A DNA stretch of 4,030 nucleotides. It comes from a virus (Duplodnaviria > Heunggongvirae > Uroviricota > Caudoviricetes). Positions 1 through 4,030 of the stretch are shown piece by piece. The translations under genes were made by a program, and so were the position numbers. The notes beneath the pieces are model-generated. The model did not search any database, had not been told where the DNA came from, and saw only the letters and a program-made list of their open reading frames with translations. How positions within the stretch are numbered: position 1 is the stretch's first letter; each line of letters opens with the position of its first letter. The stretch lies in IMG/VR virus record IMGVR_UViG_2671180878_000023. One strand, 5' to 3'.

Positions 1-11
1 CCGGCAGCATA

Positions 12-49
12 ATAAAAAAAGCCAGCGCCCACTCTGAAGGACGCTGGCT
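12..49 (-). terminator. Rho-independent terminator oriented on the minus strand
   Basis: Seen in sequence: 8-bp arms AGCCAGCG (20-27) and CGCTGGCT (42-49) around a 14-nt loop. On the + strand an A-run (12-20) precedes the stem, so on the minus strand the hairpin is followed by TTTTTTTATT. No U-run follows it on the + strand. Confidence 0.45.
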
Positions 50-119
50 AAAACGGGTAGATGTACTTCACATGATACTTATATTTGGCAGTACATTTTC
101 TGACAGACAGTGACGGATG

Positions 120-146
120 TTGTCAAGATATTGTGTCATTTATAAC
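120..146 (+). promoter_or_regulatory. Candidate sigma70 late promoter (pR'-like) upstream of the holin
   Basis: TTGTCA (120-125) and TATAAC (141-146) with a short 15-nt spacer, followed by a G-rich initial transcribed region and then the terminator at 195-229. Position matches the pR'-then-tR' arrangement of lambdoid late regions. Hexamers picked by eye; spacer is suboptimal. Confidence 0.25.
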
Positions 147-194
147 CTGAACCAGGGGGGGCGGAATGTTATCTGGCATTTTTAGCAGAAGTTG

Positions 195-229
195 GCCGTC
201 AGTGGGTGACACTGGCGGCTTTTTGTTTT
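195..229 (+). terminator. Strong rho-independent terminator, tR'-like, directly upstream of the holin
   Basis: Seen in sequence: 10-bp stem GCCGTCAGTG (195-204) / CACTGGCGGC (210-219) with one G-U wobble, 5-nt loop GGTGA, then TTTTTGTTTT (220-229). Lies 46 nt upstream of the holin ATG, where lambdoid phages place tR' (read through only under Q antitermination). Confidence 0.6.
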
Positions 230-274
230 CCTTTACTTTCATTTTCTGTCGGCGGTGACGGAGACATACATCAG

Positions 275-481
275 ATGGAAAAAATCACAACAGGTGTGTC
301 ATACACCACGTCAGCGGTAGGGACGGGATACTGGTTACTGCAACTGCTGGACAAAGTCTCTCCGTCCCAGTGGGTGGCAATAGGTGTGCTGGGGAGTCTG
401 CTGTTTGGCCTGCTGACGTATCTGACTAACCTTTATTTCAAGATTAAAGAAGATAAGCGTAAGGTGGCGCGGGGAGAGTAG
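275..481 (+). CDS. S: Class II holin, pinholin of the phage 21 S21 family (68 aa)
   Basis: Translation [68 protein letters not shown] matches S21 pinholin in length and sequence as I recall it. Weakly hydrophobic Gly/Ala/Ser-rich TMD1, hydrophobic TMD2, charged C-terminal tail. GGAG at 260-263 sits 11 nt upstream of ATG 275. The track ORF 206-481 is an in-frame GTG extension with no better start. Confidence 0.9.
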
Positions 482-736
482 TCGATGAATAAACAATACG
501 AACTGGTTGTAAAATGAATATTTCTAACTGAAAAAACGTTCCATGAGGTGAGAAAAGGTCACAGGCAATCAATAACAGGACGTGATGAAAGACCCTTGCA
601 TTTGTGCGCTTTCTCTTTAGATAGCAGCAGATACTGAAAATCTGAGTTGTCGGGGAGTCAGGGATACAGCTGTGCAAGAGTTGGTCATTGTGATTCCATT
701 GAAATCCTGTATGCCATGAAGGGCAGGATTTTATGG

Positions 737-1051
737 CTACCTGAGCTTTGGTGATAGTAAGTTGAAAATTCGCATTTTTTGCTGACATGCGTAACGAGAA
801 TCCCATAAGCAGGGAGGACTTAATTCTTCATTAACCCATGCGTTGATATTATGTTTCAGCCGTTGAAGCATCAGCGGTGTTAATGTTGTGGTAATAATAT
901 CCAGCGTTTTATGTGAGATCTTACCGTAAGGGTCTGCAAGAATGCTGCTTGTTGCTTCGTTATTATCTGCCATCAGAAGAAGTAACTCTGATTTAACGTT
1001 TTCTGTCATTAGTTGTAAAAATCTTCTGCGCAAACTTTCTTTACTGTTCAT
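737..1051 (-). CDS. Hypothetical protein (104 aa) on the opposite strand, inside an AT-rich insert between holin and endolysin; function unknown
   Basis: Only substantial ORF in the 687-bp holin-endolysin gap (482-1168); no + strand ORF of 60 aa or more there. Insert is about 37-40 percent GC against roughly 50 percent or more in the lysis genes. Codon usage is AT-biased (TTA, CTA, AGG). Shine-Dalgarno is weak (GAAG about 10 nt upstream). I recognise no family. C-terminal 25 residues look less protein-like. Confidence 0.5.
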   Translation of the reverse strand: MNSKESLRRRFLQLMTENVKSELLLLMADNNEATSSILADPYGKISHKTLDIITTTLTPLMLQRLKHNINAWVNEELSPPCLWDSRYACQQKMRIFNLLSPKLR

Positions 1052-1111
1052 TTATATGGCTTCATTTGTTGTAATCTGCTGCGTCTCAAGGGATATGTTT
1101 ATGAGAGCGAC

Positions 1112-1140
1112 CATGAGTGTTGGATTATATACCTAACATA
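1112..1140 (-). promoter_or_regulatory. Candidate promoter for the minus-strand ORF 737-1051
   Basis: On the minus strand a perfect TATAAT (+ strand coordinates 1124-1129) lies about 70 nt upstream of the ORF start, with only a weak -35 (TTCTAA-like). By eye only. Confidence 0.2.
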
Positions 1141-1144
1141 TCAA

Positions 1145-1167
1145 GGGATTAGAAATCGATAAATCCC
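1145..1167 (+). promoter_or_regulatory. Hairpin immediately abutting the endolysin start codon
   Basis: Seen in sequence: GGGATT (1145-1150) and AATCCC (1162-1167) form a 6-bp stem around an 11-nt loop containing palindromic ATCGAT. The 3' arm ends 1 nt before ATG 1169. The only SD-like sequence (AAGGGA, 1143-1148) is in the 5' arm, about 20 nt from the ATG. Confidence 0.25.
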
Positions 1168-1168
1168 C

Positions 1169-1702
1169 ATGAACGAAAAAATAAAATACGGCCTGTCGGC
1201 TGCCGTTCTGGCGCTGATTGGTGCAGGTGCTTCTGCGCCTGAAATCCTCGACCAGTTTCTGGATGAAAAGGAAGGTAACCACACCACGGCATACCGTGAT
1301 GGTGCGGGGATCTGGACCATCTGCCGTGGTGCCATTCTGGTGGATGGTAAGCCTGTTATTCCTGGCATGAAGCTGTCAAAGGAAAAATGCGACCGGGTTA
1401 ATGCCATCGAACGTGACAAGGCGCTGGCATGGGTGGAGAAAAACATCAAAGTGCCGCTGACCGAACCCCAGAAAGCGGGGATCGCGTCATTCTGTCCGTA
1501 TAACATTGGCCCCGGTAAGTGTTTCCCGTCGACGTTTTATAAACGAATTAATGCAGGTGATCGAAAAGGTGCCTGCGAAGCGATTCGCTGGTGGATTAAG
1601 GACGGTGGCAGAGACTGCCGTATCCGCTCAAATAATTGCTACGGTCAGGTATCCCGGCGAGATCAGGAAAGTGCGCTGGCGTGCTGGGGTATCGACAGAT
1701 AA
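1169..1702 (+). CDS. R: SAR endolysin, T4-lysozyme-like muramidase (GH24), phage 21 R21-like, 177 aa
   Basis: N-terminal Gly/Ala-rich weakly hydrophobic segment YGLSAAVLALIGAGASAPEIL is typical of a signal-anchor-release domain. Catalytic spacing E-x8-D-x5-T is present (EGNHTTAYRDGAGIWT), as in T4 lysozyme and R21. C-terminal part resembles R21 (RINAGDRKGACEAIRWW versus KINQGDIKGACDQLRRW as recalled). An in-frame stop lies 9 nt upstream of the ATG. Confidence 0.93.
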   Translation: MNEKIKYGLSAAVLALIGAGASAPEILDQFLDEKEGNHTTAYRDGAGIWTICRGAILVDGKPVIPGMKLSKEKCDRVNAIERDKALAWVEKNIKVPLTEPQKAGIASFCPYNIGPGKCFPSTFYKRINAGDRKGACEAIRWWIKDGGRDCRIRSNNCYGQVSRRDQESALACWGIDR

Positions 1703-1791
1703 GCAGAATATTTTGCTTAAAAATGACGTTGGCCAACGCGGGCAGATAACACGAAATCCTGCGAACTGGCAAAACCCAAGTGAATAAAAGT

Positions 1792-1830
1792 AAAAACCCC
1801 GTTTGTTGGTTGCAAACGGGGTTTTATGTT
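1792..1830 (+). terminator. Intrinsic terminator (possibly bidirectional) between endolysin and spanin genes
   Basis: Seen in sequence: perfect 9-bp stem CCCCGTTTG (1797-1805) / CAAACGGGG (1813-1821), 7-nt loop, A-run upstream (1792-1796), TTTTATGTTT downstream (1822-1831). Confidence 0.6.
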
Positions 1831-1896
1831 TATGGCAGTAAGCTATGGGAGGCTGCCTTGATTGATTTTAGCAAACTGATTAGGGAGTTGCGACTC

Positions 1897-1971
1897 ATGA
1901 TTAGTCAATTACCAAACTGGAAATTTTTGCTGGTCTGGAGCATCCCTTTTTTATGGGTAGTATCCCAGTGA
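1897..1971 (+). CDS. Candidate small ORF, 24-aa Trp-rich hydrophobic peptide [24 protein letters not shown]
   Basis: ATG at 1897 preceded by AGGGAG (1882-1887) with 9-nt spacing. Very hydrophobic, 4 Trp in 24 residues. Not in the ORF track because it is short. It is the internal Met of the track ORF 1780-1971, whose GTG-started upstream part runs through the terminator hairpin. Confidence 0.25.
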
Positions 1972-1994
1972 ATTGTGGCAATTAAGGGGTAGCT

Positions 1995-2126
1995 ATGTCA
2001 GACAAACTCATAATGCTGGCGAAGATCCTCTGTGTAATCGTCGGCATTTCATTTTCACTAATGCTGGTTGCTCTTTTTCTTTCCATGGGCTGGATGATGT
2101 TGTCTTCGTCGGGGCTGCTGGGGTGA
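1995..2126 (+). CDS. Candidate small single-pass membrane protein, 43 aa ([43 protein letters not shown])
   Basis: ATG at 1995 preceded by AAGGGG (1984-1989) with 5-nt spacing. One clear hydrophobic helix (about residues 7-30). Its TGA (2124-2126) overlaps an in-frame GTG (2123-2125) of the Rz frame and ends 12 nt before Rz ATG 2138, suggesting translational coupling. Not in the ORF track (short). No family recognised. Confidence 0.45.
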
Positions 2127-2137
2127 GCATAAACCGA

Positions 2138-2596
2138 ATGCTTTCCGCGTTTACCGTTATTCTGCTGGTGGTCTGTGGTGCGCTTAGTCTGGGGCTGAAT
2201 CATTACCGCGATAACGCCATCACCTACAAAGCGCAGCGCGATAAAAAAGCCAGTGAGCTGGATCTGGCAAACGCAACCATTACTGATATGCAGGTGCGCC
2301 AGCGCGATGTTGCTGCGCTCGATGCAAAATACTCGAGGGAATTAGCCGATGCGAGAGCTGAAAATGAAACTCTGCGTGCTGATGTTGCCGCTGGTCGTAA
2401 GCGCCTGCGGATCAACGCCACCTGCCCCGGTACCGTGCGTGAAGCCACCGGCACCTCCGGCGTGGGCAATGATGCCGCCGTCGAACTCTCTCCGGTTGCT
2501 GGACGAAACGTTCTCGGTATCAGAGACGGAATCATCAGCGACCAGGCAGCATTGAGAATGCTTCAGGAATATATCCGCACTCAGTGTATTAACTAG
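2138..2596 (+). CDS. Rz: i-spanin Rz (inner-membrane spanin subunit), lambda Rz homolog
   Basis: From Met 2138: [36 protein letters not shown]...[29 protein letters not shown]...QCIN. N-terminal TMD then [16 protein letters not shown], a coiled-coil region, and a C-terminal Cys, all closely matching lambda Rz as recalled. Alternative start GTG 2123 would add a short basic cytoplasmic tail (SINR) like lambda's MSRVT. The track ORF 1973-2596 is an upstream extension with no homology. Confidence 0.92.
2349..2555 (+). CDS. Rz1: o-spanin Rz1 (outer-membrane lipoprotein spanin subunit), embedded in the +1 frame of Rz
   Basis: [44 protein letters not shown]... has a signal peptide with lipobox VSAC and a proline-rich mature region, matching lambda Rz1 (MLKLKMMLCVMMLPLVVVGC...CVKPPPPPAW as recalled). 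Lies wholly inside Rz in another frame. GAGGGA sits 8 nt upstream of ATG 2349; Met at 2364 is an alternative start. Confidence 0.85.
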
Positions 2597-2619
2597 TATT
2601 TTTGTTATTCGGAGAATGC

Positions 2620-2844
2620 ATGAAGAAATTATTGGTAACCGTAAAGCCTTTTCAGGGAACAATTCCGTTCCGTATTTTGCAGCGTGGTCGTGTTCTTGTT
2701 GAAGGTTCGTTCAGTGGTAAATGTACGCAATTACACTCCCGGACCTTTCAGGTGAATGCCACGAATGAAGAGCTAACCGTTGAGTGTACGATGAATGCCG
2801 CTAAATGCCGCATGGTATCCGCTGCATTACAGCCAGTGTGTTGA
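2620..2844 (+). CDS. Hypothetical small protein (74 aa, basic, 4 Cys) directly downstream of Rz; function unknown
   Basis: ATG 2620 preceded by GGAGAA (2611-2616), 23 nt after the Rz stop, same strand. Codon usage looks host-adapted (CGT, GGT, GTT, AAA, GAA). Sequence MKKLLVTVKPFQGTIPFRILQRGRVLVEGSFSGKCTQLHSRTFQVNATNEELTVECTMNAAKCRMVSAALQPVC has no lipobox and no evident TM segment, so it is not a Bor-like lipoprotein. The track start at 2602 is a TTG extension. Confidence 0.55.
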   Translation: MKKLLVTVKPFQGTIPFRILQRGRVLVEGSFSGKCTQLHSRTFQVNATNEELTVECTMNAAKCRMVSAALQPVC

Positions 2845-3105
2845 GCGACCTTATTATTCATGCGCGGTATTGTCGCCGTATTCCTGCATTAACAGAGACC
2901 GCAGCCCGACCGGGAGAATCCTCTGCGCGAGTGTGCGGGGATAATCAAAAACGATACACACCGGGGTTTACCGCGTTAACGGAGCGCGGCGTTGTCCCCT
3001 CATGGTCGCTGGTCCGGTGCGATGGTGGAAGAAGCCGGATGTTTATCACTATTAATTGATAACACAGAAATGGATTCATTGATTTTCAGCACGTTTTTGT
3101 ATTCG

Positions 3106-3149
3106 TATTATTGAACATCTGTTTATTTTACTTTTAACATATTGATAAT
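3106..3149 (+). promoter_or_regulatory. AT-rich candidate promoter region upstream of the 46-aa ORF
   Basis: Region 3060-3200 is very AT-rich and contains several near-consensus hexamers, for example TTGAAC (3111-3116) with TAACAT (3135-3140) at 18-nt spacing, and GATAAT (3144-3149). The exact promoter cannot be fixed by eye. Confidence 0.2.
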
Positions 3150-3200
3150 AAAAAGAGCTGTAAATCTTTAGATGAGTCGATTTTGTCCGGGGAAGTTCAA

Positions 3201-3341
3201 ATGGATTTTATGCTGACGGTTTCTGGTGTGGTTATCCTGTCCATTGCTTATACTGCAGATAAATATGGCTGCCATTTGTTATCACGTATTGGCGCTTATT
3301 GCTCGTTGATGCTGATTTTCTCGTCGCTTTTTTTTGAGTAA
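3201..3341 (+). CDS. Candidate small membrane protein, 46 aa (MDFMLTVSGVVILSIAYTADKYGCHLLSRIGAYCSLMLIFSSLFFE)
   Basis: ATG 3201 preceded by GGGGAAG (3189-3195) with 5-nt spacing. Two hydrophobic segments (about residues 3-17 and 33-45), two Cys, reasonable codon usage. Sits in an AT-rich island (3060-3370) with a promoter-like region upstream. Not in the ORF track (short). No family recognised; it does not resemble Hok as I recall it. Confidence 0.4.
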   Translation: MDFMLTVSGVVILSIAYTADKYGCHLLSRIGAYCSLMLIFSSLFFE

Positions 3342-3470
3342 GTTATATTAATTATAACAAATAATTTTCTGTGTTTTTTCAGGCTATCCCGTCAGACGGG
3401 AAGCCTGTACTGCCGGGGGACGAATGGAAAACTGATGTGTCCGGTAACTGTGTGTTCTGTGAACACCATG

Positions 3471-3656
3471 TTACTTAATTATGTAATTCATACCCGAACG
3501 CTCTGTTGACAGCCTTCTTCTGCAGGCTTCAATAACCCACGCTGAAAAGTTACCGGAACCTTTATGTTCAAGGGCGATATTGAGCTGTTCAATCATGTGA
3601 TTGGGGAAACGGATATTGCGGATTGTGGTTCTGCGGGTCCGGTTTTTCGATGACAT
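3471..3656 (-). CDS. Small ribbon-helix-helix-type DNA-binding protein (61 aa), probably DUF3950 / YlcI-like
   Basis: MSSKNRTRRTTIRNIRFPNHMIEQLNIALEHKGSGNFSAWVIEACRRRL... has a basic N-terminus, a short beta-strand (TIRNIRF) and two helices, the pattern of Arc/MetJ/CopG RHH repressors. Strong SD on the minus strand (GAGGAAAG, 5-6 nt upstream of the ATG). I recall E. coli DLP12 YlcI being very similar, but that is memory, not a search. Confidence 0.8.
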   Translation of the reverse strand: MSSKNRTRRTTIRNIRFPNHMIEQLNIALEHKGSGNFSAWVIEACRRRLSTERSGMNYIIK

Positions 3657-3697
3657 TTTCTTTCCTCTGGTGACAAGCTATATGGAGAGGATTTTAC

Positions 3698-4030
3698 ATG
3701 GCTGTGCTTCGTACGTTACCGGGCAGAATCAAAACTCTGAACACCCGGCGGGTGAATGTCCTGAAGGGTGAACAGCGTCGGGTCAGTGGTAGTGCCCGGG
3801 TTTCCCTCAAGCGTCGTATCTGGCTGAGGGATGCCGGACAGTGCTGTCTCTGTGGGCGTGTGGTTGACCTTTGTGACAGTGAACTTGAGCACCGCATTGC
3901 ACTTCAGTTCGGTGGTGGTAATGAGGAGACGAATCTCTGGACGCTCTGTACCGAATGCCATCGACAAAAGTCTGCTCGTGAAGCGGCGAGTGGTATGCCA
4001 GACCCGACGCTGCCGGAGGTGTCCGGAGGT
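3698..4030 (+). CDS. Phage HNH endonuclease (terminase-associated type), 3' end beyond the window
   Basis: ATG 3698 preceded by GGAGAGG (3684-3690). The frame is open to the window end (111 codons), which is why it is absent from the ORF track. Translation carries the HNH/zinc-finger signature: CCLCGRVVDL...ELEHRIALQFGGGNEETNLWTLCTECHRQK (C-x2-C ... H ... N ... C-x2-C-H). HNH genes of this type sit next to the terminase small subunit and cos in HK97-like phages. Confidence 0.88.
   Translation, partial: MAVLRTLPGRIKTLNTRRVNVLKGEQRRVSGSARVSLKRRIWLRDAGQCCLCGRVVDLCDSELEHRIALQFGGGNEETNLWTLCTECHRQKSAREAASGMPDPTLPEVSGG

Follow-up and report, generated by a model that had tools for sequence, protein, structure and literature searches.

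The closest described counterparts of the locus analyzed here are the sRNA genes pasC and pasA, which have the sialic acid esterase gene on one side and the holin-lysozyme operon on the other (Zhu, Shabalina and Storz, bioRxiv 10.64898/2026.05.13.724894). PasC was defined in EPEC E2348/69 as a Northern-validated RNA of 79 nt, with CGCTGGCTAAAACGGGTAGATGTAC as the published Northern probe (Pearl Mizrahi et al. 2021, PMC8550237 Table S6), and RNAs of 79 to 85 nt were found by Northern blotting and RNA-seq (PMC8550237). In E2348/69, PasC was expressed at a baseMean of 1294, was Hfq dependent (log2 fold change of −2.13 upon hfq deletion, under activating conditions), and had 31 RIL-seq interactions, the rne 5' UTR being among the partners (PMC8550237). 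The 3' stem-loop and poly(U) stretch have been described as a terminator and likely Hfq-binding site, and it was considered that the mature 5' end of PasA may arise by cleavage of a longer transcript (Zhu et al., bioRxiv 10.64898/2026.05.13.724894). The proposed seed of PasA, GCCAGCACCU, overlaps the terminator stem (PMC8550237 fig. S5; Zhu et al., bioRxiv 10.64898/2026.05.13.724894).

PasA is found in prophage PP2 of E2348/69 and in phages H-19B, 434, and YYZ-2008, and it matches PasC in locus, strand, 5' end (CUGCCA...), promoter block, and general architecture. The stem core AGCCAGC/GCUGGCU is common to the two RNAs, whereas the inner stem and loop of PasA (GCAC/GUGC) are different. PasA is also separated from the esterase stop by ~150 nt, another minus-strand terminator stands beside that stop, and the PasC hairpin resembles a hybrid of the two hairpins of the PasA locus. 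In the phage 434 record (OL657226), terminators are annotated at 45305..45327 and 45456..45474 on the minus strand and at 45673..45709 on the plus strand. The minus-strand pair are the PasA-type counterparts, in the two-hairpin PasA arrangement, although the annotation names no sRNA; the plus-strand terminator is at the position homologous to the plus-strand hairpin described below.

In EHEC Sakai, EcOnc51 and EcOnc52 were reported as Hfq CRAC peaks (Tree et al. 2014, PMC4104026). When compared with the present locus, they were found to coincide with the homologous hairpins of Sakai Sp12 and Sp4, on the same relative strand, and are PasA equivalents; for EcOnc52 (Sp4), the PasA-type locus is rearranged and the peak lies over its esterase-proximal hairpin. 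The convergent anti-sRNA pairs found at the moron site in lambdoid prophages (AgvB, AsxR; Tree et al. 2014) are, like PasC, short Hfq-binding sRNAs antisense to the late operon and beside moron genes, but AgvB, AsxR, and STnc100 are of a sequence family different from PasC. For the plus-strand hairpin the nearest model is the lambda tR' or 6S RNA terminator, likewise a canonical intrinsic terminator of a Q-dependent late operon upstream of the lysis genes.

The DNA analyzed (the window, IMG/VR record IMGVR_UViG_2671180878_000023, 4,030 nucleotides) is the late region of a lambdoid prophage. Several bovine and human STEC and O26:H11 strains carry prophages with 100% identity to the window across all 4030 bases, bar one 28-bp gap. 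In the otherwise identical prophage of O26:H11 11368, the esterase CDS (WP_000143048.1; 616 aa, with Pfam domains SASA, DUF1737, and DUF6645) ends at the nucleotide corresponding to window position 12. The features of the window are as follows.

1..12, plus strand: 3' end of the nanS-p / SASA-family sialate O-acetylesterase gene, with the TAA at 10-12
13..49, minus strand: predicted PasC intrinsic terminator and likely Hfq-binding module, with the stem-loop at 49→20 and U7 at 19→13
14..91, minus strand: pasC sRNA gene (78 nt, transcribed 91→14), assigned by identity to E2348/69 PasC
95..189: near-invariant block common to PasA and PasC loci, holding the predicted PasC promoter and upstream DNA
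97..126, minus strand: predicted PasC promoter, with −35 TTGACA at 126→121, an 18-nt spacer, and the TG-extended −10 TGTCAGAAA at 105→97
189..190: site of the 28-bp deletion (GCCTGAATGCCATAATCACGGCTCCCGG), private to the window
194..229, plus strand: intrinsic terminator, with the stem-loop at 194-220 and the T-run at 221-229; the last late-operon terminator before the holin
275..481, plus strand: class II (phage 21-type) holin S (Pfam PF04971, E = 1.9e-32; RefSeq annotation)
737-1009, minus strand: 90-aa ORF, 3' of the holin and inside the 482-1168 insert
1169-1702: lysozyme (R), after the minus-strand 737-1009 ORF
2138-2596: Rz, after the lysozyme

The Shine-Dalgarno sequence of holin S is GGAG at 260-263, and the genes beyond Rz continue up to an HNH endonuclease. 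The interval between the esterase and the holin is very probably a small self-contained minus-strand sRNA gene followed by a plus-strand terminator. Both elements had already been described, PasC in publications of 2021 and 2026 and the plus-strand terminator in the annotation of phage 434, while a comparative paper on nanS-p (PMC10462455) makes no mention of terminators or sRNAs for the esterase-holin interval.

The minus-strand hairpin and PasC

A reading of the raw sequence had placed two hairpins of opposite orientation in the first 230 nucleotides, and both were recovered there by folding and scanning (49→20 and 194-220). A simple terminator scan of the window gave 8 terminator-like sites versus 4.3 ± 2.0 expected; the two hairpins within 1-230 have 11-pair stems and the top G-C pair counts of that scan (8 for the minus-strand hairpin and 7 for the plus-strand hairpin). 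Both are real, strand specific, conserved, and beyond chance.

The minus-strand hairpin consists of an 11-bp stem at 49→20 with 8 G-C pairs and an 8-nt loop, and it folds at −22.7 kcal/mol compared to −9.4 ± 2.5 kcal/mol for shuffled sequences (z = −5.27; 0 of 200 shuffles as good). The U7 at 19→13 follows directly, and the same flank read on the plus strand is AAAACGG, in agreement with the earlier statement that the U-run of this hairpin exists on the minus strand only. The structure was further supported by covariation among 17 distinct PasC, PasA, and related variants, taken mostly from ~100 IMG/VR loci. Six pairs of the stem were invariant, and 5 of the 11 pairs were changed on both sides, with compensatory changes of the types G-C/A-U, C-G/U-A, and U.G/C-G/U-A. 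The observed level of covariation was reached in 0 of 500 shuffles, and it collapsed when the registers were slid. The U.G wobble forms a pair only in the minus-strand RNA, and the U-run of the RNA (the A-run of the plus strand) was kept in all variants except two truncated PasA-3-like copies. The 3' stem-loop with poly(U) that characterizes the PasC/PasA family is therefore present in the window, and by both fold and covariation its structure is conserved.

The identity of the leftward RNA was deduced from a comparison of window 91→14 with PasC of EPEC O127:H6 E2348/69 (NC_011601, 1290909→1290832, minus strand), which gave 77 of 78 identical positions. The sole substitution is at RNA position 8, which is G in E2348/69 and A in the window. 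The Northern probe CGCTGGCTAAAACGGGTAGATGTAC corresponds to window 42-66 on the plus strand, which places the PasC RNA on the minus strand, and the published 5' end of the RNAs maps to window 91. The setting is also that of the family: the RNA lies between the esterase stop (10-12) and the holin gene (275-481) and is encoded on the strand opposite to both. With the PasC locus in PP5 of E2348/69 the window shares the strand relative to esterase and holin, a terminator abutting the esterase stop, and the upstream promoter block. The two loci differ in that PP5 is interrupted by ISEc13 and IS200, whereas the downstream holin cassette of the window is intact, and in that the window, unlike PP5, lacks the 28 bp upstream of the plus-strand terminator. 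The exact PasC sequence of the window was the commonest PasC variant among the related loci collected, which were mostly from IMG/VR; the window thus provides a further intact example of pasC in its most frequent form, beside a complete lysis cassette.

By this identity the leftward RNA is assigned to the published Hfq-binding sRNA PasC, of ~78 nt, the expression of which as an ~80-nt Hfq-dependent RNA was shown in E2348/69, and the 49→20 hairpin with its U7 is assigned as the intrinsic terminator of PasC. The sequence-only reading had called for a leftward transcript ending at about 12-20 and had offered a very short divergent RNA as one possible source. The end of PasC corresponds to window 14, and the short RNA is the published PasC of 78 to 79 nt. 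The orphan leftward terminator seen in the raw sequence is accordingly the 3' end of PasC, a pathogenicity-associated Hfq-dependent sRNA of Stx-type EPEC/EHEC prophages. The practical value of this is modest. A known sRNA gene was correctly detected from sequence alone, with an interpretation that was partly wrong.

In the mechanism proposed, polymerase would start near 90 from the promoter at 126→97, proceed leftward, and stop at the 49→20 hairpin and U7. The product would be the ~78-nt Hfq-dependent PasC, the gene of which is convergent with that of the esterase and directly adjoins the esterase stop codon. The stem-loop and U-tail of PasC would serve at once as terminator and as a likely module for Hfq binding. 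Within the stem, the 5' arm (49→39) is the counterpart of the proposed PasA seed and is probably a PasC seed, which by analogy with PasA would act on trans targets.

When the whole window was searched against Rfam 15 with a cut-off of E ≤ 1, the sole match was a spurious VR-RNA at 1775-1929. The stretch 1-230 had no match to any Rfam family, AgvB, AsxR, and STnc100 included, from which it was concluded that PasA and PasC are absent from Rfam 15. The abundant Sakai Hfq peak EcOnc10, located downstream of Rz in Sp12, was also considered and was set aside, as it has no similarity to the window.

The plus-strand terminator and the RNA that reaches it

The plus-strand hairpin occupies 194-220; its 11-bp stem includes 7 G-C pairs, its loop is 5 nt long, and TTTTTGTTTT comes directly after it. 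It folds at −20.5 kcal/mol (z = −3.97). On the minus strand two G.U wobbles of the same segment become C.A mismatches, the fold weakens to −13.4 kcal/mol, and there is no U-run. The hairpin and T-run were kept in 100 of 100 related loci, with folds of −15.8 to −23.2 kcal/mol, and two one-sided substitutions in the stem (C→T giving G.U, and T→C making a G.U into G-C) keep the pairing only on the plus strand. The homologous hairpin of phage 434 (OL657226 45673..45709) is annotated as a terminator 45 nt before the holin. The segment 194-229 thus has the form of an intrinsic terminator, namely a G+C-rich stem-loop followed by a U-run on the transcribed strand.

The terminator is inherited with the PasA/PasC block rather than with the holin. 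Window 1-500 was matched by 394 phage records, mostly at 80 to 90% identity, and window 1-275 was matched by 29, of which 28 matched over at least 80% of 1-275. The identity to phage 434 over 43-275 was 84.4%, the 28-bp gap included.

Plus-strand transcripts were traced with data from EPEC. The RIL-seq fragments of the plus strand span the PasC antisense region at about window 16-154, from which it follows that plus-strand transcripts pass the PasC hairpin, and the lack of a U-run on the plus strand of that hairpin likewise leads to the interpretation that esterase transcripts run through the PasC antisense. In uninduced EPEC, the esterase had an RNA-seq baseMean of 102 and the holin and lysozyme values of 3.5 and 3.2, respectively, a drop of ~30-fold, although this drop could also reflect RNA decay or collision with PasA transcription. 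It is most likely that 194-229 ends uninduced esterase and other non-antiterminated transcripts and so shields the holin, with termination presumably at 226-229. Transcripts leaving the esterase gene would end at the 194-220 hairpin and its T-run, and in the lysogen the genes for holin, endolysin, and spanin would thereby stay silent. Once the prophage is induced, the Q-type antiterminator encoded ~5.3 kb upstream would modify polymerase so that it reads through 194-229, as well as through several earlier terminators. The interval is accordingly reread as an sRNA gene followed by an insulating terminator and not as a late promoter.

The 28-bp gap of the window falls just upstream of this terminator. 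The 28 bp GCCTGAATGCCATAATCACGGCTCCCGG were present in all relatives examined, which comprised the best-matching sequences from 692 E. coli genomes, each of the 100 related loci, and two phages (H-19B and 434); none of the complete E. coli genomes among the matches listed had the deletion, and the 30-mer across the deletion junction had 0 exact matches in genome, viral, and metagenome contig collections. In full-length relatives the 28 bp form the 3' arm of a long plus-strand hairpin just upstream of the terminator, for which the 95..189 block provides the 5' arm. The deletion truncates this hairpin and spares the terminator at 194-229. The deletion may represent a private mutation, an error of assembly, or an edit. 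The allele could be used to probe the effect of the upstream hairpin on termination at the holin-proximal terminator beside it. A minus-strand ORF of 39 aa at 123-242 was considered as a gene to the right of the leftward hairpin and was rejected, since it exists only through the deletion and in a full-length relative is closed by a stop after 21 codons.

Two further roles were weighed for the plus-strand RNA of this region. The first is that the RNA running from the esterase stop through the PasC antisense to 194-229 is an sRNA-controlled gate before the lysis genes, where pairing could tune termination or read-through at the entry to the holin, or else affect how stable the esterase mRNA is. 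This was suggested by the full complementarity of the plus-strand RNA to PasC and by its behavior in EPEC, where it is an abundant Hfq-bound partner of the prophage sRNA PasB (774 chimeras). Taken together with the alternative that 150-229 is itself an unrecognized plus-strand sRNA, this proposal is considered unlikely.

That alternative, in which the plus-strand hairpin terminates an sRNA that starts near 155, diverges from PasC, and measures ~103 nt in relatives and ~75 nt here, was also assessed separately and judged quite unlikely. The segment 150-229 of full-length relatives does fold as a long 5' hairpin plus terminator, which is sRNA-like; the block is near-invariant and inherited with PasA/PasC and not with the holin (29 versus 394 phage records for query 1-500); and a weak promoter-like site is present at 120-148. 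However, the EHEC Hfq CRAC table has no same-sense peak upstream of the Sakai Sp12 holin, and no sRNA was called there by RIL-seq. Furthermore, the plus-strand RNA covers ~16-154 and hence already starts before the putative 5' end, and its RIL-seq role is that of a target (RNA1), and the 28-bp deletion would destroy the 5' hairpin. The preferred role of 194-229 is that of a terminator for RNA arriving from the esterase gene.

Predicted promoter and start of the leftward transcript

Among the sigma-70-like sites on the two strands of window 1-300, the one at 126→97 ranks first. Its −35 (TTGACA) is perfect, while its −10 (CAGAAA) is poor and leans on the TG extension, and a standard promoter scan of the window did not include it among the sites reported. 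The start predicted from this site is near 90, compared to the reported PasC/PasA 5' end at the column equal to window 91. The promoter sequence was invariant in six aligned PasA/PasC loci, in which window 95-152 was invariant and the RNA body varied. We infer that the predicted promoter at 126→97 drives PasC, which thereby gains a promoter prediction that can be tested.

The independence of this transcript from DNA further to the right was deduced from E2348/69. In PP5 the homology to the window ends at 226, where ISEc13 and IS200 are inserted, yet the predicted promoter is retained and PasC is expressed, indicating that the transcript needs nothing to the right of 226; the support for promoter autonomy is limited to this PP5 case. 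In PP2, PasA is expressed though S and R abut without an insert. Because the 5' end of PasA may be processed, the true start could lie further right, though within 92-226.

These data bear directly on a proposal made in the sequence-only reading, that the minus-strand terminator ends a long antisense RNA which starts in the 482-1168 insert (for example, at ORF 737-1009) or further right, crosses the holin, and regulates it in cis. Between 737 and 50 there is no convincing minus-strand terminator, the only candidate being a weak 5-bp one at 307→293, so that leftward transcription out of the insert could extend as far as 49→20; the possible longer PasA precursor (Zhu et al., bioRxiv 10.64898/2026.05.13.724894) would also fit. 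Against this, the RNAs seen by Northern blotting and RNA-seq are 79 to 85 nt with 5' ends at window 91, PasC is made in PP5 with ISEc13 and IS200 to the right of 226, PP2 expresses PasA without the insert, and a strong −35 stands at exactly the right distance from the reported 5' end. Cis-antisense control of the holin would entail a minus-strand transcript over 275-481, whereas the published ends in EPEC equal window 91 and 14. A long antisense RNA is thus needless and very unlikely, and antisense control of the holin is left without a basis. As assigned here, PasC is short and divergent, and has its own predicted promoter; it is not an antisense RNA across the holin.

Position of the Q-like gene

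In the sequence-only reading, the DNA between the two hairpins had been taken as a late-promoter region and the plus-strand hairpin as a textbook tR'-type terminator subject to Q-dependent antitermination. A plus-strand terminator before the holin is indeed present and its override by Q is plausible, but the tR' label and the late promoter were not upheld. The gene in the Q position of the otherwise identical O26 prophage (L001 3436-3978, 180 aa) lies ~5.3 kb upstream of the holin and encodes a protein with DUF1133 and Phage_antitermQ (PF06530, 28.6 bits, above cutoff). Within ~200 nt after this gene there is a promoter-proximal hairpin of its own, ACCCGC-TTTAT-GCGGGT followed by T7. The DNA from the Q-like gene to the holin in this prophage carries a methyltransferase gene, two tRNA genes, terB, an STnc100/PasD-like and AgvB sRNA pair just upstream of the esterase gene, and the esterase gene itself, together with five further plus-strand terminator-like hairpins. 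In phage 434, a Q82-like gene and its adjacent terminator are ~3.7 kb upstream of S.

The reading in which 50-194 is pR' and 194-229 is tR', so that the holin belongs to a promoter-proximal Q-antiterminated unit as in lambda, could draw on a weak plus-strand sigma-70-like site at 120-148 (TTGTCA-17-TAACCT) and on the strong terminator ~45 nt ahead of the holin start codon. It was rejected as extremely improbable. The 120-148 site scores no better than several chance sites, and the Q-like gene is distant and has its own hairpin and T7 (O26), the distance being ~3.7 kb in phage 434. Moreover, window 50-274 had no more than chance 8- to 9-mers in common with the sequences that follow Q in three phages (the O26 prophage, 434, and H-19B). 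Unlike lambda tR', then, the plus-strand hairpin is not promoter proximal, being ~5.3 kb from the Q-like gene and after several terminator-like hairpins, and it has neither a position near pR' or the Q gene nor a sequence relation to pR'-tR' regions.

The last reading, that the 20-49 hairpin terminates plus-strand transcripts, either as the terminator of the esterase gene itself or as a bidirectional one, is scarcely credible: the hairpin does begin 8 nt past the esterase stop codon, and its plus-strand version retains a fold of −18.1 kcal/mol, but there a C.A mismatch replaces the U.G wobble and AAAACGG instead of a U-run comes next, which argues against a plus-strand terminator, and plus-strand RIL-seq fragments cross 20-49, while the wobble and compensatory pattern fits the minus strand.

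Possible origin of the PasC hairpin and a private deletion

The hairpin that ends PasC, the minus-strand sRNA at 91 to 14, was assessed by comparing window 13-60 with three loci of the type carrying its sister sRNA, PasA (L005 2750-3000, L003 2800-3050, and L002 5790-6040). PasA-type loci have two minus-strand terminators in tandem, about 150 bp apart, one adjoining the stop codon of the sialate esterase gene and the other ending PasA. In its left flank and its stem, the PasC hairpin agrees with the hairpin next to the esterase gene; to the right of it, the stretch coding for the sRNA body matches PasA. From this comparison, the one hairpin of PasC appears to be a composite of both PasA-type hairpins, a make-up that suggests a deletion of about 150 bp, or a recombination, between the two hairpins.

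At window 189/190, 28 bp (GCCTGAATGCCATAATCACGGCTCCCGG) found in every relative examined are missing. This deletion is private to the window, and the 30-mer across its junction had no exact matches in the collections of genome, viral, and metagenome contigs. Through it, the 3' arm of a long plus-strand hairpin just 5' of the pre-holin terminator was lost. The minus-strand 39-aa ORF at 123-242 was rejected as a gene, since it was created solely by the deletion and its frame reaches a stop after 21 codons in the full-length O26 sequence.

RNAs flanking and crossing the sRNA locus

In L001, the otherwise identical prophage of O26:H11 11368, a convergent sRNA pair was found just 5' of the esterase gene, some 2 kb before the first base of the window:

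within L001 6760-7014, plus strand, STnc100/PasD-like sRNA (140 bits)
within L001 6760-7014, minus strand, AgvB sRNA (96.5 bits)

The esterase gene thus has sRNA genes at both flanks. In published RIL-seq data, an abundant Hfq-bound partner of PasB, another prophage sRNA, was a plus-strand RNA crossing the pasA/pasC gene, with 774 and 54 chimeras in the non-activating condition:

E2348/69 (NC_011601) 743482-743611 and 1290834-1290972, plus strand, partner regions corresponding to about window 16-200

No discussion of this pairing was found in the passages covered.

Late genes around the lysis cassette

L001 3436-3978, gene at the Q position, with DUF1133 family protein as its sole annotation
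482-1168, insert between holin and lysozyme genes, carrying a 90-aa ORF (737-1009, minus strand)
1793-1825, perfect 13-14-bp hairpin (AAAACCCCGTTTG...CAAACGGGGTTTT) between lysozyme gene and Rz
1995-2126, 43-aa ORF 3' of that hairpin
2349-2555, plus strand, +1-frame ORF embedded in Rz, with the lipoprotein-like signal LPLVVSAC

The product of the Q-position gene also scored above the Pfam threshold for Phage_antitermQ (PF06530; 28.6 bits), and the hairpin with T7 at most about 200 nt 3' of this gene is likely tR'.

The holin and lysozyme genes abut in E2348/69 PP2 and phage 434, whereas in the window they are separated by the insert. Its 90-aa ORF had no Pfam match; because no good minus-strand terminator follows, its transcript would continue antisense into the holin gene.

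The 1793-1825 hairpin scored as terminator-like on both strands in a simple scan and, together with the 43-aa ORF, interrupts the R-Rz cassette in an unusual way. The embedded ORF, absent from the RefSeq feature list of the O26 prophage, would be the Rz1 o-spanin.

Follow-up and report, generated by a model that had tools for sequence, protein, structure and literature searches.

ORF104, an optional antisense gene between the holin and endolysin genes of an Stx-phage-like prophage of Escherichia coli O26:H11

The moron concept for lambdoid phages reportedly goes back to Juhala, Hendrix and co-workers in 2000. Classic examples among the antisense accessory genes of the late region are the lc porin gene (phage PA-2) and nmpC (DLP12), both situated on the antisense strand between Q and the lysis genes. 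Mosaic lambdoid late regions with such genes are well known. Lysis cassettes also encode antiholins and timing regulators, including S107 (lambda), S21-71 (phage 21), LydB (P1) and RI (T4), which are membrane or periplasmic proteins or alternative holin starts and are expressed from the late transcript. A further type of accessory gene is represented by ydfR of the Qin prophage and by the genes for a 'YdfR family protein' between holin gene S and endolysin gene R in phages H-19B, BP-4795 and YYZ-2008. [quoted passage not shown]

A lambdoid prophage in the genome of E. coli O26:H11 str. 11368 matched the 4,030-bp stretch of DNA analysed in this study (the window) at 100%, as did hundreds of further genomes. 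Upstream of the window, strain 11368 carries genes for a DUF1133 (Q-like) protein, a DNA methyltransferase, tRNA-Ile, tRNA-Arg, TerB and DUF3927, followed by a SASA (NanS-p-type) esterase. This order of genes, from DUF1133 to SASA, is the layout of an Stx phage minus stx, and the window belongs to a prophage of E. coli O26:H11 that resembles Stx phages but has no stx. The following features were assigned outside the region of interest:

275..481, plus strand: class II (phage 21-type) holin S, 68 aa (PF04971, E 1.9e-32; RefSeq 'class II holin family protein'), left border of the holin-endolysin gap
1169..1702, plus strand: endolysin R, lysozyme family (PF00959, E 3.2e-24), with a SAR-type hydrophobic N-terminus (hydrophobic residues 9-27), right border of the gap
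1995..2126: membrane ORF of 43 aa
2138..2596 and 2349..2555: Rz and Rz1, respectively
2620..2844: ORF of 74 aa
approximately 3201..3341: small membrane ORF
3471..3656, minus strand: YlcI/YnfO DUF3950 gene
end of the window: HNH endonuclease, start only, ahead of the terminase genes

Endolysins of Stx phages have been described as R21-like SAR endolysins (PMC8136144). A preliminary description of the window had drawn attention to a 687-bp, AT-rich spacing between S and R. Both properties were confirmed: the gap spans positions 482-1168 and has a GC content of 0.392, as compared with 0.502 for the holin gene and 0.526 for R. The same description assigned to this gap a single opposite-strand ORF of 104 codons. 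Such an ORF (ORF104) was indeed present, but it is not the only one, as two further ORFs overlap the gap:

737..1051, minus strand: ORF104, encoding a soluble, basic (pI 9.3), five-helix protein of 104 aa that belongs to PHROG 1853
444..806, minus strand: mechanical ORF of 120 aa
942..1136, plus strand: mechanical ORF of 64 aa

ORF104 resembles the lambdoid morons in being optional, in its foreign base composition (GC approximately 0.38; GC3 0.37, versus 0.55-0.59 in the flanking genes), in its orientation opposite to late transcription and in carrying its own promoter-like element. In one lineage an lc-like porin gene with the same orientation follows it immediately downstream. Unlike for lc and nmpC, no terminator of its own was found and expression in the lysogen is putative; moreover, its product is a small soluble protein, whereas theirs are envelope proteins for which a conversion phenotype is known. 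With the YdfR/DUF1327 genes ORF104 shares the slot between S and R, and K-12 YdfR, at 103 aa, is close to it in size. However, YdfR-family genes lie on the late strand and match PF07041 (E 1e-34 to 1e-46 for true DUF1327 members in the slot), whereas ORF104 lies on the opposite strand and does not match PF07041. A small antisense gene of phage PhiR12_2 (86 aa, PHROG 2572, annotated as 'DUF1823 containing protein') occupies the same position, convergent and overlapping with a DUF1327 gene and divergent from R; the possibility that it is a diverged ORF104 was rejected (hhalign probability 0.2%). Like the antiholins, ORF104 is encoded inside or next to a lysis cassette, but its product is soluble, is encoded on the opposite strand and has no detectable relation to any of them. 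Since antisense accessory genes in lambdoid late regions are well known, the presence of ORF104 is unsurprising in kind. What is new is descriptive, namely a defined protein family without detectable structural relatives, a corrected start codon, module boundaries, a consistent placement and a catalogue of the states of the slot.

Comparison of alleles showed that ORF104 is a genuine gene under purifying selection. Among eight alleles, pairwise dN/dS ranged from 0.12 to 0.39 at dS values of 0.5 to >3. Complete copies were drawn from isolates, IMG/VR and metagenomes; 94 of these 97 encoded an intact protein of 104-106 aa, in 21 distinct variants, while the other three showed a C-terminal frameshift or loss of the stop codon. 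The preliminary description had named frameshifts and lack of purifying selection as evidence that would count against a protein-coding gene, and the opposite was found. Length was kept at 104-106 aa across variants down to 30-50% identity, and homologues at 49-79% identity were of equal length and conserved the first 14 residues. In view of this N-terminal conservation, translation was assigned to start at the ATG at position 1051 rather than at the RefSeq start at 1009, which yields a product of 90 aa. A purine-rich, Shine-Dalgarno (SD)-like element was present 8-10 nt 5' of this ATG in all alleles.

Several observations could also be accommodated by a chance ORF in decaying, AT-rich DNA left behind by degradation of a YdfR-family gene. 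The left part of the gap (482-736) does consist of decayed sequence, RefSeq does select a different start codon, and AT-rich DNA yields spurious ORFs. An example is the 120-aa ORF at 444-806, which had no Pfam or PHROG match and lies over DNA that for the most part (490-734) was unconserved among other alleles. None of this accounts for low dN/dS at high dS, for a constant length in 21 variants or for the match to a PHROG family together with a confidently predicted fold. A spurious origin of ORF104 is consequently regarded as extremely improbable; the dN/dS values and the intact copies effectively refute it and, for practical purposes, exclude it. The presence of a known small RNA in the gap was rejected as well, because scanning with Rfam 15 covariance models gave no match in 482-1168; the sole match in the window was a chance-level hit to VR-RNA at 1775-1929.

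The statement in the preliminary description that the protein matches no recognised family stood, in that ORF104 falls in no characterised family and only in PHROG 1853. Residues 1-102 matched positions 57-158 of the 159-position phrog_1853 profile with an E-value of 3.5e-47. Searches of the protein against Pfam (E <= 0.01), NCBIfam and the PADLOC-DB 2.0 defence profiles (E <= 1) were negative, as was a sequence search of the PDB with the family profile. An exhaustive profile search recovered only 20 representatives among 1.84 billion proteins, and none was found in a scan of one genome per species. These two results indicate a narrow family without annotated distant relatives, which is prophage-borne and restricted to Escherichia. 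AlphaFold2 (AF2) modelling of the 12-kDa protein yielded a confident, all-helical, soluble five-helix bundle (pLDDT 83.8), for which a fold search gave no structural relatives and no informative match. No transmembrane segment was detected (maximum 19-residue Kyte-Doolittle hydropathy 0.66), nor were a signal peptide, a lipobox or a catalytic motif. In this respect the protein differs from antiholins and from SieB and Bor/Lom/Cor-type exclusion proteins, which act at the membrane. Neither the defence profiles, the hydropathy analysis nor the fold search gave support to the putative roles in superinfection exclusion, abortive infection or lysis timing that the preliminary description had put forward. 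Literature searches returned no paper on the ORF104 gene.

To define the context of ORF104, the S-R junction was compared among phages that share the same holin and endolysin genes, at approximately 84-94% nucleotide identity. In this phage group the junction is a known-variable slot that usually holds a late-strand gene of the YdfR/DUF1327 family. At least five states can be distinguished, which define the junction as a slot for accessory genes, and this definition is useful for annotating these prophages. In the empty state (i), S and R are 4 bp apart, as in Min27 (approximately 92% nucleotide identity), with the same span in 933W-like Stx2 phages, P27 and TL-2011c. State ii contains a 114-aa YdfR/DUF1327 gene on the late strand, annotated in YYZ-2008 and BP-4795, and H-19B has a gap of matching size. 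In state iii, the late-strand gene encodes a longer form of 189-296 aa, with DUF1327 and/or a coiled coil plus a conserved C-terminal domain (PHROG 1085, referred to as X), and there is no antisense gene. State iv combines X with a following, opposite-strand ORF104 and was found in Stx2 phage 86 (gp05/gp06), Stx2_12E129 and many prophages. In state v (PhiR12_2), a DUF1327 gene is accompanied by the unrelated PHROG 2572 gene on the antisense strand, and in state vi (Stx1_14040) a DUF1327 fusion is accompanied by an unannotated antisense ORF of 233 aa.

These comparisons bear on two further claims of the preliminary description. The first, an abutting arrangement of holin and endolysin genes, stated there for phage 21 and lambda, applies to Min27 and to 933W-like Stx2 phages but not to the many other relatives that hold a junction gene. 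The second interpreted the gap as a horizontally acquired insert. Foreign composition and absence from some close relatives support this interpretation, and the same spacer is not present in all relatives, the Min27 junction being empty. The alignments do not, however, show a straightforward insertion of DNA between abutting S and R genes. Comparison with relatives, as had been proposed, bounded the insert at approximately 521 and 1130 relative to YdfR-only phages: blastn homology to YdfR-carrying phages extends as far as position 520, is then lost and returns at 1131-1134 (YYZ-2008, Stx2-86, Stx1_14040). Sequence of the late-strand gene and of its neighbour R was recognised on either side of ORF104:

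485..517, plus strand: stub of a YdfR/DUF1327-family late gene, consisting of ten codons (MNKQYELVVK) and a stop codon
558..698 (approximate), plus strand: decayed trace with in-frame stops, probably of the C-terminal domain of X (PHROG 1085)
1131..1168, plus strand: R leader and ribosome-binding region, common to relatives without ORF104, marking the right insert boundary

All ten residues of the stub were identical to the start of a 263-aa DUF1327 protein of Stx1_14040, and eight of ten to YdfR of YYZ-2008; in relatives, the YdfR/DUF1327 gene begins 4 bp past the holin gene. The second trace aligned in tblastn with the 213-aa X of Stx2_12E129 (36% identity over 44 aa, with two stops), gave a collinear local DNA alignment with z = 4.7 versus shuffled sequences and matched a hidden Markov model (HMM) of the X C-terminal domain in frame +3 (nt 567-689) with an E-value of 0.018. 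Although this evidence is weak, the stretch at 558-698 is probably a remnant of the X C-terminal domain; analogous remnants in lineages L009 and L012 were clearer (E 5e-5 and 1e-9). The window is a decayed version of state iv, with S, X, antisense ORF104 and R in that order, in which the usual convergent neighbour of ORF104 has degenerated. An origin of the insert from a transposon, insertion sequence or MITE was rejected: repeats were short and weak, and the terminal inverted repeats and flanking direct repeats looked for at the insert edges were not there.

The recurrence of X raises the possibility that ORF104 is a partner or antagonist of X, such that the conserved unit is the convergent X/ORF104 pair and the window contains an orphan. 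Most alleles, including those with only about 30-45% identity, have a convergent X; the two 3' ends are separated by 8-19 bp or overlap by 18-33 nt. In distant alleles the pair is located upstream of the holin gene rather than between S and R, and X remnants adjoin ORF104 in the window as well as in L009 and L012. X is nevertheless common without ORF104, with a 296-aa form in the arrangement S-X-36 bp-R on >129 contigs. Conversely, ORF104 is found without an X partner in the window allele (631 genomes), in a porin-associated context and in lineage L020. As either gene can be present alone, the idea that the two form an obligate pair was dismissed; their pairing is frequent. A function of ORF104 in relation to X is accordingly judged improbable. 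X itself offered few clues: outside the DUF1327 part it had no Pfam family, PADLOC-DB 2.0 gave no match at E <= 1, homologues were annotated only as 'hypothetical' or 'YdfR family', and an AF2 model was of low confidence (pLDDT 47).

The portable module consists of ORF104 and approximately 80-120 bp of upstream sequence (approximately 737-1130 in the window). In the porin-associated context (L017/L018), with gene order Q - [lc-like porin and ORF104, both antisense] - holin_8 - holin_3_7 - GH108 endolysin, only ORF104 (79% identity) and approximately 120 bp upstream of it were shared with the window, and the holin was different. Distant members of the family, at approximately 30-45% identity, were located upstream of lambda-S-type, holin_2_3 or P21-type holin genes, and one lineage adjoined a gene for a 90-aa holin with two transmembrane segments. 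ORF104 alleles diverged to approximately 50% identity while the adjacent R genes were 87-100% identical; shuffling has evidently brought old alleles into a lysis backbone that is itself conserved. Nine lineages were examined, and in each of them ORF104 ran counter to late transcription, its 5' end pointing towards the next lysis gene approximately 120-215 bp away.

Candidate signals for expression of ORF104 were identified upstream of the gene and, for termination, beyond the holin gene:

1124..1129, minus strand (read from 1129 to 1124): consensus -10 hexamer TATAAT of a putative ORF104 promoter, just inside the module boundary
1084..1106, minus strand: inverted repeat TCTCA-N13-TGAGA, presumably in the 5' leader or operator of ORF104
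20..49, minus strand: strong terminator-like hairpin with an 11-bp stem (8 GC) and a T-run, TTTTTTTATTA, upstream of the holin gene

Of the possible promoter proposed for ORF104 in the preliminary description, the -10 hexamer was confirmed. In a 125-nt upstream alignment of eight diverged alleles, TATAAT was the most conserved six-column window (0.98, versus a mean of 0.75), one allele reading TACAAT. The -35 element is poor (2/6), which is why the site went unreported in a scan for consensus promoters. In the clade of phage 86, the -10 region is replaced by a terminator-like hairpin and a strong GAGGA SD is present. The inverted repeat is conserved, or extended to up to 9 bp in the allele from the porin context, in most alleles of the MNSK clade and is absent in two clades. 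That any transcript of ORF104 would be antisense to the lysis operon, as had been pointed out, follows from its orientation opposite to the late strand. No hairpin with a T-run was found downstream of ORF104 on the minus strand from 737 to 440, and a leftward transcript would meet its first candidate stop at the 49-20 hairpin. As no terminator precedes the holin gene, such a transcript would probably run antisense through the whole of that gene. The hairpin at 49-20 is not specific to the module, since phages without ORF104 have it too.

These signals, together with the placement of ORF104, could point to a safety device or regulator of the lysis cassette. A leftward antisense transcript covering the S-R junction, X and probably the holin gene, or the protein itself, would then damp leaky or premature expression of pinholin and SAR endolysin in lysogens, or tune lysis timing after induction. 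Consistent with such a role, the 5' end of ORF104 faces R or a holin gene in each of the nine lineages, the cassettes involved encode five types of holin (Phage_holin_2_1, 2_3, 3_1, a holin_8/holin_3_7 pair and the 90-aa two-TM holin), and the leftward path is free of terminators up to the holin gene, with the strong terminator-like hairpin just past it. However, very similar cassettes work without ORF104 (Min27, YYZ-2008, L109-L113), and purifying selection acts on the protein, not merely on an RNA. In L009 and L012, ORF104 is intact beside fragments of R and X, in remnants in which no holin gene was detected. Known holin and SAR-endolysin regulators work in or across the membrane, whereas the ORF104 protein is predicted to be soluble and cytoplasmic. 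Moreover, recombination that carries the flanks along could by itself account for the adjacency to lysis genes. Control of lysis is for these reasons considered an unlikely role.

Instead, the interpretation that we consider probable, if by no means certain, is that ORF104 is an autonomous accessory gene resembling a moron, that it is probably expressed in the lysogen and that its product most likely acts by binding a cytoplasmic partner. Two features of morons were found at this locus, namely presence between genes that are adjacent in relatives and a differing base composition, and a third, a terminator of its own, was absent from the 737-440 interval. Accessory-slot behaviour is further illustrated by the unrelated phrog_2572 gene at the same position in PhiR12_2, and the survival of an intact ORF104 in the L009 and L012 remnants also favours this interpretation. 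The slot that ORF104 occupies in lambdoid lysis cassettes is hypervariable, and the gene always runs against Q-dependent late transcription. In the proposed mechanism, ORF104 would be transcribed leftward from its own sigma-70 promoter with the -10 hexamer at 1129-1124. Transcription would be independent of late transcription and hence possible in the lysogen, in agreement with the opposite orientation of the gene, which makes expression in the lysogen probable. The transcript would probably traverse the holin gene in the antisense direction up to the 49-20 hairpin. As the protein has no catalytic motif, membrane segment or signal peptide, it would most likely bind a cytoplasmic partner, either a protein or a nucleic acid, to the benefit of the lysogen.

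A more far-reaching proposal is that ORF104, alone or with X, is an unrecognised control element of lysis cassettes. A lysogen-expressed cytoplasmic protein and an antisense transcript into the holin gene would, in that case, silence the pinholin/SAR-endolysin module or X until induction, or couple the module to defence against superinfecting phages. This proposal would explain why ORF104 always abuts a lysis gene across five unrelated holin types, but it is given little weight. Should the moron-like gene be expressed in lysogens, it would be a candidate lysogenic-conversion or phage-exclusion factor; should it influence the adjacent lysis genes, lysis timing of the Stx-phage type could be affected.

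The insert was present in 631 of 5,426 complete E. coli genomes; of the 632 records that matched, 622 did so at >=99% identity. ORF104 is carried by roughly every ninth complete E. coli genome, with a concentration in Shiga-toxin-type lineages (O26, O103 and O157:H7, including EDL933), and the gene lies within the module that releases phage and toxin. The genome of EDL933 (O157:H7) annotates the exact 104-aa sequence as 'unknown protein encoded within prophage CP-933O', and approximately 1,000 contigs carry the sequence. Its product has been labelled 'hypothetical protein' since 2001, and the start in RefSeq is mis-called.

The gene on the minus strand between the holin (S) and endolysin (R) genes, ORF104, is annotated as follows.

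Window 737-1051, minus strand; L001 6256-6528: ORF104; the RefSeq/PGAP call is 90 aa, with its start at window 1009

Both the 14 residues N-terminal to the RefSeq start and an SD-like element were kept in all ORF104 homologues. This conservation indicates that the true start codon is located at window 1051, yielding a predicted protein of 104 aa. In the original annotation of EDL933, the gene product was already 104 aa long.

Upstream sequences differed in L003, L005 and the phage-86 clade, in which the region that contains TATAAT in other alleles was replaced by a terminator-like hairpin (CGCCAG-N10-CTGGCG-TTTTT), followed, before ORF104, by a strong GAGGA ribosome-binding site.

Approximately 45-75 nt 5' of the ORF104 start, ORF104 strand: hairpin of the phage-86 clade

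Two further terminator-like hairpins, one on each strand, were found upstream of the holin gene in the window, of which the minus-strand structure was also present in phages without ORF104.

Window 20-49, minus strand: terminator-like hairpin with an 11-bp stem and a T-run, just past the NanS-p esterase gene
Window 194-220, plus strand: terminator-like hairpin directly 5' of the holin gene

The decayed neighbour of ORF104, at window 485-517, is a member of the YdfR/DUF1327 family. A 2026 paper (PMC13232886) reports binding of E. coli K-12 YdfR to the N-terminal half of RNase E, the catalytic part, and its co-purification with RNA. In long forms of the family (PHROG 1085), a coiled coil is added, along with a conserved domain at the C-terminus (IGRCMGxLQxAAEIE...DNPPFK...YLKGR).

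In relatives, another antisense gene and a candidate one were found in the variable holin-endolysin (S-R) slot.

L101 971-1231, minus strand: PHROG 2572 gene (86 aa) of Escherichia phage PhiR12_2, in the same position as ORF104
L004 2327-3028, minus strand: unannotated, predicted antisense ORF (233 aa) of Stx1a phage Stx1_14040

The PhiR12_2 gene is convergent and overlapping with a DUF1327 gene and divergent from R; profile comparison showed no relationship to ORF104, which ruled it out as a relative. In Stx1_14040, the 233-aa ORF, which occupies the slot, overlaps an annotated 263-aa DUF1327 fusion gene in the 3' part of the latter; searches against Pfam and PHROG gave no match for the ORF.

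Downstream in the late operon of the window, the spacer between the endolysin and Rz genes (435 bp, 44% GC) contains a hairpin and a small ORF; in relatives, this spacer carries an antirepressor (ant) gene.

Window 1793-1825: terminator-like hairpin, perfect and bidirectional (AAAACCCCGTTTG...CAAACGGGGTTTT), in this spacer
Window 1995-2126, plus strand: strongly hydrophobic 43-aa ORF (PHROG 4906), ending 12 bp 5' of Rz

An ORF of 43 aa is likewise placed before Rz in other cassettes (L109-L113, which lack ORF104). The window ORF may belong to the lysis cassette as a small membrane component that has escaped recognition. Between the lysis and packaging genes, a second AT-rich stretch (window 3040-3400, 34-37% GC) includes another small hydrophobic ORF, for which no family match was found.

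Window 3201-3341: small hydrophobic ORF, 46 aa in RefSeq

Additional neighbours of ORF104 were seen at further loci.

L108 6195-6833, opposite strand: HicA/HicB toxin-antitoxin pair in the late region of a distant relative
L009-L011 3317-3544: decayed prophage remnant of a non-coli Escherichia, with a regulator gene and an intact ORF104, bordering chromosomal genes

The HicA/HicB pair, one more accessory insert in that zone, has the gene for the Q antiterminator on one side and, on the other, the pair formed by ORF104 and its long YdfR-family neighbour. In the prophage remnant, a gene for a PerC-family (Pch-like) regulator is located about 450 bp upstream of the intact ORF104, on the same strand.

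What the first reader, a model, noticed from the sequence alone, without database searches (positions are those of the whole stretch)
1703..2137. Terminator plus two tandem small hydrophobic ORFs between endolysin and Rz
A 435-bp segment lies where the endolysin and Rz normally abut or overlap. It holds a strong hairpin terminator (1792-1830), then two short ORFs with good Shine-Dalgarno sequences: a 24-aa Trp-rich peptide (1897-1971) and a 43-aa single-helix membrane protein (1995-2126). The 43-aa stop overlaps a GTG in the Rz frame (GTGA at 2123-2126), suggesting translational coupling into Rz. Small membrane proteins inside a pinholin/SAR-endolysin cassette could act as lysis modulators (antiholin-, releasin- or lysis-inhibitor-like) or as membrane toxins, but that is hypothesis. 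The terminator would uncouple Rz/Rz1 from upstream transcription unless antiterminated.
Basis: partly seen in the sequence, partly recalled or inferred. Interest (0 to 1): 0.65.

Follow-up and report, generated by a model that had tools for sequence, protein, structure and literature searches.

The report
Small membrane-protein cassette before phage Rz
The gap between the endolysin and Rz genes of this E. coli prophage holds a conserved terminator hairpin and two real but uncharacterised small membrane-protein genes, and the first of them probably comes with a hidden ~70-base antisense RNA, which would make it resemble a toxin/antisense-RNA pair rather than a plain terminator plus ORFs.

Summary
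Window 1703-2137 is a 435-bp insert between the SAR endolysin (1169-1702) and Rz (ATG 2138). The hairpin 1793-1825 is a real, bidirectional intrinsic terminator, conserved with compensatory changes in 14 cassettes from at least 10 genera.

The "24-aa" ORF is the tail of a conserved 44-45-aa single-pass membrane protein (phrog_6632). In this window it starts at TTG 1858 and is cut to 37 aa by a TTA->TGA nonsense codon. The family is clearly coding (pN/pS 0.32 in frame).

The 43-aa ORF (1995-2126, phrog_4906) is also under purifying selection. It is confined to E. coli/Shigella phages and sat directly before Rz in every locus examined.

The hairpin, leader and ORF-A move together as one cassette. 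It is found after five different endolysin families and also inside baseplate or tail modules.

A sigma-70 promoter is predicted on the minus strand inside ORF-A codons 3-12. It is invariant at synonymous sites. It would make a ~67-70-nt antisense RNA covering the ORF's ribosome-binding site and ending at the same hairpin. A sister ORF family carries a 9-10/12 promoter at the same relative place.

The antisense RNA and the protein functions are inferences. No expression data exist, and no described family matches.

The parts
1169..1702 (+). Endolysin R (context). T4-lysozyme family with an N-terminal SAR-like hydrophobic segment.
   Evidence: PF00959 E=3e-24 and phrog_7 E=2e-62. PGAP annotates it as 'lysozyme'.
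1703..1792 (+). Conserved 3' untranslated stretch after R. It is shared by all variants of the R-Rz gap and its role is unknown.
   Evidence: 86-92% identical in the E. coli phages compared that otherwise differ downstream; homology to the ant-carrying phages stops at 1788-1797. About 74-76% identical to Salmonella phage SPN3UB.
1793..1825 (.). Bidirectional intrinsic terminator hairpin. The T-run extends to about 1836 on the + strand and to about 1786 on the - strand. It forms the left edge of the mobile cassette.
   Evidence: dG -21.5 and -18.4, z -5.1 and -4.8. Covariation in 14 cassettes. G-U pairs favour the + strand, but the core stem forms on both strands.
1826..1857 (+). Leader of ORF-A. 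The SD GGGAGG (1847-1852) lies in the loop of a 5-bp stem, GGCAG 1834-1838 with CTGCC 1853-1857.
   Evidence: Sequence. SD duplex dG -10.2. Relatives have a short stem of different sequence next to the SD, seen by eye in the alignment; this was not tested statistically.
1858..1971 (+). ORF-A: a 37-aa, nonsense-truncated allele of a 44-45-aa single-pass membrane protein family (phrog_6632). TTG start.
   Evidence: phrog_6632 E=3e-11. The 44-aa allele is P0078. Family pN/pS is 0.32 in frame and 0.79 / 1.76 out of frame; W21, W27, R43, W44 and W45 are invariant.
1897..1971 (+). It is the internal Met14 start of ORF-A and a possible second translation start.
   Evidence: Met14 is invariant in 14/14 sequences. 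The SD-like GGGAG (1883-1887) is built from codons R9-E10, whose degenerate sites do not vary. The second start is an inference.
1865..1893 (-). Predicted sigma-70 promoter on the minus strand inside ORF-A codons 3-12: -35 TCGCAA (1893-1888), 17-nt spacer, extended -10 TGcTAAAAT (1873-1865).
   Evidence: Present at the same place in all 11 ORF-A cassettes scored. 0 of 7 degenerate sites inside the elements vary, against 19 of 23 outside (Fisher p=1.6e-4, post hoc). Not detected by the strict scan, because the -35 matches only 3/6.
1788..1858 (-). Predicted cis-antisense RNA of about 67-70 nt. Its 5' end is complementary to the ORF-A start codon and SD, and its 3' end is the terminator hairpin plus U-run.
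   Evidence: Predicted length is 67-72 nt in 11 ORF-A cassettes and 68-94 nt in 4 sister cassettes. It folds into two hairpins, dG -25.5, z -5.7. No expression data.
1972..1992 (+). The six former sense codons (IVAIKG) and the TAG stop that follow the premature TGA (1969-1971, Leu38 in the 44-aa allele). The segment contains the SD of ORF-B.
   Evidence: Comparison with the 44-aa alleles P0077 and P0078 and with L008.
1995..2126 (+). ORF-B: 43-aa membrane protein with one predicted helix (phrog_4906). Found only in E. coli/Shigella lambdoid phages and directly 5' of Rz in every locus examined.
   Evidence: The best 19-aa Kyte-Doolittle window scores 2.89 (residues 11-29). Both positive charges are N-terminal; an N-in topology is inferred from that.
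2138..2596 (+). Rz i-spanin, with Rz1 embedded at 2349-2555. It starts 11 nt after the ORF-B stop.
   Evidence: PF03245 E=9e-40, PF06085 E=7e-21. PGAP start is 2138. The SD is weak and badly spaced.

Best explanation
The R-Rz gap is a recombination hotspot that collects small membrane-protein genes. In this window it holds two modules.

Module 1 (about 1789-1992) is a mobile cassette. It consists of a bidirectional terminator hairpin, a 32-nt leader with a strong SD, and ORF-A. ORF-A belongs to a 44-45-aa family with a basic amphipathic N-terminus, one transmembrane helix and a C-terminal RWW or AIKG tail. A constitutive-looking sigma-70 promoter on the opposite strand, buried in codons 3-12, is predicted to make a ~67-70-nt RNA. 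That RNA would be exactly antisense to the start codon and SD of ORF-A and would stop at the same hairpin.

The inferred working is as follows. In the lysogen, the hairpin stops stray rightward transcripts and the antisense RNA blocks translation of whatever gets through. After induction, Q-modified polymerase reads through the hairpin and late mRNA outnumbers the antisense RNA, so the peptide is made late. This is the logic of P22 sar/ant and of type I toxin-antitoxin pairs.

The copy in this window has a weak TTG start and a premature stop that removes 7 residues. It may therefore be decaying, although its hairpin and predicted promoter are intact.

Module 2 is ORF-B, a 43-aa single-pass inner-membrane peptide. 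It is translated from its own SD, and its stop lies 11 nt before an Rz start that lacks a well-placed SD. ORF-B therefore probably delivers ribosomes to Rz/Rz1. Because its protein sequence is itself under selection, it probably also acts in the membrane alongside the lysis proteins.

Shown: the terminator, the coding status of both ORF families, the mosaic structure, and the mobility of the cassette. Inferred: the antisense RNA, translational coupling, and any toxic or lysis-related activity.
For: Terminator.

ORF-A coding: pN/pS is 0.32 in frame and 0.79 / 1.76 out of frame. R43 uses four different codons while W21, W27, W44 and W45 are invariant.

ORF-B coding: dN/dS is 0.27-0.50 in frame only. 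There are 206 protein clusters; every source name shown among the 120 listed is E. coli or Shigella. The order ORF-B > Rz holds in all 80 IMG/VR loci and in 933W-, YYZ-2008- and Sakai-type prophages, where ORF-B is coupled to ant by TGATG.

Cassette mobility: the same hairpin + leader + GTG-ORF unit occurs after T4-lysozyme-type, 138-aa, TIGR02594-like and GH19-like endolysins, and a sister ORF occurs after an M15 peptidase. It also lies between baseplate V and W genes and after tail genes. Genera include Escherichia, Salmonella, Citrobacter, Yersinia, Pantoea, Brenneria, Sodalis, Symbiopectobacterium, Providencia and Trabulsiella.

Mosaic joints relative to the window fall at 1788/1797, 1916/1938 and 1995.

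Antisense promoter: TCGCAA-17-TGcTAAAAT is present in 11 of 11 cassettes scored. Degenerate sites inside the -35, TG and -10 elements vary at 0 of 7 positions, against 19 of 23 outside (p=1.6e-4). Spacer codons vary freely.

Independent sister family (PhiR5_2, GER2, Stx2k phage, Sakai Sp4; 51-60 aa, ending RWW or ALKS; same hairpin and leader): TAGTCA-18-TATACT or TGGACA-18-TATACT (9-10/12) sits at the same relative position. It was the only promoter-like hit in each of the three regions scanned, where 0.4-0.9 hits were expected. The Sakai Sp4 copy was read from the sequence and scored.

Precedents for antisense-oriented sRNAs that end at hairpins just behind late genes in these prophages: PasB, PasC and EcOnc33. 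Precedent for a prophage type I TA that aids lysis: hokW-sokW (PMC8621323).
Against: No transcript, ribosome or protein data were available for any element. The Hfq-CRAC list for Sakai contains no peak in the Sp4 R-Rz gap, although Sp4 carries the sister cassette. This is weak evidence, because cis-antisense RNAs need not bind Hfq.

The ORF-A-type -35 matches only 3/6, and the promoter test was designed after the invariant sites had been seen.

G-U pairs make the hairpin stronger on the + strand (alignment fold -18.1 against -13.0 kcal/mol). Plain termination of rightward transcripts could therefore be its main job.

No + strand promoter for ORF-A exists between the hairpin and the ORF. This departs from a classical type I TA, in which the toxin has its own promoter.

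ORF-A in this window is truncated.

There is no homology to any known toxin, holin, antiholin, spanin or defence protein.
Confidence: 0.5

Rival explanations
1. The hairpin is only a rightward terminator after R, and the two peptides are dedicated lysis modulators (antiholin-, releasin- or spanin-regulator-like) of the pinholin/SAR-endolysin cassette.
For: In lambdoid phages both ORF families sit directly before Rz with 1-14-nt gaps. ORF-B was seen nowhere else. The + strand hairpin is the more stable one. ORF-A has a conserved internal Met14 with its own SD, which recalls holin dual starts.
Against: ORF-A and its hairpin also occur between baseplate genes and after tail genes, with no lysis gene nearby. 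Each peptide has a single TM helix and no Pfam, PHROG or NCBIfam lysis annotation. The synonymous-site pattern and the 10/12 promoter in the sister family remain unexplained.
Confidence: 0.25
2. A classical type I toxin-antitoxin addiction or defence module. ORF-A-type peptides are membrane toxins and the antisense RNA is the antitoxin. The module stabilises the prophage or aborts infection by other phages.
For: A small hydrophobic single-TM peptide. A predicted ~70-nt cis-antisense RNA over the ribosome-binding site. The cassette is highly mobile. A prophage type I TA, hokW-sokW, is known.
Against: No toxin promoter is found inside the cassette, and a terminator sits upstream of the toxin ORF. 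No similarity to Hok, Ldr, TisB, Ibs, ShoB or Zor families or to PADLOC models. The cassette always lies co-oriented inside late operons, which points to late-lytic expression rather than post-segregational killing.
Confidence: 0.2
3. The RNA is the functional product. The minus-strand sRNA, or a + strand RNA derived from the R 3' UTR (1703-1830), acts in trans like PasB, PasC or AgvB, or excludes related superinfecting phages like STnc6030. On this view the small ORFs are secondary.
For: Many validated sRNAs of these prophages have this orientation and terminator placement. STnc6030 is a precedent. The nucleotide sequence of the leader and 5' CDS is more conserved than the 3' CDS (pS 0.44 against 0.77).
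Against: ORF-A is under clear protein-level selection along its whole length, including the part outside the predicted RNA. No Rfam family matches. There is no Hfq-CRAC peak in Sakai Sp4.
Confidence: 0.15
4. Recombination debris. The ORFs are non-functional leftovers of mosaic joints, kept only because they lie between essential genes.
For: ORF-A in this window has a TTG start and a premature stop. The gap content differs widely between phages. Close ORF-B relatives show dN/dS near 1.
Against: Frame-specific purifying selection acts on both families over larger distances. ORF-A is kept across at least 10 genera with saturated synonymous sites. The reading frame is preserved across the recombination joint at 1916-1938.
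Confidence: 0.1

Closest known systems
Phage P22 sar RNA / ant (immunity I region)
   Same: A ~70-nt antisense RNA is transcribed from a promoter inside the 5' end of the target gene. It runs back over the ribosome-binding site and ends in the intercistronic region of a late-operon moron. P22 details are from my own knowledge of Liao et al. 1987 and Wu et al. 1987, which are listed in PMC2629481.
   Different: The target here is a 45-aa membrane peptide rather than an antirepressor. There is no sequence similarity. The RNA here is only predicted.
Type I toxin-antitoxin systems (hok/sok, including prophage hokW-sokW of Sp5)
   Same: A membrane peptide of under 60 aa paired with a predicted short cis-antisense RNA over its translation start, carried on a prophage. 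HokW is made on induction and helps phage release (PMC8621323).
   Different: No dedicated toxin promoter was found. A terminator lies upstream of the ORF. There is no homology to any known toxin family. Toxicity is untested.
Prophage late-region sRNAs PasB, PasC, PasA and EcOnc33/35/51/52
   Same: They are oriented against the late operon and end at a hairpin placed just behind the upstream late gene. PasB starts inside a small + strand ORF. A PasC homologue lies in this same window at about 14-92.
   Different: Those are validated, Hfq-bound, trans-acting sRNAs at other sites (after the esterase gene, after tail gene I). Their sequences are unrelated. None is reported in the R-Rz gap.
Small membrane lysis regulators (lambda S107 and S21-71 antiholins, T4 RI, P2 LysA, Mu releasin)
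   Same: Small membrane proteins encoded inside lysis cassettes. P2 lysA also lies between the endolysin and spanin genes. ORF-A may have dual starts. These comparisons rest on my own knowledge.
   Different: No sequence or architectural match: one TM helix against 2-4, and no periplasmic domain. ORF-A also occurs outside lysis cassettes.
PHROG families phrog_6632, phrog_4906 and phrog_1115
   Same: ORF-A, ORF-B and the sister 60-aa ORF match these families at E = 1e-11 to 1e-42.
   Different: All three are labelled 'unknown function'. PHROGs records only the proteins, not the hairpin, leader or antisense promoter.

Membership tests
Intrinsic (Rho-independent) terminator | G+C-rich stem-loop followed by a U-run | tested here: met
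   13-14-bp stem with 6 G-C pairs, and T-runs on both strands. dG -21.5 and -18.4, z about -5.
Intrinsic (Rho-independent) terminator | Structure conserved by compensatory change in homologues | tested here: met
   96.4% of cells pair. 5 pairs and 17 cells have changes on both sides. 0 of 500 shuffles reach the covariation score, and slid controls pair at 34-68%.
Intrinsic (Rho-independent) terminator | Stops transcription in vivo, and is read through by Q-modified polymerase | not testable with these tools
   Needs a reporter assay or Term-seq.
phrog_6632 (ORF-A family) | Significant profile match and shared architecture (basic N-terminus, W21, W27, TM helix, RWW or AIKG tail) | tested here: met
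   E=3e-11 for 1780-1968 and 1.4e-13 for the 44-aa allele. Alignment. The window copy lacks the last 7 residues.
phrog_4906 (ORF-B family) | Significant profile match over the full length | tested here: met
   E=3e-21, residues 1-43 against profile positions 7-49.
Type I toxin-antitoxin system | Small hydrophobic membrane peptide | tested here: met
   Kyte-Doolittle 19-aa windows score 2.1-2.9, with one TM segment each.
Type I toxin-antitoxin system | Antisense sRNA that pairs with the toxin mRNA | tested here: inconclusive
   The promoter plus terminator are predicted and conserved. There are no expression data, and no Hfq-CRAC peak in Sakai Sp4.
Type I toxin-antitoxin system | Toxin transcribed from its own promoter | tested here: not met
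   No + strand promoter-like site lies between R and ORF-A, and a terminator sits directly upstream.
Type I toxin-antitoxin system | Homology to a known toxin family (Hok, Ldr, TisB, Ibs, ShoB, Zor, DinQ) | tested here: not met
   No Pfam, NCBIfam or PADLOC hit.
Type I toxin-antitoxin system | Toxicity on overexpression, relieved by the RNA | not testable with these tools
   Requires an experiment.
Holin / antiholin (class II pinholin, PF04971) | Two or more TM domains, profile match, position upstream of the endolysin | tested here: not met
   ORF-A and ORF-B each have one TM segment, have no Pfam hit, and lie downstream of R. The true S21-type holin is at 275-481.
Spanin (Rz / Rz1 / u-spanin) | Periplasmic coiled-coil domain or a lipobox | tested here: not met
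   Neither ORF has such a domain. Rz and Rz1 are separate genes at 2138-2596 and 2349-2555.
P22 sar-type antisense control | Opposite-strand promoter inside the 5' end of the target gene; a ~70-nt RNA over the ribosome-binding site; terminator in the upstream intergenic region | tested here: inconclusive
   All three sequence features are present and conserved. The RNA has not been observed.
Rfam sRNA families (AgvB, AsxR, STnc100, IsrK, Sok and others) | Covariance-model match at or above the gathering score | tested here: not met
   The only hits in the cassette are sub-threshold: VR-RNA at 20 bits and rimP leader at 29-30 bits, with E = 0.25-0.46.

The most novel reading that the evidence does not exclude
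A previously undescribed, widely mobile 'guarded peptide' cassette. It would consist of a 45-60-aa membrane protein with an RWW or AIKG tail (possibly made in long and short forms from dual starts) and a ~70-90-nt cis-antisense RNA over its ribosome-binding site. The antisense promoter would be hidden in the first 12 codons, and its terminator would double as a roadblock for rightward transcription. Phages of many enterobacterial genera would insert this unit into late operons, most often between endolysin and spanin genes. Its purpose would be to deliver a membrane-active peptide only late in infection, as a new accessory layer of lysis or envelope control, while keeping it silent in the lysogen. 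ORF-B would be a second, E. coli-specific accessory peptide tied to Rz.
Probability: 0.3. Interest if true: 0.7.

Novelty: new variant of a known kind. Interest (0 to 1): 0.5.

Why it matters
Lysis cassettes of lambdoid and Stx phages are treated as four-gene units (holin, endolysin, Rz, Rz1). Hundreds of E. coli and Stx phage genomes in fact carry one to three extra small membrane genes in the R-Rz gap. Most of these are unannotated or labelled 'hypothetical'.

If the antisense RNA is real, this is a compact and portable way of keeping a membrane peptide silent in lysogens and releasing it late. That would bear on Stx-phage lysis timing and toxin release, on small-protein annotation, and on the catalogue of prophage sRNAs in EHEC and EPEC.

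Every step can be tested directly with a Northern blot, synonymous promoter mutations and inducible expression.

Tried and rejected
1. Known EHEC anti-sRNAs AgvB and AsxR. They lie upstream of the esterase gene, not in this gap, and there is no Rfam hit.

2. Hfq-CRAC peaks from Tree et al. 2014. EcOnc11 maps just downstream of Rz in Sp10. EcOnc33, 35 and 52 (and, by position relative to EcOnc10, EcOnc51) map to the 3' end of the esterase gene. None lies in an R-Rz gap.

3. The minus-strand promoter-like site at 2001..1972, at the ORF-B start. Its -10 is not conserved in L002, L008 or L009, judged by inspecting. I treat it as a chance match.

4. GTG 2123 as the Rz start. It is not conserved in frame.

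5. An mRNA hairpin (GCAA with UUGC) as an alternative cause of the synonymous constraint. It would be lost in H-19B-type sequences, which have ATTCGA, and the + strand fold of 1826-1900 is unremarkable (z = -0.7).

6. Pfam, NCBIfam and PADLOC scans of all the small proteins gave nothing.

7. Literature searches for the accessions, PHROG ids, peptide strings and locus tags found no papers.

8. The search for homologous proteins for ORF-A reached only close relatives. The genome-contig scan supplied the diversity needed.

9. The per-strand hairpin and U-tail comparison was muddied by cut sequence ends. It was used only to show that both strands fold.
Full report
**Where the window comes from.** The window is a lambdoid prophage lysis region of E. 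coli. It is 100% identical to O26:H11 str. 11368 and to many O26, O103 and O111 genomes, except for a 28-bp stretch that the window lacks after position 189.

The genes are:
- an S21-type class II holin at 275-481;
- a minus-strand ORF at 737-1051 (phrog_1853);
- a T4-lysozyme-type endolysin with an N-terminal SAR-like segment at 1169-1702;
- Rz at 2138-2596, with Rz1 embedded at 2349-2555;
- further small ORFs, and an HNH endonuclease gene starting at 3699.

**Checking the observation.** The 435-bp spacer 1703-2137 is real. In other prophages, such as Sakai Sp3, R and Rz overlap by 4 nt.

The hairpin at 1793-1825 is a strong intrinsic-terminator structure on both strands. dG is -21.5 and -18.4 kcal/mol, z is -5.1 and -4.8, and none of 200 shuffles folds as well.

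The 43-aa ORF at 1995-2126 is as described. It has an SD (dG -8.4), a PGAP annotation (WP_001280927.1) and a full-length match to phrog_4906 (E=3e-21).

The '24-aa' ORF exists but is mis-delimited. Profile and tblastn matches extend upstream of ATG 1897. All 13 other aligned family members start at a GTG that aligns with TTG 1858. TTG 1858 follows the best SD of the region, GGGAGG at 1847-1852 (dG -10.2).

The window's ORF-A is 37 aa. Other E. coli strains carry a 44-aa allele, [44 protein letters not shown], which has TTA where the window has TGA at 1969-1971.

GTG 2123 is in frame with Rz here. It is out of frame in YYZ-2008 and absent from H-19B and GER2-type phages, so ATG 2138 is the Rz start.

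**Are the ORFs genes?**

*ORF-A.* Homologues were collected from phages H-19B, SPN3UB, SEN34 and pPE4, and from genomes of Trabulsiella, Citrobacter, Yersinia, Sodalis, Brenneria, Pantoea, Symbiopectobacterium and Providencia.
- Across 11 full-length members, pN/pS is 0.32 in frame and 0.79 and 1.76 in the other two frames.
- Synonymous sites in the C-terminal half are near saturation (pS 0.77).
- W21, W27, R43, W44 and W45 are invariant, and R43 uses four different codons.

This is clear protein-level selection.

*ORF-B.* Divergent pairs (window group against the YYZ-2008/SH2026 group) give dN/dS of 0.27-0.50 in frame only.
- The family comprises 206 protein clusters. Every source name shown is E. 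coli or Shigella, and almost all read 'hypothetical protein'.
- In all 80 IMG/VR loci, and in every phage examined, it lies directly before Rz.
- In 933W-like phages it is coupled to the upstream ant gene by TGATG.

*Predicted protein form.* Both proteins have one strongly hydrophobic segment, with their positive charges on the N-terminal side. No Pfam, NCBIfam or PADLOC model matches either.

**The gap is a mosaic.** Homology to the ant-carrying Stx phages stops at 1788-1797 and resumes at 1995, or at 1916 in one lineage. Homology to H-19B, SPN3UB and the other ORF-A-type cassettes ends between 1931 and 1939.

In one Stx1a phage, ant is followed by three genes in a row. First comes a 31-aa ORF joined to ant by an ATGA overlap (MKMIKMDWKFLLVWLIPFLWVVARLITAIKR). 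Then come ORF-B and Rz.

The window's ORF-A is an in-frame recombinant. Its N-terminal part is of the H-19B/SPN3UB type and its tail comes from this short ORF; the joint lies in the shared WKFLLVW codons.

Other variants of the gap carry a 60-aa ORF (phrog_1115) before ORF-B (74 of the 80 closest IMG/VR loci), a 51-aa '...IRWW' ORF (GER2, Sakai Sp4), or three small ORFs in tandem (L001).

**The terminator belongs to a mobile unit.** All 14 ORF-A copies aligned have the same layout: a G+C hairpin with a U-run, then a leader of about 35 nt with an SD, then the start codon.

The hairpin sequence changes while the pairing is kept:
- A-U is replaced by G-C in 6 of 14 sequences at one pair;
- 5 pairs and 17 cells have changes on both sides;
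- 96.4% of cells pair, and 0 of 500 shuffles reach the covariation score;
- slid controls pair at only 34-68%.

The unit sits after endolysins of different families: T4-lysozyme-type, a 138-aa type, a TIGR02594-like type and a GH19-like type. The sister ORF sits after an M15 peptidase. The unit also lies between baseplate V and W genes and after tail genes. ORF-A is therefore not tied to lysis genes.

**A predicted antisense RNA.** The 5' part of ORF-A is unusually conserved at the nucleotide level. D3 is GAT, S5 is AGC and R12 is CGA in every sequence. Neighbouring codons, and R43, vary freely.

On the minus strand these invariant bases spell TCGCAA-17 nt-TGcTAAAAT, a sigma-70 promoter with an extended -10. 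In the window the -35 is at 1893-1888 and the -10 at 1870-1865.
- Of the synonymously degenerate sites in the first 27 codons, 0 of 7 inside the -35, TG and -10 elements vary.
- Outside those elements, 19 of 23 vary (Fisher one-sided p=1.6e-4). The test was designed after the pattern had been seen.

Transcription would start at about 1858. It would run over the start codon and SD and stop at the same hairpin, giving an RNA of 67-72 nt in all 11 cassettes scored.

There is independent support from the sister ORF family (PhiR5_2, GER2, Stx2k phage, Sakai Sp4). It shares the hairpin and leader but has a different N-terminus. The three phage regions were scanned without prior assumptions. In each, the only promoter-like hit was a minus-strand TAGTCA/TGGACA-18-TATACT (9-10/12) at the same relative position, where 0.4-0.9 hits were expected by chance. 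The Sakai Sp4 copy was read from the sequence and scored.

Two of the four invariant degenerate sites outside the promoter fall in an SD-like GGGAG. A second, shorter translation product is therefore possible.

**Evidence against, and limits.**
- No expression data could be consulted.
- The Hfq-CRAC catalogue for Sakai has no peak in the Sp4 R-Rz gap.
- No Rfam family matches.
- G-U pairs make the hairpin more stable on the + strand.
- There is no + strand promoter for ORF-A, unlike classical type I TA loci.
- The ORF-A copy in the window is truncated.

**Most likely mechanism.**

*Shown:* a real bidirectional terminator; two selected small membrane-protein genes; a mosaic gap; and a hairpin-ORF cassette that moves between sites.

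*Inferred:*
- In lysogens the hairpin blocks rightward read-through. A constitutive ~70-nt antisense RNA masks the ORF-A ribosome-binding site.
- After induction, Q-antiterminated late transcription reads through and titrates the RNA, so the peptide is made late.
- ORF-B is translated from its own SD. It hands ribosomes to Rz, whose ATG lies 11 nt downstream and has only a poorly spaced SD. Its conserved sequence suggests that it also has a membrane role of its own.

This is the logic of P22 sar/ant and of type I TA pairs. A type I TA in prophage Sp5, hokW-sokW, has been shown to aid phage release (PMC8621323). Antisense-oriented sRNAs ending at hairpins behind late genes are common in these prophages, for example PasB, PasC and EcOnc33.

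**Comparison with what is known, and novelty.** The proteins already exist in databases as 'hypothetical' (phrog_6632, phrog_4906, phrog_1115). No paper was found under the accessions, PHROG ids, peptide strings or locus tags searched.

Membership in holin, spanin, known type I toxin and Rfam sRNA families was tested and not met. The architecture resembles sar/ant and type I TA.

I rate it a new variant of a known kind, with moderate interest. The terminator and the coding status of the ORFs are well supported. The antisense RNA is a specific prediction that is cheap to test. The biological role remains open.

Noticed in passing
window 14-92, minus strand (terminator 49..20): A homologue of the validated EPEC sRNA PasC. 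The published Northern probe CGCTGGCTAAAACGGGTAGATGTAC matches window 42-66 exactly. The site is just after the SASA esterase gene, as in E2348/69, and is the same site class as Sakai EcOnc33/35/51/52.
   Followed up: partly
window 189/190: The window lacks 28 bp (GCCTGAATGCCATAATCACGGCTCCCGG). The otherwise identical complete genomes listed all span 4058 bp against the window's 4030, and the alignment to O26:H11 11368 shows the missing 28 bp. The missing stretch lies just upstream of a + strand terminator-like hairpin at 194-220, between PasC and the holin gene.
   Followed up: partly
window 1897 (Met14 of ORF-A) and SD-like GGGAG at 1883-1887: Met14 and the SD-like motif before it are conserved in all or nearly all family members, including at synonymous sites. 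The sister families also have an internal Met13 or Met14 preceded by GAGG. Sakai ECs_1094 is annotated from that Met. This suggests a possible dual-start arrangement giving long and short isoforms.
   Followed up: partly
window 737-1051, minus strand: A 104-aa ORF (phrog_1853, unknown function; PGAP calls a 90-aa version) is inserted in the opposite orientation between the holin and endolysin genes. The same arrangement occurs in Sakai Sp4.
   Followed up: no
window 3083-3341: A further small hydrophobic ORF (3201-3341, 46 aa; annotated by PGAP; no PHROG match). It is preceded by a promoter-like site, TTTTCA-17-TATTAT, at 3083-3111. This is a moron-like unit with its own promoter, unlike ORF-A and ORF-B.
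   Followed up: no
window 2620-2844: A 74-aa ORF directly after Rz (phrog_2571, unknown function). In Sakai Sp10 the abundant Hfq-bound peak EcOnc11 lies about 74 nt downstream of Rz on the opposite strand. Whether the window has an equivalent was not checked.
   Followed up: no
L004 (Salmonella phage SPN3UB) 1236-1346: An unannotated 36-aa hydrophobic ORF (MSKRDVSALCFLMAAAVAISGNDGWGWLIFAGIIIL). Its ATG overlaps the annotated endolysin stop codon in an ATGA. It lies upstream of the conserved 3' UTR, hairpin and ORF-A.
   Followed up: no
L189 (E2348/69 PasB locus) 1462-1572: The validated 83-nt sRNA PasB has the layout predicted here. It follows a late gene (tail assembly I), ends at a hairpin just behind that gene, and starts about 40 nt inside a small + strand ORF (22 aa).
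   Followed up: partly
L006 (Actinobacillus phage vB_Apl-pPE4) 1995-2132: Its ORF-A is 91% identical in protein to the E. coli H-19B copy and closely matches the Yersinia similis copy. This is unexpectedly close for a Pasteurellaceae phage. It suggests recent transfer or a host mis-assignment.
   Followed up: no
L001 (phiSTEC1589-Stx1c) 2790-3060: This phage has the window's arrangement plus a third small ORF between ORF-B and Rz. The extra ORF is related to the C-terminal half of the 60-aa phrog_1115 protein. Up to three small membrane ORFs can therefore stack in the gap.
   Followed up: partly

Follow-up and report, generated by a model that had tools for sequence, protein, structure and literature searches.

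The window, by which the whole stretch of 4,030 nucleotides is meant, comes from the late region of a lambdoid prophage that resembles those of Stx phages. It carries a set of lysis genes, the accessory ORF that is the subject of this analysis, a conserved non-coding segment, and the genes downstream of that segment. These features are listed in Table 1, which also gives the positions of the PHROG 4280 genes found at related loci.

Table 1. Features of the window and, in the coordinates of their own loci, the PHROG 4280 genes that follow homologues of the accessory ORF elsewhere.
Feature	Coordinates	Strand	Remarks
P21-type holin	275-481		
PHROG 1853 ORF	737-1051	-	AT-rich (38% GC); between holin and endolysin
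Endolysin	1169-1702		
43-aa hydrophobic ORF (PHROG 4906)	1995-2126		Just upstream of Rz; annotated hypothetical
Rz (i-spanin)	2138-2596	+	Pfam PF03245 Phage_lysis, E=9e-40
Rz1 (o-spanin)	2349-2555		Embedded in Rz; PF06085, E=7e-21
Variable cassette, ~270 bp	2597-2866	+	RBS, ORF, and about 20 nt; from alignment
Shine-Dalgarno sequence GGAG	2611-2614	+	Read from sequence; 5 nt 5' of ATG
Accessory ORF	2620-2844	+	ATG, 74 codons, TGA
Conserved non-coding segment, ~185 bp	about 2868-3045		Right boundary of accessory slot
46-aa hydrophobic ORF, WP_000347013.1	3201-3341		No family; annotated hypothetical
DUF3950 YnfO/YlcI-like gene	3471-3656	-	
HNH endonuclease gene			Runs off window end
PHROG 4280 gene, locus L005	4265-4471		
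PHROG 4280 gene, locus L007	4194-4397		
PHROG 4280 gene, locus L020	4341-4559		
PHROG 4280 gene, locus L023	449-670		
PHROG 4280 gene, locus L024	371-589		
PHROG 4280 gene, mEp237	gp61		

At the position of the minus-strand PHROG 1853 ORF, related phages have a plus-strand gene, which is named 'hypothetical protein' in the one record examined. A strong GC-rich hairpin of 13-14 bp with T-runs on both strands is present at 1793-1825, inside the lysis cassette in the interval from the endolysin to the 43-aa ORF and Rz, and has the appearance of a bidirectional terminator. Late transcription past this site would need Q antitermination. The 46-aa ORF is part of an AT-rich insert that separates the conserved segment from the DUF3950 gene.

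The accessory ORF begins 23 nucleotides after the Rz stop codon on the same strand. Its product is 74 amino acids in length with a pI of 9.7, and contains 10 lysine and arginine residues versus 4 aspartate and glutamate residues. No hydrophobic segment was found in the protein (Kyte-Doolittle hydropathy over 19 residues peaks at 0.76, below what a signal or transmembrane segment would need), and a scan for the lipobox pattern returned none. These results agree with the preliminary description, which placed the ORF right after Rz, on the strand of Rz and behind a good RBS, and which described a basic 74-aa protein with four cysteines and with neither signal peptide nor lipobox. Three of the cysteine positions it gave (35, 56, and 74) are right, while the one placed at 64 is actually at 63. 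The codon usage, which had been called host-like, is poorly described in that way: GC3 is 0.44 in the ORF compared to 0.55-0.59 in the adjacent holin, endolysin, and Rz genes.

A consensus scan identified no plus-strand sigma-70-like promoter 5' of the ORF. It likewise detected no terminator-like site in the interval from Rz to the ORF or downstream of the ORF, and its one weak 5-pair hairpin match, at 2656-2671, falls within the coding sequence. Because the ORF has neither a promoter nor a terminator of its own, transcription from the late promoter with the lysis genes is most likely. Judged from these signals, late co-expression with Rz is predicted with good confidence.

The ORF is almost certainly a genuine protein-coding gene. 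Its length is no evidence of coding, since several longer spurious ORFs exist in the same window. Four divergent alleles with protein identities of 63-76% were compared with the window ORF, and the frame of the ORF is the only open frame common to all four. Differences among these alleles fall on the first, second, and third codon positions 79, 65, and 133 times, favoring third positions, and dN/dS is 0.25-0.57 in ten pairwise comparisons. One Salmonella allele contains a deletion of 5 codons that is in frame. An intact frame was found by tblastn in 28 phage records at identities of 100% down to 34%. The confident AlphaFold2 model (mean pLDDT of 90.4) was also counted as support for a real gene. 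Conservation of the frame across related prophages was a condition set by the preliminary description, and alleles of as little as 63% identity retain it.

The 74-aa protein matches phrog_2571 with an E-value of 2.8e-28, with residues 1-73 aligned to profile columns 100-172. That profile was derived from long coiled-coil forms and hence spans 291 columns. In an alignment of 27 members, the core residues V6, F17, Q21, G33, K34, Y43, and V45 are invariant or near-invariant, and all seven are present in the window protein. By its HMM match and these core residues, the window protein is a member of PHROG 2571. Both the PHROG 2571 entry and RefSeq WP_000735655.1 are catalogued without a function (the latter as 'hypothetical protein' by PGAP). 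Searches with the 74-aa protein identified no family in Pfam or among the PADLOC defence HMMs at E<=0.1, nothing in NCBIfam, and nothing in the PDB using either the single sequence or a profile. Rfam covariance models run on 2600-3100 returned nothing at E<=1. In the literature, no mention of WP_000735655 or phrog_2571 was found, and nothing relevant on ECO26_2257 or the mEp237 gene tags. The protein had been said to resemble nothing recognized. This stands insofar as no characterized family was matched in Pfam, NCBIfam, or PADLOC, a clear match of that kind being what the preliminary description had set against its own proposal; it does not stand insofar as the protein was already catalogued under the two entries above.

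A 341-nucleotide probe centred on the ORF has matches in 1270 of 5426 complete E. coli genomes (~23%), with a median of two copies. Among the matches listed, every one that covers the ORF bears the PGAP name 'hypothetical protein'. Among 5.8 billion proteins, a word-indexed search found 66 relatives; those with a named source are all from E. coli or Salmonella and all hypothetical, and many of the 66 are truncated at contig ends. Remote members of 72-82 aa and 25-40% identity were obtained by a profile search of 1.84 billion representative proteins. Repeating the profile search with a broad alignment added members from Yersinia and S. enterica subsp. diarizonae, and a genome scan found members in Klebsiella prophages. 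A search of viral contigs with one remote member as query found nothing. The profile search also gave P0080 (cystatin repeats), P0096 (DUF5122 propeller), P0081, and P0101, which were discarded as false positives with scores inflated by repeats. N15-like phages encode proteins of 198-280 aa that are composed of an N-terminal coiled coil followed by the PHROG 2571 domain, and these and the remote small members match the same PHROG 2571 profile. Other long homologues bear extensions C-terminal to the domain. The window gene is a widespread, already catalogued, and uncharacterized accessory gene of the lambdoid late region.

The gene occupies a variable cassette whose limits were defined by alignment. 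The cassette is missing from the Sakai prophage Sp15, where alignment and blastn place Rz directly against the conserved segment, and where tblastn found no match to the 74-aa protein. The order in phage 434 is Rz, bor (minus strand), the segment, the DUF3950 gene, and cosQ, and the order in Stx2 phage II is Rz, bor, and the segment. In the N15-like phage YDC107_1, a 198-aa homologue is flanked by two copies of the segment. Given this varied content in 434, Stx2 phage II, Sp15, and YDC107_1, the ORF is a cassette in the classical bor slot. The placement of an accessory gene where bor-type genes sit was thus correctly called in the preliminary description, as the slot holds bor itself in 434 and Stx2 phage II.

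The segment of ~185 bp is better conserved than the ORF upstream of it. Its core is near invariant in the four-way alignment, even against the Salmonella prophage in which the ORF protein is 65% identical; across the full length of the match, identity is between about 81% (Salmonella) and 95%. A total of 398 phage records contain the segment, among them those of lambda-type phages, 434, 21, and 933W-like Stx phages, and it always marks the right-hand limit of the slot for bor or other accessory genes. No reading frame is preserved in it. The idea of a structured RNA was rejected, with no RNA-fold signal on either strand and no Rfam match. Candidate roles for the segment are a recombination linker, a regulatory DNA site, and the region upstream of bor.

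Late-region morons are an established trait of lambdoid and Stx phages (PMC3430580). By the Juhala/Hendrix description of a moron, the gene shows precise presence and absence in collinear phages (about 270 bp between Sp15 and the window) and a deviant base composition (the low GC3 given above). The promoter and terminator of its own that also belong to that description were not found in the consensus scan of the window.

The closest positional counterpart is the Bor/Iss lipoprotein of lambda, which occupies the same slot between Rz and the ~185-bp segment, and both genes are dispensable accessory cargo. Bor has its own promoter and is an exported lipoprotein with a lipobox that is expressed in lysogens. 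It is encoded on the opposite strand, whereas the window gene is on the late strand. The window protein shows no sequence similarity to Bor, no match to Pfam Lambda_Bor or to any other Pfam family at E<=0.1, and neither of the export signals, and the statement that it is not Bor is upheld. The analysis bears on Cor through the same lack of any Pfam match, signal peptide, and lipobox.

Homologues adjoin lysis genes in almost every locus that is long enough to judge. In Stx phage and Salmonella loci the homologue comes directly after Rz, and in one allele (L002) its start codon overlaps the Rz stop codon (ATGA), which indicates translational coupling with Rz. Two further sets, one from E. coli and one from Salmonella, have the homologue about 0.4 kb 3' of Rz with no gene called in between. 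In a Salmonella prophage (L010, 3091-3513) Rz is apparently truncated and the homologue is about 490 bp downstream; the intervening sequence is also present in an E. coli locus (L007). The Klebsiella homologue follows an Rz that by eye, rather than by family assignment, has no evident resemblance to the window Rz. Two phages with different Q and terminase types have the homologue after a Phage_holin_3_3/DUF2570 lysis set. The homologue of coliphage mEp237 is gp60, and in N15-like phages the long homologue follows Rz.

In two lineages the homologue is instead the first late gene and lies between Q and the holin. One of these cases (P0068; L016, 4001-4546) has the PHROG 2571 domain on the C-terminal tail of a DUF1327 protein. 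When P0068 is compared to the protein at L005 1663-2169, a domain swap is seen in which the DUF1327 N-domain is replaced and the C-terminal coiled-coil tail is almost identical. At locus L012, a DUF1327 gene follows the homologue. The genes of DUF1327 (PF07041) proteins lie between those for holin and endolysin in prophages of Salmonella and E. coli. Like PHROG 2571, these proteins are associated with lysis cassettes and have no function assigned. The two domains have no detected similarity, and the window has no DUF1327 gene. On a short metagenomic contig (L029), a gene with the Acb2/Tad1-hairpin Pfam domain (863-1147) comes after a fused homologue of 225 aa (P0077). Acb2/Tad1 is an anti-CBASS/anti-Thoeris sponge.

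The AlphaFold2 model, made with an alignment of 24 sequences, has a pTM of 0.76 in addition to the high pLDDT given above. It contains six strands (2-8, 11-21, 24-35, 39-45, 52-55, and 66-71) and one short helix. As modeled, the product consists of one soluble, cytoplasmic domain built as a six-strand beta-sandwich. A Foldseek search of the model against the PDB and BFVD returned nothing below E=0.07, and the structural neighbors are generic beta-sandwiches and jelly rolls only (CBMs, lectins, PNGase F, lambda J, and XepA). The model therefore describes a small predicted beta-sandwich or jelly-roll-like domain without a specific structural relative in either database. The PHROG 2571 core residues look structural, and no catalytic or metal-binding motif is recognizable among them.

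Two groups of known beta-sandwich proteins were compared with the window protein. Carbohydrate-binding modules and lectins (CBM35/6/36, LecB/RS-IIL, and the N-domain of PNGase F) share the overall sandwich or jelly-roll shape, with match scores at the background level for small sandwiches. The window protein matches none of them in sequence, lacks a secretion signal, and shows no obvious conserved motif for ligand binding. XepA and YomS are beta-sandwich proteins of the lysis cassettes of Bacillus prophages (PMC6834076). They have no sequence homology to the window protein in the single-sequence and profile searches of the PDB, and the fold match of XepA to the model is no better than that of dozens of unrelated sandwiches. 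Their hosts are Gram-positive.

The cysteines of the window protein (35, 56, 63, and 74) are not shared across the family. All members of the E. coli/Salmonella group have C35 and nearly all have C56, and C63 and C74 are limited to the closest subfamily, which has a distinct C-terminal tail. Remote members have T, A, S, or V at position 35 and H, L, or Y at position 56. The number of cysteines per member ranges from 0 to 5, several remote members have none, and the alignment of the wider family lacks any conserved cysteine column. In the AlphaFold2 secondary structure, C63 and C74 are at opposite ends of strand 66-71. Since the same domain is evidently present in cysteine-free members, the fold cannot depend on disulfides or a bound metal. 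The pI varies across the family from 4.7 to 9.7, and nucleic-acid binding, which the basic pI of the window protein could suggest, was rejected because of this range. On family comparison, the four cysteines and the basic charge appear as lineage-specific and incidental features.

The best overall explanation, to which we assign a probability of roughly 0.5, is that the ORF is a late-expressed lambdoid accessory gene for a binding module that is possibly linked to lysis. The ORF would be transcribed from the late promoter along with S, R, Rz, and Rz1. Its translation would directly follow that of Rz, with coupling between the two in some alleles. The product would then serve as a binding or adaptor module without enzymatic activity, made as the lytic cycle draws to its close. 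We consider the non-enzymatic part of this explanation rather probable, because the core residues look structural and because the domain is also found fused to coiled-coil segments. The module might tune lysis, or an envelope- or host-related step at the time of lysis. Modulation of one of these is the most likely role, since relatives are found beside unrelated lysis cassettes (after Rz, before the holin, and grafted onto a DUF1327 protein); a lysis-linked role is nevertheless put forward only tentatively from this arrangement. Such a role is a guess from genomic association, and it resembles what has been proposed for XepA/YomS (PMC6834076). A specific partner among the lysis proteins is argued against by the presence of the gene independently of holin, endolysin, and spanin type, and the gene is dispensable, as many close relatives are without it.

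Lysis adjacency may also reflect convenience for recombination and not function, since cargo of all sorts accumulates between the lysis and terminase genes. In other phages this region holds bor, DUF4406, KilA-N, an aspartyl protease, and an Acb2/Tad1-like gene. The main rival to a lysis-linked role is cargo unrelated to lysis, with an anti-defence, superinfection-exclusion, or host-takeover function, at a recombination hot spot bounded by the conserved sequence. We regard it as possible, to about the same limited degree as the lysis-linked role. It would account for the unrelated cargo that fills the slot in other phages, the duplication of the segment around the YDC107_1 homologue, the Acb2/Tad1-hairpin gene adjoining one fused homologue, a GC3 below that of the neighboring genes, and the indifference of the gene to lysis-gene type. 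It is opposed by the lack of a match to any PADLOC or known anti-defence family, by the grafting of the domain onto a protein normally encoded inside the lysis cassette, and by the absence of a promoter belonging to the ORF, from which it follows that the product is made only late.

The other readings are less probable. The preliminary description had suggested a small fold stabilized by disulfides or metal, which can be read as a lysogenic-conversion factor of the Bor/Cor type. The four cysteines of the window allele and the location in the bor slot agree with this, but cysteines are unconserved in the wider family and absent from some members, so that the stabilized fold fails as an explanation. 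The protein also has no CxxC pairing, its predicted cytoplasmic location makes a disulfide unlikely, and AlphaFold2 gives a confident beta-sandwich. A Bor/Cor-type factor is further contradicted by the missing signal peptide and lipobox and by a consensus scan without an own promoter for expression in the lysogen, and we consider the whole reading hardly tenable. A role as an accessory protein for virion assembly or DNA packaging, encoded just upstream of the terminase module, is very unlikely. Homologues are often located 0.4-2 kb from terS/Nu1, weak fold matches to tail-tip proteins exist, and one fused form has a weak Phage_Tail_Tip match. This Pfam match is below threshold, however, and homologues occur with at least four different terminase types, can also precede the holin at a long distance from the packaging genes, and are absent from closely related viable phages. 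Stx and NanS-p are late-operon products that reach the outside on cell lysis, and a lectin-like or carbohydrate-binding factor could be released in the same way, with the subfamily cysteines oxidizing afterwards. The best fold neighbors (CBM35/6/36, PNGase F, and the LecB/RS-IIL lectins), the adjacent esterase gene of SASA/NanS-p type in the late operon of the source prophage, and the four cysteines of the window subfamily all fit this. We hold it to be unlikely.

A broader proposal is that PHROG 2571 represents a new class of lysis accessories in Gram-negative temperate phages, either small oligomerizing sandwiches that tune the timing or efficiency of lysis or late neutralizers that bind a host factor or immune signal. 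We regard this proposal as doubtful. In its lysis-tuning form, the class may play a part comparable to that of XepA/YomS or of cytoplasmic antiholin helpers, and in either form the role would extend to over a fifth of complete E. coli genomes.

A function, if found, would annotate a gene present in ~23% of complete E. coli genomes, often in several copies. The gene is abundant in pathogenic E. coli and is also carried by many Stx-converting phages, with several copies per EHEC strain, and knowledge of its function could bring a further member to the lambdoid lysis module, which is in other respects well defined. For now, it counts as another conserved hypothetical gene among the cargo of a familiar variable slot. 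What has been gained here is the removal of the cysteine-fold idea, a confident predicted fold, a definition of the family, and the boundaries of the slot. Tractable model phages that carry the gene are mEp237 (as gp60) and inducible Stx phages, and phage ASU11 is a further inducible carrier.

A gene of ~70 aa (PHROG 4280) is found directly 3' of the PHROG 2571 homologue in six independent contexts (Table 1). It was considered as an obligate partner and rejected: it is not required, since the window and many other loci lack it and Pseudomonas phages carry it alone. Its copies carry the motif GWVLGWAVVR..PWHLVGVYAT and are 60-85% identical to each other, which is above the conservation of the homologue itself.

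Follow-up and report, generated by a model that had tools for sequence, protein, structure and literature searches.

The window (the whole stretch of 4,030 nt that was analysed, from a Caudoviricetes virus record) carries a P21-type (S21-type) holin gene at 278-481, a lysozyme gene at 1169-1702 and the spanin genes Rz and Rz1 at 2138-2596 and 2349-2555. Beyond them lie a conserved, G+C-rich stretch at 2860-3040, recognized by comparison with other phages and termed the left anchor here, an AT-rich cassette of 430 bp at 3041-3470, a ylcI/ynfO-family gene (DUF3950) on the minus strand at 3471-3656 (Pfam PF13132, E = 1.3e-18; NCBIfam YlcI_YnfO_N) and an HNH gene that starts at 3698. The small gene of the cassette, on the plus strand, is convergent with ylcI. 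G+C content drops from 0.59-0.61 just upstream of the island (2901-3050) to 0.23 at 3051-3150 and 0.28 at 3101-3200 in 100-nt windows. By segment it is 0.28 at 3041-3200 (the 5′ part, with promoter region and leader), 0.40 over the 46-codon ORF and 0.43 at 3342-3470, against 0.47 for the full window. An earlier note on this DNA had placed an AT-rich block between the lysis genes and an RHH/HNH pair, and both composition and context are as it described. The extent that it gave, 3060-3370, does fall on the island, but the true cassette is a little wider, with homology to island-less phages ending at 3040/3041 and restarting only near 3500.

The anchor is outside the cassette. A total of 398 phage records contain it, phage 21 and lambda-like phages among them; it is common to all relatives until about 3040 with divergence after that, and is 96% identical in SHP24 versus 61-84% in the flanks. 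(ECs1537, an older ORF call over the anchor, is gone from the current RefSeq annotation.) What follows the anchor differs from phage to phage. In the lambda-like phage Lambda_ev058 it ends at 2383 of that locus and the minus-strand ylcI homologue spans 2381-2575, so that the two abut. In the window, S88, O104:H4 and SHP24 the cassette lies between them, and in JLK-2012 the slot holds other cargo, one product of which starts with a lipoprotein-like sequence, MKRNLPLIILLSSLVMGC... In Stx1 phages the anchor leads directly to cos and Nu1, which rules out that the island is part of cos; in the window, moreover, ylcI and the HNH gene separate it from the terminase genes.

The 46-codon ORF runs on the plus strand from an ATG at 3201 to a TAA at 3339-3341 (product MDFMLTVSGVVILSIAYTADKYGCHLLSRIGAYCSLMLIFSSLFFE). 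The gene is not new: it is annotated by PGAP (WP_000347013.1) and, in the Sakai record, as ECs1538, a hypothetical gene of prophage Sp6, has been counted as translated and is an ordinary kind of feature. Hydrophobic stretches at about residues 3-17 and 30-45 are separated by a polar loop. AlphaFold2 gives helices at 2-21 and 25-44 (pLDDT 91.5), a helical hairpin, and Huecker et al. predict an inner membrane protein with two transmembrane helices (S9 Table, PMC5597208). When compared with the PDB by Foldseek, the hairpin model had no hit at E <= 0.001; what it resembled were generic helical hairpins. The description in the earlier note of a 46-aa ORF with two hydrophobic segments and a usable ribosome binding site (a Shine-Dalgarno-like GGGGAAG at 3189-3195) is thus accurate. 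Two points escaped it, the existing annotation as ECs1538 and WP_000347013.1 and the hydrophobicity being a by-product of T-rich DNA. When 3041-3470 is shuffled by dinucleotides, 43% of the shuffles contain a frame of at least 46 codons that starts with ATG, and 67% contain one if any start is allowed; stop-free shuffles of the ORF bases have a GRAVY of 1.05 +/- 0.35 versus the 1.09-1.11 observed, the hydrophobicity being at shuffle level because the strand is 43% T. The features of the island are real at their coordinates and not significant by sequence alone, so that the case rests on comparative and expression data.

Near the 3′ end of the ORF a run of eight Ts (3328-3335, plus strand) is polymorphic in length. 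The protein ends in ...FFE in at least 1000 contigs, in ...FF in 998, in ...FLSKLY in 207 and in ...FFFLSKLY in 1, endings that on our reading would correspond to T8, T9, T7 and T10, respectively.

The main comparison is with the SHP24 allele. The island is 80.6% identical to it and the ORF 81%, with 12 synonymous and 13 nonsynonymous changes, giving a dN/dS of 0.28 versus 0.54-2.0 for the remaining five frames (P(S >= 12) = 0.027 by simulation). Expressed as divergence, nonsynonymous sites differ by 12.7% versus 36% for synonymous sites and 37% for non-coding flanks (Fisher P = 0.004 and 8e-6), and the amino acid changes are conservative (V/I, S/A, I/V, F/L, M/I), with the loop nearly invariant. 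Pooling all alleles yields 16 synonymous and 18 nonsynonymous events (binomial P = 0.003-0.03). The ORF is unbroken in all 94 loci examined, four of which have GTG replacing ATG, still a start codon; frameshifted alleles (P0010, P0043, P0044 and P0008) exist and are rare. The selection signal depends mainly on one diverged lineage, present in 2 of 5426 genomes. With that lineage left out there are 6 synonymous versus 7 nonsynonymous events, and the closer P0015 allele has 4 nonsynonymous changes (one at codon 46) versus 1 synonymous. As judged from these substitutions, the protein is under purifying selection, with its frame kept in the diverged allele. Conservation in frame was a check that the earlier note had proposed, and the SHP24 allele, open and under such selection, bears it out.

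A survey of 5426 complete E. coli genomes finds the ORF in 734 (13.5%), with carriers that include O157:H7, O26, O104:H4 and ExPEC S88, and tblastn against phage records matched 2 of them. The protein has no match at E <= 0.1 in Pfam or NCBIfam, none among PHROGs and none at E <= 1 with PADLOC, in keeping with the remark in the earlier note that no known toxin family is recognizable. A word-seeded search of 5.8 billion proteins with two alleles returned near-identical E. coli proteins only. Profile-HMM search of 1.84 billion representatives returned the family itself and three others, of which the two inspected are tandem-repeat translations. A scan of 185,579 species, one genome each, showed no relative, and a full-text literature search gave no paper on WP_000347013, ECs1538 or the peptide sequence.

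Expression can be assessed from the strand-specific RNA-seq and RIBOseq of uninduced E. coli Sakai (Huecker et al. 2017, PMC5597208, S2 Table), whose copy is identical to window positions 2856-3700 at 841 of 845 nt, with the ORF itself identical. In LB, ECs1538 has 57.6 RPKM of RNA and 26.1 of footprints, a ribosome coverage value (RCV) of 0.46 and a RIBOseq coverage of 0.98; in BHI its RNA is 32.7 RPKM (PMC5597208). The corresponding LB RNA values for its neighbors are 3.0 RPKM for ECs1537, 10.1 for ECs1536 and 8.4 for the holin gene ECs1530 (PMC5597208), so that ECs1538 RNA is 6-19 times that of the adjacent late genes, with a 19-fold rise from ECs1537 to ECs1538. The earlier note would have been contradicted by a lack of transcript or translation; a transcript and ribosome footprints are on record for an identical ORF, and ECs1538 is already among the translated short genes in that RIBOseq work (PMC5597208). 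Mean counts in the BHI control are 7 RNA and 4 footprint reads (S7 Table, PMC5597208), and the RCV of 0.46 in LB compares with a mean of 1.55 for short annotated genes (PMC5597208). Downstream on the plus strand, the overlapping ORFs XECs147 (3345-3506) and XECs148 (3371-3475) have 38-50 RPKM of RNA in Sakai and RCVs of 0.37-0.52, close to that of ECs1538 (PMC5597208). Since footprint density is alike over these ORFs, and at least XECs148 is not retained in SHP24, part of the ‘translation’ signal may be background.

The rise in Sakai RNA from 3.0 RPKM over 2841-3059 to 57.6 over the ORF leads to the expectation of a transcription start within 3041-3200. Within this region a block of 35 nt, 3121-3155, is a candidate core promoter. 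It is 100% identical to the SHP24 allele in surroundings of 77.5% identity (P = 0.0013 by shuffling), has no variable column among 47 distinct sequences and contains a -10-like GATAAT at 3144-3149 that, if used, would put the start near 3156. Its candidate -35 is poor as read from the sequence. Read on the minus strand, positions 3135-3147 of the block match the IHF consensus, TATCAATATGTTA, perfectly; this pattern has 2 matches in the window versus 0.28 expected. The promoter-like hexamers that the earlier note pointed to are present, but their number is at chance level (2 sigma-70-like sites in 2800-3750 versus 1.8 expected in a promoter scan), and by themselves they mean nothing. Its broader suggestion of a small hydrophobic-protein gene with apparently its own promoter within a prophage has fared better, being supported. 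The supplements of the Cappable-seq EDL933 paper contain no mapped start for the gene, and those of Tree et al. 2014 and Neuhaus et al. 2016 had no match when searched for a mapped start, Hfq binding or an EDL933 record.

Three other upstream candidates were set aside. The promoter predicted by Huecker et al. 248 bp upstream (near 2953, LDF 8.0) is followed by RNA of just 3.0 RPKM over 2841-3059. A plus-strand TTTTCA-17-TATTAT (3083-3111) has G at 3107 in 34 of 47 distinct sequences, with loss of the key A of the -10. An upstream ORF of 14 codons, which has AAATGGATT in common with the start of the gene (3068-3076 and 3199-3207), has lost its ATG in SHP24. At the ribosome binding site, the GGGGAAG of the window is GAGGAAG in Sakai (G to A at 3190), where Huecker et al. 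(PMC5597208) predict a weak Shine-Dalgarno interaction (deltaG -3.6) 4 nt before the start. Folding predictions place both the Shine-Dalgarno and the start codon within a small local hairpin.

On the other side of the ORF, the 3′ part of the cassette (3342-3470) is transcribed from the plus strand and poorly conserved, with 61% identity to SHP24, indels, and the XECs148 ORF not retained there. The small gene has no good terminator. The sole candidate is an imperfect plus-strand hairpin at the convergent junction with ylcI (3444-3474), whose 14-nt arms are 79% complementary and which closes the minimum-free-energy fold of 3156-3480; the scan places a terminator-like site at 3452-3466. From reading of the alignment, conservation of this hairpin is not obvious in the SHP24 or P0042 alleles.

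The explanation that we favor, with somewhat more confidence than doubt, is that the 430-bp island is a phage moron, lodged between the late-region anchor at 2860-3040 and ylcI/ynfO in a lambdoid E. coli prophage, and ECs1538 is probably a genuine, weakly expressed membrane-protein gene. The island is inserted between elements that are adjacent in related phages, its base composition is unlike that of the surrounding phage genes, and it is expressed from a repressed prophage (with low read counts). Direct abutment in one phage and alternative cargo in another is, as the compared loci have it, the arrangement of a textbook moron. Morons as described by Juhala, Hendrix and colleagues, with lambda bor as a classic example, are likewise extra transcription units of contrasting base composition between genes that adjoin in a related phage; shared as well are the apparent transcription in the lysogen while neighbors are quiet and the site between lysis and packaging genes. 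However, bor in Lambda_ev058 is to the left of the anchor and on the opposite strand, making this a neighboring slot rather than the bor slot, and the bor cargo is a lipoprotein instead of a predicted hairpin peptide of 46 aa.

Published RNA and footprint signal, the invariance of the upstream block, purifying selection on the protein, and the make-up and composition of the cassette are shown by the data; where exactly the promoter lies, how the peptide sits in the membrane and what it does we infer as follows. Transcription would be driven by a promoter of the cassette itself, for which the invariant block 3121-3155 is the likeliest site, with a start near 3156; in the lysogen this promoter would work weakly when the late genes around it are nearly silent. 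The resulting mRNA, about 300 nt long, would have a leader of some 45 nt and a Shine-Dalgarno of modest quality, and its translation would give a peptide of 45-46 residues, forming a helical hairpin in the inner membrane with both ends periplasmic and the conserved loop A19-DKYG...LLSRIGAYC-34, including K21 and R29, cytoplasmic. During lytic growth, Q-antiterminated late transcripts would also cross the gene.

A very different possibility, which we consider unlikely though not negligible, is that the island is AT-rich spacer or regulatory DNA (an H-NS/IHF region, or a promoter with another purpose) in which a frame is open by chance, the RNA and footprints being pervasive low-level signal. 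The frequency of frames this long among shuffles (43-67%) and the sufficiency of base composition to account for the hydrophobicity are what it would lead one to expect, as are the lack of a protein homologue beyond E. coli prophages in the searches made, the low read counts and the like footprint density over downstream ORFs, of which one or more are unconserved. Also, conservation is highest not in the ORF but in a non-coding element, the 35-nt block with the perfect IHF consensus. Against this, nonsynonymous sites are three times more conserved than synonymous sites and flanks, in the ORF frame only; no stop interrupts the frame in any of the 94 loci or in the island of 80.6% identity; and the amino acid replacements are conservative, with a nearly invariant loop. 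The type I toxin suggestion of the earlier note, in which a hydrophobic peptide damages the membrane and an antisense RNA holds its translation low, is unsupported, and we regard it as improbable. A hydrophobic peptide of <60 aa in a prophage fits it in size and character, and so do the low apparent translation efficiency (RCV 0.23-0.46) and the predicted hairpin around Shine-Dalgarno and start. E. coli type I toxins (Hok, Ldr, TisB, Ibs, ShoB, DinQ, ZorO) are similarly small and very hydrophobic with low apparent translation, and some are prophage-borne. The difficulty is the antisense partner. A perfect minus-strand TATAAT just past the stop (3356-3351) could in principle yield a cis-antisense RNA, but on alignment it is destroyed in SHP24 and deleted in P0015 and P0042. 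A second promoter-like site on the minus strand (3164-3136) would give an RNA that misses the ORF, is unstructured (z = +0.18) and is without a terminator, and a potential pairing of leader with ribosome binding site (3111-3119 with 3192-3200) is, as read, not kept in SHP24. In sequence-level tests the island thus contains no conserved antisense promoter or structured antisense RNA, and no Rfam match. Pfam and NCBIfam, expected to include the known toxin families, match nothing, and in place of the single helix of those toxins ECs1538 has two predicted helices, with conserved charges in the loop rather than at the terminus and a C-terminal tail that is acidic or absent. (The EHEC prophage sRNA families AgvB, AsxR, Esr41 and STnc100 are disfavored as candidates, Rfam over the whole window having matched nothing in the island; the literature puts anti-sRNAs 3′ of PR′ and Pas sRNAs near Q and holin, not here.)

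ECs1538 lies just past the holin, endolysin and spanin genes and shares their strand, which raises the further idea of an accessory lysis function: a factor that acts on lysis timing as a holin or antiholin does, translated from the late transcript and not expressed in the lysogen. Class II holins have two membrane helices. Those of the pinholin type (S21, PF04971) share with ECs1538 the two predicted transmembrane helices and a late-region site beside lysis genes, and Met1 and Met4 superficially resemble holin dual starts. Yet ECs1538 is about 20-25 residues shorter, lacks a basic C-terminal tail and has no sequence similarity; BLASTP gives no alignment to the P21-type holin of the window (E <= 100), and no holin family in Pfam or PHROGs matches. 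At 46 aa its C-terminus has no charged tail, varying with the T-run (...SSLFFE, ...SSLFF or ...FLSKLY), Met4 is missing from the P0042 allele, cassette presence varies among phages with similar lysis genes, and its transcript level in the lysogen exceeds that of the lysis genes by a factor of 6-19. A part in lysis is quite improbable.

Under the moron explanation, the activity may tentatively be sought in lysogenic conversion at the envelope, by phage exclusion or modulation of a host membrane protein, a possible role suggested by analogy with other moron cargo and by the JLK-2012 lipoprotein gene in the same slot. HK97 gp15, T4 Imm and P22 SieA are inner-membrane superinfection-exclusion proteins, and HK97 gp15 has been described as moron cargo. 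They have in common with ECs1538 that they are prophage-encoded inner-membrane proteins (in its case by prediction), but ECs1538 is much smaller and no relationship of sequence or fold is demonstrable. The small membrane proteins of the core genome are a closer parallel in being <50 aa, membrane-embedded and plausibly bound to a larger membrane protein, but they mostly have a single helix, and ECs1538 is an orphan limited to a prophage cassette. A bolder and rather doubtful proposal is that ECs1538 founds a new, E. coli-restricted family of two-helix membrane peptides active in the lysogen, which might block DNA entry or cause abortive infection of competing phages, or might be membrane toxins under non-canonical control, e.g. 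by convergent transcription with ylcI, whose 3′ end the plus-strand RNA enters. If so, the 13.5% carriage would reflect selection on a role in the lysogen.

Should the peptide prove to be produced and to act in the cell, roughly every seventh complete E. coli genome would encode an uncharacterised lysogenic-conversion factor; ExPEC S88, O104:H4 and the main Shiga toxin-producing lineages are among the carriers. Research on small membrane proteins is sparse, and a role has been established for few prophage cargo genes as short as this one. The slot itself is a clean example of one with defined junctions, bounded to the left by the anchor and to the right by ylcI, that could serve for systematic cataloguing of moron cargo; depending on the phage, it holds ECs1538, a lipoprotein gene or nothing.

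The AT-rich island that an earlier note had described is evident on measurement, with a G+C of 0.23-0.28 in 100-nt windows over 3051-3200 against 0.59-0.61 directly upstream (by segment, 3041-3200 has 0.28, the ORF 0.40 and the whole window 0.47), and the ORF was also read correctly: 46 codons on the plus strand from ATG at 3201 to TAA at 3339-3341, preceded by a Shine-Dalgarno-like sequence, GGGGAAG, at 3189-3195, with two hydrophobic stretches flanking a polar loop in its product. The promoter-like hexamers reported there are present, but their number is at chance level (2 sites vs 1.8 expected in a promoter scan of 2800-3750). Dinucleotide shuffles of the island yield an ORF this long (46 codons or more) in 43% of cases when the start must be ATG and in 67% when any start is allowed, and the GRAVY of 1.09 compares with 1.05 +/- 0.35 when the ORF's nucleotides are shuffled without creating stops, the shuffled versions being equally hydrophobic because the strand is 43% T. 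Taken alone, none of island G+C, promoter hits, ORF length and hydrophobicity is significant.

The ORF is annotated by PGAP as a hypothetical protein, WP_000347013.1, and in Sakai prophage Sp6 as ECs1538 (NP_309565.1). The Sakai copy matches window 2856-3700 at 841 of 845 positions with an identical ORF, and its Shine-Dalgarno sequence is better by one change (3190 G to A, giving GAGGAAG). The stretch 2980-3480 is 100% identical to many STEC chromosomes (O157:H7, O26, O121 and others), and the island is carried by 734 of 5426 complete E. coli genomes, with a median of one copy per carrier and nearly all copies at least 97.5% identical, as well as by only 2 deposited phage records. The earlier note had recognised no toxin family in it, and the protein is without a match in Pfam, PHROGs, NCBIfam and PADLOC. 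Word-seeded searches of 5.8 billion proteins, two in all, gave nothing beyond E. coli near-copies, a profile search among 1.84 billion representatives brought up just the family and three other matches (the two inspected being tandem-repeat translations), and no relative turned up when one genome was scanned for each of 185,579 species. The ECs1538 protein is an orphan. It is already known in that it carries a hypothetical annotation and that one RIBOseq study counted it as a translated short gene; it is otherwise unstudied, with no mention by name, accession or sequence in the literature searched.

ECs1538 is quite likely a real protein-coding gene. Most island copies are too similar to inform on selection, the informative lineage being SHP24, which carries a diverged allele, and one other complete genome. 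The SHP24-lineage island is 80.6% identical to that of the window and, on the matter of in-frame conservation, keeps the ORF frame over 45 aa (MGLMLTIAGVIVLFIACNADKYGYPLLSRIGAYCALILIFSSLFF). The 25 substitutions in the ORF comprise 12 synonymous and 13 nonsynonymous, at least 12 synonymous being reached in 2.7% of trials when the 25 are re-placed at random, and the ORF frame has a dN/dS of 0.28 vs 0.54-2.0 for the other five. Divergence at synonymous sites (36%) is like that of adjacent non-coding cassette DNA (37%), and that at nonsynonymous sites, 12.7%, is lower (Fisher P = 0.004 vs synonymous sites and 8e-6 vs flanks), a signal of selection that comes mostly from the one SHP24 lineage. Pooled over 94 loci, the alleles together show 16 synonymous events against 18 nonsynonymous (binomial P between 0.003 and 0.03, according to the neutral fraction assumed), and the frame is intact in all 94. 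The amino-acid replacements are of a conservative kind, with hardly any change in the loop, A19-DKYG...LLSRIGAYC-34. The P0015 allele, closer than that of SHP24, has 4 nonsynonymous changes (one at codon 46) vs 1 synonymous. A few frameshifted alleles exist, and the C-terminus depends on the length of a T8 run at 3328-3335, the endings being ...FFE, ...FF, ...FLSKLY and ...FFFLSKLY, with ...FFE and ...FF each on about a thousand contigs. On our reading about 1000 contigs carry the T8 form, about as many the T9 form and 207 the T7 form; this variation alters only the last one to five residues, and part of it may be homopolymer sequencing error.

Transcription of ECs1538 in the lysogen is apparent from strand-specific RNA-seq and RIBOseq of uninduced Sakai (Huecker et al. 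2017, PLoS One, PMC5597208), whose old coordinates equal window positions plus 1,557,770, an offset with which ECs1536, ECs1538 and ECs1539 map correctly. In LB, ECs1538 (3201-3341) has 57.6 RPKM of RNA and 26.1 of footprints (RCV 0.46, coverage 0.98), in BHI control 32.7 and 7.3 (RCV 0.23, coverage 0.81), and in BHI under cold/salt stress 2.1 and 0.6 (RCV 0.29, coverage 0.13) (PMC5597208). The LB values for surrounding late genes are RNA 3.0 and footprint 2.1 RPKM for ECs1537 (2841-3059; RCV 0.95, coverage 0.18), 10.1 and 6.7 for ECs1536 (2620-2844; RCV 0.68, coverage 0.35) and 8.4 and 8.4 for the holin gene ECs1530, outside the collinear part (RCV 1.03, coverage 0.49), so that the RNA over ECs1538 is 6-19 times that over its surroundings (PMC5597208). 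RNA steps up between about 3050 and 3201, therefore indicating a start inside the AT-rich stretch; no mapped start for ECs1538 turned up in the published supplements searched, and the promoter predicted by Huecker et al. 248 bp upstream is excluded by the position of the step. As evidence of translation the footprints are modest: the data are thin (in BHI control, means of 7 RNA and 4 footprint reads; S7 Table, PMC5597208), the RCV is below the 1.55 mean of short annotated genes in LB, and similar values (RNA 38-50 RPKM, RCV 0.37-0.52) are given for two overlapping downstream plus-strand ORFs published as novel translated Sakai genes, XECs147 (3345-3506, ATA start) and XECs148 (3371-3475/3478, 35 aa, GTG start) (PMC5597208). 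The XECs148 ORF is not kept in the SHP24 allele, and the signal over the pair looks like 3′-UTR RNA plus background footprints. Plus-strand RNA clearly continues through 3342 to about 3500, entering the ylcI 3′ end antisense.

Within the island, identity to SHP24 is 65% over 3041-3083, 84% over 3084-3120, 100% over 3121-3155, 67% over 3156-3200, 81% over the ORF (3201-3338) and 61% over 3339-3470. The 35-nt perfect run at 3121-3155 (P = 0.0013 on shuffling within 3041-3200) has zero variable columns among 47 distinct sequences. It holds GATAAT at 3144-3149, which would place a start near 3156 with a leader of about 45 nt, and, overlapping this candidate -10, a perfect IHF consensus (WATCAANNNNTTR: TATCAATATGTTA) on the minus strand at 3135-3147, a pattern with 2 matches in the window vs 0.28 expected. 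The block is a candidate core promoter, possibly with a nucleoid-protein site. Other promoter candidates fail: the -10 of a plus-strand match at 3083-3111 lacks its key A in 34 of the 47 sequences, RNA from a minus-strand match at 3164-3136 would be unstructured (z = +0.18) and without ORF overlap, and a perfect minus-strand TATAAT at 3356-3351 is, as we read the alignment, either deleted from the diverged alleles or destroyed in them. Rfam has no match in the island.

All relatives share the segment to the left, 2860-3040, termed the anchor, up to about 3040 and diverge beyond. It is G+C-rich, apparently non-coding and much better conserved than its surroundings (identity to SHP24 is 96%, including 97 consecutive identical nt at 2937-3033, vs 61-84% for the flanks), is present in 398 phage records, lambda-like phages and phage 21 included, and has no Rfam match; ECs1537, an old ORF call over it, no longer figures in the current annotation, and there is very little RNA over it in the lysogen. 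The anchor could be a linker for recombination whose sequence is kept homogeneous, or could itself function in the late region as a DNA or RNA element. In phage Lambda_ev058 the anchor directly abuts the stop codon of the ylcI homologue, and in Stx1 phages it leads straight into cos and Nu1. The window, SHP24 and the E. coli genomes S88 and O104:H4, among which upstream genes and terminase types vary, have the 430-bp cassette between anchor and ylcI, an extra segment between elements adjacent in a related phage, which is the defining arrangement of a moron. Phage JLK-2012 (L013 2565-3036) has a different cassette there with two ORFs, one being PP_50 (108 aa, lipoprotein-like N-terminus, annotated TonB-like), which makes the slot a point of cargo exchange. 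Across contexts the cassette diverges by about 2% vs about 13% for ylcI (our own count), which suggests recent spread, probably by recombination through flanking homology. Homology to island-less phages resumes only near 3500, which puts the right junction inside the ylcI end; the YlcI C-terminal tails differ (...STERSGMNYIIK in the window, ...ATDATHLRPASMTNNEK in JLK-2012 and ...AAETSDANNKQS in SHP24, 3471-3500 being the ylcI 3′ end).

Two helices are predicted for the peptide by AlphaFold2 (residues 2-21 and 25-44, mean pLDDT 91.5, from a shallow 4-sequence alignment), and S9 Table of Huecker et al. predicts an inner-membrane location with 2 transmembrane helices (PMC5597208). Foldseek against the PDB gave nothing at E <= 0.001, only generic helical hairpins. 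Given charges at D2, D20, K21, R29 and E46, the loop is more likely to be cytoplasmic, and the two termini outside, under the positive-inside rule.

It is reasonably probable that the cassette is a moron and that its cargo, a small hairpin peptide of the inner membrane, is produced at low level in the lysogen and likely from late read-through transcripts as well, ECs1538 thus falling among moron-encoded small membrane proteins. By analogy with other moron cargo, and with the envelope lipoprotein in the JLK-2012 slot, the favoured but speculative role would be envelope-level lysogenic conversion, either keeping out incoming phage or modulating a membrane protein of the host. That the island is non-coding and the ORF a chance one is unlikely, the contrast of synonymous and nonsynonymous change opposing it. 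The type I toxin that the earlier note had entertained is very improbable: no antisense partner was found, no toxin family is matched, and two helices rather than one are predicted. Slightly less probable still is a late lysis accessory, since there is no similarity to holins, presence or absence is independent of the lysis genes, and expression in the lysogen exceeds theirs. ECs1538 is a well-delimited, widely carried candidate for experiment.

The window as a whole is the late region of a lambdoid E. coli prophage, with plus-strand genes for a P21-type holin (278-481; PF04971, E = 1.8e-32), lysozyme (1169-1702), Rz (2138-2596) with Rz1 embedded (2349-2555), a 74-aa product (2620-2844; phrog_2571) and, from 3698, an HNH endonuclease, and with the YlcI/YnfO-family gene on the minus strand (3471-3656; PF13132 DUF3950, E = 1.3e-18); in annotated relatives the next genes are those for terminase small and large subunits and a capsid/prohead-protease gene. 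Another moron-like insertion within the lysis cassette is a minus-strand ORF of 104 aa and unknown function (737-1051; phrog_1853, E = 3.5e-47), between holin and lysozyme genes in a stretch of lower G+C (0.34-0.41) and hypothetical in the O104:H4 annotation. A second small hydrophobic ORF, of 43 aa on the plus strand (1995-2126; phrog_4906, E = 3e-21, unknown function), lies directly upstream of Rz, with a hypothetical protein annotated at the matching position in related prophages. Between the lysozyme gene and this ORF with Rz, a strong two-way intrinsic-terminator-like hairpin of 13-14 pairs (AAAACCCCGTTTG...CAAACGGGGTTTT, 1793-1825) lies inside the lysis cassette, and its passage by late transcription would require Q antitermination.

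Follow-up and report, generated by a model that had tools for sequence, protein, structure and literature searches.

A short minus-strand open reading frame (ORF), located where the lysis genes of a lambdoid prophage give way to the packaging genes, raises the question of what its product does there and whether it controls the HNH endonuclease gene that diverges from it. The window analyzed here, that is the whole stretch of 4,030 bp, covers this lysis-to-packaging (late-region) junction and carries, in order, a class II holin, a lysozyme, Rz/Rz1, two small ORFs, the minus-strand ORF at 3471-3656 and the HNH gene, truncated by the window end. The first-pass annotation had described the small ORF as divergent from the HNH gene with 41 bp between the two start codons, and this layout was borne out exactly (Table 1).

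Table 1. Features of the window and of the matching genome (L001) past the window end
Feature	Position	Strand	Basis or remark
ylcI/ynfO-family gene	3471-3656	-	61 aa, stop 3471-3473; ORF, translation, Pfam/NCBIfam/PHROG matches
Conserved core, residues 1-50	3507-3656	-	Alignment, hhalign register, AF2 helices
Basic N-terminal arm	residues 1-11	-	Alignment
Putative beta-strand, residues 12-18	3603-3623	-	Alignment, hhalign register to Arc
Helix A, residues 19-32	3561-3602	-	Alignment, AF2
G-S-G-N-F-S turn	G33-S34-G35-N36-F37-S38	-	Alignment
Helix B	residues 37-50	-	Alignment; AF2 helix 34-59
Variable C-terminal tail, mosaic junction near codon 45-51	3471-3521	-	Phage matches, homologue alignments
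Imperfect palindrome, core GTGTTCTGTGAACAC at 3452-3466	3444-3474		Repeat search; just beyond ylcI stop
Spacer	3657-3697		41 bp; sequence
Shine-Dalgarno of ylcI, AGAGGA	3663-3668	-	6 nt from ATG
Shine-Dalgarno of HNH, GGAGAGG	3684-3690	+	7 nt from ATG
-10-like TAAAAT	3691-3696	-	Sequence
HNH endonuclease gene	3698-4030	+	ATG 3698, cut by window end; 121 aa in matching genome
HNH	L001 12726-13091		Annotation of matching genome
terS (Terminase_2)	L001 13382-13945		Annotation of matching genome
terL	L001 13942-15603		Annotation of matching genome

Gene order and identity of the divergent pair

The window matched prophages of E. coli O26:H11 11368 and of other cattle/EHEC strains at 100% identity in two aligned pieces. 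The sole gap in the match to O26:H11 11368 falls at window 189/190, where 28 bp (GCCTGAATGCCATAATCACGGCTCCCGG) are absent from the window, just 5' of a terminator-like hairpin (~194-229) that lies ahead of the holin gene; all 15 of the 15 best-matching genomes gave the same two-piece match with 28 extra bases between the pieces. Of 5426 complete E. coli genomes, 1250 contain at least 80% of positions 3471-4030, with up to nine copies each, and RefSeq labels the two genes 'YlcI/YnfO family protein | HNH endonuclease'. The pair is already annotated and very common, and is the ordinary arrangement for such a window.

The small terminase gene that the first-pass annotation proposed to look for downstream of position 4030 is present in the matching genome, where the HNH gene is followed by a 290-bp gap and then by terS, terL, capsid and portal genes. 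The gap, which lies past the window end, presumably holds cos. The HNH, terS and terL genes are all on the same strand as the lysis genes and downstream of them. The HNH ORF carries the motif C49/C50-x-C52, H65, N79 and C84-x2-C87-H88, and matched Pfam PF01844 (E = 4.5e-6, 27.1 bits against a cut-off of 21.4) and phrog_589 (E = 1.7e-39); it is a predicted packaging-associated (HK97 gp74-type) endonuclease of the standard kind. HNH endonucleases of this packaging class act with terminase at cos (PMC3592412).

The 61-aa product of the small ORF (MSSKNRTRRTTIRNIRFPNHMIEQLNIALEHKGSGNFSAWVIEACRRRLSTERSGMNYIIK) is a member of the YlcI/YnfO family (DUF3950 / YlcI_YnfO_N / phrog_949), with matches to Pfam PF13132 (DUF3950; E = 1.3e-18, 67 bits against a cut-off of 25), NCBIfam NF041551 (34.1 bits against a curated cut-off of 30) and phrog_949 (E = 7.6e-31), and with the RefSeq name 'YlcI/YnfO family protein' (WP_001341372.1). 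The family is amongst the most widespread of lambdoid prophage genes, being found in K-12 (ylcI, ynfO), Stx phages and lambda, and has so far had no assigned fold or function. The first-pass annotation had called the role of the small protein unknown, which agrees with the continued listing of ynfO as uncharacterised (PMC11551758), and a literature search found no functional study of DUF3950, ylcI or ynfO.

DUF3950 has few members. Among 1.84 billion representative proteins, just 100 matched it at E<=0.001, and many of these 100 are error-ridden reads of lambda control DNA. In a scan of one genome per species, genuine members occurred only in Enterobacterales. Additionally, the lambda copy of the gene turned up in assemblies of Streptomyces, Cohnella, Pseudomonas, assorted MAGs and others (L007-L045, P0034-P0215), and many ENA proteins from contigs of ~3.5 kb likewise carry it. 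These occurrences in unrelated bacteria evidently reflect contamination with lambda control DNA and error-laden long reads.

Lambda itself carries a homologue at NC_001416 48127-48303 on the minus strand (3128-3304 (-) of the extracted locus L002), where the reference record has no CDS. Its 64-aa product is 78% identical to the window protein, and the gene starts ~200 bp short of the right cohesive end, pointing away from Nu1, which lies on the far side of cos. Homology between the window and lambda starts exactly at the ATG and stops near codon 50, and the DNA upstream of the core in lambda, comprising cos and Nu1, is unrelated to that of the window. Across lambda and the K-12-prophage-type loci of other E. 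coli, E. albertii and Shigella, core identity to the window was 78-88%, with the K-12-prophage-type sequences of other E. coli at ~85-88% over the 50-residue core. Of the first 50 codons, 28 differ between the window and lambda genes; because 22 of these differences are synonymous and only 6 non-synonymous, the ORF is a real gene under purifying selection.

Homologues at 34-56% identity keep the hydrophobic/polar pattern, their indels are confined to the arm and the inter-helix loop, and R16, F37, W40, V41 and C45 are invariant across the alignment of diverse cores. Homologues part ways after 'CRRRL', and near-identical phages align only from window position 3502 or 3522 rightwards. The imperfect palindrome just beyond the stop codon may be a terminator between convergent genes; it is not kept in relatives, whose homology stops at ~3502.

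Two further observations concern the lambda-type and K-12-type relatives. A Fur-box-like sequence, GTAGATGATAATCATTATC, at L002 3448-3466 (lambda 48447-48465) agrees with the 19-bp consensus at 16 of 19 positions, where chance alone predicts 0 such sites. The sequence precedes the ylcI-like start of lambda by ~145 bp and is ~37 bp away from the right end. In K-12-type prophages a DUF1398 gene, which we take to be of the ybcV/ydfO type, follows ylcI on the same strand (L016 6810-7262 (+)), and one database protein (P0162) is a fusion of YlcI and DUF1398 domains.

Resemblance of the conserved core to Arc and Mnt

The label ribbon-helix-helix (RHH), given to the small protein in the first-pass annotation, was examined with a family profile built from 30 diverse YlcI-type cores and a target profile of the Arc family (PF03869) and Mnt, with the Arc sequence verified against PDB 1arq. 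The two profiles aligned in hhalign with a score of 22.9 (P = 1.7e-4, Prob 50%) over the beta-strand and helix A, and none of 200 column-shuffled controls reached this score (maximum 17.8). The alignment spans 26 columns at 19% identity and places N14-I-R16-F17-P18 on Arc N11-L-R13-W14-P15. Further along, a glycine turn and an N-x-S cap precede helix B, in which N36 and S38 are nearly invariant and F37 invariant.

Other searches gave less. A permissive Pfam scan of 17 members returned no match to any RHH family, including Arc, and queries of solved-structure sequences, run with the protein alone and with each of two profiles, stayed at noise level. The best solved-structure match with the first profile was to a CopG RHH protein (E = 1.2), which was not recovered with the 30-core profile. 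AF2 monomer models made with and without an alignment had pLDDT of 59 and 68, a low confidence, and showed helices at 19-32 and 34-59 with no beta-strand. The RHH label is supported: the Arc/Mnt profile match and the sequence pattern speak for it, the fold matches are weak and no structure model is confident, and it falls short of proof. Three independent lines, the profile match, the fold matches and the glycine turn with its N-x-S pattern, point the same way, and we regard an RHH fold for the YlcI/YnfO core as probable.

Palindromes of satellite homologues and the 41-bp spacer

Scanning one genome per species yielded 39 usable divergent loci, of which ~25 are in phage satellites (L049, L051, L054-L057, L059, L061, L064, L067, L068, L071-L077 and L079-L084, around 5850-6000). 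The satellite layout comprises an integrase, AlpA (sometimes with AntA), the YlcI homologue on the opposite strand and then a divergent D5_N/Pox_D5 primase operon; some satellites also have a small terminase and a capsid-like gene. Upstream of the homologue, three to four copies of a 12-bp palindrome, GTG-N6-CAC, lie over both promoters. The palindromes R1 and R2 are 23 bp apart; R2 abuts GTCAA, that is TTGAC on the other strand, which would be the -35 element of the divergent promoter, and R3 coincides in part with a -10-like element, TATAGT or TATTGT, that precedes the homologue. In one sub-group of satellites, where the strand reads I-R-F-E-D, the palindromes are of the form GGTA-NN-TACC and sit directly against the start codon.

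The centres of these palindromes vary between satellites and track the residues just before I-R-F-P. The residues AKKN are paired with a TGCGCA centre, xYKG with TTTAAA, and TTKG with CACATA or CATATA; for example, the L061 homologue (residues 12-14 KKN) has the candidate site GTGTGCGCACAT and the L051 homologue (residues 12-14 YKG) the candidate site TGTTTAAACA. Amongst 20 satellites, the distance between palindromes correlated with the distance between the 13-residue arm and beta-strand segments (r = 0.75, Mantel p<0.001). The remainder of the protein (r = 0.10, p = 0.15) and the integrase (r = 0.10) showed no such correlation, and that with the primase was weak (r = 0.29). The positions that vary align with Arc Q9 and N11; R16, which is invariant, aligns with Arc R13. 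This covariation points to sequence-specific recognition through an RHH beta-ribbon, which would produce just such a pattern. It also argues for a role of the satellite homologues as repressors that would control both themselves and the divergent operon. As the covariation was measured in satellite homologues that are 34-43% identical to the window protein, it is by extension from them that we infer DNA binding by the latter.

Individual loci showed further variations on this family. An 8.8-kb satellite (L003 1218-10046, E. coli CP027459.1) sits inside terL of an HNH-type prophage, and the junction overlaps by 11 bp (L001 14206-14216), which may be the attachment core. The satellite protein P0208 (L003 8001-8363 (+)) joins a YlcI-type domain to the N-terminal DNA-binding domain, and no other part, of a Terminase_2 TerS; this TerS-like part is 66% identical to the TerS of the window prophage and 53% identical to the satellite's own TerS. 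In Salmonella enterica subsp. diarizonae and arizonae (L046 and L047, 5995-6171), a YlcI homologue that is 51% identical lies between sopB (IpgD family, with a type III chaperone) and a C69 peptidase gene, which we take to be the SPI-5 genes sopB, pipC and pipD. It is divergent from sopB and has GTAAC/GTTAC palindromes upstream.

The spacer of the window presents a different picture from the satellite promoters. Its length of 41 bp is identical in JLK-2012, Stx2a_WGPS8 and vB_EcoS-569R3, phages of different genera, and conservation of sequence is seen in its HNH-proximal half, where the ribosome-binding site of HNH is located. The ylcI-proximal half occurs amongst HNH-type relatives in two unrelated versions, CCTCTGGTGACAAGCT and CCTTTACTGATTGCC, and has been replaced in 569R3 and L003; the Shine-Dalgarno sequence is present in both. 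The RTRRTTTRNIRFP arm goes with the second version in L003 and with the first in JLK-2012. No sigma-70-like promoter was predicted on either strand of 3165-4030, and the view that two promoters must overlap within the 41 bp therefore found no footing. A repeat search of the spacer returned no operator-like repeat, the only symmetry being that of the two opposed Shine-Dalgarno sequences. The GTG-N6-CAC palindrome has 0 copies in the window and forms no clusters in L001, at the lambda ends or in K-12-type loci. Within the 44 kb scanned around the prophage, which extend from flanking host DNA across the early region as far as the head genes, no repeated palindromes of the satellite type were found; the scan did detect the satellite L061, its positive control.

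Several local candidates were set aside. An RNA hairpin formed by the two Shine-Dalgarno sequences, which would sequester them in the late transcript, was no stabler than shuffled sequences (z 0.07). The hexamer TGTTCA, with 7 copies against 2.6 expected and 5 of them in 3460-3774, was rejected as an operator because the copies within genes encode conserved residues and have not been retained in relatives. The 8-mer GTTACCGG (CCGGTAAC on the other strand) occurs three times, downstream of ylcI (3441-3448), in the codons of the S-G-N loop (3549-3556) and in HNH codons 6-9 (3715-3722); by a rough estimate such a triple has a chance expectation of ~7%, and the two in-gene copies are not kept in relatives.

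Candidate roles and known counterparts

To the following reading we give a little better than an even chance: the window gene is a free-standing cassette for an Arc-like repressor that acts in trans on a target elsewhere and is expressed when late transcription is silent, with the HNH gene independent of it. The conserved 50-residue core would form an Arc/Mnt-like RHH domain and, by analogy with that fold, a dimer whose beta-strands (12-18) and basic arms would read a short palindromic site. The single-gene cassette, antisense in the late operon at the seam of the lysis and HNH-TerS-TerL packaging genes, would be expressed from a weak promoter of its own while late transcription is off, in the prophage or in early infection, and the oncoming late transcript would shut it down. 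YlcI would serve as a trans-acting, sequence-specific repressor whose site would lie beyond the 41-bp spacer, on phage, host or satellite DNA, and the HNH protein would be made with the late operon and work with terminase at cos independently of YlcI.

Lambdoid late genes are read from a Q-dependent late promoter. HNH, terS and terL follow the lysis genes in the same orientation and would accordingly be transcribed from it, with no promoter of their own required. Expression of ylcI outside lytic growth fits two published observations, both from lambda-type prophages and not the HNH type: 50% or more of the K-12 RNA-seq samples show overlapping ybcW and ylcI transcripts (PMC12288877), and a DUF3950 gene was measurable in uninduced O157 (PMC7709258).

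The alternative raised by the first-pass annotation, that the RHH protein gates the HNH and terminase genes, belongs to a model of local divergent-promoter repression in which YlcI would bind the spacer or the first HNH codons, repress its own promoter and gate a promoter of HNH-terS-terL. Arc and Mnt act at the divergent promoters of the P22 immI region, and the satellite homologues occupy exactly such a layout, with putative operators over divergent promoters; in the window, the constant spacing, the conserved HNH-proximal half and the -10-like TAAAAT on the minus strand also fit. However, the spacer lacks the immI-type combination of operators and two promoters in the intergenic region: besides the two Shine-Dalgarno sequences it has no palindrome or repeat, no sigma-70-like promoter was predicted, and its ylcI-proximal half has been exchanged in 569R3 and L003, relatives that encode the same arm as JLK-2012. 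Lambda-type and K-12-type loci likewise fuse the same core to unrelated upstream DNA, and HNH and the terminase genes fall within the late operon. The packaging genes do not appear to depend on YlcI, and the gating claim found no support at this locus. We consider local repression rather unlikely, and it keeps that much probability because of the satellite homologues at divergent promoters and the strictly kept 41-bp spacing.

A wider reading, unlikely as a whole, has YlcI-type RHH proteins act as immunity repressors that determine specificity in a large group of satellites of enterobacteria, and makes the lambdoid copy their helper-side counterpart, which would either cross-regulate satellites or have had its domain copied by them, as in the YlcI-TerS fusion. 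It would take in the ultra-conserved copies beside packaging genes, including the unannotated lambda gene near the right end. Quite improbable, in our judgment, is a packaging or chromosome-end accessory that would bind near cos and assist or modulate HNH or terminase. Such a role draws on the position of the gene, always immediately before the packaging genes, be they HNH-Terminase_2 or Nu1-A, on the lambda copy within ~200 bp of the right end, and on P0208; it retains some probability because of this constant place beside two unrelated packaging modules and the fusion to a TerS DNA-binding domain. However, lambdoid gene order is conserved anyway, so position is weak evidence; ylcI is antisense to the late transcript made at packaging time; shared 9-mers between the HNH-type and lambda-type flanks revealed no meaningful motif; homologues also occur in non-packaging contexts (satellite regulatory hubs and SPI-5); and lambda cos function is not known to need more than cosQ/N/B, terminase and IHF. 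An orphan antitoxin, or a regulator of a defence or toxin module, as the RHH label had also brought to mind, is very improbable: there is no co-oriented downstream gene, the next ORFs being small and on the other strand, the C-terminal tail, which is the toxin-binding part in antitoxins, is mosaic and not conserved, and PADLOC gave no match. Hardly credible is a conserved cis-acting DNA or RNA element that is open by chance. The conserved block has sharp edges, one mosaic junction falling at the ATG and another near codon 50, which would suit it, but the excess of synonymous differences from lambda, the residue pattern kept in distant homologues with indels only in arm and loop, and the Shine-Dalgarno sequence kept in both spacer versions all speak for a translated gene.

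What is new here is the placement of DUF3950 in the Arc/Mnt RHH class and the covariation of the putative satellite operators with the arm and beta-strand. For the family, this placement yields a concrete and testable hypothesis, namely DNA contact through residues 12-16, and the satellite data are ready-made protein/operator pairs for testing it. Should the satellite homologues prove to be the repressors of those elements, this would close a gap in the understanding of how satellites in Gram-negative bacteria are kept silent.

Comparison with known systems places both genes of the pair more closely. YlcI (DLP12) and YnfO (Qin) of K-12 belong to the same family and occupy the same site between lysis and packaging genes on the opposite strand, but their divergent neighbour is cos with a Nu1 homologue, where the window has HNH and then a Terminase_2 terS, and their C-terminal tail differs from that of the window protein. 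HNH proteins of the HK97 gp74 type have two CxxC pairs in the motif and are encoded directly upstream of terS/terL, as here; the HK97-type gene adjoins cos and terminase.

Rpp of E. coli PICIs mimics the DNA-binding domain of lambda TerS (PMC6739421). By analogy, P0208 could be a packaging-redirecting or interference factor, although Rpp joins a coiled-coil to a Nu1-type mimic and P0208 a YlcI-type domain to a Terminase_2 copy. YlcI itself was rejected as an Rpp-like protein, Rpp being a winged-helix mimic of TerS.

The Stl-type master repressors of SaPIs are divergent from the replication operon, and the YlcI homologue is placed likewise in the ~25 enterobacterial satellites, between int/alpA and the primase operon; the window gene differs in lying in a prophage without such repeats. 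Stl is a large HTH protein and so differs from the fold proposed for YlcI. Arc and Mnt of P22 have defined operators at their divergent promoters, whereas around the window ylcI none were found. Like YlcI, they are small phage-encoded proteins, and they have in common with it the N-x-R-aromatic-P strand and the G...N-x-S turn before helix B.
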